DNA of 64,000 nucleotides from Paraphysomonas bandaiensis. Taxonomy: Eukaryota > Protista > Chrysophyceae. The notes beneath the pieces were generated by a model that was not told the origin of the DNA, searched no databases, and was given only the letters and a program-made list of their open reading frames with translations. How positions within the stretch are numbered: the first letter of the stretch is position 1; each line of letters opens with the position of its first letter. Positions 1-64,000 of this stretch are shown one piece after another. Position numbers and translations under genes: made by a program. The stretch covers positions 1 to 64,000 of the forward strand of contig CBFFRP010000433.1 in NCBI GenBank assembly GCA_965644295.1. Direction: 5' to 3'.

Positions 1-714
1 TCTACCCATTCTATAGTAGGTTCCTCAACTCCCTCGCTCTGAAGCACTCCATCTTCGACTCGAGGGGGGTATGGATCCTTGTGGAGCTAACAATAACATA
101 CACATAACAGACGCACGACTAAGGTGCTCTGGGTGTATGGAGGTATCCTCCCTAGTAACTTTAGACCTCCTAGAGCACTTGTAAACAAGGCGGTAAAAGC
201 TAATACTGTTCACAGCACACACCACTTCGACGTACTGGCATCTCAATCCTCACTGACAGTGAGATGCATGCAATTCGATGGCATATCAACCGACTTTTTA
301 TAGTATGAGGGTTCAGTAAAGTATGTAATCGATCCGTTGATTGGCTAATTCTATGAAAATATCATTCTCAGGTCATTTTTTAGCGTTTTTTGCGACACGA
401 ATAAAAAAGTGGCATTTTTCCACTATTGCCGTTTGTGTAGCTACATGTACATGTACGTGTCCCTTTGGCTTCACACAACACTTTCACAGTTAATTTCACT
501 GACATCTTCCAACGAGAGAAATGAGGAACAGACTTCTCACTGTCATTGATTTGACAGCAGATACAGACACTCACACTAACACGAGTGTGAAACACCATCT
601 CAGTGAAGTGAAGTAAGTGAATAGAAGTGAAGTAAGTGAAGTAAGTGAAATAAGTGAATTTCATCCCACTCTCTTCACACAGCTGCTCAAGGCATACAAG
701 ACATACACACACTC

Positions 715-1084
715 AACTCTATCAAAACGATTACGTGAGCCACGTTGTAACAGCCCAGATAGAGAGACGAGCAAAATGCCGAGAAGAAATGAGCGAGCAC
801 AAGCCAATGAAGCTGCTGTTGCAGAAGCTTTTGCAAGGCGCTTTTTTGAGGACGGAGCAGCTCGTGAAATTGCCGAGTTATGATTCATGTGAGTACGGTC
901 GGTATCTATCTTACGGTGCAGCTCCTCAATTTCACGAGCTGCTCCGTCCTCAAATAAGCGCCTTGCAAAAGCTTCTGCAACAGCAGCTTCATTGGCTTGT
1001 GCTTGCTCATTTCTTCTCCGCATTTTGCTCGTCTCTCTATCTGGGCTGTTACAACGTGGCTCAAGTAATCGTTTTGATAGAGTT
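715..1084. repeat. Long hairpin / inverted duplication (about 158-bp arms 715-872 and 927-1084, 54-nt loop)
   Basis: The arms are near-perfect reverse complements (AACTCTATCAAAACG...CGTGAAATTG versus CAATTTCACG...GTTTTGATAGAGTT) with a handful of mismatches. The ORF track gives near-identical peptides on both strands. Confidence 0.95.
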
Positions 1085-1106
1085 CTTCCACGAGTACTAA
1101 CCTTCT

Positions 1107-1213
1107 GTCGTATTTCCTCACGTAAACCTCCAACCTCTTGTTGTATTTCCTCACGTACTTCTGCAACCTCCTGTCGTAGTATGAGGTTGGAGCTTTACGT
1201 GAGGAAATGCGAC
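1107..1213. repeat. Second short hairpin (31-bp arms 1107-1137 / 1183-1213)
   Basis: GTCGTATTTCCTCACGTAAACCTCCAACCTC pairs with GAGGTTGGAGCTTTACGTGAGGAAATGCGAC. Confidence 0.85.
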
Positions 1214-1677
1214 GTAGTATGGAAGCAAAATTGGTCAGACGACCCCACTCATGAATCAGTTTGGGAATTAGTCAGCAGCAGTATATTGCATTATTTTGTT
1301 CAAATTTGGTGTCGTCAAACGATAAAGTGCGTACTTCGTATCGTTATTTTGAGTTTTAAGACTCTTTTCGACCGATATCTCTGTATGTTGTCATCGTAAT
1401 GAAGATACTTATCATTTACACCATCAGAGAATTAGAGATGTAATAAGTATTAGTAGAGACAATGCAGGGCCTGGTAACCATTAATGACCCATAAATGGTA
1501 GTCCAGTTCCCAGCAATCATAATGGCCATTAATACCTAAGTAGATAATACCGCTCATAATAGATAGTGTGGTACTCCCTTATTATTAATTTAGTGTAATA
1601 ACAGACTACGAATCGTAACTGCTTTTCGCTCTCCACTGGCACATCAGGGCATAAGCATCCTAGAATTCCGTAACATT

Positions 1678-2453
1678 CAGGGCTAGGAAACAATATATTG
1701 CAATACTATTGTTAGAGAGCGTTCCATCAATACTATTGATGGAGATTTTAAACAGGCCCAACAATACAATTACAATATATTGCAATATATTGTCAATGTA
1801 TTGCAATATATTGTCAATGTATTGCAATATATTAGTATGACTAATCAGTAAGTAAACACATCCGTAGATTCCATTTTTAGTATTAGTCATTAAGATCACA
1901 TGACAACCAAACCAACACTGCTTATAGCTAATAAATATCCACCTCGTCCTCATCCTCTGATCCATCATCGGTGACGTCAACATCACCATATTCATCCAAG
2001 TATGCTAGTATCCGGCCACAACTGTCGAATAGCTTTCAGAAACAACAGCATATTAAGTAGGATGGATACTTTTGCGCAACACTGATATAATAATATGTTT
2101 AGCTGCGCTGAACAGAAGTTCCCATGTATTGGGAGTACATACCAGGGCCTGGTAACCGTTAATGACTCGTGGATCTCTACGTTTCTTAATTTTTTGAGCT
2201 GACTGAAGATTTTTATTTGCACAGTCAACATCAGCTTCATCATCCTCTGTAATGTTGTAACCAATTTCTCGGTTATTTATATCCATTTCGCAACCTACAG
2301 TTGAGTATCTTCTCTTATATGACTATCATAATATTGATTGCAATATATTGTGAGCTACCTTAACTGAAACAATAATGATGGGATTTTTGGCCGGTCGACC
2401 AATCAATACATTTTACAATGTATTGCAATCCAATATATTGTTTCCTTGCCCTG
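1678..2453. mobile_element. Non-autonomous TIR DNA transposon, hAT-like
   Basis: 23-bp TIRs CAGGGCTAGGAAACAATATATTG / CAATATATTGTTTCCTTGCCCTG (1 mismatch). Repeated subterminal palindrome CAATATATTG. Degenerate flanks CGTAACATT / CATAACATG. CAGGG termini are typical of hAT. Confidence 0.7.
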
Positions 2454-3195
2454 CATAACATGTAATGTTCGTAGGAATAGTAACGATTCTAGACTATATG
2501 AATTCATGTTTCTACACTTAGGTTTCACAATCAACATTATACGTTAATTAAGACACTAAGTAATAATAGTATAATAGTTCTACTTTCCAATCTTTGGTGT
2601 CGTACTTGGAGCTGATATATGTGATTACAAGAATCCCGCGAAGGTTGGGGCGGCAACAGAATCTGTACTCTGCACGTTGGTACACGGGTACGCAAGTGGT
2701 AGAACCAGGGCAAAATCTCGGTATTATGTGGTTTGCCAGCAAGCCTACACTATGGCCACACTCTCAGAATGGGGTAATCATAGTAGTGAAATGTATTGAC
2801 CGTATATATATATCTAAGATCTTAGATCGCATGGAATATATTGGTTGTTGTGTAGTTGCGATAACATGAAGTTGGCGATTGACAATGAACGATAAGTGAT
2901 ATTAATCTTAATGTTACTACTTTATAGTTATATCATTGAGTGTGTATTACGTTCAGTTAATTAAGCCTGAACCATCCAAACATGTCAATTCCGTATAGAG
3001 AGAAGGTTTGAATTTTGAATAAACCAATAAAACACAATTATTAAGAAACAACATATCCTGCTCCTAATATTAAATGTAAAGGTTGTTAAGCTATTCTCTA
3101 GTAATTCTCAGTACCATGATACTGATAATATATAGTTCATATACTTCGAAGTACACAAAACATGTTCAACTAGGAATGCGATAGTATGGCCTCTA

Positions 3196-3972
3196 TTAGG
3201 CTTTTACTTCAAGTAGCTCAACGTCGAACACAAGAGTAGACGCCGGGGGAATAACTGGAGGAGAACCATTGTCCCCATAAGCAAGATCAGAGGGAATTAC
3301 AAGGGTGGCTTTGCCACCCTCCTTCATCATTTTGATTCCCTCAGCCCAACCGGCAATGACCTTATCGCACTGAAACTCAAGAGGACTACCGCGCTCTACA
3401 CTTGAGTCAAATACCTTACCATCTACGAAGGTGCCATGGTAATGCACAACAACAGATGCACCATCTTCTACGCCTTTACCGGTACCAGCAACAGTTTCGT
3501 GGAAGATTAGCCCGCTTGACGTACGCTGAGCATTGGGGTTTTTCACGAGAAAATCAGCCATGAAGTTGACTCCCTCCTTCTTTTTCTCATTCATATTAGC
3601 ATCCGCACGTGCAGTGAGAACAGCATTGCAGGCCGGACCATATTCAGATAGCAATCCTTGAGAATTCTTCACTTTATCAGAGAGCATATCATTGTGGCCA
3701 TCCAGCATTGCCTGAAGCTCTTCGCTATTAAGCAGACTTTTTAGCTGGCTTCCCGTCTTAATATCAATAAGAGATAAGATACAAATGCTTATAAGTCAAT
3801 AGCACACCTGCATTGCTAAGTTAACACCGAGTGCATAAAACTTTTTCATTTCTTCATCTTTTGGCATATTTTCTCCATCATAAGTGGAGAATGCTCTTAT
3901 AACAGGCTGTCCTGTAGACATACCCATCCTTTTGGTTGCATTAATTGCGGATCTACGGAATAACATTGACAT
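3196..3972 (-). CDS. FKBP-type peptidyl-prolyl isomerase (FkpA/Mip-like), probable mitochondrial presequence; 1 intron (about 3758-3808)
   Basis: Motifs VHYHGTFVDGKVFDSS, VIAGWAEG, IPSDLAYG, IPPASTLVFDVELL. The upstream exon reads MSMLFRRSAINATKR...KKFYALGVNLA. Confidence 0.93.
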
Positions 3973-4253
3973 AGTAGTGTATTATTGAGAGGTAATTATA
4001 TATCAAACTTCATCCAATGTCCACCTCAGATTATCTGCACAGTTCCCAATTGAACATGCATATACAGCAGTGTATACTATTCCTATCACAATACTGTACA
4101 AGCAAGAATTCTTTATAGATGTTGTACGTACAAGATATAAATCCCTAATTTTTACAGAAAGATTTGGAGAATATTGAGATTTTTATATCCCAGTTGTACA
4201 GTATATTACTATAGTATATACAGCAGTATGTATGTGTACTCTGTATATATACA

Positions 4254-4425
4254 GGGGGTGGTTGTGCATATCGATTTCATCAATTTGTTCATCGTTTATT
4301 TCATCGAAAAATCATCGTTTTTTCATTAAAAAGTGAAAAAAGATGACTTTTTAATGAAAAAACGATGATTTTTCGATGAAATAAACGATGAACAAACGAT
4401 AAAATCGATATGCATAACCACCCCC
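4254..4425. mobile_element. Palindromic MITE-like element
   Basis: About 80-bp imperfect inverted arms GGGGGTGGTTGTGCATATCGATTT... / ...AAATCGATATGCATAACCACCCCC in TA-rich flanks, lying between divergent genes. Confidence 0.75.
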
Positions 4426-4791
4426 ACTATATCTCTATCATAGATTTTTGTGAACAAACCCCAATTTTTAACAAAATGACGAGACGAAAAAATATTGATA
4501 TTTTATAACCCATAGTGCTGTGTACGTGCAGATGTATGCACTGTTGTTGTGTTGTGTTCTATATATCCGTTGCCTTCCCCACCAAAGAATTAAACGGGCT
4601 ACATATACACTCTATACAGTAATTCGTACATAACAACTACGCAGGTATTTCATCCGTATATGTAGCCGGAAAGTACAACTGCTATTTGGCAGGTACAAGA
4701 GAGGACGATAGTTCACACACAGCCATCATCTAATAGCCATTACATCATAATTTATCTATCCTGTTATTATAGTTACACTCCCTGATATGAG

Positions 4792-5624
4792 ATGTATAAA
4801 TCAAACTATAGTTCCTTCAGTTGTTTTACTTGGGGAGGTTCCACTCCAGCTGCAGTGTCTCCATATAAAACGAAATCTAGAAAAGTTTCGAAATCTCTAG
4901 AATATACGAATGAAACTGTCCCAACATCATCATTGAAGTTATCAAAGAATGCAGCAGTACATCCAACTGATCAACTATCTCCTAGACAAGAAATAGGACA
5001 TACTGCTAACTGTAAAGTGGTGTGTGATAAGTGTGACGGAGGACATGACACTTCCAGTTGTCCATATTATAAGAAAGATAGAGAAAAGCATCCTGATGCA
5101 CAAAAAAATTTCTACAAGAAATTGGGTGGAAAATCAAAACTACCTGGCGCAGTTATTCGAAATGGTCGAGTAATCCGGCAGCCAGGTGATGGGAGTTGTT
5201 TGTTTCACAGTATGAGTTACGGGTTGCGTGATGGCTCCAGTGCGTCAAGCCTCCGCCGCGAGGTCTGCACATTTATTAAGCGCAATCCGAACATGGAGAT
5301 TGCTGATACTCCTTTGTCCGACTGGATCCATTGGGACTCTGGTGAATCAGTGGGGAGCTACACAAGAAGGATGTCGATGGGTGCGTGGGGAGGTGGAATT
5401 GAGATGGCTGCAGTGTCATTGATGCGCGGTGTGAACATACATGTATATGAGCGCTCGGGTTTGGGGTTTACCCGTATATCTGCTTTCGATCATCCAAATT
5501 CTCCCGAGACAAGGCAAACTATTCGGGTACTATACTGTGGGGGAGTTCACTATGGTACACAATGGATTTATTCCAACCTCGTAATATCTAACTTCTATAT
5601 GCAGATGCCTTATCTACAAGTTGA
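4792..5624 (+). CDS. OTU-family deubiquitinase with N-terminal CCHC knuckle; short 3' intron
   Basis: QPGDGSCLFHS (Cys box), WGGGIE and HY motifs. Splicing 5555-5604 completes HYDALSTS*. Knuckle is CDKCDGGHDTSSC. Confidence 0.88.
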
Positions 5625-6682
5625 TCTCAGCCTGGCAACTTCAAGTTTTTATAGAGTGGTTTATATTTTCGCTTTTGGAAGCAGCTATTATATCTCATTA
5701 GTCGCGTCCACACATGAGTAGTACGCAACAGAAACACCCAGAGATTAATGCATAGGATGATAGTAGTTATTTTAGTGGTCACTTTGTCATCACGATACTG
5801 CATGCGACGGGAGATGTCACCATCAAGTATACTTTGCTTGTAGGTATGGTATGAATTGTACGAGAAGGAAACCTCGATCTAGGATATGTTGCTGTACGAA
5901 AGGCACAGCCTCAATTGAAGAATAAGTTAATATTCCATTATTTGTCAGATTAGTCATTTCTCTGTATTCGCGTTATTTATGATAGTGCATAAGTACCTTC
6001 TAAGGAATCGATCACTGTGATGTTAATATTGTGTGTATGGGTTAGAGAGATGTAAGGAAATTCTAGACGAAATTGACACATATACTGTTGATTAAAAAAT
6101 GCTACTGTATTATATTAAATTCCAAAGCAGGGTATGGTTATGGATTAGTTGAAGTTCAGACATAAACAGCGCTCTGCGTACTTAGTATCAACATTCTCGC
6201 ATTCATCGGAACATGTATTGTTGTCAATAGTCAATACTATGGACAATACATACAACAATAACGAATAATAGGAAGCTCTCTACATACTACATACTGTTTA
6301 ATACAAAAAGTCACTTCTAAAATATGAATACGCATGACATTCCAAACATGGTGTGTGTATATATATATCGTATTTCAGCGTCAGTGTGACATGATGATAC
6401 TTCAGCATTGTAATCTAATCATATGCTGCAGAAAGGTAAGAACTAAGGCATTGTGTGTGTGATATGCTACTCTTAGTAATACCAACGACTTATCGTTATG
6501 ATTTTTACACTCTGTTTAGATATAAAGAACATATAGCTATATATATATAGTGTACCCAACACAGAAAGGGACAGTACATGTATCCTGCATAGACACAAAG
6601 TACATACATACATACATACCTCGTACCTCTGCTGTATATATACTCCTGTACCTCCTACTCATACTATTAATGTATAGTAATC

Positions 6683-7417
6683 ATGTCCGAAGAATACGAT
6701 ACTATATACTCCAATCTTAAAGGGTTAGAATAGAAGGAGTGTTTCTCAGATCCCTGTAGTGGAGACTGGAGTGATAACTGGTTTCTAGATGGTACACGTG
6801 CTCGTGTATATAATGATGAGCATACAATGACTATAGATGCCAGTAATGGATTTGCTGTCCTTTGGACAAAACAAATATTTATAGGAGACTGTAAAATAGA
6901 ATATGATTTTATGAGAGGTGATTGTAATAATACAGGTGTTAATATCCTGTATATTCATGCTACAGGACAGAACAAGAGAGGATATGATAAAGATATAACG
7001 AAATGGTCTGATAAGCGTTCTGATGCAGCAATGAGTGATTATTATGCTCATATGCACACATGTAATATTAGTTATGCTACTGATGGAGATGACTATATAC
7101 GCGGGCGGCGATACACACCGAACAAATGGGCACCGTTAGATGTGTTGAAGCTTTTTGGAACTGCGTTGGAAGGCGAGCTCCATAATGTTGGTATATTCAA
7201 TGATCCAAATACGTGGATTCATGTTACAGTCATTAAGCGAGAGAGAGAGTTATATGTTGAATTCCAGCATCCAGTAAAGAGGGTGTTGTGTCATATGCGA
7301 AACACTGACAAACGTTCAATAAAAGAGGGTAGAATTGGCTTACGTTTAATGCAACACCGAGTGTCGCATATAAAAAATTTTGAAGTGTGTACTCTCTGTA
7401 GCTTGAGAGCAGGTTGA
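6683..7417 (+). pseudogene. DUF1961/YesU-like (bacterial-type) protein, intronless, with in-frame TAG at 6731-6733
   Basis: FSDPCSGDWSDNWFLDG, VLWTKQIFIGDCKIEYDF, VNILYIHATG, ISYA and DYIRGRRY resemble the DUF1961 pattern from recall. ATG 6683 is in frame with ORF 6827 but is interrupted by one TAG. Confidence 0.65.
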
Positions 7418-9098
7418 TTCGCTATGTGCTTTTGTTGACTATATTTTCGACAGAGTTTGAGTTGAATGTATTAACATGTATAGATAATATATGTACGAAT
7501 CGTGGATAACTGTGGGTCAATCTATTGAATAACTTCTTTCATGGAGTTTGAATAGTTGTGGTATGATGCAAGAATACTACACCTGCTGAGTTTGAGAACA
7601 GTTCGCTTAGAGTCGGACTGCTAGGACAATCGATTGTTTAATTGTAATTAATTGTATATGGTATATATATACGTTTACTATTCATAAGGTGAAACTTTGT
7701 TGATAATATTGATCAAAATTCTTTATGCTTAGTTGTGTGACTGTCAAGTATATAACACGACTATTGTAGTGGTAGCGCTACCGGAGTGTAGCCTCACAGT
7801 TACAAGTTTATGAGTATGAAGTAACCCACTGCTCATAAATATCGAATGTACATTCGGAATTCTGAAATATAGATTCCTAATATTTGGGGTCTATATCTCA
7901 TATGCTGATCGCAATTTGTTGAAACTAGTGTAAAAATACTTCTGTAAAAATTTACTATATACTATTCCCTATCCCTGTTTTACTTAATTGCATGCGCTTC
8001 GGTATACAGTAATAACGCTCAACTACAGTCTACAATATATGCTAACAATAAAAATATAGTCTTTACTATAGTATTCAATGCTACTATGTGATGCAGCAGG
8101 TATGCAAGCAACAATTGAATCTAGTGGGTGTAGTAAGGGATCTTCATTCCTGATCCCTACCACCTTTTTCTGCAATAATTTAGAAGACTCGCATACATAC
8201 CATTAAGACGACTTTGGTATCGTGTTATGTCACCTCTTCAGCAGCAACAATTTCCTTAAATGCCTCAATCTCCTCTGTGTTCTGATACGTCTAATCAAGA
8301 ATCTAAAATTAGTCATTATCGTTTGCATTCATAGTCTCTTGATGCTACTTCTAACAACACATACTGTTTTCTTTCGTCTGCGTACTGGATCACTGCACGT
8401 CTCTCTCTAGTCCTTGAATGGTACCTGTTCAGTTATCCTCTCCTGTATCTCCATTCCCTAACCCACTACTATATATTGCAAGCGCTAGTTCATCAACTAA
8501 TATTACCCAGTTCTGAATTCGTTTTTGCGTCTCTCTCTATGATAGTATGTAATATTAAACGGGTTGTACAGAACTTGTCCAGCGATGCATCTGACAGAGT
8601 ATGAAGAAGTAACAGACTTGCTGATCAATATACTCCAAATATACCAGGTTTTAGGAATATAAAATAAGGATTTATAATTATACATTGTACAAAAAAACGG
8701 AAGTTGCACTTTTTGTGTCCGAAACAGGACACAATACATCGAAATCTACGAGAAATGTCGGGTATGTTAAACACATACAAAGTACTGTATCTATTAGTGG
8801 AAATCTCGATCAGTCTAAAAACCCAAGAAAAATATCTCGATCAGTCTAAAAACCCCAGGTTTTCGCTGTATAGAGAGTGTTATGTAGGGGAGTCACAAAC
8901 GGTCCCCTTCCTTCAACAACGGAACAATCTCTACGTATTTTTATATATAAAAAATCCAAACATTACAAACATATACATAGTCTCATCGTACAGACAAGTC
9001 CACCCAGGCATCATATATATATATATATAGATCTTAAGGTCTTAAGAGCAAGTGATATCAAAATGATTATGCTTATTGTATAATATCAGTAGACTAGA

Positions 9099-11013
9099 AT
9101 GAAATGTCATTATGAGGTATTAGATCTATCAATATATGCCCCTATAAATGAGGTATTACACTGTATATCATCATAACTATCTCATTACTTCATTGTTATT
9201 AACAGATACATACAAAATACCGCTATTTCTATCAAATTTATCATTCAGGTACATAAAAAACATATTTTTATATATGATTTGTATGTATTTATAGTTATAC
9301 TATCAGATAAGAGAAAAAAATCAATAGATATGAATGAAATAGCGGCAGCGTATACGATATTAAGTGATCCATTTGAAAAAAAATGGTATGATGATCATCG
9401 TGAAATGATATTACGGTGAGAGGGTTAATAATGATAGTGTTTAACTGTGGTTTACTTGAATAAACAGGGCAGGTGATGCATCTTCCGATGATGACAGCCC
9501 AGTCTTGAATCTCTGGAAGTACTTCAACACTAGCTGCTACAATGAGCTTATAAAGGGTGATTCTCCGCCCTGCTGCTACTAGACTTATACCTTAATGTTG
9601 TTCTTGATAGAGGAAGGAGACTTCTATATAGTTTTTAATGGAGTTTTTGAAGAAATTTATTCTATGGAGTGTCAATATAGAGATGACATGGATCCGTTCG
9701 TGGCTTTTGGTGATCTATCCAGCTCTACTGAAGAGGTGCTTAACATGTGCTCTACAGTGGTGTCTGCTTATTCTATATTTCCTTTAACTATTCAATTGTT
9801 TACTTGGCCATTATAGGTCTTAAAGTTTTATGTCTACTGGTCCAACTTCGAGACTGTTCTACCTTTCACATCGGTAGGCATGTACGAAAATTCAAACACA
9901 CAAAATGTTTTGCACGAAGAGTAAGTGTTTAGCTGGGTGCACATAGTATATGTGTGATTGTGTATACTTACCACAATGGGTAATTAGCGTTTGTTGTAAT
10001 CTGTATTCAGTGCAATTCAGAAGAACAGCGGGGGAAAGCAGGGTACCTCGAGGATGGAATATAGCAAGACAGTCCGGTCTCTAGCAGCATTTTTAAAGCG
10101 GAGAGATGTTAGAATAAACCAAATTGGAGGGGAACAATGGCGAGAATTGTTAGCTCAAAACTGTGTGAGTGATATTGGTGACATACACAACGATGAAGTG
10201 GATGACATAGACAGCGACGACATAGTTGATGACGTGGTTATATGGTGCAACCTATGCCGGTAACGTAGTTGCTTCCGCACATGTTGTCTTGACTATATTA
10301 TCAGGAGTGATTTTGAATCCATTGAACAATTAAAAGAGCATCTCAACTCGAATACTCATCGAAATAGGACAGCAGAATCCGCCAAGAAACGGACATGTGC
10401 AATGGAAAGTGTAAGACCCGTTAATGTCCCTCTACTTTCTATCCCCGCAGCGAACAAAGGGAAAGGCTATAGTAGGGGCACGGACAATCGTCCTGACTCT
10501 GATGACGAAGTGGTTTCTCCTTCTCCACGCCAACGAGGTATAAAGCGATCACCGTGTACGAGAGTTGACAAAAATGCTCAGGAGTTAGAAGAAAAAATAT
10601 ATAACATGACCCCTAGAAGTGATAGTGATGACAGTGAGAGTGAAACTGCAATGGAACTTCTCATGTCTTATAGGGGATGCCCTATAGATAATAGTAGCAC
10701 ACTTGAGAGAAGTGGACGTGTTGATGACATAACGACATCAATGAAGCAGACTAACCTAGCTGCTGAGAAAAGTGGTGACGACACGAAAAATACCCGACGA
10801 CGACACAGAAGCGGAAGTGAGTGTAGCACTGGTATTCGTTTACCTCCTGTAGGCCCAAGTGGGCAGGCTATTCATCATAGCGAACGGATGCAAGAAAGTA
10901 TATTTAGGTGTGGTGATGCCAACCCGAGGCAACGCGGTGCAGAGGCTGAATATGCGATGCAGGAAAATTCCATTTCTAAACGAAGGAGTAAGTCGCACAA
11001 AAAAAAGTCATGA
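9099..11013 (+). CDS. DNAJC21/Jjj1-like J-domain protein with C2H2 finger (multi-exon, divergent)
   Basis: Spliced exons give MKCHYEVL, YHSD, AAYTILSDPFEKKWYDDHREMIL, FYVYWSNF, EYSKTVRSLAAFLKRRD and CNLCR..F..IEQLKEHLNSNTH. Confidence 0.8.
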
Positions 11014-12984
11014 ACGTATGCAATTTGTAAATATGTATAGACTCTATACGAAGTAATATCGTAACATAATGCATTCATTTTTTATGACGCAGTATTTTGA
11101 ACTGTATCACAACCTGACGCTTTAGCTCTACTTGTAGCACAATTGGTGGTATACCATGTGTCCCATTCCGAGGGCGTGGTCATAGTGTAGGCTCGCTGGC
11201 ACACCACCTATAACACCGATTCTACCACCTATGACAAAATTTTGCACTGATTCTACCACCCGCCTATCCGTGTACCAACGTAGCTGACCGCATTGATCAC
11301 GCGCAGTTTCTGTTTCCGCCCCACACGTGTTCACCTTCGCTAAACTCAGGCGCAGATTCTAGTAGAACCATGTGTACCTTCCCATTACCTAACAAAGATT
11401 ACCCAGAGCTTCTCGTGACCATGCATGACTCAGTATAGGTCTAGTGTGATTGGCCGTCCCTCCCCTCCTCTAGAATGTGTGGGGTTTCTTGTACTCTCAT
11501 ATAGGCAATGCAAGTATAGTGTAGATTGTAGATCTAGCTAGAGCTTTCTTGGTGCCGACACACAAAGAATATGCTGAGATATTTATTATCAATCACTAGA
11601 GTACTTAGCTTAATCAACACTGCCTAGCACTTTACTGGGGTACGCTCTCGGTATTGGGCACCATGAATACAGTTAAACATATATCGAAAAGGCATTTCGT
11701 TAAGTCTCTTAATGAAGTAACATATCTTTAGTCTATTACTACTTAGTATTATGTTTTGTTAATCAGTAGTAGATATTTATACTATAGAGTTCATGATGGA
11801 TATACAACTACCCTACTCCCTACTTTTACGTAATTAAGGAATATTGATATATGATATCTACTTAGCAATAGTCTTGAGAATATTGATGTACAAATTAAAA
11901 GAAAATATAACCAACAGTAGATTTAAACTGTATCCCATAACTGCAAAAGTAAAACTGAATGCCACATGTACTATTGTGAAAACTAAAGATACTGTTGTTG
12001 AAATTAAAACAAACAATCCAATATACACGAATTTGTTTCGCTAACTATGTTTTAGTGTATCTATTCTCTAGAGGCGATAACAAATTTCAGTTCCGTATTT
12101 CACGCTTTATTAATTTTAGGCTATTTCCTTTGTGCAACCAAGAAAGTTTCCATTATATTACATATGCAGTTCTTTTTTCCAAGCAATGTACTTGTAGCTA
12201 TGTACTTTTTCTCTTACTTTACAATTCTTACTTGCTTAAACTACTTATTATTTCTACTACTGCATACATTAATGATAAATTCATAAACATTCAATGACAA
12301 CATATGTAGAGAACTTACTCCCCCATTTTTACAGCTTTTACAAATTTCTTAAATGACGGTAACGGTTTCGGGTTTGCATAGTAAAATTTCTTCCACACGC
12401 GAGATGATGCCTGTGTGGTCATTGGAAGCTGAAAAGACCGAAGACCAATCTTAGGAAAATTATATATTGTAATAATACTGTACCTGCTCATAAGGCCCTG
12501 CAGGAAGACATCCCCCGTAGTAGTAGCAACCATACGGATTATATGTATCCATATTGCTAATGATTTCTTCAACAGTGACAGGCTCGGCATCGTACTCTGC
12601 TTTAGAATGACAGGATATATCTTCATTCAACTCCGTATATAGCTTCCAAAACTGTGACTGTATTTTATTCAATTCACGTGGCATTATCACATTCACAGTA
12701 AACTATAGAAACTAGTTGCAACAAACTGACTTATTGATGCATCATTGAGCTTGATATCAACTCAATGAATCCGTTCTGTTATTGCTGTCTATGAAATGGA
12801 TGTTAATTAATTGTAGGAACTTGAATCATATTAGCATATGTTGCAAGGTCAGATTGATGATTGGTATGCTGTGTGTGTGCTCTGTAGTTAACTGAACTGG
12901 CGATACATAAATAGGATTCCTAGTCTGGTTTTGATTCATATTTTATTATATTTCCCTAAAATCAGACTTTCCAGGTTTTGATAT

Positions 12985-13140
12985 CCATATTTTGTATATA
13001 AACCCCATATATTGTATACAAATCCTATATATTGCTGTATACAAACCCTATATATTGTATATAAACCCTATATATTGTATATAAACCCTATATATTGTAT
13101 ATAAATCCCATATATTGCTGTATACAAACCCCATATATAT
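12985..13140. repeat. About 21-bp AT-rich minisatellite upstream of PRMT5
   Basis: About 7 imperfect copies of TATAAACCC(C/T)ATATATTG(CTG)TA. Confidence 0.75.
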
Positions 13141-13268
13141 AGAATCATATATATGGTTATGTCTATATGAAATGTGAGGCCATTAAAGTGAATTGATTCA
13201 TTCCATATCACTCACTTATCTATTAATATCTATACAATTTGATTATCTATTACAAATATCTTCTTCAA

Positions 13269-15703
13269 ATGAGTTTAATCATAGGATCAGAGACGAATTA
13301 TATACGTGATATTCAAGATGTTTTAGCTAATACACAGTCATGTCAAAATTTTCTAGTTTGTCCATTGGTATACTTTCATATTTTGATATACATAATCCTG
13401 TAATCTTATTTTCATGATAGTTTCATCCAAGAAATAAAAGAAATTTAATGGATTTAGATGCTAATAATTTAATAACTAGAAGCGATATGGTGTTAGATAG
13501 TAAGCAATGGATATCTAGTATAGTGGGAAAGATATCAGAGGTAACATCTATTCATATATATTGATAGAAAGGATAATTGATAGATATATATTTATGTATA
13601 TAGTGGATTGATTTGGATAATAGTTCTTCACGTATACGTAAAAATGGAGAGGATGTCTTACGACAGGTATACTCTGTTGATGGGCTTGTTTTTCTCGAAA
13701 TGAATGTTATGTGTGTAGGAATTCAATTGGGCTTCCCATTTAGGTTTACAAGCTGTAATATTTCCAACACCTGCAATGTCCTCACCTAATTATGCACGAG
13801 TCTTGCAGCAACTTTGCTCCCCGTTGAGTCACCAGCAGATTTGGGTGCGTATTCCAGTCTGGCTTCCGACAGATTATAGATCCTCTTCATCTTCTATCTC
13901 TTCAACAGACTGTGATGGGTGGGAGGCTTGGGACCAACTTCGCACTTTGTGTCAACACAATAAACAAATATTTGTGGCACTTGAGCTTACCGAAGATCTT
14001 CCAGATGATGTGTCTTGTCTAGACCGTTGGAAAGGTGAACCAGTGAGAGCCGTATCCGTCAGTACTAGCATCTTCCTCACTAATCCCAAGCAGTATCCTG
14101 TTCTTTCTAAACGTCATCAATATGTGTTACAAGAGTTAATGCGTCATCGAGTGCATGTAATAGTGCGAGGGCAACCACATCATTGCGGGGGGGAAAGTCT
14201 GGCCCCCTATTTTCAATACCTTCAACACCTGTATTCCCTTGTGCAGGCACACATACGGGACACCACTTCTGTAGGGGAACGTGAGTGTATTCCTTATAAC
14301 GACTGTCTGCAAGCTCCTCTTCAACCTCTCATGGATAACCTGGAGTCTCAGACTTACGAGACATTTGAGCGAGATCCTGTCAAATACGCCCAATATGAAG
14401 CTGCTGTAGCTAAAGCCCTCGTGAGTATGCAACAGACCCTGCGAACCCAGCGCGGTCTCTCGGATAGCGAAGAGGGTGATAGTGTGCTAGTAATGGTTGT
14501 TGGGGCCGGACGAGGTCCGTTGGTTGCAGCCACACTGTCAGCATCCTCATCCACAGGAGTGCCGGTGAAAGTCTATGCCGTTGAGAAAAATAGGAACGCT
14601 GTTGTCACACTGCGTAATAGATGTAAAGTTGAAGCATGGGATAACGTTGAGGTTGTCGCGCAAGATATGAGAAAGTGGAACCCTCCTGTCAAGGTACGAG
14701 GCCTGGGGCTAGTGTGCACTGTTTGCTGGAGCTTGTGAACATGGAGAGTTGTGTTAACGAAATTCTTTAGGCTGATATTATGGTCAGTGAACTTCTTGGT
14801 TCGTGGGGAGATAACGAGCTGTCGCCAGAGTGCTTGGATGGCGCACAAGAGTATTTGCAACCTTATGGGATCAGCATTCCCGCCTCATATACATCATTTC
14901 TTGCCCCTCTCTCCTCCTCGAAACTATGGAATGCTGCAGGCGACGCGTTTCCAACAGACCGTGTGAAGGTATGCCTTGTAATCTGCACCACTTTAAGCTA
15001 TTGTCTGATATAATTTATACGATGCAGGGATACGAAACTCCGTATGTCGTGAAGCTTCATAATGTGTGCGTATTTGCCGAGGAAAAGTCTTTGTTTCATT
15101 TCGAACACCCAAACACATCCAAACCTATTGATAATACTAGGTGATCCGAATATGAGCTATGATTGGATCGAATCGGCAGTTTTCTTACACTACTATTTTG
15201 TTTGTAGATACCATTCAGTGTCTTTTGAGGTGAAACACGATCGCACACTTCACGGCTTCAGTGGAACCTTTGAGTCAGTGCTTTATGACGATGTTATGAT
15301 ATCGATTGCACCCAAGGTACTAAAAGCCTAGCACTAGTATATATTTTTCTGCGTATACTACTTTGCTATGCATAAGTAATAAAACTGATGCAATGGTGTT
15401 TGTAGACCCACTCTAAGGGAATGTTTAGTTGGTTTCCACTATATATTCCTCTTTCCACCCCCATCAGAGTTCGACCCGGAGATACTATTCGCGCCCACGT
15501 GTGGAGGTTTGCATATCTCTTCTGTGAGTTAATTTCTAACTTTTTATTCAGATGTATAGACTCCCGCCGGGTGTGGTATGAATGGTGGGTTGTTGGTCTT
15601 GCTGTTTGATGCTTTTGCTTATGTCTGATGCAGGTGTTTGTCGAGCCCAATTGTTACCCCCGTACAAAATAGTGGTGGGCGGTCATATTGGATTGGTTTG
15701 TAG
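13269..15703 (+). CDS. PRMT5: Protein arginine N-methyltransferase 5 (multi-exon)
   Basis: [68 protein letters not shown] and C-terminal GRSYWIGL*. N-terminal exons contain WIDLD and WASHLGL. Confidence 0.96.
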
Positions 15704-18108
15704 TGTCGTGTTCACTTGGTCTATATTACTTCCTTGACTGCGTACTAAATTAGAATGATCGTGGACTTAAAGCCTTATTTCTTTCAATGTTATTCCTTTA
15801 GTTATAGTATCAAAATAGTTCGTGTAAACTACTGCTACGTATCACTGAAGCTCAGGGCTACGTAACTATTAATTGTCAATTGATTGGCGCAGGTTGTGTC
15901 CTGTTAACGTCAATCTAGCTCTGCGTTACACACATTCATTATATTCTTCCTCATTTTGATACTAATGGTATTAAAAAAATATTACTGTTAATTGAAGAAA
16001 TTTTTGATCCATTATAGTTGTAATTATTATTTACTGTCCCAATTTCAATTATTGCAATGCCAATAATTGACTATTTATTGTAGCCTGAACCCATTGAGGG
16101 TAGTAGCCGATAATTAATATCATTGACAATTCCGTTTATGTGTCGTTAAATAATGGGAAACTAAATCACAAGACTACGCAATTACGTAAATAAAATGAAA
16201 AGTATCTACTATTAAACTACAACCAACTCCTACGTGCGTACTTGAAGTTTGGTAAAGCCAATCGCTAGTAGTTATCCTGTATTCTATGTAGCAATGAAAT
16301 ACAGAATATACATGACTACAGTATAGGAGTAGCTATTACAAGTATACAAAGAAACTGAAAATATAGTAGCTGTTAAAGATATGATTTGTAGAACAGAATG
16401 TTGATGTTGGTGAATGACGTGGTTCCTAACTCACAGTGCTACAACATCATAAACTTACTATATCTCCTATAATATCAATCAGTCAATACTACTGCACTAA
16501 CTAAAAGCTTAAATTAATATCTACAGGACAGGTAGATTATTTTTAAATATGTTTTGCTTACAGCTTACAGTATGTGATAGATAATGGATATAGGCCTACA
16601 TATCGTTATTATTCACTATTAAAGTGTATCATTTATTTGGTGAAAATATGTTTGGAATTTTTTTAATTGTTGGTACTGTTTTTACTATTTGAGTAGAATG
16701 TCAAGAATTAAATGTCTGCGTAACAATAGGTTATTATATATATACCACAGGGCTGCCCAACAATTAATCAATTATAACTTCTAGTATTACATATATGCTG
16801 TCCTAATTAATTGTAAAATTGCAATTAGTTGCAATTACTTGCGATGTAGAATTTAATTGAAACTAAAAACTATGTACTCAAGAAGCTATACATTAGCTGC
16901 AACATATCTTGCGCAACTGTTATTTCATACCAGAGGGGCAACGATACATAAATTCGATACTTTTACGTCCTGGTAAGGAGGCTTTGTTGCCACCTTTAAC
17001 AGCTTCACGGCTGCATTTTCGAAAGAATGCCTGATTATTAGCAATAGGCGTGTTAGAGTCAGAACTATTTTAGCATTGCAATTTAACTATCTATAGAGTG
17101 CTTAACTCTGATAACCTACGAATGCTTCTTGTGTGACACGGCAAGCATCAACTTCGGTGCAAACACTTTCGCTCTATCACTCAAAGCAAACGCAATGAGC
17201 AGGCAGAATGTTGATATACCTGACATCTGCTGACTTCAGGGTTTTTGAGTCCTTAGGGTGAACAGCAGCCCAATGCTTGACTTCAGCAGGCAGCTCATAC
17301 ACAAGTAAAAGTTATTTGTACCCCTTGTACCACACAGACAATTGGCTATGAGTGGGCTAAAATTTATCTGATTTGCTGAGGGTTTTTTGAAGCAACGTTG
17401 TCACCCAGATGATGCTCGACAATCGGGTGCTTTCTGATGAATTCGTCACACAATGAACGAGCTGGTGTCTATCATTCCCTTGTGGTTCTATTGACATGCA
17501 TTGAATAAAGTTCAAGTTTATCCGTAATTGCACCAGCTTGACATAATCCATTTTACTTGGAGTTAGGTTTATCACGTCAAATTGACATTTTTTATCAATG
17601 AATTGAACTCAATTATGATTTACTGTCCCAATACAAATGATTGACAATTATTTGACACGCATTGATTTTAGCGATCATAATAACACGCATGAATATTTGA
17701 ACTAACTATGTCACGTTCTTTACAACTTTGCTTCATCATTTCAAAGTTTCTTATTGTAGCAAATTTACTACTACTATATGTACATAGTTTATATAGTTTA
17801 TGTAGTTTATATACATCTTTGGGAAATACGTATTCAAACAATTTAAGAGTACTATAGCTTATTACTCTATCATTCTATCTTTTTAAACCGCTAAAGTACT
17901 ATGCAATACATATTACAAGCCCAATCAATACTAACAATCATAGAATCACTTTAACATATAGGTCACACGTATATAGCACTCTGCCCAAATATAAGAAATA
18001 TACACCATTCCAAATCTTAATGAGAAATCAGTCGTAATATAAATTTCTTTGTGTAGTCATGTATTGAGAAAACAGTCATATGGTCACGCCTGGAACCATA
18101 TGTCATCG

Positions 18109-21100
18109 CTATTCTGTGTTTTGCGATATACCAACACAGGTGACTACAAAGGTGCCTAACTTGATCCCGACAGCAAATTCACGCACATCCTAAGTATTGC
18201 AGTATTTAAACACATATATTCTGTAATACTAAAACCGACCTGATTCGTAATACTTTCTACAACAGCAGCTAAATCATTCAATGACTTTCTTCCACATTCA
18301 GGTGTCTATTACGCATGAACGATCAGTATAAGCGAGGCCACATATAACATACTATTTCAAACCTGAGATCCGCTCATACTGTCCACCCAGAATTTGGAAT
18401 GAGATGTCTGAGTCAATAGCCTATTCACGACGTGTCTTTTCACAATATCCATTTGCCGTTGATCACAGTGGTAATCTTGTAATGCGAGTAGGACATCACG
18501 GCAAGCCCAAACTGCATTTTCTATCTGTTTTAACAGTCACATAGAATGGCGTAAGATGCAATATACTCTCACCTGAGAAGGTGATGTCGACACAGTCACT
18601 GTATAAATTGAGCTTCGAGTAATATCACTATCTATTGAAGACATCTCAAACGAGGCATCATAACATAATCCGCGCTCCTCTCTTACAATTTCGAATAGTC
18701 GACGATTCGCAATCTACAACGACATTGAATCAATGAGGTGAAAGAAATTTATGTCATGTACCTCCTGAAGAACTAACGCAACTGCACGAGGATAGAGTAT
18801 ATGACTGGTGTACGGTCCATCCTTCCGTCCATAGACGTCATCCTTGCGATACATATGTCCCGCAATTACACCTACTCCTCTCTCCTCAGAGTCCCCCAAT
18901 TGAACTCGTAATAAATCATCTGTCGACCCTGAGAAATTTGACTCGCGATTATATATGTGTTGCTCATCCAATACTGTGGCTGATGAAAATCTTCCTTTGT
19001 AACGAGGCACAGTACCTAAGTATAGCTGAGTGAGAGAACTTATTTCATCGACAGAGAGATCTGCTGCAACGGAGACTTCAACATTAGGAGAGAGTATCTG
19101 TGCAAAAGCAACTGCTTAATTGCAAAGCAAAACAATAATACTGTACATATACTTGTTTCATTGCCGCACACTTTGCTTCCTCGAAGGATATATTATCTAT
19201 ACTCCTGTGACTCGGTGGGGAAACCCTATAAATAGTGGAACACAATGCAAAATCAACACACCATGCGCAATACAACAACGTACACGGTACCATGAATCAT
19301 TCCCAGTGAGACGTCTAACAGCAACATCTCGACAAAGAGAAAACAAATCACTATTGCAGCTGTTGATATGATGATGTGCACCCGCAACTGCTCGCTCAAA
19401 AGCATCCGACTCCCACTTGAACGAAGAGAGCATGCAATGCGCCATCTAGGGATATACGTTACTGGTTTGATAGCATAGGAATATATATATGGGCAAATAT
19501 GCTCGTGTAAGAAACTTACTTGCAACACAGTTTCCAGACCATGATTTGTTTCTATATCCATTACTATAGCACCACGTTCAGCACGAATATCTACATGGAT
19601 ACCCCTATCCGTACAGAATAACTCCACAGCCTCACGGGAAAAGTTGCTCATCGCTCCACCCTCCATCATCATGCGGGCTGCTAAGTATACCGCAGCAGGC
19701 TTAGCATATTCTCTCTCCATTCCAGGTGCCCAGATTCTTATGCTTGCTATACCTGGCTCGGCAATGTGTGATGTGCTAACAAAGTTGACTTGGAGACCAT
19801 TACTCAAACGCCCTTGGATTAATGGGTGAGTTTCATCTTCCCACAAAAATGCCCTTCGACTTTTCAATGCTCTTCCTGGCTCATACAGAGAAATATTGCG
19901 ACCTTTATGCGGAAGAAAAGATACCCAACGTAAAGACTGCAAACGTGTTTCATCAGCTAATTTCTGAGCATTAAGTAGAGTGGTAGGTACATCGACCGGC
20001 AATGCAGGTGTAGGATCGGCTTCAATAGCACTCACTAATACATCTGTCACCTGGGCAAGACATAACAATGCTAGTTTATCGGTACAATAAGTGTGCAAAT
20101 AACAAGTAGTACCTGTTGAGGAGTTGCTACAGTTGTCAGTGTATCAGGGCATGCGAAAACAATCGCCGCGACTCTTTCTCCGTCAGAAACTGCTGTCAAG
20201 TTTCCATGACTGATGTGTGTACACATATCTTGTGCAACACGGTTTACTTCGGAAAGTGTTATAGTACTGTCATCGCCATTACTGTCCAGAGACAGTATAT
20301 TTTTTGCCGCAGTATACTTTGCAATAGGGTCCATATATGTATGCCCACAGGCTGTTGAGTGCATCAGGGCGTTTATAACTTCCTAAACGTACACTTAAGA
20401 AGCTCCGATAGAGCAAAAAATATCACCTCATGAGTAGTTTTATTGCTTTTAATCAAGTCATGGCGATACTCTGACATCAATGCTGTTTTCATTCTTCGAA
20501 ATTCCATATCTGATAAGCCATGATACCCCATAGATCTAGGTAATAAATCAGATCGCGACTATGAAGTCAAACGAACAACAGTAACTCACTTGACTTCCTT
20601 GACAACTCGAAAAACTGCCATCGTCCAGTTCAAAGGATCGCAGTTAACCTCCAGACACCCGACTGTACAACCTTCTCTCGGTGAGTCTCTCAAGGACATT
20701 TCAGCGCTAATGACACCATCTCCACGCAACATACCTAACCTACAATACAGGATCTGACCAACATAGACAATGTGGCGGTAGTACACACACCTGGCATTAA
20801 GTGCAGATACGACTAGATTATACATCAAGCTATTTCGAAGCTCGCTGATAGAAGTAATTGGCCTAATTGGGTATTTAAAGTATATTTGAAGAACGACAGT
20901 TTTCTGGAGGGGGTGGGGAGTAACCAAAGGCTCTGGAAATTGACTGCCAACCACGTGAGATTTGCTCCCTACTAATTGACTTACAGCGAGTGGGTCCATA
21001 CGAGGAAAAGTTCGTCGGAAAAACTCCGCTGCTTTTCGGCGTCCACATGACCAGCTGTGCAAAACAGGGGGGTAATGTCTCGAAATCTGTCGCATTGTTA

Positions 21101-22289
21101 TTGGATTCCATAGTGAATCTATTGTCCCACTCGTAGTTTCCAAGCTATTTGCATCACTTGTGGCGTCCGGAACACAAGAGAATATATCTTCCACAACCTT
21201 CTGCGTCCGACTTAAGTCAATGTCTCCTACGACGTATAGAATCGCATTGCTGGGTTGATACGTTCTATTTTTCAGCTCCTCTAAGTCCTCCACACTACAT
21301 GAGCGGATTATGTCTAGCTGACCTATTGGAAAACGTTTACAGAGAATATTCTCCTTGTGTAATTCAGCCAAAGAATTGAGATAGAGCCGGCGCTGTAGGT
21401 TGTTCACAGCTGAAGCTTCAGAAAGTACGGCGGCTTTCTCCCGCTCCAAACGTCCTTCCTCAATATTAGCTCTAAACACTCTAGATATTGCCTCGCAGAC
21501 TCTACGGAGCAGGTTGTTACTATTCGGAGCAACTAACGGACATGACGCAAAAAACACGGAATGGTGAAAGTCTGTGAAAGCATTGGTAGTACAATCCAAT
21601 CCTCCCAAGTTTTGTCGTCCCAAACCACCCATATATGCTACGTGTTCCAGCAAGTGGCTCATGCCACGTTGATCATCTCTCTCACAAGCTGATCCACCTA
21701 ATATCTCAAGGTAAATATCGACTGTGTTAGAAGGATACGGATTCTTCAATAACTTAAACTTCATCCCGTTAGTTAGAGTGCCTTCTCTTAAGTCTTTATG
21801 GGGCAGTATATCACTATTAGATGAGCCTATAGCACTATTAAATGAGCCTATAGCACTATTAGAGGAGCCTATAGCACTATTAGATGAGCCTATAGCACTA
21901 TTAAATGAGCCTATAGCACTATTAAATGAGCCTATAGCACTATTAAATGAGCCTATAGCACTATTAAAGGAGCCTATAGCGCTATTAGAGGAGCTTATAG
22001 CGCTATTAAAGGGGCCTATAGCGCTATTAGATGAGCCTATAGCACTATTAGAAGAGCCTATAGCACTATTAGAGGAGCCAATAGCACTATTAAAGGAGCC
22101 TATAGCACTATTAGAAGAGCCTATAGCACTATTAGAGGGGCCTATAGCACTATTAAAGGAGCCTATAGCACCACTATAGCCCATAGAACGAGGAGACGTC
22201 TTGTGTAGTCTCATAATTCGTGGTATTTTCCAATTTGACTGTGCAGGAGACATAAGTATAATACATATGAGCCATACCAACCCCCTCAT
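18109..22289 (-). CDS. M16 zinc metallopeptidase, stromal processing peptidase-like, with signal peptide (multi-exon)
   Basis: Inverted HXXEH (HLLEH), GSACERDDQRG, TNAFTDFHHSVF, EREKAAVLSE, RFPIG and a second-half motif RRLFEIVREERGLCYDA. Hydrophobic N-terminus. Confidence 0.88.
21812..22170. repeat. In-frame 21-bp coding tandem repeat (about 17 units, SAIGS[S/F]N)
   Basis: ATAGCACTATTA(G/A)A(T/G)GAGCCT units inside the M16 N-terminal region. Confidence 0.95.
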
Positions 22290-22487
22290 TGATAGTTATT
22301 GCTGTTAATGGACTGAAATGAAGTGTAAAGAAGGTATGAATAGATTCGTAATGGAAGAGTTTGTTAGAAGGAGAATATGGAATGAGTTGAGTGCGTCATG
22401 TGAGGAATAGACACACCAGACATAGACATACAGCTACATATACATACACAGCACATGAGACCCCTGCATTTTCCAACCATATTCTAC

Positions 22488-22627
22488 CATACATACATAC
22501 ATACATACATACATACATACATACATACATACATACATACATACATACATACATACATACATACATACATACATACATACATACATACATACATACATAC
22601 ATACATACATACATACATACATACATA
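22488..22627 (+). repeat. (CATA)n microsatellite, about 35 units, left target flank of transposon copy 1
   Basis: Perfect CATA array ending in TA immediately before the TIR. Confidence 0.98.
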
Positions 22628-22874
22628 CTGTACGTTTCTGTCAACTTTTATCCACGCACTCGTTTTTCTGTAAAATGTGGAAGGTACCGTACTCAAGCCC
22701 GCACCATAATGGTGTGGAACTATATAAGTGGTGATGATGAGTGACCAGTGGTATGTATGGTGTTGCTGGTGAGTAATAGATCCAGGGAGGTGGGTGTTGA
22801 AGGAGGAGCTCTCTCATCACAGCATGGTATCATACATACAGAACATAATAACAGCGAGAACATATCATAGTAGC

Positions 22875-23514
22875 ATGGAATCAACTACCACGGAATCAAC
22901 TACCACGGAATCAACTACCACGGAATCAACTACCACGGAATCAACTACCACAGGGGGCATTAGAAAAGTCGGTGATGGGGAAACCAAAAATCGTAACTCC
23001 TCTGCGTTAGCTCAGTTTGCGAAGTACTTGGAGATGCGGTTCGACGGGAAGAAGAGGTATAAGGAACTCATAGACAGTGATATAAATGTAGAACTATTTC
23101 AATGTTTCGGTGGCTTTTTGATCGATCACGCCGTCCATGGAACAACGAAGAAGCCTTTGACCCTAGGTACTGCTTGGCAGTATTTGTCAGACACGAAGAC
23201 TGCGCTGACGAAGCGATTTAAAAGAAATGAGTTATTAAGCAGCTCCAATGAGCTGTGGTACAAAGATGTGAGAGCGGCAGTATCAAAGCATATTATCAAG
23301 CGGTGTATCGCACAAGGAGTGCGTATATCAGAGAAAACAAGTCCAGTGGGGAAAGAACTAATGAAGCGCATAGGTGAATACATTATACATCGGGCATCTG
23401 ATTTCTCCGGTAAGTGGACATACTTCACATATCTATGATTTACTGTATGCTAATAAACTTTATTTAGAAGTGAAGAAGTATTCATTGTACAATCTCTATT
23501 TGGTTTTTCACATG
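22875..23514 (+). pseudogene. Truncated tyrosine-recombinase-like gene (N-terminal core-binding region), copy 1
   Basis: LFQCFGGFL...PLTLGTAWQYLSDTKTAL...WYKDVR...KRCI...EKTSPVGKELMKRIGEYI resembles, from recall, the N-terminal part of stramenopile/oomycete Crypton-like YR proteins. There is a GT-AG intron at 23410-23467, and the reading is cut off after VFHM. No R-H-R-Y catalytic residues are visible. Confidence 0.55.
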
Positions 23515-23727
23515 TTATCACCTATCATTCAAGCACTCATTAACGTGTATCTGCTGCATATGGCTGCCTCGTCATATTACTATATACATATACTCGATGC
23601 ATGTGATATGATGCACTATGCTATGATGCACTCTGCTGATTGGATCACTCGATGGGCGCACTTGCTGTGCGGCCTTTGTGTAAAAACAAGGGTGTGGGAT
23701 CCCGCACCTGCGGTGCGGGCTAAATAA

Positions 23728-23881
23728 TTTTTCCACAAAAACACTCTCTCCACACCCATTCCGACGACTCTCCAATTCTGACACGAGCATTCCACAAGCA
23801 TTCCATTCTACCCCTGGCGGACTCAAATTATACCCACAACTCCATTACACTGTACAATATGTAACAATATGGCTGCAGCTC
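23728..23881 (+). promoter_or_regulatory. Internal 154-bp inverted repeat (partner 26880-27033) holding the upstream region and first codons of both transposon genes
   Basis: 153/154 identity to the reverse complement of 26880-27033. It ends in ATGGCTGCAGCTC, so both ORFs start MAAA, and it contains repeated CATTCC motifs. The promoter role is inferred. Confidence 0.85.
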
Positions 23882-24825
23882 CTGTATTGGATCTTTCTGA
23901 AGACTTCATTTATGATCATCCGGTGTTTCGAATTGATCACAGACTTGTTGAGCATGAGCCTGTTGAGGCAGAGGAAGGAATATCACAACATGGTTTGTCT
24001 AGGCATCAATATACAGTATTGTTTTGGTACAAATGTTGTTTTAAGGATACCACTCTGCTTGAATGCGCAGAGTTTCTGAGAATTGTTTGCAACGTGACTG
24101 TGAGCCGATCCACAGTGTGCAGAGCACTCCTCCGACTTGGTTTCAAGAAAAAGCATATGAAGTACATCGCCAAGTATCTTGACGAGAATGATAGAGTGGC
24201 ATTTTGGGTCAATCCGCCTGATCATTCACTGCGACCGGGTGTGCTTGGGGTTTATTATCGGGACATTGTGGACCTAGACGAAAGCGGCTTTTACGTCTCC
24301 AATTCACGGCGTGTCTGTGGTCACTCTCTTGGGAGCACCTCAAGCAGTTCTATTGGAAACAAAGCCCGCATGCTGCCCCACTACTCATTGCTAGTTGCTA
24401 TCGACGCTCGCAAAGGTGTGATCAACAACATATTTTATCCACATGGCACAACTTCGGAGGTATTCTACCACTTTGTTGTGTACCTGTTAATTCCCAGTCT
24501 TGAGGGTACTGGGAGACGTGTCATTACAATGGATCGCTTGAGTGCTCATTTTGGAGTTGTGGTCAAAGCTCTAACGGATGCTGGACATTATGTTGTCTTT
24601 CGTCCTGCTTCGTCCCCTACCTTTGCACCAGTGGAATGGGTATTCAGTTACGTGGACAAGTTTCTTCAAGAGCATAGTCCACAAGTCACGCCCAATTCAT
24701 TAAAGTTTTGGTTAAGGACGGCTTTGGATACAATTAGTAGGTTTGACGTCAAACAGTATATGGCAGCTGCACACTTTTATGTCCCGACGTATCCGTACAC
24801 ACCTTACCGCGGTGAACAATCATAG
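23869..24825 (+). CDS. IS630/Tc1-like DDE transposase (318 aa, DD33E)
   Basis: HTH TLLECAEFL..VSRSTVCRALLRLG. Catalytic motifs DLDESGF, MDRLSAH and SPTFAPVEW. Confidence 0.92.
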   Translation: MAAAPVLDLSEDFIYDHPVFRIDHRLVEHEPVEAEEGISQHGLSRHQYTVLFWYKCCFKDTTLLECAEFLRIVCNVTVSRSTVCRALLRLGFKKKHMKYIAKYLDENDRVAFWVNPPDHSLRPGVLGVYYRDIVDLDESGFYVSNSRRVCGHSLGSTSSSSIGNKARMLPHYSLLVAIDARKGVINNIFYPHGTTSEVFYHFVVYLLIPSLEGTGRRVITMDRLSAHFGVVVKALTDAGHYVVFRPASSPTFAPVEWVFSYVDKFLQEHSPQVTPNSLKFWLRTALDTISRFDVKQYMAAAHFYVPTYPYTPYRGEQS

Positions 24826-25351
24826 GGGTGCTATGTGGTTGTAGTGCACGTTGTGACTGCGCTGCACTTAGTATTTATTAATCTGGTTATTTATTCTTAA
24901 CTATTCTAAATTATTATTCTTAAGTAATTTGGAACAGTATATTGCAATACCTTGCAAATGATATTAATCTGTTTAATATATTATTAGCTATATGTCGGTG
25001 GAATGCTTTTCACTTTTCACATTGTAATTATATGATATGTTACTAGTTTCATACGAAATTGAAAGCGCAGTGCTCACGGCAATAGTGATGAGAGTAAGCT
25101 TGTGTAATTTGGGCTCAAAATGAGTCCATTAAAAATTTGGGTGAATGTGTGATTATTACACAGTTCTAGTGATGACATAATATGATTAATAATTAATACA
25201 TTAATTAACAATAATAAAATTTATATAAAACTTCTTGACAACGATTGAATAATAATAACAGCGAAAAGCAATAATAATAAAAGGCTATATCTGGAATCAG
25301 CAGGCTATAATAAGAAAACAAACTAATAAGAAAAGACACAATGCTAAGGGT

Positions 25352-26892
25352 CTACTCCGGGAAAGTGCCATCTGAAGTGGGCTCCAGCTTCAGCTCATTC
25401 AAATCATGAACTAAATCAGGCCTCAACACAACCACCACCGCATTGACAGCAGCCACACAACCTTTCAAGTCCATCTCTGTATCGTGACTGTACGCGTTAT
25501 TTGGCGACAGTGGAGCCGACACTGGATGTAGCAGGGAAAAATTCTGTCCGCAAGCCGCTTGTTTTCTGAGACACTGATGGTGAGGAGTCGTGCGATTGTT
25601 TCTTTGCAGTCCTCATATAACACCTGGGCCTCTCTTCCTATATTTAAAGCAACAAAGTGAGCGTACAACTGTTGTCTGAAGAATGTCAGGAAAGTCACAG
25701 TCTCCTCACGGGCCTGGAGTTCAACTGCACTCAGCTCAGGGGCACTGGTTGGAGCACAACCGTTCTCCTCCATGCGGCGTCTTTTGGCAGCCAACCCATC
25801 GTCTGCATTAGGAATGTCTGTAACTCCCTCCACATATTCCGGTGGAGCCGAAGCAACCGCGCGCACAGATGCGTCGTCCAGTGCCTTTCGTTGCTCCTCT
25901 GTTAATAGGCGCACAGCATTATGTCGGGAAATGGTTGCAATCAAAGACTTAATCGGAACATCCATATCAATGGCCGCCTCAAGATTCTTCATGGTTTCAA
26001 CTAATCGGTAGGTGGCATGGGGATGAAGTAAAAAAGATCGTTGGTCCGTCTGGTCTTTCTGGTGTTCTTCCCGAACTCTGGACATAACTGCATCTGATGC
26101 CCCGCAACGCTCAAGAAATCCAGGTGCTTGGCGCTCCAACTCTGACAGCACAATGTATCCATCCGGCTCTTGCAGGAGTTTATTCAAATGAATTAGAGCA
26201 AAGTTATTGACCTCAAAAGACGCTCTAGTGCTGTTCATTCGAGTCTGCTCGGCCAGTGCATTCATGTAAATCTGTCGCCGCTTCTTATCGTACTCCGAGA
26301 TGACTTCAGCATGCTGTGGATACTTAGGGTAGGGACAATCCGACCACGGATCAGGCTGAATCCTAAACTCAACACTATGGGGCGCCACATTGCATACGGG
26401 ACAGCTACACTTCACTTTAACAATTAAATCACAACCCTTGCACCTGCCCATTGGAGGTATGAATGTGGTGGCGTTGCTGATGGGGCAGTCGTGCCTTAAT
26501 GCTGCTTGCAACTCCGCACTCGACATGCACACAGGACAACGAGTGCACTCCAAGCGATCATCTTTACTTGCTTTTTTCATCTCTGCGGCTTTGCAGTAGA
26601 ACACGTCGTCCCTTTCTTCGTCATTTGTTATTGGTAGCCGTCGAACATCTTTCTTTGCGCGCACGTGTTTCAGGAATCCCTTCCAGATGGTATAATGATG
26701 AAGACACCCAGGACACCTCACACCATCTTGTGGTGGATTTCTTGTGTTCGATTTGAACCTTTCCTGCCCACCGTGAAGTACGGTGTGTTCTGGAACAACA
26801 TCGCGGAGTGATGGGAGGTGAGCGGCCACCAAATTCTCGGAAGGAGCAAACACGAATATATCGCCACCATCGTGGTGATGAGCTGCAGCCAT
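25352..26892 (-). CDS. Transposon-borne Cys/His-rich orphan protein, copy 1 (1-bp frameshift near 25540)
   Basis: Nearly identical to 31312-32853, but A5 instead of A6 truncates the ORF at 25465. CPGC..H, CxxC clusters and an AKRRR NLS-like motif. Confidence 0.8.
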
Positions 26893-27068
26893 ATTGTTAC
26901 ATATCGTACAGTGTAATGGAGTTGTGGGTATAATTTGAGTCCGCCAGGGGTAGAATGGAATGCTTGTGGAATGCTCGTGTCAGAATTGGAGAGTCGTCGG
27001 AATGGGTGTGGAGAGAGTGTTTTTGTGGAAAAACGAGTGCGTGGATAAAAGTTGACAGAAACGTACAG

Positions 27069-27084
27069 TACATACATACATACA

Positions 27085-27118
<34 letters not shown>
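27069..27118 (+). repeat. (TACA)n spacer between the two transposon copies
   Basis: 50-bp array starting and ending in TA. Confidence 0.97.
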
Positions 27119-27365
27119 CTGTACGTTTCTGTCAACTTTTATCCACGCACTCGTTTTTCTGTAAAATGTGGAAGGTACCGTACTCAAGCCCGCACCATAA
27201 TGGTGTGGAACTATATAAGTGGTGATGATGAGTGACCAGTGGTATGTATGGTGTTGCTGGTGAGTAATAGATCCAGGGAGGTGGGTGTTGAAGGAGGAGC
27301 TCTCTCATCACAGCATGGTATCATACATACAGAACATAATAACAGCGAGAACATATCATAGTAGC

Positions 27366-28187
27366 ATGGAATCAACTACCACGGAATCAACTACCACGGA
27401 ATCAACTACCACGGAATCAACTACCACAGGGGGCATTAGAAAAGTCGGTGATGGGGAAACCAAAAATCGTAACTCCTCTGCGTTAGCTCAGTTTGCGAAG
27501 TACTTGGAGATGCGGTTCGACGGGAAGAAGAGGTATAAGGAACTCATAGACAGTGATATAAATGTAGAACTATTTCAATGTTTCGGTGGCTTTTTGATCG
27601 ATCACGCCGTCCATGGAACAACGAAGAAGCCTTTGACCCTAGGTACTGCTTGGCAGTATTTGTCAGACACGAAGACTGCGCTGACGAAGCGATTTAAAAG
27701 AAATGAGTTATTAAGCAGCTCCAATGAGCTGTGGTACAAAGATGTGAGAGCGGCAGTATCAAAGCATATTATCAAGCGGTGTATCGCACAAGGAGTGCGT
27801 ATATCAGAGAAAACAAGTCCAGTGGGGAAAGAACTAATGAAGCGCATAGGTGAATACATTATACATCGGGCATCTGATTTCTCCGGTAAGTGGACATACT
27901 TCACATATCTATGATTTACTGTATACCCTATGGTAGACAACGTCAACAAACAGAAAAAACTAAATCGAGTATTGACTAAAGGACTCGGCCTATTGTACGA
28001 TGACGAGAAACGTTTTCTTGATGAGCCGAAACCCTGTATGGCAAGTCAGTCTACTTCGTACAGAGAATGGAAGAGTAATTTAAAATGCATAGCTGAAAAG
28101 GTTGAATTGCGTGTTATTGTTGATTTATTTGGTCAGGAAAATTACGACAAGTTTCACCCCAAAAAAAAGCCTCTAAGAAATACATAA
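27366..28187 (+). pseudogene. Internally deleted tyrosine-recombinase-like gene, copy 2 (N-terminal exon plus probable C-terminal fragment 27930-28187)
   Basis: Same exon 1 as copy 1 (4 versus 5 ESTTT repeats). It diverges inside the intron at 27925 and continues into an 85-aa coding fragment absent from copy 1. Confidence 0.5.
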
Positions 28188-28264
28188 ACAGTATATATGA
28201 TGCAATGAGTGCACGAAGGGACAGTGATGGTAACATTATTCCAAGGACAAAGAAAAGGAAACTT

Positions 28265-29190
28265 CAGTCTGATGTTAGTAATCTGTAGAATGCCAATATA
28301 TGTATTCATTTATAACCACTCCATCAACTTTTTATAATGTACCCTTATAATTAATGATTCATTAGTAATTGGAATACATCGTATCATTATTTACAGAGCA
28401 TACAACAGTATAATCAACCATTACAGCGTTCAGCATTTTATTATTCGACACAGTCTGATGTTAGTAATCTGTAGAATGCCTATATGTATTCATTTATAAC
28501 CACTCCATCAACTTTTTATAATGTACCCTTATAATTAATGATTCATTAGTAATTGGAATACATCGTATCATTATTTACAGAGCATACAACAGTATAATCA
28601 ACCATTACAGCGTGCAGCATTTTATTATTCGACACAGTCTGATGTTAGTAATCTGTAGAATGCCTATATGTATTCATTTATAACCACTCCATCAACTTTT
28701 TATACTGTACCCTTATAATTAATGATTCATTAGTAATTGGAATACATCGTATCATTATTTACAGAGCATACAACAGTATAATCAACCATCACAGCGTTCA
28801 GCATTTTATTATTCCACACCGTTCAGAATTCTTATCACATACAGCCATACTGCATACCCTTACACAACATGACACATATTCACTGCAAGATGGAACAGGG
28901 GCAGCCGGGCGCTTGTGTCGCTTAGGCATCCCTCTTGCACCGGTAAGTATAAACGTCATTGCGCCTACAACAGCATAATAAACCATCACAGCCTTCAGCA
29001 TTTTATTATTCCACACCGTTCAGAATTCTTATCACATACAGCCATACTGCATACCCTTACACAACATGACACATATTCACTGCAAGATGGTACAGGGGCA
29101 GCCGGGCGCTTGTGTCGCTTAGGCATCCCTCTTGCACCGGTAAGTATAAACGTCATTGCGCCTACAACAGCATAATAAACCATGACAACA
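28265..29190. repeat. Tandem arrays inside the YR-like module: 3 x about 185 bp, then 2 x 198 bp
   Basis: CAGTCTGATGTTAGTAATCTG at 28265, 28451 and 28635. TTCAGCATTTTATTATTCCACACCG at 28797 and 28995. Confidence 0.92.
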
Positions 29191-29828
29191 TTCAGCATAT
29201 CATATACCATCACACAACATAGTGCATGCATGATATACAGCCTTCTATTCCTTCAAATGTACCACTTCTCATCTCTCTACATACCTGACACTTTAAATAG
29301 GATGATGGGAGCATGATGCTCCCACCTGGAATTCAATCATTGATATCCATATCAAATCACTTCATACCATAATATACAGCCCTTCACAGTTCCTCTCCAT
29401 ACAGCCTTATAAACCTCGTCCAGTAACTGCATATCTCATCTCACAGTTTCATGAAATAAGATGGTAGCAACATGTTATCACCTATCATTCAAGCACTCAT
29501 TAACGTGTATCTGCTGCATATGGCTGCCTCGTCATATTACTATATACATATACTCGATGCATGTGATATGATGCACTATGCTATGATGCACTCTGCTGAT
29601 TGGATCACTCGATGGGCGCACTTGCTGTGCGGCCTTTGTGTAAAAACAAGGGTGCGGGATCCCGCACCTGCGGTGCGGGCTAAATAATTTTTCCACAAAA
29701 ACACTCTCTCCACACCCATTCCGACGACTCTCCAATTCTGACACGAGCATTCCACAAGCATTCCATTCTACCCCTGGCGGACTCAAATTATACCCACAAC
29801 TCCATTACACTGTACAATATGTAACAAT

Positions 29829-30785
29829 ATGGCTGCAGCTCCTGTATTGGATCTTTCTGAAGACTTCATTTATGATCATCCGGTGTTTCGAATTGATCAC
29901 AGACTTGTTGAGCATGAGCCTGTTGAGGCAGAGGAAGGAATATCACAACATGGTTTGTCTAGGCATCAATATACAGTATTGTTTTGGTACAAATGTTGTT
30001 TTAAGGATACCACTCTGCTTGAATGCGCAGAGTTTCTGAGAATTGTTTGCAACGTGACTGTGAGCCGATCCACAGTGTGCAGAGCACTCCTCCGACTTGG
30101 TTTCAAGAAAAAGCATATGAAGTACATCGCCAAGTATCTTGACGAGAATGATAGAGTGGCATTTTGGGTCAATCCGCCTGATCATTCACTGCGACCGGGT
30201 GTGCTTGGGGTTTATTATCGGGACATTGTGGACCTAGACGAAAGCGGCTTTTACGTCTCCAATTCACGGCGTGTCTGTGGTCACTCTCTTGGGAGCACCT
30301 CAAGCAGTTCTATTGGAAACAAAGCCCGCATGCTGCCCCACTACTCATTGCTAGTTGCTATCGACGCTCGCAAAGGTGTGATCAACAACATATTTTATCC
30401 ACATGGCACAACTTCGGAGGTATTCTACCACTTTGTTGTGTACCTGTTAATTCCCAGTCTTGAGGGTACTGGGAGACGTGTCATTACAATGGATCGCTTG
30501 AGTGCTCATTTTGGAGTTGTGGTCAAAGCTCTAACGGATGCTGGACATTATGTTGTCTTTCGTCCTGCTTCGTCCCCTACCTTTGCACCAGTGGAATGGG
30601 TATTCAGTTACGTGGACAAGTTTCTTCAAGAGCATAGTCCACAAGTCACGCCCAATTCATTAAAGTTTTGGTTAAGGACGGCTTTGGATACAATTAGTAG
30701 GTTTGACGTCAAACAGTATATGGCAGCTGCACACTTTTATGTCCCGACGTATCCGTACACACCTTACCGCGGTGAACAATCATAG
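29829..30785 (+). CDS. IS630/Tc1-like DDE transposase, copy 2
   Basis: Protein identical to 23869-24825. Confidence 0.92.
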   Translation: MAAAPVLDLSEDFIYDHPVFRIDHRLVEHEPVEAEEGISQHGLSRHQYTVLFWYKCCFKDTTLLECAEFLRIVCNVTVSRSTVCRALLRLGFKKKHMKYIAKYLDENDRVAFWVNPPDHSLRPGVLGVYYRDIVDLDESGFYVSNSRRVCGHSLGSTSSSSIGNKARMLPHYSLLVAIDARKGVINNIFYPHGTTSEVFYHFVVYLLIPSLEGTGRRVITMDRLSAHFGVVVKALTDAGHYVVFRPASSPTFAPVEWVFSYVDKFLQEHSPQVTPNSLKFWLRTALDTISRFDVKQYMAAAHFYVPTYPYTPYRGEQS

Positions 30786-31311
30786 GGGTGCTATGTGGTT
30801 GTAGTGCACGTTGTGACTGCGCTGCACTTAGTATTTATTAATCTGGTTATTTATTCTTAACTATTCTAAATTATTATTCTTAAGTAATTTGGAACAGTAT
30901 ATTGCAATACCTTGCAAATGATATTAATCTGTTTAATATATTATTAGCTATATGTCGGTGGAATGCTTTTCACTTTTCACATTGTAATTATATGATATGT
31001 TACTAGTTTCATACGAAATTGAAAGCGCAGTGCTCACGGCAATAGTGATGAGAGTAAGCTTGTGTAATTTGGGCTCAAAATGAGTCCATTAAAAATTTGG
31101 GTGAATGTGTGATTATTACACAGTTCTAGTGATGACATAATATGATTAATAATTAATACATTAATTAACAATAATAAAATTTATATAAAACTTCTTGACA
31201 ACGATTGAATAATAATAACAGCGAAAAGCAATAATAATAAAAGGCTATATCTGGAATCAGCAGGCTATAATAAGAAAACAAACTAATAAGAAAAGACACA
31301 ATGCTAAGGGT

Positions 31312-32853
31312 CTACTCCGGGAAAGTGCCATCTGAAGTGGGCTCCAGCTTCAGCTCATTCAAATCATGAACTAAATCAGGCCTCAACACAACCACCACCG
31401 CATTGACAGCAGCCACACAACCTTTCAAGTCCATCTCTGTATCGTGACTGTACGCGTTATTTGGCGACAGTGGAGCCGACACTGGATGTAGCAGGGAAAA
31501 AATTCTGTCCGCAAGCCGCTTGTTTTCTGAGACACTGATGGTGAGGAGTCGTGCGATTGTTTCTTTGCAGTCCTCATATAACACCTGGGCCTCTCTTCCT
31601 ATATTTAAAGCAACAAAGTGAGCGTACAACTGTTGTCTGAAGAATGTCAGGAAAGTCACAGTCTCCTCACGGGCCTGGAGTTCAACTGCACTCAGCTCAG
31701 GGGCACTGGTTGGAGCACAACCGTTCTCCTCCATGCGGCGTCTTTTGGCAGCCAACCCATCGTCTGCATTAGGAATGTCTGTAACTCCCTCCACATATTC
31801 CGGTGGAGCCGAAGCAACCGCGCGCACAGATGCGTCGTCCAGTGCCTTTCGTTGCTCCTCTGTTAATAGGCGCACAGCATTATGTCGGGAAATGGTTGCA
31901 ATCAAAGACTTAATCGGAACATCCATATCAATGGCCGCCTCAAGATTCTTCATGGTTTCAACTAATCGGTAGGTGGCATGGGGATGAAGTAAAAAAGATC
32001 GTTGGTCCGTCTGGTCTTTCTGGTGTTCTTCCCGAACTCTGGACATAACTGCATCTGATGCCCCGCAACGCTCAAGAAATCCAGGTGCTTGGCGCTCCAA
32101 CTCTGACAGCACAATGTATCCATCCGGCTCTTGCAGGAGTTTATTCAAATGAATTAGAGCAAAGTTATTGACCTCAAAAGACGCTCTAGTGCTGTTCATT
32201 CGAGTCTGCTCGGCCAGTGCATTCATGTAAATCTGTCGCCGCTTCTTATCGTACTCCGAGATGACTTCAGCATGCTGTGGATACTTAGGGTAGGGACAAT
32301 CCGACCACGGATCAGGCTGAATCCTAAACTCAACACTATGGGGCGCCACATTGCATACGGGACAGCTACACTTCACTTTAACAATTAAATCACAACCCTT
32401 GCACCTGCCCATTGGAGGTATGAATGTGGTGGCGTTGCTGATGGGGCAGTCGTGCCTTAATGCTGCTTGCAACTCCGCACTCGACATGCACACAGGACAA
32501 CGAGTGCACTCCAAGCGATCATCTTTACTTGCTTTTTTCATCTCTGCGGCTTTGCAGTAGAACACGTCGTCCCTTTCTTCGTCATTTGTTATTGGTAGCC
32601 GTCGAACATCTTTCTTTGCGCGCACGTGTTTCAGGAATCCCTTCCAGATGGTATAATGATGAAGACACCCAGGACACCTCACACCATCTTGTGGTGGATT
32701 TCTTGTGTTCCATTTGAACCTTTCCTGCCCACCGTGAAGTACGGTGTGTTCTGGAACAACATCGCGGAGTGATGGGAGGTGAGCGGCCACCAAATTCTCG
32801 GAAGGAGCAAACACGAATATATCGCCACCATCGTGGTGATGAGCTGCAGCCAT
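31312..32853 (-). CDS. Transposon-borne Cys/His-rich orphan protein (513 aa, intact)
   Basis: Long intronless ORF with CPGCLHHYTIWKGFLKHVR (C2H2-like), CTRCPVC, CKGC..CSCPVC and an AKRRR basic motif. Confidence 0.85.
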   Translation of the reverse strand: MAAAHHHDGGDIFVFAPSENLVAAHLPSLRDVVPEHTVLHGGQERFKWNTRNPPQDGVRCPGCLHHYTIWKGFLKHVRAKKDVRRLPITNDEERDDVFYCKAAEMKKASKDDRLECTRCPVCMSSAELQAALRHDCPISNATTFIPPMGRCKGCDLIVKVKCSCPVCNVAPHSVEFRIQPDPWSDCPYPKYPQHAEVISEYDKKRRQIYMNALAEQTRMNSTRASFEVNNFALIHLNKLLQEPDGYIVLSELERQAPGFLERCGASDAVMSRVREEHQKDQTDQRSFLLHPHATYRLVETMKNLEAAIDMDVPIKSLIATISRHNAVRLLTEEQRKALDDASVRAVASAPPEYVEGVTDIPNADDGLAAKRRRMEENGCAPTSAPELSAVELQAREETVTFLTFFRQQLYAHFVALNIGREAQVLYEDCKETIARLLTISVSENKRLADRIFSLLHPVSAPLSPNNAYSHDTEMDLKGCVAAVNAVVVVLRPDLVHDLNELKLEPTSDGTFPE

Positions 32854-33029
32854 ATTGTTACATATCGTACAGTGTAATGGAGTTGTGGGTATAATTTGAG
32901 TCCGCCAGGGGTAGAATGGAATGCTTGTGGAATGCTCGTGTCAGAATTGGAGAGTCGTCGGAATGGGTGTGGAGAGAGTGTTTTTGTGGAAAAACGAGTG
33001 CGTGGATAAAAGTTGACAGAAACGTACAG

Positions 33030-34365
33030 TATGTATGTATGTATGTATGTATGTATGTATGTATGTATGTATGTATGTATGTATGTATGTATGTATGTAT
33101 GTATGTATGTATGTATGTATGTATGTATGTATGTATGTATGTATGTATGTATGTATGTATGTATGTATGTATGTATGTATGTATGTATGTATGTATGTAT
33201 GTATGTATGTATGTATGTATGTATGTATGTATGTATGTATGTATGTATGTATGTATGTATGTATGTATGTATGTATGTATGTATGTATGTATGTATGTAT
33301 GTATGTATGTATGTATGTATGTATGTATGTATGTATGTATGTATGTATGTATGTATGTATGTATGTATGTATGTATGTATGTATGTATGTATGTATGTAT
33401 GTATGTATGTATGTATGTATGTATGTATGTATGTATGTATGTATGTATGTATGTATGTATGTATGTATGTATGTATGTATGTATGTATGTATGTATGTAT
33501 GTATGTATGTATGTATGTATGTATGTATGTATGTATGTATGTATGTATGTATGTATGTATGTATGTATGTATGTATGTATGTATGTATGTATGTATGTAT
33601 GTATGTATGTATGTATGTATGTATGTATGTATGTATGTATGTATGTATGTATGTATGTATGTATGTATGTATGTATGTATGTATGTATGTATGTATGTAT
33701 GTATGTATGTATGTATGTATGTATGTATGTATGTATGTATGTATGTATGTATGTATGTATGTATGTATGTATGTATGTATGTATGTATGTATGTATGTAT
33801 GTATGTATGTATGTATGTATGTATGTATGTATGTATGTATGTATGTATGTATGTATGTATGTATGTATGTATGTATGTATGTATGTATGTATGTATGTAT
33901 GTATGTATGTATGTATGTATGTATGTATGTATGTATGTATGTATGTATGTATGTATGTATGTATGTATGTATGTATGTATGTATGTATGTATGTATGTAT
34001 GTATGTATGTATGTATGTATGTATGTATGTATGTATGTATGTATGTATGTATGTATGTATGTATGTATGTATGTATGTATGTATGTATGTATGTATGTAT
34101 GTATGTATGTATGTATGTATGTATGTATGTATGTATGTATGTATGTATGTATGTATGTATGTATGTATGTATGTATGTATGTATGTATGTATGTATGTAT
34201 GTATGTATGTATGTATGTATGTATGTATGTATGTATGTATGTATGTATGTATGTATGTATGTATGTATGTATGTATGTATGTATGTATGTATGTATGTAT
34301 GTATGTATGTATGTATGTATGTATGTATGTATGTATGTATGTATGTATGTATGTATGTATGTATG
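33030..34365 (+). repeat. (TATG)n perfect microsatellite, about 334 units
   Basis: Uninterrupted array directly abutting the right TIR of copy 2. Confidence 0.98.
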
Positions 34366-34530
34366 GTTCTGCAGTTGGATATTTTGTGGAAAAGTTGATT
34401 CCACAATCTTGGCATACATACCTACATATACATACAGCCATACATACATATACCTACATACATAAACGTGAGCACACATACCTAAATAACGAAAGGATTG
34501 CAGTAGGTTAAAATCAAATTATCGTGATCA

Positions 34531-35769
34531 ATGCGTGTATGTTTCTTATGTTGCAACCCAAGCTCAGCAACAATTGTTCCTATATCCACTGGAAGGATCA
34601 TGATTATGGGTGGTGGGATGTATGCTGCAAACACAGTATTAACAGAAGATGAATTAAGATTTGTAAAAAGAGTTACAGAAGTGATGAAATATCAACCTCA
34701 ATGTTCATGTACATCATTCTGTTTTCCATGTTTGGAGAATAGAGCTGCACTTAGAGAGATTCAATCATTAAAGTCTGAAGCACAGAGAAATGGACTTGAT
34801 TTTTCTGTCAAGTATTATGGTAGAATAATTGGATTTGTGGCAATGGATTCGAAATCTCCTCTCAGGGCTGATCCGCCAGTCAAGTTGAAAGATGTATACT
34901 CATCATCAGGGTGGCATTTTTCTGGTATGCCAACTGCAGAACATGCTGAAATATTAATGAACTTGAACCAGACACTACAACCACATTGCGAGTTTTGCTT
35001 GTTGAATTTAGAACATATTGTATTTTCTCCTCCGAGCTGTGGAATGCTTTGCGCGATTTTGAGTCCCTGTAGGGGTTGGTTATGTCAGACTCTGATTGGT
35101 GCTCTTTCCAAGCTTCTAGCAATGGCAACAGCACCTTGTTGGAGTTGTTGCTCTGCGCATAGAGTTGCAAAGATGAAACCAGTTGCAAAGGACAAAGGTG
35201 TAATAATCAATGAAACATCTTTATGTGGTGCTGTGTACGCTCTTGGCGCTGAATACAGTGGTTACCCTTATCAACTGGTCGAGGTACCCAAAAATGATGG
35301 AATGCATCAACCAGTTGTTCTCCCTGAGTCGACCAGAAATGATTCTTCTATGGCTTCTGCTGGTTATGCTATGGTCTCAACTCCCAATAACATGCCTCCT
35401 GGTGGTTACACCATGGCCTCAACTCCCAATAACATGCCTCCTGGTGGTTACGCCATGGTCCCAACTCCCAATAACATGCCTCCTGGTGGTTACGCCATGG
35501 TCCCAACTCCCAATAACATGCCTCCTGGTGGTTACGCCATGGCCTCAACTCCCAATAACATGCCTCCTGGTGGTTACGCCATGGTCCCAACTCCCAATAA
35601 CATGCCTCCTGGTGGTTACGCCATGGTCCCAACTCCCAATAACATGCCTCCTGGTGGTTACGCCATGGCCTCAACTCCCAATAACATGCCTCCTGGTGGT
35701 AGTGCTACCAATAGTGCATCTCCTGGAGCTTGTACGGAGGTTCCTACTACAAATTCTATGGCACGTTAA
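34531..35769 (+). CDS. Cys-rich hypothetical protein (possibly PLAC8-like) with C-terminal 13-aa repeats; true start probably about 34607
   Basis: 412-aa ORF with CTSFCFPC and CWSCCSAHRVA motifs and TPNNMPPGGYAMV repeats. Confidence 0.65.
   Translation: MRVCFLCCNPSSATIVPISTGRIMIMGGGMYAANTVLTEDELRFVKRVTEVMKYQPQCSCTSFCFPCLENRAALREIQSLKSEAQRNGLDFSVKYYGRIIGFVAMDSKSPLRADPPVKLKDVYSSSGWHFSGMPTAEHAEILMNLNQTLQPHCEFCLLNLEHIVFSPPSCGMLCAILSPCRGWLCQTLIGALSKLLAMATAPCWSCCSAHRVAKMKPVAKDKGVIINETSLCGAVYALGAEYSGYPYQLVEVPKNDGMHQPVVLPESTRNDSSMASAGYAMVSTPNNMPPGGYTMASTPNNMPPGGYAMVPTPNNMPPGGYAMVPTPNNMPPGGYAMASTPNNMPPGGYAMVPTPNNMPPGGYAMVPTPNNMPPGGYAMASTPNNMPPGGSATNSASPGACTEVPTTNSMAR
35360..35700. repeat. In-frame 39-bp coding tandem repeat (about 9 units)
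   Basis: CAACTCCCAATAACATGCCTCCTGGTGGTTACGCCATGG units. Confidence 0.95.
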
Positions 35770-35989
35770 TGTGAATTTGTAATACATGCTATGTATTGTT
35801 AGCGAGGTAACTTATGAATGTCTCGCCAGCCTGTCAGGCAATAAACTTAATGACTATTGGTGATAGTAACTCTAATTGACAAGCTAGCTTGCTAAGAAGG
35901 TAACATAGCTAAATACGAGTTAGTTTTGTCCAGAGTTAGTTTAGTATAATCTGTAAATTCGCTTAGAAATTAGATGCTACTCATCACTA

Positions 35990-36345
35990 TTGACTATTGA
36001 TCATTTCAGACAACTAAGATCGTCCTAAAAGAAATTACAGTTAATCAAACTAGATAAGTGATGTTATTAAATTGCATACACTATTGTGTTTTGTGAAGAA
36101 AAACTCATCAACAACATGATAATATAATTAGTTCATGCCATCCTCTTCCGTATCTTGTACAGTCGTGGTACAATACTTCAGTTTCACAGTTATAGCTATA
36201 TCGTATGTTTGACTACGTATTACAGTTTCTCACATTGTATTTATTGACAATTGACCATTTTCAGACACTTAAGATCTTTTCAAGAGAAGTTACAGTTAAC
36301 CAAACTAGATAGATTATGTTATTATAATTGTATACACAATTGTGA
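35990..36345 (-). mobile_element. Two degenerate LTR fragments related to the Copia LTR at 59538
   Basis: The reverse complement matches LTR blocks TATAGCTATAACTGTGAAACTGAAGTATT, CACAATTGTGTATACAATTATAATA, TCTAGTTTG and TCTGAAAATGGTCAATTGTCAATA. Confidence 0.75.
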
Positions 36346-38758
36346 TGTCAAGCAAATAACGTATGGGACTCAAATCAAGTATTAGTTAGGTACCCACCCG
36401 GACCCCACCTGAATCTACCTAGGTACGCGCTCAGAATAGGGCAGTAACACTTCGTCAGTAGTAATGACCTGGTAATAGACTCTGCTGTAGTTATGATGTA
36501 AAAATTGCACCTTGGAAATGTCATAAGTCAGCTTCAATGATAGAACGAAAATGAACAATCATGTTATAGAGCAGTGGAGCTCACAGATGAGGAACTGTTC
36601 GGATGTATGCCGGAGCGGCTTCGTCTTTTGCCGCACAAAACTCGAGGAAAAAGAATATATAGGTATCAAAATCTGTCAGGGAAACAGCTTACATTAGATG
36701 AAAAGCTGTGGCTCCTCAGGGAAGCTGACTTTCAGTTTGGAGACAGACCCGACTAAATTCGAACAAAGAAAGGGCTTGTTCGACGATACGGTTTATATAA
36801 GAAGTTCATCGCAAAAAAGAAGAAAATCACGTAGCCAAGAACCGAGGTCGCTGGCGGGCTGCTTCGAAACCAGATCAATTAGCAGAGCTAAATCGCTCGA
36901 AATAATGAAGATTAAACCTCATATGGCCAGGTGCGAAACTTATAAGTGATGAAGAGGTCGGAGATAAAAGTTAGAGAGGAATCGTTTACCCAGAGTGCGA
37001 AGGAAAGTTAGTAGGACATGCAACAGCTTTGAAGTGTATCAGAGCTCACAATTTAACAGTCGGGAATCGACAGCCCATATAAGATAATATGTTAAAAGCA
37101 TGCAAATATCTATGTCGTATGTGTGGCATTCCGAAGGTATTAAACCTTGTACCACCACCATTAGCCGTGATGATCTCACGCTTGTTCGACATTAGGGGCC
37201 CATTTCTTTCTAATGGCCACGGGATCTCTGGCAGCCATCTCTGCTTTGTACCTTTCAACCACTACTTCATGATAGAAAGCAGAGATGGCTGCCAGAGATC
37301 CCGCGGTCATTAGAAGGGCCGAGGCCGAGGACTTCATAAGGAAGCTGCAGGACAGCAACAGCTTTCTGATAAGGCGAAAAGGGTAAGAATTAGATGTTCC
37401 GCACATATTCCTAACCAATGTAATTAGTGGCGAGAGTAGTGTTAGTGCTGTAATAAATTATAGGCTGGTATCGTCTAGTGATTGCCCCTTTGTAGTTACA
37501 TAACTACTTGACTAATACTTGCGTGTAAACTCATACCAATAAATGTGTTTTCGATAGTATGCTGTTTTTATATTCATATAATTCAAGAAAATACTTCGAC
37601 GCTAGCCAACATATAACTTGGAATGTGTTAATAAAATTCAGCTACTGTTCTCCTTCGTAGTTTAGAATTAGCCATGTGTGGTAAAAATAAACTTATGCTT
37701 TATACCTCTGCTTCTTGTAGATGCATATTGCCAACAATCGTTGTAGTATTTAAGACCTTCGTATGTACCTACTACCTACTTCTTTAACAAGTGCTATACT
37801 TACACGAGTTAGCCTCGATTACAATGATATATTATTATTATTATCAACATCTACATGTCAACACACAGAATGTATATATATGTGCATACAAACAATCACA
37901 CAGGTGACATATTCTCATACATAAGGTCACAAGTACAAATGTTCCAACACTGACGCTTATATTTAGCATTGTAGGAATCTACAACGTAGACGAAAAGGAG
38001 ACATATCATGGCAACAACTGCATTGTAAATGTAACAAGTCCCCAATAACGCTGAATGATTACCACATATTAGGTAAGACATATATGACACGAGTGAACAC
38101 ATGCTTTCTGTTACTCCGCAGCACTCTAACATCTATCATGGGATGCCTGCAACAAACAAGAAGCTAGTAATGGGCAGTGCAACAATAATGTATAACGCCC
38201 AAAGAAGCCCAAAAAGTGTAAGAGAGCTCTTTCTACAAATAATGTCGCTTATATTCCATTTGTTAGGTCGGTCCTGGAACTGATAAGCTGCCTCAGTTGG
38301 TGACAAGGTAGCATATCGACGAAATTTCTATGGACGGCAGTGATGCACCTAACTCTAATCAAATTGATTGATATGGCTTACCAATGCCCTCCATCCATTG
38401 CTATGACATATTATTTGGGAATGTCCCAATTTATGGAGAGTATATGACCTCACAGTACACTGTGTGGGATTGTATCATGTAATTGTATTTTTGCAACATA
38501 CTGCTGTGCACGTACAGACACAAAGCATATATAGCAGCAATATTTTTGAACAAAAATCAATCTAGAAAATACAGCTTTTCAAAACAATATATAAGAATAT
38601 GGTAGTTTTGAAATTTGAAATCTAAACTGCTTTCCTTCCAGTGTATATACAGTATATATATATATATGTAGGTATGTTCAATGGAGTTGTCATCATAACT
38701 ATCGTCTAGTAGTTTAGAACTATATATTAGTTTAGTGATATAAGATATATACATAAAT

Positions 38759-39271
38759 ATGGATCGTCCAATAGAAACTATTGCAATTGCAGAAGGAGGA
38801 GATGATATGGATTTAAAATCAGCTGTACGTAATGCTTTAAATAATAGAGGAACCATATCAGAATTACGTGCAAGAATACGTGCTGAAATATATCATGTAT
38901 TAGAAAACAAAGACTCAATAATAAAAGATGCACCATCTAAACCACATGATGTATACTTAGCTTATGAATTGATAAGGGAAATGTTAATGTCATTTGGATT
39001 AAATAATTCAGGTAAGATGTGTATAGTTTGTTGACATTCTATTATTTATATGTACTTTACAGCTTCTGTGTTTATGGAAGAAAGTGGAAGTCACAGCTCA
39101 GAAATGCAAGTGAACAGAGAATTCTTAGCTTCTGAATTGGGTATGCGAACGAACGACAGTCAAGATGGAGATATTCCACTCTTACTACTGATTATACGAA
39201 TGCTGAAAGAAATGCGTGCTGAGCGTATTGATGGTCTTGCTCTACCTTCAGAGCAATCCGAAAATATTTAG
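38759..39271 (+). CDS. FOPNL: FOP N-terminal-like / FOR20 (CEP20) centriolar LisH protein; 1 intron
   Basis: LKSAVRNALNNRGTISELRARIRAEIYHVL, ELIREML..FG.NNSASVFMEESG, REFLASELG and IPLLLLII. Confidence 0.85.
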
Positions 39272-40296
39272 TAGATTGTAATGTAAATGTCTGATATGTG
39301 TCTAACATGTACGTAATATGAAATAATACGACTTATTAAAGTGGCAATAGTATTTATCTTGCTGGTGTTTAACAATCACACACGCACAAGATATACCAAC
39401 AGATTAATATCATTGATATCAACTATGATGTGTCTTCGCTTTTTCGTGTTACTATAGTCATGATGATAATTTTTTACCATAATTTCTGTATAGCTTATTG
39501 TATGATATATGCTACACAATAAACGAATAAATTGACAATAAGCTCTACTCAACTAAAGTGTACTATACCGGCCCGAAAAGTACTCCACGCTTTCATAGTA
39601 ACATATCATACATCTAAACTTTAACAGGCTTTTACATAAGCTTTACGGACGCTATAACCACAATATATGTATATATGTTGACCAGTATATTGGAAATTGC
39701 TCATTTTAAGCTAGATCACAGAGAGAATTTGTCGTAAGACTAGATAGATTTATTAATATCGTTTACACGAAGTTGTGATAACCAATACTAACTCATTTTA
39801 ATCTACGCATAATATTCTACATATCTTGAAAGATCAAACTATTTCAGTTTCTCATTATCATCATAGCATTTGTACATCACTACATTTCACTGTATTCTCG
39901 TACATTGTCTTCAAGTAACATTCTGAATATATACTAGAATAAGATCCATATTCTAATACAGTAACTCCCATATATAATATATCATACATCAGTAGCTGAG
40001 TTTACTTTCTTTGTAACTATTATCATCCGGTACAACTATGAGTTGGTTTTACCTTTTGCACACAAACAACTCACTTTAAACGCACAATATATAACATAAA
40101 CCGTATTGTAGAGAGTAGAACTCAGCAGTAGCCAGATTAAAGAAGCAAGTTACGTCCCACCCATGTACTATTGATATTAATAAGTTTGAAATTTAATTTT
40201 TAACACAGCCACAATACTTGAAGTACTACTTTGCTAGAGTCCCACTAGCTACGTATAAATTAAGTAATTGTGATTGGATCACGCAATGCAACTTGG

Positions 40297-41052
40297 CTAC
40301 GTTAAATTCTTTGATTTGGCGATTTCCCCAACCTTGGTGACGGTTCTATGAACGTCATCATGATAAGGAAGTTTTTGCATCTCTTCACACCATGCCTTCG
40401 CTGTGGAATGATCATCCAGTGACGAAAGTAGTTTTGATGATACAAGTTGATATACTTCACAGTAGGCCAATATGTCGGCGATCGTCGGCTCTGACATACC
40501 GCTTACGAATTTCCCCTGAGACAGGAATGTTTTTTCAAACTTTCCAACCATTTTCAATGCAAGCTCTTTGCGCTTAGTTTTAGCTGCATCATCTGATGGC
40601 TGAGCCATACCGAATATTTCTTGTAGATAAGGCCGCATAACTCTATGAGATATAAGGCGAGTGGAGTGATGGTGATGAGATAGGTACTCCGCAATACGTG
40701 CACGACGCTGACGGGTCTGCGTGTCGTTAGCGATTGGCCAGTACTGCTCCCAGTTATTCTTTTCACATAAATATTGCATGATTGCTGATCCTTCTGCTAG
40801 ATAAAATCCATTGTCATTGATTGCAGGTGCTAATGATAAGGGAAACAATGATTTGAAATCAGGTTTCTTTGTATCTCCTGCTAATGGCTCAACTTTTACA
40901 AAATCAAAAGGATGATCATGCATTTTAAGTAGCCATAACACAGCTCGTGATGGCTGAGAGACGTAATGACCATATACCACAACATTCTTATCAGAAAATG
41001 ATCTAATATGATAGGAATATACAGATACTCTTCGAAATGCTGTACGGAACAT
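40297..41052 (-). CDS. Glutathione S-transferase, theta-like, probable mitochondrial presequence
   Basis: SQPSRAV, P.I.DNGFYLAEGSAIMQYL and TIADILAYCE. Arg/Ser-rich N-terminus. Confidence 0.92.
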   Translation of the reverse strand: MFRTAFRRVSVYSYHIRSFSDKNVVVYGHYVSQPSRAVLWLLKMHDHPFDFVKVEPLAGDTKKPDFKSLFPLSLAPAINDNGFYLAEGSAIMQYLCEKNNWEQYWPIANDTQTRQRRARIAEYLSHHHHSTRLISHRVMRPYLQEIFGMAQPSDDAAKTKRKELALKMVGKFEKTFLSQGKFVSGMSEPTIADILAYCEVYQLVSSKLLSSLDDHSTAKAWCEEMQKLPYHDDVHRTVTKVGEIAKSKNLT

Positions 41053-41752
41053 TATATACTTTATATATATATTAATGAGAATCTTATATGGAGTAATTTA
41101 ATTATGATACGGAATGATTTTGCTTCTATGTATACTTATGCATGCTTTCAGGCAGTGTGTCTTCAGGTACTGTAAGAGGCGTATCGGCATCCTTTATATA
41201 TTTTCGTTCAAAGATGCCTCAAATATTGAGATAATAATTATCTGTATTCCAGCCGTAGTTGTATATCAGTTATATAGATTATATTTACTTCAATTTATTT
41301 CCGAAAAATATGATGATCGCGAGGAAGATCGATCCCTCCTGCTTTCATACAGTAACATATGGATATATCTCCATATAGAATTTCTATATTGTAGATATTG
41401 TGCGTATTTTCCCAAATATTTTAGCAAAAAAATTGCGATAATCGTACTCCAGTATTGCTGATATTCGTACTGTTGTACAAATTACACATAGACGTCGTGA
41501 TATACTGCTGTATGCTCTGCTGTATGTGTGAAATTCGTACTCCACTACTGCTGATTTTTGTACTGCTGTACCAATCATTTTATTATCATACACCTCCACG
41601 TACAATAGCTCTCTATATCCCGGACATACCTAACATGCAAATATTAAAGTAGAACATTCATCCCTCTCGACAATATAAACACTTATATGATATAATTCAA
41701 TATAAGCAATGCATTCCATGTTACACATTGATTGAATACAATCATATATCAT

Positions 41753-43452
41753 ATGAAACACATGTCAGTCTCTATTATATGTATATTATATACACTCCTG
41801 TTATCAATCAGCTCTATATACAGCACAACTGATTCCACTTCATTAACATACTCAGTCTTTATAGATGCAGGCTCTGCGGGTACCAGAGGTTAGAATATCT
41901 TACTCATTTGTATATATGAAATCCTCACTCATATATTGTATAGTATATATATATACATACAACATCGATTCCCCACTTGATACTTTAACTGAGATATCAA
42001 GCAAGAAAATTCAAACAGGTTTGTTAATACTAAGAAAATAGTTGTCATATAAATATATTTTATTGATAGCTTTGTCTTCCTTGTATCTAAATGAGGAGGG
42101 TCTGAGATCATTGATAGAATCCCTCACTGCTCATGCAAGTAAGTGGCACTAGCGCTTGGAATGATATTTTACTGACCGAGGCTTTTCACATATATGCAAA
42201 AATCAGAGCATCTTATCCCACGTGATTCTTGGGGACAAACCCCTATCAGCTTGAAGGCTACTGCTGGACTTCGGAGACTCCCACTAGCCTCCCAAGAGTG
42301 GCTGATGGAGCACACACGAAGTCTATTGTCATCCAGTGGCTTTCGTAGTCATCCTAATGATACTCGAGTAATCTCTGGACAAGAAGAAGCACTTTATGAC
42401 TGGATGGCAGTGGTAATTGCTTTCCAAACAAATGGCGCAGGTGGGTTCCATCTTGGTGCCGTGGACATGGGAGGAGCTTCGAAACAGATTGCATTTACTG
42501 TTGACCACTCCAATCCAATTATCGTTGATTCATCATGTGCTCCTGACTGGGTAATATCTCATAAAGAAGGAACTCGTGTTGGACTAGTGGCGAGATCTGT
42601 GAATGGTTTGGGGCTGATGGTCGCTATGGATGAAGTCCTCAGCCTCCACAATATTAGTGCATGTACACCAGAGGAGAATACTGACCAGATTGTAGAAGGT
42701 GTTGTTGGTGTAGATGGTACAATGCAACCTGCCAGTACACAAACTTGTCTCGATGGTAGTGCGAACTCTGTTGCACTCCACCCTTGTCTGGCAACGGGTG
42801 AATTTGCTACTGGCACAATTCACAACTATGACTACTCTTTACGTGGCGTCGGAGATATGGAGAAGTGCCTCGAGATGATTAGAGCCACCCTCTTACCTCG
42901 AATAGAGGAGGAAATTGACGTCAAGTGTATTCATGTTAGTGCCTGTGTTAATATGCTGCCTTTTATGTATGTCAAAATATTACATAATGCTGTACGCATC
43001 GTTTGCATATTTTCTTTTTTTTACGACGTGTGTAATGTACGTAGAGATATCGACCTACTGTGCTCGTTGCAATGGATAGTTTTCCCAAGATGGTCGATGT
43101 ATTAGGCTTGTCACACGACCCGAAAGGGCTGTCTCCATCGAAGCTACTGGATGCAGGGCGCAGGGTATGCGCAGAACCTTGGGAAGTGTTACTTGGAAGA
43201 TTTCCTGGCTACATGCCATATAAAGCTCAGCGTGCGTGCTTTGCTGCCGCATATATGTATTTTCTACTCACAGACGTGTATGGCGCTGGGCATGATGATG
43301 TTGGCAATGTATGGCCTTTGGATCAGCATTTAGACCATGAATTATCTTGGGTCCTTGGGGCCGCTGCGCTATCTACACTTCCGAATGAATTTGTAGCTTC
43401 TTTTGAGAAATCCTTTGAATCAGAAATTAGAGATGCAAATTTGAACAGCTAG
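41753..43452 (+). CDS. GDA1/CD39 apyrase (NTPDase), multi-exon
   Basis: Apyrase conserved regions IDAGSAGTR, LKATAGLR, ISGQEEALYDW, DMGGASKQ and SWVLGA. Confidence 0.92.
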
Positions 43453-43853
43453 TGTTTATCGCTTAATGTATTTAATTATCTCTTCTTATCATATTTTTAC
43501 TTTTCAGTGACACTGAATTGATTCGCTACCGATGGGACACGGGGTGTGCATTTCCATTGACGCTGCCTTCTTGGAACTCTGTAGGGCATAGAGTTTGTAG
43601 AAACAATAAATAGTTACAAAAGATTTCAGGTTATTATATGTTAGTAATCCAATATTTTGAGAACCAATAGTGTAATAATAACTCCAGAACTGCTGGAACT
43701 AGTGAAACGAATAATTCTGTTTGACACTCCTACTCTCCGGTCGCCGGTCGTAAGTACATTCTACCTTAGATATTTTTATGATCCCATCTTTATTTTCCTA
43801 TAATTGTGATAAAACCATAACACGTAAGACTGGAGTATCTAGTCTGTTTACGA

Positions 43854-44681
43854 CTAGCGTTTCTTCTGTTGGAAGGGACGCAATAAACGCCGTACTTTAT
43901 TCATCGATTTCTCATTGGGAGCATACACAATTACTGTGTTAGACGCTCCACCTTTTCCAAGAGTTCTAAATTTAAGATGACATTCTGGAACTTTTTCAGT
44001 GAGAGCCCTAATGTTTTTTCCTTTGGGGCCTATGAATCTGCCTATCTGTGTTTCATGAAGCTGTACAGAGGCGACAAGACATTCCCTAACGGCGTTCACA
44101 TATTCTTCTGAAATAGAGCTGGCTTCTAGCCTTTGAGATGAAGATGCATCACAATTTTGCCTGTCGTGTATTTGAAAGAGGTTTTCTACATCACCTGATG
44201 CCCACGTAATCATTTTCGGGGTCAAAGGACGAGTAGCCCAAAATCTGAGGTTTTCAACATAAACATTACTGTCCCGTTCATTATTTTGTGGTAAATCATA
44301 ATTGGAGAGTAAGTTATTTAAGCTAACTTTCACTCCACGAATTGCATAATCCCATGCCTGAGTGTCGTGAACATTAACTAATCTTATACCCAACAAGTGA
44401 TATAATGCATCTGAATCCATTTTACAGTCATGAATAATTTTCACAATAGAAATATCTTCAAGAATATTCTTTAATACATCAATCATTTCACAACAATTAG
44501 ATGTTAATTCATGTACATCAAATAAAAAGCATCTATCACGTGTAGATATCTGTATAATACATATTTCACCTGTACGACCTAAATCAACACCTTCACAATC
44601 TAATGCAAGTATAGTTTCATTACATAAATATTGATATATATCACATATAATAGAATCTTTATCTACAATAGTGATATTCAT
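43854..44681 (-). CDS. DEDD 3'-5' exonuclease (EXD1/Egalitarian-like) fused to a KH domain
   Basis: ALDCEG, IIHDCKMDSDAL, HDTQ, WATRPLT...WASGDV; KH motif IGRFIGPKGKNIR. Confidence 0.87.
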   Translation of the reverse strand: MNITIVDKDSIICDIYQYLCNETILALDCEGVDLGRTGEICIIQISTRDRCFLFDVHELTSNCCEMIDVLKNILEDISIVKIIHDCKMDSDALYHLLGIRLVNVHDTQAWDYAIRGVKVSLNNLLSNYDLPQNNERDSNVYVENLRFWATRPLTPKMITWASGDVENLFQIHDRQNCDASSSQRLEASSISEEYVNAVRECLVASVQLHETQIGRFIGPKGKNIRALTEKVPECHLKFRTLGKGGASNTVIVYAPNEKSMNKVRRLLRPFQQKKR

Positions 44682-45393
44682 TTTGATATATCTTCTTTTT
44701 GATGTTAATGTAATAGACTAACTCTTAATGTTATGGAGTGAGTGATATCTGAGCTGCTGATATAGTAGATAGCCACAGTGTGATATATCGAGATAGTACC
44801 CCATTTTGTCCTATATACGGACATATGGACATTTCAAGAATTTCCGGAGAATTACGTAGAAAAAAAAGTCGACTAGGTAGAAAAATCGCCCTTTTTCGTT
44901 GTTTACTGTGCCTGGTCGACTTTCTCCCAACTGGTATGGTACGAAGGCTCAAAACCCCAACTAAATAAACCAAAACTCAGGATTACTATGGAGAAATAAG
45001 CCACCTAAAAAGCACTAAATATTCAGTATTCAGAAATTCAGTTTCCTAAAAATAAGACCCACCCTGAGTATCGAAGGTATAGCATTACTAAAAAATAGGG
45101 GTTTTGGTGGTTTTGTATTGTAGATATTGATGTGTGCTGGTGTATAGAAGTCACTTCGAAGTTGTGTCAGTAAACAAGAACATGAAATCTTCTTTCACAT
45201 ACTACACCAGCACATACAGACATATGAGAGCACACACATATATATACATACATAGCAGCTATATATCACACCATCTCTAGACACTCTATACATACATATA
45301 TATATATAACCACATACCTCTTACTATTATATACCACAACTCACATCTCTCTCTCACACACACACACTCTCTCTTTCTCTCTCTATTACACAT

Positions 45394-47467
45394 ATGGAAC
45401 GTTTAAGTACAGATACATTACTACTCACATTATCATACTTAAATAGTTCCAATCTAATCAGATTTTCATATACATCACAATCACATCATACTATAAGTAA
45501 GCATGATATAATATGGAAACAATTATTATTAAATGAATTAAATATTAATGAAATCATTTATCCACCTAATCAATTACATTCTACAAGAGATTCAATATCC
45601 ATGTATCCATATTATCATTGTTTTTATCAATGGAAATATTCATTTCATGGATATCATATAAATGATGTGATGTTTATTAATGAATGGTGGAAACGTTTTG
45701 AATTATGGACTAAACAATATGCACCACTAATATTTTATTCATTAAATCCACCTGCTAGTGAAGATGATATCAATAGTATGGAACAGCAATATGGGAAAAA
45801 GATACCAAAATCTCTTCGACTCTTATATAGATTTCATAATGGACAGAGTCCTGGTAGCAGTACATGTGGCATGTTTGGAGGAACTCATTATTATGATACT
45901 CTTGTTAATGTTGCCTTATGCCCATTATCAAACCTACTGGAAGTAACACATGTCATTCATACGCGTCTTGCATCTATTGTAGCGGCGGAATTCCCATCTC
46001 CTCACTACAATGCCTATAATTATCAAATGACGACGAGTGAGAGAAGCATTTATAGGCCACCACCCGGTTTCCCAGATGTGTCACTTGAAGACTGCGTCAC
46101 GTTTGCTGTTAGTGCAAATGCAATATCTAAGGTGTTTTGTCTGGGTCCAGATGAGTACTCAAATAAGGGAGGGGCCGTGTATGTCAATTCAGGTACGTCA
46201 ATGCACAACACTGCCTGATAGAGTTGGATTATATGTATTCATATTGTGTCGGCAATGTCTTTTTGTAATAAATATAATTCAGAGGATTTCCGTACGTTCA
46301 CTCCGTGTCACCCATATGTCACCGATACTTCACGATGTTATTTATTTGATTGGCTGGATGAGTACATGAACAGGTAAATGTTATGTTAACGTATTATATC
46401 TCGCTGTAATGGTTAGTTTTGATAGACTAGAAGAAGGGGTGTATACTTATCAACCACTGGACCTTACGGATCCTATGAGACGATATCAACATGCCAGGCA
46501 TCACCCTCTAAGAGAGCCATATATAATCTCGTTGTTCCCACAGAAACCATTGTACAACCGCAGGTAGGTGGACGCAAGGTGTAATAGTCTTAATATGCTG
46601 ACTTCAATGCGTTTAGTAATCCGGCTTCAATGGAACCACCGAACTATGGCTCCACCGTTTCAGTTTCTAGAGGAGTAGAGCTGGTAGCATGTCCAGCTTT
46701 TATTCCAGATAGATCTGATCCTATTCGTCGGTGAGTGCGTATTCTTATAGATATGATGCGGTAATATGAAGTTTTATGATGTTACTTCGTTCACACTCGC
46801 TCTATTTTTCTTAGTTCCTATTATCGTTGATATTTCACTTTCTATCAAAATATATTTCCACGCACGGCACTAATATCGCTGCGAATATGTAGTTTGATAT
46901 GTTGATAACAGAAACTTTTTTTGGTCTTACTCTATACGCATGAGACTTTTACGGAATCATAATTCACGGCCAATTGAGTTGAATAAATGCCAGCTGTTAT
47001 CACGTCATTGGACTATATATGAACCCCCCACATTTGATTCGTTAGACACAGGGGGAAGATTCCAGCAGGTATGTGTATTAAATTTTTGTTCTGCTATGCA
47101 GCGTAAGTACGTGCTCTATACACTGCAGGTCGATGGGGAGGCTGTTGTAGGGCACTTTCCTATTCTATCTACCGAATACTCACAGCCTGATGATGAATCA
47201 GACGCTAGATGGTACTCATTGTAAAATATTATGCTGTTGTGTATTGTATACTCTGTATGTGTGATATATTCGCCATATTCATATCGCTGAATTCGTATGC
47301 AATTTAGGCCTTTTGCCTATCAGAGTTGCGTTAATGCTTCTTCTCAACCGGGATATTTTCGTGGTCATGTGGACTTTGTCCCGGGGCTCAAAACTTCTCC
47401 ATCTGGCGTCCCTTTCGATGCCTCTCTCAGTCAATTTACCTTGGGAGTGCCAGATTTTGTGTACTGA
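45394..47467 (+). CDS. F-box / SMI1-KNR4 / ApaG protein (SKIP16/FBXO3-like), multi-exon
   Basis: N-terminal F-box-like segment, SLNPPASEDDI..IPKSLRLLYRFHNGQ, and ApaG motifs YSIRM, QLLSRHW, VDGEAVVG and FAYQSC. Confidence 0.85.
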
Positions 47468-48263
47468 ATTAGTTTAGGATATGTGGTGCCCCAGTACATA
47501 TATTTTTCTGATACAGAGAGAGTATGAATTGGCCTAGGCATCGCATGTTATGGGTAATGAAGTATGTAGAGTGAAGCTATTTGCATAGCTACCATGAAAT
47601 ATAATACGCATTTTAGTATAGTTATTTATTTCGATTACATTTCTCATATTGCCTGGAGTATTCTGTGTAGTATCACTATCTAGTCAATTCTGCGTATAGA
47701 TGATTCAATTTTAAAAAAAAAACTGTTGAGTTTTGGTGCTTGAGAGCAATTGAAAGCTGTAATCTAAGACAACTTTTGAATTATGACTGTTATTGAGATG
47801 ATGGTAATCATAGTAGTGAACTGAAATATATTAAATGTATAAAATTATGTCTATGAAAATTATTTCAGTTGAGATAACACGAATTTGGCGAATGATAAGT
47901 AAGATTGATTATAATTTATAATTCAAGCATTGTGTACTTTGCGTTCTATTATTTAAGTCTTTATCACCTAATAAAACTTTGTCATTTTCTGATAAAAAAA
48001 TATAATTTATACTTCTCAGCTTTAAGAAGCTGTATGGATCTGTAGAAGAGAAAAACAGGGAATCTATTATACGAATTTACGCCTTACTAATAGATATAAG
48101 AATATTATCATTATTTATCGTATAGATGGAAAGCTTTTATCACTTTTTAAACAACCGGGAAACGTAGCGCCTTCCTTCTCATATATAACAATATCGATTT
48201 TGCATTCTTTTTCACTTTACCTCTCCCTTGATATATAATTCGTCTGACATATAAGGCGTGTAT

Positions 48264-50222
48264 TCAGATTTCAGATGATACCTCCGAGTAGTACAAGCGA
48301 GCAACACTGTAACTACTATGAGACTCCGGATATCCGCTACCTTCAAACAGTTCCAAAGAGCGTTGGAGCATGATTAGACCTTTTTCCTTCCTCTCGCCTT
48401 TTATGAGAGCTGTAGCATAGTTCAAATATAAAACCGCCATAGAGTGATGCTCTTTACCACCATACCACCACATCGATAATTGTATACTCTTTTCGAAATG
48501 CATAATAGCATCATTGTATTGCTCCAATTTTGCATACACTACACCCAGCAACTCCTGTATATTCACCAAGACTTGGTTACCGTAGGATATAGAAAGAGCC
48601 TTGTAAATGGTGAAAGCTTTTAAGAAGTATTCCAGCGAATCGAAGTTGTGATTCAAATACATATTAAGTAAACCCTTGTTGGTGTACAATAAACCCATAA
48701 CGCTTCCCTTCGATGTTGGTGAGTCTTCCCATATATCTAAAAGTTCATCTATTGTACTTTCTATTTGTTTGCTATACTTCAAAATATTTTCCTCTTTCTC
48801 TGCAATCATCAGCCCTATCCCGATTTCCATATTCACTGTTAGAAGCTGCCTCCACTCTGTATTGTCACTTATCCCTTCAGCAATGTATACCGAGCGTAAC
48901 CTGCTTGTATATGAGCTAACTGCCTGAAACCCTTTGCGAAATACTTGCAATGCCTGGCTATGGTGGCGACGATCTGATTTAAACTGAAATACTGCGAATA
49001 GTCTGAATAGAGTTATCGCAAAGAACCGAAGCTCATTTATGTTTATTTTCTCTTGCTTAGCTGCCTTCATTCCAAGTAGACGTATTGATGCTATTATTTT
49101 CGCATAATATACATCTAAGAAAAGTGTGCTCAAACTTTCACGAGAAGTTGATGACAACTTCAGAGACCAATCGTTACCCCTATTTGCCCATTCTGTGCAC
49201 AATTCTCTCCAAGCTCCGCGAAAAACAGTCTCTCGATATTGGTGTCGCTCTCCAGCTAAATGAAGTACAGGAGAATCTGACCGCCTATAAAGGAACGATG
49301 GGAAATCTGAATTCATCAAACCAGGTGGCAGGACATGAATATGAGACGAAAAATTGGAATCGAATCCTGCAATACCAAAATGAGATAGATTCAACGCAGT
49401 GTCATGAGATATAAGATCGAACACTGTCTGTTCATTATACAAGGATCGATTCCGATAGTTCCAATACAACTGTAGAAATTGTCGTGACCATTCTGTATTT
49501 CGTACAAGTATCGTTCCAGTATTAACTCGATTAAAGCTTCCCGCAGACATAAATATACGTGATGTAAGTACTTTATATGAATCAGCTGATATATATATAT
49601 CTGCATATGGATTACTATGTATAATCTTCTCAATTCTAAATTGCATATCAGTTATAATAACATCAGCATCTAACCATAATATATAATCATAGTGTTTAGC
49701 CCATTTATATAATGGATTCAAACTATCTATAAGTAATTTAATCTTATTCCATCGTATATCAGTTTCATTTGATTGATAAATCTGATCTGTATATATATGA
49801 TAAGAATAATTGTTATATTCACAATAGATTTCATTAATAGCTAATGAATATATAGAATAGTTGATGATATGTGTATCTGTATATGTTATGATAGCTATCC
49901 TCTTATCTCTATTACTATACGTACCACTACTATATGTATCATTATTATATGTATCATTACTACTACAAGTATTATTATTACTATAGAAATCTTCAGTTAA
50001 ATACCTTTCTAAGATACGTTCTGTGTTCCTCCAAGCACTATTGATCGTGACTTCATATAGATCACTTGGAGTATTAATTGTCATATTGCAGAGATCAGTA
50101 TGAATAATGCATTGAATATTATGAAAGTGAAATGAAAACCAATAAAAAAGATGAAAACCCCTGAAAAGTGTGTTAAATATATTCATAGGTATCACAAAAT
50201 CGACTTTTCGTAGCCTATTCAC
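48264..50222 (-). CDS. GT34 (GMA12/MNN10-like) glycosyltransferase with C-terminal TPRs; start probably 50186
   Basis: WNKIKLL, YDYILWLDAD (DxD), NTGTILVRNTEWSRQFL and NEQ. TPR-like helices at the C-terminus. Confidence 0.82.
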   Translation of the reverse strand: MNRLRKVDFVIPMNIFNTLFRGFHLFYWFSFHFHNIQCIIHTDLCNMTINTPSDLYEVTINSAWRNTERILERYLTEDFYSNNNTCSSNDTYNNDTYSSGTYSNRDKRIAIITYTDTHIINYSIYSLAINEIYCEYNNYSYHIYTDQIYQSNETDIRWNKIKLLIDSLNPLYKWAKHYDYILWLDADVIITDMQFRIEKIIHSNPYADIYISADSYKVLTSRIFMSAGSFNRVNTGTILVRNTEWSRQFLQLYWNYRNRSLYNEQTVFDLISHDTALNLSHFGIAGFDSNFSSHIHVLPPGLMNSDFPSFLYRRSDSPVLHLAGERHQYRETVFRGAWRELCTEWANRGNDWSLKLSSTSRESLSTLFLDVYYAKIIASIRLLGMKAAKQEKININELRFFAITLFRLFAVFQFKSDRRHHSQALQVFRKGFQAVSSYTSRLRSVYIAEGISDNTEWRQLLTVNMEIGIGLMIAEKEENILKYSKQIESTIDELLDIWEDSPTSKGSVMGLLYTNKGLLNMYLNHNFDSLEYFLKAFTIYKALSISYGNQVLVNIQELLGVVYAKLEQYNDAIMHFEKSIQLSMWWYGGKEHHSMAVLYLNYATALIKGERKEKGLIMLQRSLELFEGSGYPESHSSYSVARLYYSEVSSEI

Positions 50223-50285
50223 TTCTTTGGTATAGTTGAATCAGAATTTACCTTATCTGAACTTCGAATCAATGATTCCAAGAAG

Positions 50286-50904
50286 TGTATGTATGTATGT
50301 ATGTATGTATGTATGTATGTATGTATGTATGTATGTATGTATGTATGTATGTATGTATGTATGTATGTATGTATGTATGTATGTATGTATGTATGTATGT
50401 ATGTATGTATGTATGTATGTATGTATGTATGTATGTATGTATGTATGTATGTATGTATGTATGTATGTATGTATGTATGTATGTATGTATGTATGTATGT
50501 ATGTATGTATGTATGTATGTATGTATGTATGTATGTATGTATGTATGTATGTATGTATGTATGTATGTATGTATGTATGTATGTATGTATGTATGTATGT
50601 ATGTATGTATGTATGTATGTATGTATGTTGTATGTATGTATGTATGTATGTATGTATGTATGTATGTATGTATGTATGTATGTATGTATGTATGTATGTA
50701 TGTATGTATGTATGTATGTATGTATGTATGTATGTATGTATGTATGTATGTATGTATGTATGTATGTATGTATGTATGTATGTATGTATGTATGTATGTA
50801 TGTATGTATGTATGTATGTATGTATGTATGTATGTATGTATGTATGTATGTATGTATGTATGTATGTATGTATGTATGTATGTATGTATGTATGTATATG
50901 TATG
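50286..50904 (+). repeat. (TATG)n microsatellite, about 150 units, one internal slip near 50629
   Basis: Directly visible; no transposon TIR adjacent. Confidence 0.98.
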
Positions 50905-51031
50905 TTTCTATCCACAGGCTTGTGTAGTTCTAGAGTTTATAACAGTTGAATTTAGGTGAACAATAAGCCCATATATCAATCCTCTATAGTTTATCTCATA
51001 AAGATACATCACATCACAAACATTTATCACA

Positions 51032-51399
51032 ATGGTTTGTATATTATAATTATTATATTCAATTATTAATTCATTCTTATTATAGCCATCCAGTCGACAA
51101 ACCAGACTACGAAGCGAAAAATATAATAAAAATATTACTAAACGTGGCAATGTACCTATTGGTGTTGCAGCGGTATTATTATCAGACATATAACTAATAC
51201 AATCCATCATCTAATTTATTATGTTATAATAGAGACGTGATCAAGGTTATACTGTTGGGCCTGTACTATTGGCTTTTATGATATTCGTTGTCATTGGAAG
51301 GTACAACTTTCTTTGTAAATGATAGTAATTTCCTGATTCATATTATGCAGTACTGTGTTCCAGATTATTCGTAATAGTCAAGCTGGACCTATATTCTAA
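51032..51399 (+). CDS. SERP1: RAMP4/SERP1 ribosome-associated membrane protein (4 coding exons, first is ATG only)
   Basis: Spliced product is M|PSSRQTRLRSEKYNKNITKRGNVP...VGPVLLAFMIFVVIGSTVFQII. Confidence 0.88.
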
Positions 51400-52188
51400 T
51401 AATACTTCAATGAAGGCATAAACTTACACGGGCAGCAATAGTTAGATACTGGAAGCGTGCTATACGCACAATGTTCGTATTGCTCGTCGTGAGGGAACTG
51501 TATTCGTATTATTATTCTAACACTTAATATATTGCAAAGCAGTCGTAAAGAGAGCTCTCCTTTTCTGTTTTCAACCATTTCCCTTTACACGACAGTGTAG
51601 CTAGTAGACAGGGTATTACCTACGTCGAAAGCTGTAGATGGCCTATGGACACAGAGATTATTGCTCTATATATCTATGTATACGTAGCAATTAATTGACG
51701 CAGATTGTAGTCAATTCTAATAGCTTTTATTACTTGTTGTCTCAAGTGAATTGCAATTGCACCTAAACTACGTACTCAGTACTCAAGTAGCAATACGTTA
51801 GCTGACAACATAGCTCGCTCAACTGTAGCTCAAAATGTTGAGCAAATTAGTCATAAAGTCAACACAGAATGATTTTTATACTAACTTGCCAGCGTCAAAT
51901 TCTGGTATTTTCTCTCACAATTTCAATAATTGGCAAGTAATTGATACGCAGACCTGATGAAGTAGTAGAGTTGTATGCCGTAACGGGAGAGATAGCTGTA
52001 GATTGCAAACGTGATGCTACTATTTGCTCATCTAACAAATAATCCACCTCAGAAAACGAGTTCGTCGCATATATCGTTGTACATCTGAAAAGAACAGTAC
52101 ACTTCACAATATACTACGAGCTACATTATTAAGCTAATAAAGATCAATAACAGAGAGTGACCAGACAATCAAATTCAAAAATAACATA

Positions 52189-54684
52189 CTAAATTTTTGG
52201 CCTCATTTCATCCTGCAAATATCGCACATGTCCAATAGCCTCGAGCTTTACGGCTTTCTGAAGAACCTCCTCCTCTTGATTATTGAGGTGGTCGTCTACT
52301 TTGACTCGAATGGCCGAGTCCTGGGCACCAATAATACGAGCCGCTAGCAGTCCTGCGTTAGCAGCATTTCCTGCAATGAAAAGCATCAGCCACGTCACAC
52401 GACAGTGAAATTTACGGAATGCTAATCAAGCTAATACTACACTCTGTACAGACCTATTGCTACAGTTGCAACTGGTACACCCTTAGGCATCTGGACTATA
52501 GAGAGGAGAGAATCGTTTCCGTTGAGCGTAGAAGTCTTTATCGGTACCCCAACAACGGGAAGTGGAGTTAGAGCTGCTACCATGCCAGGTAGATGTGCTG
52601 CTCCACCTGCTCCAGCAATTATGACCTGTGTAGCTTTCAGCACGTGCAACACAACATACTCGCTATGTCCACACACCTGAAGACCACGCTCAGCAGCGGA
52701 CTGGGCGTATGAATACATCCTGTTCGGTGTGCGGTGAGCAGAAATAATTGTTAACTCATAGGGGATTTCCAATTTCTCCAGAATTTCAGCTGCTTGTACC
52801 ATTGTGGGGAGGTCGGAGTCACTGCCCTGTTTCCAGCACACAACTGAGAATTCAGAGCAATAGAATAAAAAAATTCTACCATAATTATTCCAACTCGGGG
52901 CTGTGCAGAGTCTGCTACCAGGATTCCATGCCGAGATCTGCAATGCAACATGATCCACATAACGTATCACCATATCATCTTCTTTGGCACCCTATCCCGT
53001 ACCTGTCTACTCCAATAGCATCTGCAATACTGACCATCTCGCTTTCAGAATTTGCGGTGATCGTAACGTGGCCCATTTTTCTTCCCTTTCTGCATAGGTT
53101 TTTTCCGTACCAGTGTACACCTACACCAGATACTGACATAGAATTACGGAACACCTTCATTGTTTCCTCTTCTGACTGCTTGCCTTGGGAATAAGCCGTT
53201 AAGAGAATAAACACTCTAGAACAGAATGTCAGTCCTTACCTATGATGTTTACCATCATAGCACAAGGAACCCTCATGACAGGTCTAGGGCATGGAAGACC
53301 AAGTACAGCCCTTATGTGCATTTCGAACTGATCCACGGAGCATGACTCGATAGTGTAGTGGCCAGAGTTATGTGGCCTAGTAACAGATCACGTGAAGAAA
53401 ATTAAATCCCATTATATCAATTCACCTTGGAGCAATTTCGTTGAGAAGAACTGTCCCATCTTGAAGCAAAAACATTTCCACTCCGAATATTCCACGACCT
53501 TTTAAAGTACCAACTGCCTGTCTAGCTAGAGCTTCAGCTGCTTCAGCTACTGCACATGATACCGCTGCCGGATACATCACCACATCACATATACTATTAT
53601 CCTGAACAAACAAGCATCATAATGTCTCGAAAGAAACACAACTGTTAAAATATCAACCTGAACTGTTTCCACTACCGGGTAGCAAAATATATCATCATCG
53701 TCGCTTTCCATACTCTTGCATCGCACCACCATCACTGCCAACTCCTTTACGAATGGAACAAATCGTTCTGCATACAATTCTTTCCCTATTTTTTATCAGC
53801 CACATGAGATTAACACATATATGACCATTAACATACCCAAAAGGTCAAAGCACTCCTCGATGTCATCAGCAGACTTCACAACAATGTTCCCCTTTCCGTC
53901 GTAAGCTAACAGAGCGTTCTTCAGAACGAAAGGGTATCCGTAGCTATACCCAACATCTATGCAATCATCGACGCTCCGCACCTCTTTGAAGTCAGGTAAT
54001 GCAATACCATGACTTTGTAGATGAACTTTTTGTTGGTACTTATTCTACAAACCACATAAGCTCACAATACCTGAATCTTTACACTTACTTGAATAATGCG
54101 GAACGTGGAAGGGTGGGGCTCTACAGTGTGTCCGCTTTCTTCCAATTCTTGCAACGCCTCCCAATCGACATGCTCTATCTCCGCCGTAATAACATCACAT
54201 ACTGCGGATAGTTCTCTGTCGTAACAGTTATACCAGTAGCATGTCTCACCATCCCACTCACTTTATCTTATGTGCATTTGTAAAGCTGCCTTCTATAGAT
54301 AGCTCAGATAATTGTCCAGCAGGAGATGCCGACCCCCCTGTGTATATACGACATATGTATATATGAGATATCTTATATCTATCGCAACATCTGATACAGT
54401 CAGGTCCTTTACAAATCTATATGTACATATACATACAGGGTACATATAGGTCGATGTGTACATATATATATGCATGTTTATACGCATATGTATATATACA
54501 TGTATAGATATATATACAGGTCCATTAATAGGTCTATGTATGTATATATACGTATGTATGTGTATGTATTTAGAGGTGTACCTGGATCTAGTATAGCAAG
54601 TTTAACCCCTATACGATGACCTGCTGCAGCCATCATACGACCCAGTTGACCTCCTCCAAGTACTCCAACAGTACGGTAATCCAT
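52189..54684 (-). CDS. ADE2: Phosphoribosylaminoimidazole carboxylase (PurK-PurE fusion), multi-exon
   Basis: [59 protein letters not shown] and [11 protein letters not shown]. Confidence 0.96.
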
Positions 54685-54950
54685 TTTGCAAGAAAATGTG
54701 GCTATTGTTTAATTTATATATATATATATGGTATATATGCACCATTACATAGCAATACATAGTGCTGTAGATTGCTATGAACTCTGTATGTACAGCAGGC
54801 TCGACTGAGTTGGACAAAATAGTGTATGAAAAAAGAAAAAAAGCCAAACTTTGTGTTTTAGATTTGCTTAATACCCACTTTTTGTGGGGTTAAAATACTG
54901 TAGAAAATGGGGATTTAGTAGGCTGGGATTTCTGTCTATGGGAATACTGT

Positions 54951-55094
54951 AAGTCGATCCAGCGGAATATGTCGATCCAGCAAAAAAATCCAGGCTTTTT
55001 TGATGTATGTTGTTTTTTGACGAATATATTTCAGAGAAATAACGACAAAAGGTCGATTTTTTTGTTGGATCGACATATTCCGCTGGATCGACTT
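54951..55094. mobile_element. MITE-like inverted repeat
   Basis: AAGTCGATCCAGCGGAATATGTCGATCCAGCAAAAAAATC pairs with GATTTTTTTGTTGGATCGACATATTCCGCTGGATCGACTT. Confidence 0.75.
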
Positions 55095-55387
55095 TTTCCC
55101 ACAAACGGATTTCACATACAACTTCACAGCAATCCCTAGAATCGATTATCATTTATTGATGTTAAAATACTCTTTTTTCCCTAATATCATACCCAAAACT
55201 TATGGAATTTACAAAAAAATATGGAGTTTCTATTTAGAACATTGATGATATCCTTCAACACAATGTCGTACAACAAGAACAGCACGTACATGTATGTATA
55301 TGTACATGTATATATAGAGAGAGAGACAAGCCTATTAACAGACTTGTTACAATACATACACACTGAACTCCTATTCAATTTATAACT

Positions 55388-56242
55388 ATGATATATATAT
55401 ATATTCAACTACTACATCTCTTTATCACTCTTCAATATATTCATAGTACCGTCATTGAATCTGATAATAATGGATTCTATTACTATCATGTAGAACCTGA
55501 TCACAGGAAGTGTATATCTCCATTATGTGGAGGATACTGGGTATCACGTGTAAATAAACAGAGTACTATCTGTCATGATCATACTAAATCTTCCCGATGT
55601 TATGTAGCTGATATAGATGGTTTTAATGGTGAGAGTGGGGTTGTAAAAGCTACTATGACTGTGAAATCATATGAGGAACATGGGAAACTAGGATACATGC
55701 ATGCTTTGGAGAGTTGGTCACGTGCTGAAGGTTCAGTATTGATGGATAGCTCCAATTTTTATATGATTCAAGATTCGGGCATTCGCTGTGTCACCTATCC
55801 GTGTTTTAATATCGACGAAATATGGTTGAACCACGGTACTGTGGAGAAATTATCAGGGGTGGGAGGAGTGCACGGCGAGCGTGTGTTATCTTTAATATCA
55901 GAAACACCAAATTCTAATGTTCTGATTGCCGGGCGCAATAAGGTGGAAAGTATTGATGGTACCAATGCACTCTCTGTGGATGTGGATGCTCTATATCTCC
56001 CCTCTGTAGAGTGTCAGAACGACGACGAGTGCACTGTCACACCCTACCATACGTTTGTATCTTCATCAGAAGACTGTTACTGCGTAATGTGCCCTACCTT
56101 TGTTACGTCTCTCTCAATTGCTCAGGCGAATGCAGACTCCTGGGATACCCATTGCGATCATAATACAATGCAGTGCCGCGCGGTCAGATGCCGCTCACCC
56201 CCCTCTCCATTGTGCTCGAAGGCTTCTAAGTGTGTTGAATGA
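55388..56242 (+). CDS. Secreted Cys-rich protein, DUF6748-like, intronless
   Basis: Signal-like N-terminus. D.RKCISPLCGGYWV.RVN...C...CYVADID and DSGIRCVTYPC resemble a myxobacterial-type domain from recall. Confidence 0.65.
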   Translation: MIYIYIQLLHLFITLQYIHSTVIESDNNGFYYYHVEPDHRKCISPLCGGYWVSRVNKQSTICHDHTKSSRCYVADIDGFNGESGVVKATMTVKSYEEHGKLGYMHALESWSRAEGSVLMDSSNFYMIQDSGIRCVTYPCFNIDEIWLNHGTVEKLSGVGGVHGERVLSLISETPNSNVLIAGRNKVESIDGTNALSVDVDALYLPSVECQNDDECTVTPYHTFVSSSEDCYCVMCPTFVTSLSIAQANADSWDTHCDHNTMQCRAVRCRSPPSPLCSKASKCVE

Positions 56243-57666
56243 CACTCATAATTACCATTATTTGTATAATATTTGCATTGGCTGTGTGTTGTTTAGAAAT
56301 AAGCTTTTGACTCGGAACTTAACCACGCATACTGCCACATTTTGAGTTGTACATTTAAAGTGTTCGGGCTGGAGCTACGTATGCAGTTTTGCTATTGATC
56401 GAGAGCACTCGTTACCATGTAACACATAAGAATTACGCTACAATATATTCAGCTTCTATGCTTATATTATTTCGACTAGGTGCCTTATATTACATTGAGG
56501 TGATTCAGAATCCTGAATATCTGGTGCTACTTCATCTGATAAAAAACGTGGAAACGCTAGAGTATATCATAAATCTATTAATCTATGAATTAGTTTCCGC
56601 TTAGCTGCTGCAGATTATGCAATTGTCAAGGTACTGCACATTTGACTAATCGTATACTAATGAGCACATTCATGCGTTGCTTAATAATCACAATTCCATC
56701 AAATCTTTGTCAAAATTTGAAATAATCATAATTCAGAATTTGTCATATTAAGTGTCTCTCTAGTAATTAATATTCGGAGAGTAATTCGTAGTAATAATTA
56801 CGATATATTACTCGCTAAATAACACACACTTAATGTTTACAGCAAAGCTTTAAATAAAATTACTTTTTCAGCACTATAGTATGCAGCCTTGTGGAGTATG
56901 AAGGCCGCCTGTGTAGGATAGCGAAGGTAAGTCTTGATTCGCATATACCTCTTCATCACAGTCTCCTTTCAAGCCTATCTACTTTTTTCATATTAGCCTA
57001 AAAGACATCATAGAAGATTCACTTCTGGTATGGTCCTCATCTTCATGTACATAGGCATCTCCTGTCCTAGTATTAGGATTATCTGTTCATCCCTCATTCG
57101 CAATAAAGGAAATAGGTGAAAGAATTATTCTAGTGCATGTTTGAAGCAGCATAGAGGTCATCTATCTAGAGTCTAGAGATCTAGAGTATTATATATAAAC
57201 TCTGGAACTGTGTTATTTCTGGCCCAGGGATGTAAAAAATAGCCTACCATTTTCTACAGGATTTTCCATATGTGATAGCACACAATAACCTGTCGATCTG
57301 ATTCCTAACTGCTGTCGGTAGTGTAAATGGTACTATATATATAGTAAAATGGAGCTCACTGCAAGTGACATTAGTGATGATGGGTCTCTCTGTGAGGAGC
57401 TTGATGAGAATCTTATCGACACAAACATCAAGGAGTATTTAAGATCTCAGCAAACTATACTGAACCATTTTGCAATCTTTAGTATGATGAAGAACAACCG
57501 AATTCACCCTTTAAAGTATCATCTGAAAAAGTACAACAAATAGATTGCTGAGATGATAAGTACTCCTTGCTCCTTGCTGTTTGTGTCTGTAAGATTCTTA
57601 TCGCTCAACAAGCTCGTCACGAGATACTATCCTGCATATCTATTGGACAAATAGAAGGTCTTCAGC

Positions 57667-57785
57667 ATGGACGGTCATACAATGCAAACCGCACCCGCTC
57701 TCGTTCCGCTCGCGGAAGTTAAGTTGCATCTGGCCCGGTTAGTAGTACGGTGGGTGACCACGTGCGAAGTCCGGGTACTGTCCGT
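57667..57785 (+). rRNA. 5S rRNA (single dispersed copy)
   Basis: 119 nt with helix I pairing ATGGACGG/CTGTCCGT, conserved GGTCATAC, GAAGTTAAG and TTAGTAGTACGGTGGGTGACC, followed by a T5 Pol III terminator. Confidence 0.93.
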
Positions 57786-58190
57786 TTTTGAACGACTGAG
57801 TATGCACTTTTTTTATGCGGCTTTGGATAAAATTTCGGCGTTCTCAAAAAAACGACCAGCAGTATTTGGAGTGTTATACCAACCGGCCAAAACCGACCTG
57901 GCCGATGGGGCCGAACTCCAAAACCCGGCCTTCTCGGCTTTGTATCTTCTCAATGAACGGGTTACATAATTTTAAACGGGTAGATCACTGTACAGTATCA
58001 GTCATAGATATGAAGAGACACACCAGTCTATACATATATAAAGCGATACGAAGATAGTACGTAAATAAGTACTATGAGAATAGTTGCAAGTACATACATA
58101 CATGTATATATCATAGCCAACTGCATCAATATGATCCACTCCATTACATACATACATATATATATACATACATCACATTATATATTACTA

Positions 58191-58709
58191 ATGCAATCCT
58201 CTAGTGATATGATTATAACAAATGAAGCACGTGTTGGACGATTAAAACAACGTTATACCAATACAGTTATTAATGGTAATACTATACAAACACGACAAGT
58301 TGTAGGAACAGTTCCATATCAAATAAACGCACATGGTACTATAAATATATTATTAATTAATTCAAGAAAACATCCAAATGAATGGATGTTACCTAAAGGT
58401 GGATGGGAAACAGATGAAACAATTGAACAATGTGCTGAACGTGAAACATGGGAAGAAGCAGGATGTTTAGGTGTATTACAAACAACATTAGCATCTGAAC
58501 TTGTAGAAGGTGGAAAAGAATATCAATGGCATACTTATATGAGCTTAGCTATTGGGGAATGTAAAGATGATTGGCCTGAAATGAGTGATCGGAGCCGTAA
58601 ATTCTTTAGCGCAAATGATGTTAGAAGTATGCTATCAGCACAAGGCAGACGGAAAGACAGATTCGTGCAGCTTAAAGCTGTCGATCACCTTTTAAAGATT
58701 TTGTTGTAG
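58191..58709 (+). CDS. Nudix hydrolase (DIPP/NUDT3-like)
   Basis: ARVGRLKQRY, WMLPKGGWETDE and Nudix box CAERETWEEAG. Confidence 0.9.
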   Translation: MQSSSDMIITNEARVGRLKQRYTNTVINGNTIQTRQVVGTVPYQINAHGTINILLINSRKHPNEWMLPKGGWETDETIEQCAERETWEEAGCLGVLQTTLASELVEGGKEYQWHTYMSLAIGECKDDWPEMSDRSRKFFSANDVRSMLSAQGRRKDRFVQLKAVDHLLKILL

Positions 58710-59126
58710 ATTTTTCCATATTCCCACAGGGTGACCGTAGTACGTTTACCAAGCAACACATATACCAAATTTTGCACCGATTCTACGCGGCACGTGGTAT
58801 ATACTTGGTATTCTATGGAAATATATCAAATGTTTTGTGGATACTCGTTACTTTTCGTGATGCACCTACTACTGCCCTGGAATAATACGAATATCTTCGA
58901 GGGATATTATCATTGCGTCGAATTCGAAGTTGTTAAAGTAATTGATAATGACAGTTATAGTTATGTGAATATTCGGAATGAGAATCCCATTTGCATTTTT
59001 CTTGGGGTTGGAGTCCTTCTTGTGTAGAATCGAGTGGCTTTATATTGTGTGAAATTTGTGGATACATTTGTGTTCTTCTGTGTGCATTCTCTGTATGCAT
59101 GTGCTTTTTGTCTACTCACATCTACA

Positions 59127-59451
59127 TGTTGGAATACGTATGGTTCTCTAAGATAGGACTGTAGAATACGTTAAATACAATGTGAAAACAGTAATACGTA
59201 GTCAATAGTCAAAGGTGCTATATAGCTATAACTGTGAAACTGAAGTATTATATCATGACGATTCAAGATACGGAAATTGAGCAGTGGTTGACATGAACGA
59301 AATAATTTATCATGTTGTTGACATGTGTTGCATGACAACACACAACACACACAATTGTGTATACAATTATAATAAAATAATCTATCTAGGTTGACTAACT
59401 TAAACTTCTCTTACAACGATCTTAATCATCTGAAATGGTCAATTGTCGATA
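59127..59451 (+). mobile_element. Solo LTR (Copia family) with 5-bp TSD CTACA
   Basis: TGTTGGAATA...GTCGATA flanked by CTACA at 59122-59126 and 59452-59456; highly similar to 59538-59858. Confidence 0.88.
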
Positions 59452-59537
59452 CTACACTTTACGTACTACTAATTAACTGTTCATTTTGGTTGCGAACGTT
59501 GTTAGAGGCCACTACAATACGTAGATATATATTAAAC

Positions 59538-62500
59538 TGTTGGAATACGTATGGTTCTCTAAGATAGTACTGTAGAATACGTTAAATACAATGTGAAAAA
59601 CAGTAATACGTAGTCAATAGTCAAAAGGTGCTATATAGCTATAACTGTGAAACTGAAGTATTATATCATGACGATTCAAGATACGGAAGTTGAGCAGTGG
59701 TTAACATGAACGAAATAATTTATCATGTTGTTGACATGTGTTACATGACAACACACACAATTGTGTATACAATCATAATAAAGTAATCTATCTAGTTTGA
59801 CTAACTTAAACTTCTCTTACAACGATCTTAATCATCTGAAAATGGTCTTTAGTCAATATGGTAGCGAATGCGGAGGAGAGAAGGAGGATAGAGCTGATGT
59901 TCCATGGTTCGACGAGAGCAACGTTGAACAATGGATCGAAGACTTTGAGACGTTCCTTATGAGAAAGGAGCAGAGTGAGGTGGCTCTAGAAAGGCCACCA
60001 GAGGAAGAGGATTTCGGAATTCAACCCCTGAATAGTCTTGAGACCAAGTCCTACAAAGAAGCGGTGGACAAGTATTGGAAGGCGAATGCAATTGCCTACT
60101 CATACTGCAGAGAGGCGGTGAAGCGATCTCCGAAGGCGCTGCAGAAGTTTCATCTGAAGCACAAGGAGTTCAAGGCAGCTGAAGGAAGAGTTAATAAGTT
60201 CAGCGCCAGAGAGATGGTTAGCACTCTTAAATCGTGTTTTGAAGGGGGAACACAAAACAAGATTAGTGCTCTGCTTGCTCAGTTTGGATCATTCGAGATG
60301 AAGCCAGGGGAGACCGCGAAAGAGTATGTACTGCGTTTTGAGCTGCTTCTTCGTGAACTTCAGGCGCATAACCAAACGGTAACGGAAGAATCAAAAATTA
60401 GTAGGCTGAAGGAGGGAATTATCAGTGATGAATATGACGGTTTGAATTATGCCCTGTATTTAATGCCCGATGATGTACCATATGAATTGCTATCCAAACG
60501 TATCGAACAGTTCGACGACACCAAGTATGGGAGGAAAATCATAGAGAAGAAGCGCAAGAGCACGGAGGAGCTGAATCATATTGAAAAGCCTCGAAAGAAA
60601 GAGAGAGTATCTACAAAGAGGAAGTGCACTTATTGCTCGAAGAAAGGTATAATACACAATCATAATACAGAACAATGTAGGAAGAAAAAGGGGGAAACGA
60701 AGGGACAAAGACCGGGCAGTAAGGAATATACAGGATGCAGAGTATGCAAATCCAAAAACCATCGCGCGAACGAATGTCCCCGAAATTCGACTGGAAAGAC
60801 CAAGAAACCCCAGAAATCTGGGAAGGTTTTCACATTCGAGAATATCCGCAGAGGAGGAACCGAGTCTGACTCGGAGTCCGAAGCGAATATGCTTTATGAC
60901 TGTGCTGTTGATATATATGATAAAAGTGACACATGTTGTATGATTGGTACTGCTGAACACTATACATACATAGATACATGCTGTTCATCATCAATGTTCT
61001 TGATGAATGATGTGACCATGCTTGACACTCATATGAATACATCAAAGGTGATAAACGGATCTAAGAAGGGATCAGAGATTCATATCACAAGTGTGGGTTC
61101 CCGTGGAGCATGGAGAGACATAGAAATTTCAGATCAGATCAATCGATGCCTGTGCTCCGGACGTAAGCTGAACGAAATGGGCTATCGATTCACGGTGTGG
61201 TATGGGATCCAAATTTATGACTGTAATACCGGTGAGCTGGTACTGGAGGGACCCATGAAAAATGGAATGACTGCAGTTCCAACTCAGCAGCTGTTGGAGC
61301 TTCCAGATGTGTCTACACCGAGTAATTGTGAAGTAAATCTTAGCGATAGGACTGGTGAGGACGAGCTGGAACTGCTGCATAGGAGAATGGGCCATTTCAA
61401 CAAAGGGGCTCTAACGGAGGCACATAGAAGGATGTTGTTCACGGGCTCAAATCTGCAGAGGAAGCACCTATCGAAGACTGCATTAAAAAAATCTTGTCTC
61501 TGTAGCATATGTGCCAGATCAAAGATTACGAGAGTTTCGTTTCACACAAAGGAGGATACGGATGTCAAGCCGGACATATCGGCTGATGTGCAAGTATTTC
61601 TGAATACTCCCGCTCGAGGTGATGAGCGCTACGTGATCAAACTAACTCATCACCCGAGTAGGATGTTCTGGGTAAAAGGCGTAAACCAGCGTACTAAAGA
61701 AGAAGTGATTCAGTTTTTTAGAGAGGTGTTCGAAGGAGAGATTAGGCAATATAAGCTGAGAGTGGACCACTACCACGCTGATGGAGCTGGAGAACTCATA
61801 AATCAAGAACTTAGGAGCTATTTGAGATCACAAGGCTGCTACAAACATACTTGGTCTTCAACAGATAGTCCGGAAATGAATGCAGTAGAGGAGCGAAAAT
61901 TCAGGACTGCATCAGAGATGGCGTTGGCGATGTTGTTGCAGTCAGGCCTACCGGTTCCATTCTGGTTAGACGCGTATCATGCTGCTCGCTATACACTGAT
62001 CAGACTCCCTACAAGGACGGACAGAGGATACATGTCCCCATATGAGTATGTCACGGGTCAGCCACCCAGTTTGAAATATTTTAGAGTATGGGGGTGCAAA
62101 ACTTATATATTGACACCTAAGGCGGACAGGCGAAAGGACTGGGACGATAAATCAAAGATTGGATACCTAGTGGGATATTCGGAAGATAAAGTTGGATACC
62201 AGGTGTATCTCCCAGCAACCGATAAGGTAATTACGTGTGTACACATACTCACAGATGAGAGTATACCTTCCCGCACCGAAGAATATTACGCAGAAATCGA
62301 CGCTCTTCGAGTACGAACAGCACCTAGACCAAAGACGGTGAATGATTATCAGCATCTCGTGAAGACTTTTCACATAGACGATGAAGACGGGCTGTTGTAC
62401 AAGACCACCAGAGTGGTAGAAAGAAAGGGTGTCATTGTTGGTTATCGGTCACTTGTAACTGCGGGGAGAACCCACATTGAGCAGAAGGTACCCATACATA

Positions 62501-64000
62501 TAGAAGATGTTCAGGTAATGACAAGGAATACGCCTGGATACACGGGATATACGGGAACGAGGGACGCTTCTAGTACCACTGATGGACGGAGTACGTCCAC
62601 TATCCCAGCACCTGAGAGCCATCAGGAGCAGCTAGTTAACCATGGTATTATTCAGGGAGCACCTGATGAAGATATGACTCAAGGAGTACTTGATGCAGAT
62701 GCAGCTCAGGGAGAACCTGATCGAGCAGTAAAACAGGGAGTACCTGAATATACTGATACTATAAATTCTAACAGTACTAATACCCTACAGAGAGTATCTA
62801 AAAGGGATGCAGAGAAACGTAAGCGTTTACGGAGGAGGCTAGCTAATGCTTCAGTGTTAGGAGAAATTAACATGATAGAGGTAATGGATGCCGATGTAAA
62901 TGTCATGGATTCAGAGGAGAGTACTGAGAATAAACACGTCCATGAACCGAACAGTTTTCTAGAGGCGGAGAGGTCCCCTCAAGCGGAAGAATGGAGAACA
63001 GCCAGACGAATAGAGAAGAAAGCTCTTTTACGAAGAGGCGTTTTGAAGATAGTACGTCGACCATCTGGGGTCAAATTAATCAGATGTAAGTATGTTCACA
63101 AACTCAAGCGTGACATACTAGGCAACATACAGAAGTATAAAGCTCGACTAGTCGCACTAGGAAATCTTCAGGAGAAAACTGAGGAGGAGCCATCTACATT
63201 TGCACCGGTTGTCAAAGGGATAACTATCAGGCTCGTGATTGCAATTGCTTTTATGTTCCATATGCATGTACACCAGCTTGATGTCAGTTCTGCATTTTGT
63301 TATGCAAATTTAGATGAAGATGTCTACATGTACCCACCTCCAGATGAGGAGCTCAGCAATGGATGGTGTTTTAAACTCATCAAAGCACTATATGGTTTAC
63401 GAGCCTCACCGCGTCAGTGGAATCGCCACATCGATAAATTCATAAAGTCAATGCAGTTTAGATCATGCGTGTTAGATACCTGCTTATATTATCGTTGGCA
63501 CCAAGGCAAACTTACGTTATTACTCCTGTATGTAGATGACATCATAATCGCATCTGTGGATTTTGAATTCCTTGTTTTTGTCAAGAACAAGTTCTGCCAA
63601 ACGTTTGAAATGAGGGACATGGGAGAGTGCCAAAGTTTCCTAAATATTCGAATCACGAGAGGCGAAGACTGGTTCAAACTAGATCAATCACAGTATGCGG
63701 AGAAAGTGATTCAGAAATTCAACCATGTCATGGGAAACAGTAGAAAGAATAAGGAAGCTCCGTTGCCATCAAATGCACAAGAACTACTAGCTGCAGAACG
63801 GGAACTTACATCAGAACAGGAGGACTGGGTCTCAAAATTTCCGTATCGTAGTATTATTGGAGCAATCCTGTATCTCGCACTCCACACAAGACCAGATCTC
63901 GCCTATGCAATCGGATTACTATCGAGATACAGCAGTAATCCTACATACGCATCGTGTCGTTTAGCTATTCATTTATTGAAATATTTGAGAGGCACCACCA
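59538..64000 (+). mobile_element. Ty1/Copia LTR retrotransposon (5' LTR 59538-59858, PBS from 59859; runs off the window)
   Basis: LTR followed by PBS TGGTAGCGAAT, then gag-PR-IN-RT order. Confidence 0.95.
59842..64000 (+). CDS. Copia Gag-Pol polyprotein (apparently a single open frame, 3' incomplete)
   Basis: Two CCHC-type knuckles, protease YIDTCCS, HRRMGH/CSIC, integrase SADV / HADGAGE / PEMNAVEER, RT KARLVA, QLDVSSAF and LYVDD. All checked motifs are in the same frame. Confidence 0.93.
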   Translation, partial: MVFSQYGSECGGEKEDRADVPWFDESNVEQWIEDFETFLMRKEQSEVALERPPEEEDFGIQPLNSLETKSYKEAVDKYWKANAIAYSYCREAVKRSPKALQKFHLKHKEFKAAEGRVNKFSAREMVSTLKSCFEGGTQNKISALLAQFGSFEMKPGETAKEYVLRFELLLRELQAHNQTVTEESKISRLKEGIISDEYDGLNYALYLMPDDVPYELLSKRIEQFDDTKYGRKIIEKKRKSTEELNHIEKPRKKERVSTKRKCTYCSKKGIIHNHNTEQCRKKKGETKGQRPGSKEYTGCRVCKSKNHRANECPRNSTGKTKKPQKSGKVFTFENIRRGGTESDSESEANMLYDCAVDIYDKSDTCCMIGTAEHYTYIDTCCSSSMFLMNDVTMLDTHMNTSKVINGSKKGSEIHITSVGSRGAWRDIEISDQINRCLCSGRKLNEMGYRFTVWYGIQIYDCNTGELVLEGPMKNGMTAVPTQQLLELPDVSTPSNCEVNLSDRTGEDELELLHRRMGHFNKGALTEAHRRMLFTGSNLQRKHLSKTALKKSCLCSICARSKITRVSFHTKEDTDVKPDISADVQVFLNTPARGDERYVIKLTHHPSRMFWVKGVNQRTKEEVIQFFREVFEGEIRQYKLRVDHYHADGAGELINQELRSYLRSQGCYKHTWSSTDSPEMNAVEERKFRTASEMALAMLLQSGLPVPFWLDAYHAARYTLIRLPTRTDRGYMSPYEYVTGQPPSLKYFRVWGCKTYILTPKADRRKDWDDKSKIGYLVGYSEDKVGYQVYLPATDKVITCVHILTDESIPSRTEEYYAEIDALRVRTAPRPKTVNDYQHLVKTFHIDDEDGLLYKTTRVVERKGVIVGYRSLVTAGRTHIEQKVPIHIEDVQVMTRNTPGYTGYTGTRDASSTTDGRSTSTIPAPESHQEQLVNHGIIQGAPDEDMTQGVLDADAAQGEPDRAVKQGVPEYTDTINSNSTNTLQRVSKRDAEKRKRLRRRLANASVLGEINMIEVMDADVNVMDSEESTENKHVHEPNSFLEAERSPQAEEWRTARRIEKKALLRRGVLKIVRRPSGVKLIRCKYVHKLKRDILGNIQKYKARLVALGNLQEKTEEEPSTFAPVVKGITIRLVIAIAFMFHMHVHQLDVSSAFCYANLDEDVYMYPPPDEELSNGWCFKLIKALYGLRASPRQWNRHIDKFIKSMQFRSCVLDTCLYYRWHQGKLTLLLLYVDDIIIASVDFEFLVFVKNKFCQTFEMRDMGECQSFLNIRITRGEDWFKLDQSQYAEKVIQKFNHVMGNSRKNKEAPLPSNAQELLAAERELTSEQEDWVSKFPYRSIIGAILYLALHTRPDLAYAIGLLSRYSSNPTYASCRLAIHLLKYLRGTT

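Follow-up and report, generated by a model that had tools for sequence, protein, structure and literature searches.

Most Tc1/mariner-type elements are single-gene transposons. PIF/Harbinger elements combine a DDE transposase and a separately transcribed DNA-binding partner in one element, where the partner is Myb/SANT-like and the target is TAA or TTA. The insertion consensus of Tc1, CAYATATRTG, is a perfect alternating pyrimidine/purine run (PMC9635669). Multi-ORF members of Tc1/mariner are represented in ciliates by TBE (Oxytricha) and Tec (Euplotes), whose extra ORFs are under purifying selection, one of them with zinc-finger features; under the definition used here, such an element has three ORFs, one of them for a zinc-finger/kinase protein, and its TIRs contain telomeric repeats (PMC4724952). 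Sequence-specific microsatellite-dwelling elements are known almost only among non-LTR retrotransposons, which are essentially confined to their own repeat and use target-primed reverse transcription (PMC3706591, its references 3 and 4).

The window, a stretch of 64,000 nucleotides, contains two near-identical copies of a two-gene transposon (Table 1). We consider this element to be a recently active member of IS630/Tc1/mariner in a chrysophyte-like marine flagellate, with its placement explained by a Tc1-type site preference, a joint reading to which we give a probability of about 0.65. Both copies start with CTGTACG, end with CGTACAG and are flanked by TA (copy 1 from C22628 to G27068, copy 2 from C27119 to G33029), with all four ends adjoining a TA that belongs to a CATA/TATG array. 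The coordinates that the first-pass annotation gave for both copies are exact. The left-hand array lies approximately 200 bp upstream of a minus-strand M16 peptidase ORF (ATG at 22289), and the right-hand array stops 165 bp upstream of a plus-strand ORF (34531-35769). The cores of the two copies (23728-27068 and 29688-33029) have two differences: copy 1 lacks 1 bp, and there is one substitution. Between the two divergent genes there was probably once a (CATA)n array followed by its mirror image, (TATG)n. One copy would have inserted where the two arrays met, or directly beside that point, and the other 50 bp away within the (CATA) arm.

Table 1. Coordinates of the two transposon copies, their components and the flanking arrays in the window
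Feature	Position	Strand	Remarks
(CATA)35 array, left flank of copy 1	22488-22627		Last TA (22626-22627) is target duplication
Copy 1 of transposon	22628-27068	+	4,441 bp including nested insert
Copy 1 left TIR, outer 41 bp	22628-22668	+	Canonical positions 1-41
Copy 1 nested repeat, short variant, 1,058 bp	22670-23727	+	TTTTTC flanks; 214-aa ORF without catalytic domain
Copy 1 left TIR, inner 154 bp	23728-23881	+	Canonical positions 36-189; transposase ATG inside
Copy 1 transposase ORF, 318 aa	23869-24825	+	Protein identical to all other copies
Copy 1 partner ORF, 475 aa	25465-26892	-	Shortened by 1-bp deletion (frameshift)
Copy 1 right TIR, 189 bp, uninterrupted	26880-27068	-	
Spacer between copies: TA, (CATA)11-12, TATA	27069-27118		TA duplications of both copies inside
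Copy 2 of transposon	27119-33029	+	5,911 bp including nested insert
Copy 2 left TIR, outer 41 bp	27119-27159	+	
Copy 2 nested repeat, long variant, 2,527 bp	27161-29687	+	209-aa ORF; 184-bp and 197-bp tandem repeats
Copy 2 left TIR, inner 154 bp	29688-29841	+	
Copy 2 transposase, 318 aa	29829-30785	+	DDE_3; candidate triad D137/D222/E256; one recognisable helix-turn-helix
Copy 2 partner gene, 513 aa	31312-32853	-	N-terminal domain with 14 conserved Cys/His, then helical C-terminal half
Copy 2 right TIR, 189 bp	32841-33029	-	Partner ATG inside
(TATG)334 array, right flank of copy 2	33030-34365		Polarity opposite to left-hand arrays

The canonical element is 3,377 bp long, with 189-bp TIRs, a TA duplication, a 318-aa transposase and a convergent 513-aa gene. 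The TIRs are 99 % complementary and are uninterrupted at both ends in seven copies outside the window. In both window copies the left TIR is broken after bp 41 by an insert (1,058 bp in copy 1, 2,527 bp in copy 2); the 41-bp TIR described in the first-pass annotation is therefore the outer fragment of a 189-bp TIR split by a separate repeat. That annotation was right to see young, multi-gene IS630/Tc1 copies, as shown by the TA duplication, TIRs, DDE_3 transposase and second, convergent Cys/His-rich gene, and was mistaken about their anatomy; its 513-aa gene is present in copy 2 and is frameshifted in copy 1. The genome contains 23 perfect termini and none with 1-3 mismatches, together with 10 full cores of 99.3-100 % identity. 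TA borders every two-ended copy on either side: six copies outside arrays, the window pair, C2 and C58. The start codons of both genes lie within the TIRs, close to their inner edges, that of the partner in the right TIR, so that transposase and partner share their first four codons (MAAA).

The transposase matched DDE_3 (PF13358) at 34.3 bits, against a cut-off of 28.6; eight of ten family members also matched this domain. Matches to the NCBIfam IS630 model (NF033545) reached an E value of 4e-17 over about 220 aligned residues, yet fell under the equivalog cut-off. Conserved motifs are DLDESG, MDRLSAH and PVEW, with a likewise conserved candidate triad of D137, D222 and E256 in which 33 residues separate the second D from the E, whereas the Tc1 (DD34E) clade has a spacing of 34. 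One HTH-like stretch (VSRSTVCRAL) is conserved; the N-terminus of the window protein is shortened with only a remnant of the first HTH, and weak HTH matches in Pfam were obtained for one relative only. There was no sequence match to the solved Tc1/mariner transposases in the PDB. With TA duplication, TIRs and a DDE_3/IS630-type transposase all present, the element is of IS630/Tc1 type. Nucleotide changes between subfamilies are mostly synonymous; in the transposase ORF there are five substitutions, all five synonymous, and the protein is the same in 10 of 10 copies. A poly(A) metatranscriptome yielded separate contigs for the transposase (29812-30867) and the partner (31191-32870) with a gap between them, although DNA carry-over is not strictly excludable for such RNA-library contigs; in a DNA run, a single contig spanned this gap. 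No spliced joints were mapped within the element, the sole joint listed being flagged as diverged sequence and not as sequence cut out. Each TIR would carry a promoter, one driving the transposase and the other the convergent 513-aa protein, although the contig ends at 29812 and 32870 also coincide with the repeat boundary in DNA contigs.

The insert in the left TIR had been described as a YR-like module of the transposon. It proved to be a separate, abundant repeat with at least 40 near-identical copies elsewhere, which have TTTTTC-type flanks. In all 15 copies in which the right flank was read, it was TTTTTC; the left flank, also read in 15 copies, was a T-rich variant ending in TC. Each of the two window inserts has TTTTTC on both sides. 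The long variant (2,527 bp) matches at least 12 complete copies elsewhere at approximately 100 % identity. For the nested copies in the window, Pfam gave only Phage_int_SAM_1 (E=0.25), and a long 547-aa ORF, found in a longer variant elsewhere, is missing altogether. This ORF had no Pfam match; its language-model feature scores in the atlas were 0.90-0.97 to eukaryotic clusters, some with NDC10_II, GCR1_C or Phage_integrase. The repeat is probably an unrelated, internally deleted Crypton-like element inserted in TTTTTC of the left TIR. Like Cryptons, it lacks TIRs and is bounded at each end by a short direct repeat (TTTTTC); a point of difference is that Pfam gave no tyrosine-recombinase match even for the long ORF, which the window copies lack.

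The partner gene had been regarded as an orphan. An exhaustive HMMER search identified 29 homologues (15 at E <= 1e-10), three of which adjoin a related transposase. These three lie on divergent metagenome contigs (L053, L057 and L059), where the partner is convergent with a transposase of 50 %, 36 % and 41 % identity, respectively, and itself has 29 %, 28 % and 24 % identity. The ORF is intact in 8 of 10 copies, and 14 Cys/His are kept in at least 94 % of partner sequences. Judged from sequence comparison, selection maintains the partner, which is inherited together with the transposase over identities of 24-50 %. No Pfam domain, kinase included, was found in the partner or its 29 relatives, nor was there a fold or family match for the partner. 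A structure model was built with the alignment (pLDDT 84.9); the protein is predicted to consist of a Cys/His domain of multi-zinc type followed by a C-terminal half that is helical. It may be a cofactor encoded by the element itself, with a role in, for example, binding of the ends, assembly or regulation, by analogy with the second protein of PIF/Harbinger. An unlikely extension is that the partner defines an undescribed two-gene IS630/Tc1-type clade in marine protists and may be a required DNA-binding cofactor acting on the long TIRs or on the alternating (CATA)n arrays of promoter gaps, the latter biasing integration there.

A perfect (CATA)10 pattern matched 127,451 times, which amounts to 0.8-1.0 % of genomic DNA and covers 2.3-2.7 % of TA sites. 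Of the 10 two-ended elements, four reside in arrays (P=1.5e-4 for p=0.03); counted by locus, the figure is three of nine (P=2e-3). The enrichment over plain TA background is real (P about 1e-4 to 2e-3), and to this extent the array association noted in the first-pass annotation was borne out. However, six of 10 full cores lie at ordinary TA sites, each with its own TA duplication, and one solo end is also outside arrays, so that residence is not near-exclusive to one repeat. Copies at other TAs, which the annotation had set in advance as the outcome against its proposal in a TIR-based genome search with tabulated flanks, are thus largely what was found. Alternating purine/pyrimidine runs of at least 9 nt hold four of the six non-array sites versus 10 % of the background (P=0.0013, with only six sites, a run-length threshold picked after seeing them and a background of about 95 kb and not the whole genome). 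Arrays hold 19-22 % of alternating-run sites, and the array share of three of nine then gives P=0.26. An ordinary Tc1-type preference fits better than dedicated targeting, because four of six non-array sites are in alternating runs and arrays supply about a fifth of such sites. The enrichment could equally reflect post-insertion selection, as arrays lie in promoter gaps and these may tolerate insertions. Recombination between arrays is a further possible source; rearrangement at such loci is shown by the one-ended C111 and C259 and by the C2 palindrome.

Dedicated targeting would mean that recognition of (CATA)n by the partner, or by the transposase, guides insertions into these arrays as safe harbours, with the non-array copies as leakage. 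This is consistent with the excess over plain TA (about 2.5 % of TA sites, compared with four of 10 elements or, among the loci bearing termini, 5-6 of 12-13), with a conserved Cys/His domain that could bind DNA, and with co-inheritance of the partner with transposases across relatives 36-50 % identical. It is nevertheless unlikely, given the clean TA duplications of the majority of full copies outside arrays and an array share that is as expected once alternating context is allowed for. No link of the partner to target selection was found, and the alternating context common to the non-array sites is that known for Tc1 itself, explained by a preference intrinsic to the transposase. A doubtful alternative is survivorship, in which integration is broad at TA but genes are so dense that insertions survive only in harmless DNA, a large share of which consists of promoter-gap arrays. 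The position of arrays in gaps upstream of genes, as on both sides of the window pair, agrees with this, but copies 99.3-100 % identical with perfect termini imply little time for purging, and the sequence context of the non-array sites is not random. Furthermore, none of 10 inspected Crypton-like copies outside the transposon's TIR is in an array, indicating that arrays are not a sink for every element.

Array-embedded copies and interrupted ends might also have been moved by gene conversion or ectopic exchange through array and element homology instead of transposition, the window pair possibly being a local duplication. Several loci are rearranged: C111 consists of array, 41-bp end, insert and then unrelated DNA, C259 of unrelated DNA, insert, core and then array, and the C2 copy lies within an inverted duplication (1.8-kb palindrome) whose arms are 99.9 % identical over 1,811 bp of flank outside the array. 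Interrupted TIRs occur at six of 11 ends of array-embedded elements versus none of 13 ends elsewhere (Fisher about 0.003), with the same TIR junction on cores from two subfamilies. As a general account of the array copies, recombination is nonetheless very improbable: a TA borders each end of copy 1, copy 2 and the C58 composite, in the register that integration would give, and a second close pair (C78), inverted, 97 bp apart and outside arrays with separate TA duplications, looks like local hopping. The window pair is not a simple duplication or an assembly echo, since its copies differ in insert variant (98 % versus 100 % type) and by a private 1-bp deletion.

On present evidence, the apparent microsatellite homing is mostly explained by ordinary Tc1-type site preference. 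Under this explanation, a DDE enzyme would carry out cut-and-paste transposition and choose a TA inside an alternating pyrimidine/purine stretch; because roughly a fifth or more of these sites lie in the (CATA)n arrays, at 0.8-1 % of the DNA, the arrays would capture about 40 % of insertions. Selected and co-inherited but assigned to no known family or fold, the partner offers a candidate cofactor, open to testing, in the class of cut-and-paste transposons that has been studied most. The element itself is young and simple (ten cores, perfect ends, RNA-library contigs covering each gene), and approximately 1 % of its host genome consists of a single tetranucleotide repeat. Together they provide a natural system in which sequence-context preference, selection and recombination in transposon placement can be separated.

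In having a substantial share of its copies within one microsatellite type, the element resembles the microsatellite-dwelling non-LTR retrotransposons, but it is a DNA transposon with 60 % of full copies outside the repeat. PIF/Harbinger is a working analogy only, both being two-gene elements with a DDE transposase and a partner; superfamily and target are different, and the partner here is Cys/His-rich and belongs to no family. With TBE and Tec the element shares the Tc1/mariner superfamily, a protist host and an extra ORF under purifying selection with zinc-finger features. It differs from them in having two ORFs only, no kinase domain and no telomere-like repeat, which was looked for in the TIR sequence. 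Compared with Tc1 of Caenorhabditis elegans (DD34E), it has a second conserved gene, 189-bp TIRs that hold both start codons and a paired-like domain whose first HTH is not recognisable. However, it shares with Tc1 the TA duplication, the TIRs, a DDE_3-type D...D...E transposase, close copy pairs suggesting local hops and an alternating pyrimidine/purine insertion context.

Both transposon copies of the window begin with CTGTACG and end with CGTACAG between TA dinucleotides (table below), and direct reading of these termini confirmed the coordinates and junctions described in the first-pass annotation. In both copies the left terminal inverted repeat (TIR) breaks off after bp 41 and restarts at bp 36, so that TTTTTC is duplicated. 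The copies carry different nested inserts (98 % versus 100 % type; 1,058 versus 2,527 bp) and also differ by an unequal number of 15-bp repeats and a 1-bp deletion. The pair is therefore neither an assembly echo nor a recent simple duplication, and misassembly and tandem duplication, raised earlier as ways in which it could be spurious, are unlikely.

Features of the window locus
Feature	Position	Strand or orientation	Size	Remarks
Left flank				(CATA)35
Copy 1	22628-27068	same as copy 2		starts CTGTACG, ends CGTACAG, TA both sides
Spacer between copies				TA, (CATA)11-12, TATA
Copy 2	27119-33029	same as copy 1		starts CTGTACG, ends CGTACAG, TA both sides
Nested insert, long form	27161-29687		2,527 bp	in copy 2
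Transposase	29829-30785	+	318 aa	in copy 2
Partner	31312-32853	-	513 aa	in copy 2
Right flank				(TATG)334, same repeat, polarity reversed

Both arrays lie upstream of an ORF: the left one about 200 bp from an M16 peptidase ORF on the minus strand, the right one ending 165 bp from an ORF on the plus strand (34531-35769). Without the two copies the site would read (CATA)n-TA-(TATG)m, a perfect palindrome; a search for a palindrome in the unique flanks of the window showed that these are not inverted copies of each other. On the simplest reading, a divergent gene gap with mirrored arrays would have existed before the elements inserted there. Both neighbouring ORFs contain in-frame tandem repeats, with 17 copies of 21-bp units in the M16 peptidase ORF (21807-22171) and eight copies of 42-bp units in the plus-strand ORF (35350-35700). 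A further (TATG)n array of 0.6 kb (50288-50894) starts 66 bp from the start of a minus-strand glycosyltransferase/TPR ORF (48264-50222); its polarity is ambiguous, with no obvious fit to a rule of one orientation per gene direction.

When the 3.3-kb core (23728-27068 and 29688-33029 in the window copies) was compared with the 62.6-Mb assembly of the same genome, 10 full-length cores with 99-100 % identity were found. Seven of these (contigs C2, C32, C78 with two copies, C185, C297 and C388) have two uninterrupted 189-bp TIRs, which gives a length of 3,377 bp for the canonical element (e.g. C388:18538-21914). The terminal 29 nt, with up to three mismatches permitted, identified 23 termini, all of them perfect, while the reversed control gave none. 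Twelve studies, covering several strains and metagenomes, contain the element. The cores form three subfamilies, nearly identical within each and 99.3-99.5 % identical between them: A (both window copies, C2 and C388), B (C297, C259 and C185) and C (C78a, C78b and C32). Two-ended elements were located in (CATA)n arrays, or their (TATG)n complement, at window copies 1 and 2, C2 and a coreless 5.5-kb composite in C58, and outside arrays at C388, C297, C185, C78a, C78b and C32, each with its own TA duplication. The one-ended remnants consisted of C111 and C259 in arrays, a solo 53-bp end in C2 outside arrays and C396 at a contig edge. Two full copies in C78 (164549-171388; L008/L010) occupy non-array TA sites with separate TA duplications; they are in inverted orientation with 97 bp between them, a close pair that suggests local hopping. 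A diverged relative at C282:27980-29322 (L048) has a transposase with 91 % protein identity, in a 359-aa open frame, and no partner gene was detected beside it. Within the TIR itself (window 32841-33029), the terminal ACTGTACG has a second occurrence some 160 bp further in, and a motif that ends in CATTCC is present three times; these repeats may be protein-binding sites.

The first-pass annotation had suggested that the element may select (CATA)n arrays as insertion sites. A perfect (CATA)10 pattern has 127,451 matches in the genome, and arrays comprise 0.51-0.62 Mb (0.8-1.0 % of the genome) and contain 2.3-2.7 % of the TA sites (TA frequency 0.089 per nt). Against this TA background the share of insertions in arrays was significantly raised, whether counted by element (4 of 10, P=1.5e-4) or by locus (3 of 9, P=2e-3), and the association with arrays is real. 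At the six non-array insertions, by our own count, 11 of 12 half-sites have a purine before and a pyrimidine after the TA. Alternating purine/pyrimidine runs of 9-11 nt were present at four of these six sites and at 10 % of background TA sites (P=0.0013, with the 9-nt threshold set post hoc). The Tc1 consensus CAYATATRTG (Korswagen et al. 1996, as quoted in PMC9635669) is itself a perfect alternating run, and (CATA)n is the longest alternating run on offer in any genome. Arrays contain 19-22 % of the TA sites whose alternating run is 9 nt or longer, and at this share 3 of 9 loci is unremarkable (P=0.26). An ordinary, transposase-intrinsic context preference combined with an unusually large natural sink is therefore favoured, while post-insertion selection and inter-array recombination may contribute to the array excess. 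Enrichment in arrays over the TA background thus stands, but dedicated targeting is unlikely, since six two-ended elements lie outside arrays and sequence context explains most of the array share.

Interrupted TIRs were confined to array-embedded elements (6 of 11 ends versus 0 of 13 elsewhere; Fisher test, P about 0.003), and the same interrupted junction was found on cores of subfamilies A and B. Spread of this junction by gene conversion between array-embedded copies is plausible, as such copies have long homology on either side of the insert; the alternative is repeated site-specific insertion. Further rearrangements were observed at arrays. The canonical copy in C2 (67071-70447) is at the centre of an inverted duplication (C2:64630-73768; L043/L049) whose arms share 1,811 bp of unique sequence with 99.9 % identity and also include array stretches of about 0.6 kb and 1.5 kb. 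At its end the right arm meets a further (CATA)n array (73775-74314), and the solo 53-bp TIR end (C2:63307-63359) lies 1.3 kb to the left of the duplication. Allelism or duplication between the C2 and window loci was also considered and rejected, their unique flanks having nothing in common. The C58 composite (213319-218825; L046) lies in a (CATA)n array and is bounded by two 41-bp transposon ends, with an interior made up of Crypton-like insert sequences only, in inverted orientation. If this composite was moved as one piece, a TIR of 41 bp would be enough for mobilisation.

The nested insert had been regarded as a YR-like module of the transposon. It is instead a separate repeat: elsewhere the long form is present, at about 100 % identity, in at least 12 full copies and many partial ones, all of them away from the ends of this transposon, and about 40 occurrences of its 209-aa ORF were counted genome-wide. 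The insert of copy 1 is a short variant, 98 % identical to the long form over its first 779 bp, which was also found as such at C35, C218, C162 and C456. In all inspected copies a T-rich target with TC at its end lies before the repeat and TTTTTC lies after it, and the pattern at these junctions suggests site-specific integration without TIRs. At C354 (L032), a stand-alone copy of the repeat is followed at its right flank by TTTTTCCACAAAAAC, the same 15 nt as transposon TIR positions 36-50, with unrelated sequence beyond. A longer variant in C58 (about 3.85 kb) encodes a 547-aa ORF (L046:7437-9080, minus strand) that had no match in a Pfam search. Its language-model features were close (0.90-0.97) to eukaryotic clusters, some with NDC10_II, GCR1_C or Phage_integrase, and on this basis the variant is a probable autonomous Crypton-like element. 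The combination of these three domains is the one associated with Cryptons. The nested insert itself would then be an internally deleted Crypton-like element, a likeness of features and not a firm assignment.

The transposase protein is identical in all 10 cores, with all five ORF substitutions synonymous. The window transposase and 8 of 10 relatives matched DDE_3 above the Pfam cut-off, and relatives aligned with the NCBIfam IS630 model over about 220 residues (E down to 4e-17, under the equivalog cut-off). The conserved motifs DLDESG, MDRLSAH and PVEW contain residues D137, D222 and E256, which are separated by 84 and 33 residues. Neither the transposase nor its profile matched a solved structure in sequence searches of the PDB, and a metagenome scan for further loci with the profile returned only near-duplicates of L053, a metagenome contig. 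In a poly(A) marine metatranscriptome the element was represented by two separate contigs (29812-30867 and 31191-32870) with an empty gap between them; a single contig from a DNA run spans the whole interval. No spliced joints were mapped within the element, the sole joint listed (30169 to 30582) being flagged as equal-length diverged sequence rather than a cut-out. This pattern is compatible with two convergent, unspliced mRNAs, with DNA carry-over as a formal alternative. The outer ends of the RNA contigs coincide with the repeat boundary, as do those of the DNA contigs, and so carry no information on transcription starts.

The convergent partner, described as an orphan in the first-pass annotation, has no Pfam family. 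A word-indexed protein search gave no relatives, but exhaustive HMMER searching of 1.84 billion representatives detected 29 homologues, of which 15 reached E<=1e-10. Fourteen Cys/His positions (residues 60-172) are kept in at least 94 % of aligned sequences and are followed by a conserved helical region. Eight copies have an intact partner (513 aa); frameshifts shorten it to 475 aa in window copy 1 and to 296 aa in C78b. Folding from the single sequence gave a pLDDT of 40 and AlphaFold with an alignment gave 84.9. No convincing fold relative of the latter model was found: Foldseek/PDB and ESM-Atlas shape searches gave no match, and a wide VIA search gave generic helical-bundle matches alone (residues 383-502, Z<=7.5). 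An atlas feature search returned only weak C2H2-like leads (<=0.88). A complex prediction for transposase and partner, with alignments left unused, scored 0.00 and counts neither way. Partner homologues lie convergent to related transposases on three metagenome or run contigs, L053, L057 and L059 (transposase identity 50, 36 and 41 %; partner identity 29, 28 and 24 %, respectively), with 30-nt inverted ends on L057. The two-gene layout is thus an old, conserved property of the family. Both proteins begin with MAAA because both start codons are inside the TIRs. A diverged partner homologue at C169:238662-240606 (39 % identity over residues 11-461) has a stop-free 550-aa frame, and the only trace of a transposase is a convergent 39-aa remnant 370 bp downstream. 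The locus represents either an old element in decay or a partner gene that has been kept and possibly domesticated.

The literature search found no paper on transposons of this organism, and relative to the literature searched the conserved Cys/His partner family and the TIR-embedded start codons are new. In membership tests the element separated from the ciliate TBE/Tec elements and from microsatellite-specific elements, and was placed in the IS630/Tc1/mariner superfamily.

Follow-up and report, generated by a model that had tools for sequence, protein, structure and literature searches.

Deletion derivatives of a predicted Crypton family split the terminal inverted repeats of a Tc1-like transposon in Paraphysomonas bandaiensis, probably by repeated integration

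A tandem pair of Tc1-like elements with split left TIRs

We examined a 64,000-nucleotide stretch of the Paraphysomonas bandaiensis genome (the window; assembly GCA_965644295.1, contig CBFFRP010000433.1 [C433], positions 1–64,000) and searched 62.5 Mb of the genome in 669 contigs for related sequences. The window contains two tandem copies of an element of 3,377 bp, whose terminal inverted repeats (TIRs) are 189 bp long; the copies lie at 22628–27068 and 27119–33029 in a (CATA)n microsatellite. Both left TIRs are interrupted after base 41, immediately 3' of the sequence TTTTTC, and both right TIRs are unbroken. The inserts belong to a family described below as a predicted Crypton. The features of the pair are as follows.

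22628..22668, plus strand: copy 1 left TIR, outer 41 bp; ends in the host-side TTTTTC (22663–22668), with CGCAC at 22655–22659
22669..23733, plus strand: copy 1 insert, 1,065 bp, ending with TTTTTC
23734..23881, plus strand: copy 1 left TIR, inner 148 bp; includes the start of the transposase ORF
23869..24825, plus strand: copy 1 transposase, 318 aa; Pfam DDE_3, E = 2.6e-08, above the gathering score
26880..27068, minus strand: copy 1 right TIR, intact, one 189-bp block; holds an empty Crypton target (TTTTTC, minus strand, 27028–27033)
27119..27159, plus strand: copy 2 left TIR, outer 41 bp (from the TIR search)
27160..29693, plus strand: copy 2 insert, 2,534 bp, ending with TTTTTC
29694..29841, plus strand: copy 2 left TIR, inner 148 bp (from TIR comparison)
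32841..33029, minus strand: copy 2 right TIR, intact, with an empty target (from TIR comparison)

This is exactly the layout claimed in a preliminary description of the locus: a 189-bp right block at 26880–27068 and a left counterpart split after base 41 by 1065 or 2534 bp, with TTTTTC at both junctions. The element of about 3.38 kb that was expected on removal of the inserts measures 3,376 bp and 3,377 bp in the two copies. A genome search with the 189-bp TIR also recovered the uninterrupted left TIRs that had been suggested as a check, in seven truly insert-free elements of 3,371–3,384 bp, each bounded by two complete 189-bp TIRs (on C388, C2, C297, C185, C78 [two copies] and C32). These insert-free copies, and the C111 and C396 junctions described below, were assessed by coordinates and identities. 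Genome-wide, the complete Tc1::Crypton composite was found only as the window's tandem pair, and not at multiple loci in the manner of the MarCry composite (see below).

The TIRs of the host element are 99% identical, and, besides the transposase, it has a convergent ORF encoding 475 or 513 aa. From sequence, we assign the element to the Tc1/mariner/IS630 superfamily on the basis of its DDE_3 transposase, its TIRs and its TA-abutting ends. Because these ends abut TA within (CATA)n, a TA duplication is inseparable from the microsatellite. The transposase and the convergent ORF both begin within the TIRs (23869–23880, and 26881–26892 on the minus strand) and have their first four codons, MAAA, in common. 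With the Crypton in the same orientation as the transposase gene and its 3' end 135 bp before the ATG of that gene, transcriptional read-through into the transposase is conceivable. We also looked for an IR/DR architecture (a second transposase-binding repeat within the TIR) and rejected it, the best internal match being no better than that of 49 of 500 shuffles.

A second Tc1-like tandem pair, in inverted orientation, with no inserts and with a 97-bp gap, is present at C78:164549–171388, and repeated landing in one microsatellite seems typical of this transposon. In the window, the microsatellite reads (CATA)n/(ACAT)n at 22488–22627 and 27069–27118, with the opposite polarity, (ATGT)n, to the right of copy 2 (33030–34365). 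Such a flip in polarity is suggestive of inversion at the element or of a misjoin there.

The inserts are internally deleted members of a high-copy, nearly invariant family

In the genome search, the insert proved to belong to a family whose copies number at least 40; they are nearly identical and sit at unrelated loci, each immediately 3' of (T)TTTC. The preliminary description had proposed looking for the module at other TTTTTC sites, and it is found there in abundance. Ends were scored separately (at least 40 5' ends out of 46 candidates and 41 3' ends out of 49) and paired by contig. About 15 copies measure 3,855–3,871 bp and about 10 measure 2,534–2,549 bp; smaller classes comprise 3,419, 2,513, 2,351, 2,240, 1,830, 1,779, 1,525, 1,094 and 1,065 bp. 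Deletion breakpoints are common to the members within a size class. Divergence is nearly nil, with 2 private substitutions over 850 compared bp in 26–33 copies.

Alignment by blastn to a full-length copy (L061:501–4355) indicates that both window inserts are deletion derivatives. Insert 1 (22669–23733) corresponds to full-length positions 1–842 joined to 3632–3855, with 2,789 bp gone. Insert 2 (27160–29693) corresponds to positions 1–780, with one ESTTT unit fewer, joined to 2085–3855; its deletion junction lies near 27923, and it retains the coding region for the C-terminal tail together with 184-bp and 197-bp tandem repeats. The internal features of insert 1 are:

22698..22705, plus strand: CCCGCACC motif near the Crypton 5' end; the same 8-mer is inverted-paired at the 3' end
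22875..23409, plus strand: Crypton exon 1, encoding the ESTTT repeat and then an N-terminal helical (core-binding-like) domain, with no catalytic residue
23410..23467, plus strand: intron, 58 bp, GT..AG; missing from transcript contig L064
23468..23510, plus strand: exon 2 stub, 43 bp; stops at the internal deletion junction
23701..23719, plus strand: perfect inverted repeat CCCGCACC-TGC-GGTGCGGG, common to all copies; 14 bp separate it from the 3' end
23728..23733, plus strand: element-borne TTTTTC, the 3' terminus and putative crossover core; constant in 33 copies

From its placement at both ends, CCCGCACC is a candidate recombinase-binding motif. The 15-bp tandem repeat encoding ESTTT, which opens the recombinase (22875–22950 in insert 1; 27366–27425 in insert 2), is present in 4, 5 or 6 units in genomic copies and in 3 units in the transcript contig.

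Full-length members encode a predicted tyrosine recombinase

The full-length copy L061:501–4355 contains one long gene, with exon 1 at 207–741, a 58-bp GT..AG intron and exon 2 from 800. An intron-less version of this gene is carried by JGI contig L064, whose sequence opens with 121 bp of a different host flank, again ending TTTTTTC, before the element. The absence of the intron from L064 suggests transcription and splicing of the family. The protein analysed was the stored JGI product P0001, of 742 aa.

Pfam and single-sequence PDB searches with the exon-2 ORF returned no match, and the first homologue search with the protein returned only itself. An exhaustive HMMER search then gave 560 relatives. 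Aligning 36 of these revealed four residues without any variation (R216, E219, K244 and R324) and two, W348 and Y359, that 35 of the 36 sequences share. A profile search of the PDB gave Cre as the sole match, at a weak E of ~0.08, with Cre R292, W315 and Y324 aligned to R324, W348 and Y359. The Pfam Phage_integrase model matches 2 of the 36 relatives and does not match P0001 itself. The AlphaFold (AF2) model of the protein has a pLDDT of 90.3 and a pTM of 0.86; its best Foldseek matches are Cre, Tre and Flp (probability 1.0), and VIA-align gives Z-scores of 13–15 against Flp, Ndc10 and both Cre domains. The closest ESM-Atlas clusters are from Bacillariophyta and Oomycota, followed by NDC10_II, DUF3504 and DUF3435, which we take to be recombinase-derived or Crypton-related families.

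Since Pfam is silent and the PDB profile match is weak, the assignment rests mainly on the fold and the conserved residues. On this basis, full-length members of the family are predicted to carry a Cre/Flp fold with an R-K-R-W-Y catalytic set, that is, a Crypton tyrosine recombinase. An ORF scan and Pfam search of the 3,855-bp element found no reverse transcriptase, RNase H, Rep or helicase domain. A single recombinase gene with neither reverse transcriptase nor TIRs or long terminal repeats (LTRs) defines the element as a Crypton, and the lack of retroelement genes sets it apart from DIRS, Ngaro and VIPER. The preliminary description had assigned the module in the window to a Crypton-type tyrosine recombinase; this holds for the full-length family, by fold and conserved residues, and does not extend to the ORF in the window. 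Exon 1 ends at P0001 residue 195, the first catalytic arginine is R216, and both window inserts break before R216. The inserts keep the N-terminal helical domain and no catalytic residue, and are therefore non-autonomous.

Close to where the gene ends, a homopolymer (L061:2807 and equivalents; 28145 in the window) is A8 in some copies and A9 in others and in the transcript. The A8 product ends in ...HPKKKPLRNT, whereas A9 gives the longer, P0001-type C-terminus with a PRTKKRKL tail that resembles a nuclear localisation signal. Copies with A9, such as those on C412, C297, C298, C196 and C193, are by their sequence potentially autonomous. The A8/A9 difference could be a true polymorphism or a long-read homopolymer error.

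Insertion sites and the crossover region

Insertion sites of the family have a consistent sequence. TTTTC occupies positions −5 to −1 in 25–26 of 26 distinct sites, with T at −6 in 17 of the 26, and A is found at +5 to +7 in 21–23 of 33 distinct 3' flanks. The right-hand TTTTTC is unchanged in 33 copies, even where the core in the host is TTATTC, TTTGTC or ACTTTC. Empty TIR sites contain a single TTTTTC, and filled sites contain TTTTTC at both junctions. Since the sequence is fixed on the right, depends on the host on the left and occurs only once in empty sites, the terminal TTTTTC is best read as crossover microhomology and not as a target-site duplication. The terminal direct repeats of Cryptons have likewise been described as microhomology with the target (PMC3212892; PMC13465315). 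The direct repeats that were proposed to bound the module are thus present at both junctions and are not there by chance, but the right-hand copy belongs to the element.

All copies begin TGTA, which places the exchange, by inference, within the T-run plus C or at its right edge. The element start, TGTAAAATG, itself fits the target pattern, so that the expected circle junction would resemble the target. A search of the assembly for a head-to-tail Crypton junction found none.

The downstream flanks of Cryptons (+8 to +40) contain GTACAG/CTGTAC in 6 of 33 cases, compared with 2 of 173 background TTTTC sites, and TACAG in 9 of 33, compared with 4% of the background. An additional element of the target, or a bias towards certain repeat-rich surroundings, could account for this excess. 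Separately, C66:296434–296638 holds a tandem repeat of 93-bp period with three occurrences of GTGGAGGTTTTCTGTAAAA, which is like the Crypton left junction; the locus is absent from the Crypton search results.

The TIR resembles the preferred target

The target within the TIR reads CGCAC-TCG-TTTTTC/CACAAAAAC (the slash marks the point of insertion), with CGCAC 3–4 bases upstream of the T-run. CGCAC also lies at the core of CCCGCACC; the Crypton ends carry three copies of this 8-mer (one at 22698–22705 and the inverted pair at 23701–23719). Outside TIRs, CGCAC lies 3–7 bp upstream of TTTTC at 3 of 26 insertion sites, compared with 0 of 173 background TTTTC sites in the window.

Across the genome, 38 sites match the pattern CGCAC-N3-7-TTTTC-N4-AAA, compared with 8 for a reversed control. 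Tc1 TIRs account for 24 of the matches (18 empty and 6 occupied: C433 [two], C58 [two], C111 and C396) and non-TIR sequence for 14 (11 empty and 3 occupied: C298, C363 and C412), occupancy ratios that are partly circular because the motifs were picked from occupied sites; a control motif picked likewise, GTGGA upstream, also gave 2 of 18 occupied, which is not significant. The occupied site on C412 matches the TIR core at 18 of 20 bases and that on C354 at 13 of 13, the right arm AAAAAC being part of the shared sequence. A simple position-weight matrix was discarded as an explanation for a hot spot, since it scores the TIR site as unremarkable, with equally good sites at ~190 per Mb. CGCAC was spotted post hoc, and we regard it as a good lead for a candidate target feature. 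Because the TIR resembles the Crypton's preferred landing site, it was probably hit more than once.

Evidence for more than one integration into the TIR

The window copies and the empty elements on C2 and C388, which form sublineage A, show 100% identity across the 1,500 bp that adjoin the interrupted TIR. On C259, a third Tc1 copy with a Crypton is interrupted at the same position of the same, transposase-side TIR by a 1,525-bp derivative. This copy is 100% identical to the empty element on C297 over 1,500 bp and differs from the window copies by 9 SNPs (sublineage B), 1 of which falls within the 148-bp inner TIR. The two Tc1 sublineages are 0.6% apart, whereas their Cryptons differ by 0–1 base in 850 bp (~5 would be expected under co-divergence). 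Five deletion classes (1065, 2534, 1525, 2240 and 3855) are represented among the Cryptons that adjoin TIR sequence, and four of the five are also present at non-TIR loci. The same TIR position in two sublineages that have empty members, the different deletion classes and the near-invariance of the Cryptons together favour repeated independent integration over a hitchhiking composite. The window's two inserts may be separate events too.

There are ~25 TIR sites among ~10,900 TTTTC-N4-AAA sites genome-wide. Only if the events are truly independent would 2–4 TIR hits among ~45 insertions be far above chance.

Chimeric junctions bear on this proviso. Junctions in which the outer 41 bp lead into a Crypton and then into non-TIR sequence occur on C58 (two), C111 and C396. 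Conversely, C259:975–5842 (L011, L048) runs from non-TIR sequence through the Crypton into the inner TIR, the outer 41 bp being missing 5' of the Crypton. On C58, C111 and C259 the breakpoints fall precisely at Crypton ends. These junctions point to Crypton-Crypton recombination or to assembly problems. Given the chimeric junctions, the lack of the outer 41 bp on C259 and the transposase-side position of 3 of 3 assignable copies, ectopic recombination, gene conversion or misassembly, all acting on repeats of 100% identity, could mimic independent hits.

The C58 locus (L063, C58:212860–219284; element at 213319–218825) reads (CATA)n, outer 41 bp, 1525-bp Crypton, 45 unique bp, inverted 3855-bp Crypton, outer 41 bp, (TACA)n. 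Two outer 41-bp Tc1 ends, inverted with respect to one another, thus flank tail-to-tail Cryptons, and the Tc1 interior is absent. A 127-bp MITE (outer 41 + 45 + outer 41 bp) was considered as the origin of this structure and rejected, the genome containing no uninterrupted copy. The family has only two 1,525-bp copies, on C259 and on the left side of C58, which may be reciprocal products of one exchange. On C396, a TIR end with one mismatch is joined to a Crypton 5' part at merely 94% identity, and this junction may represent an older event.

Proposed explanation and alternatives

We propose that the inserts in the window are deleted, non-autonomous copies of a ~3.86-kb Crypton and that the TIR site was probably hit independently at least twice (once in sublineage A, in the window, and once in sublineage B, on C259); we put the probability of this reading at roughly 80%. 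Full-length copies would supply the Cre/Flp-like tyrosine recombinase. By analogy with the Crypton model, the recombinase would excise the element as a circle in which the ends are joined as ...AATAATTTTTC/TGTAAAATG..., and the circle junction would recombine with a chromosomal (T)TTTTC, usually one with AAA at +5 to +7. A crossover inside the shared T-run plus C would leave TTTTTC on both sides of a filled site and once in an empty one. The window copies would be immobile alone, but both Crypton ends are kept and the recombinase could act on them in trans.

A single ancestral insertion into the left TIR might instead have been spread as a composite by the DDE transposase, with insert-free copies arising by precise excision, so that the TIR toggles between two states. 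Such a composite has a precedent in the Mariner-Crypton element of Fusarium (PMC3212892), conservative excision by a tyrosine recombinase would restore the TIR exactly, and the outer 41 bp, probably the transposase-binding end, remain at the tip of the element; the transposase-side position of 3 of 3 assignable insertions would also follow. However, the complete composite is confined to the window's tandem pair, different deletion classes occupy the same TIR site (four of the five being found at unrelated loci as well), and Tc1 sublineages 0.6% apart carry Cryptons that differ by 0–1 base in 850 bp where ~5 are expected. We consider a single ancestral insertion unlikely. Repeated integration is also preferred to the hitchhiking or toggling module that the preliminary description had put forward. 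Nor do we favour one insertion whose apparent recurrence stems from ectopic homologous recombination, gene conversion, allelic haplotypes laid in tandem or misassembly, a reading that we judge quite improbable. A conversion tract would have to be very short, because the lineage-B allele lies no more than 148 bp from the C259 junction; more than 40 identical repeats of 1–4 kb are resolved in long contigs, which argues for long reads; and the independent sequence preference predicts a hot spot with no secondary process. These points are set against the chimeric junctions on C58 (two), C111, C396 and C259, the several contigs that begin or end within these repeats and the flip in microsatellite polarity to the right of copy 2.

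The nature of the module is a separate matter. The perfect 8-bp hairpin 14 bp before the 3' end, the fixed short target and the lack of a target-site duplication are also traits expected of a Helitron-like (HUH) rolling-circle element, but the sole long ORF of the 3.86-kb element is the predicted tyrosine recombinase with its catalytic set intact, and the full-length element yielded no Rep or helicase domain. We regard rolling-circle transposition as very improbable. A further proposal can be entertained, in which the TIR is a natural attachment site for the Crypton and its reversible splitting after base 41 switches DDE mobility or transposase expression, or in which the Crypton rides on the outer 41-bp ends. 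We hold this to be unlikely. Recombinase homology (in the full-length family), insert-free elements and independent insertions of the module, on whose existence the preliminary description had made its proposal depend, were all found.

Comparison with known systems

Cryptons are among the least understood eukaryotic transposons and are usually rare, low-copy, old and hard to delimit. The present family is high-copy (at least 40) with divergence almost nil, and its target is resolved further, to AAA at +5 to +7 and possibly an upstream CGCAC. Like Cryptons in general and the CryptonS group in particular, it has one tyrosine-recombinase gene, no reverse transcriptase, no TIRs or LTRs, terminal direct repeats of 5–6 bp that represent microhomology with the target, and non-autonomous derivatives that retain both ends. 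Circle integration is the proposed route of Crypton movement, in the model of Goodwin et al. as cited in later work (PMC3212892; PMC13465315). CryptonS is a stramenopile group in which most members have TATGG termini (Kojima and Jurka, 2011; PMC3212892). The host group of the present family fits CryptonS, and its closest protein clusters are from diatoms and oomycetes; its termini and target are TTTTTC and not TATGG.

MarCry-1_FO of Fusarium oxysporum is a fixed Mariner-Crypton composite that exists in several copies; its recombinase gene is intact, and the DDE transposase mobilises the composite (PMC3212892). As there, Crypton sequence lies within a TIR-bounded unit of a Mariner-type DDE transposon with TA targets. 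In P. bandaiensis, however, a broken Crypton fragment splits the TIR itself, the transposon also exists Crypton-free, and independent loci lack the complete composite.

Comparison with Cre/loxP and Flp/FRT indicates a shared two-domain fold (predicted here) and a core site, TTTTT-C-NNNN-AAA(AA), that resembles A/T-tract arms around a short spacer. R216, E219, K244, R324, W348 and Y359 correspond to Cre R173, E176, K201, R292, W315 and Y324, respectively. Identity is nevertheless only ~13%, the position of Cre H289 is K, T or H in the Crypton family, and the protein has a long additional C-terminal region and belongs to a mobile element of a eukaryotic nucleus.

To our knowledge, Starships are giant cargo carriers confined to Pezizomycotina. 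The present element, by comparison, is 3.9 kb, cargo-free and in a stramenopile. Both are eukaryotic tyrosine-recombinase elements whose short direct repeats stem from a specific target, and a circle is the presumed intermediate for both; a circular intermediate has been reported for the fungal Starships, whose 'captain' recombinases contain DUF3435 (bioRxiv 10.64898/2026.09.21.753150).

Implications

Nested insertion alone is ordinary transposon biology, barring reversible excision or co-mobilisation. If true, the attachment-site proposal would mean a functional coupling of two unrelated transposition systems and not passive nesting. What is new here is the recurrent targeting of a TIR together with natural empty-site controls, which are provided by the intact TIR copies of another transposon. 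The result is a very young, probably transcribed Crypton family for which the ends, the crossover core and matched empty and filled sites are defined at single-base resolution. The proposed circle-integration mechanism and the target rules (a T-run followed by C, A residues at +5 to +7 and perhaps an upstream CGCAC) become directly testable, and the family leads towards a eukaryotic site-specific recombinase that is compact and has a short target.
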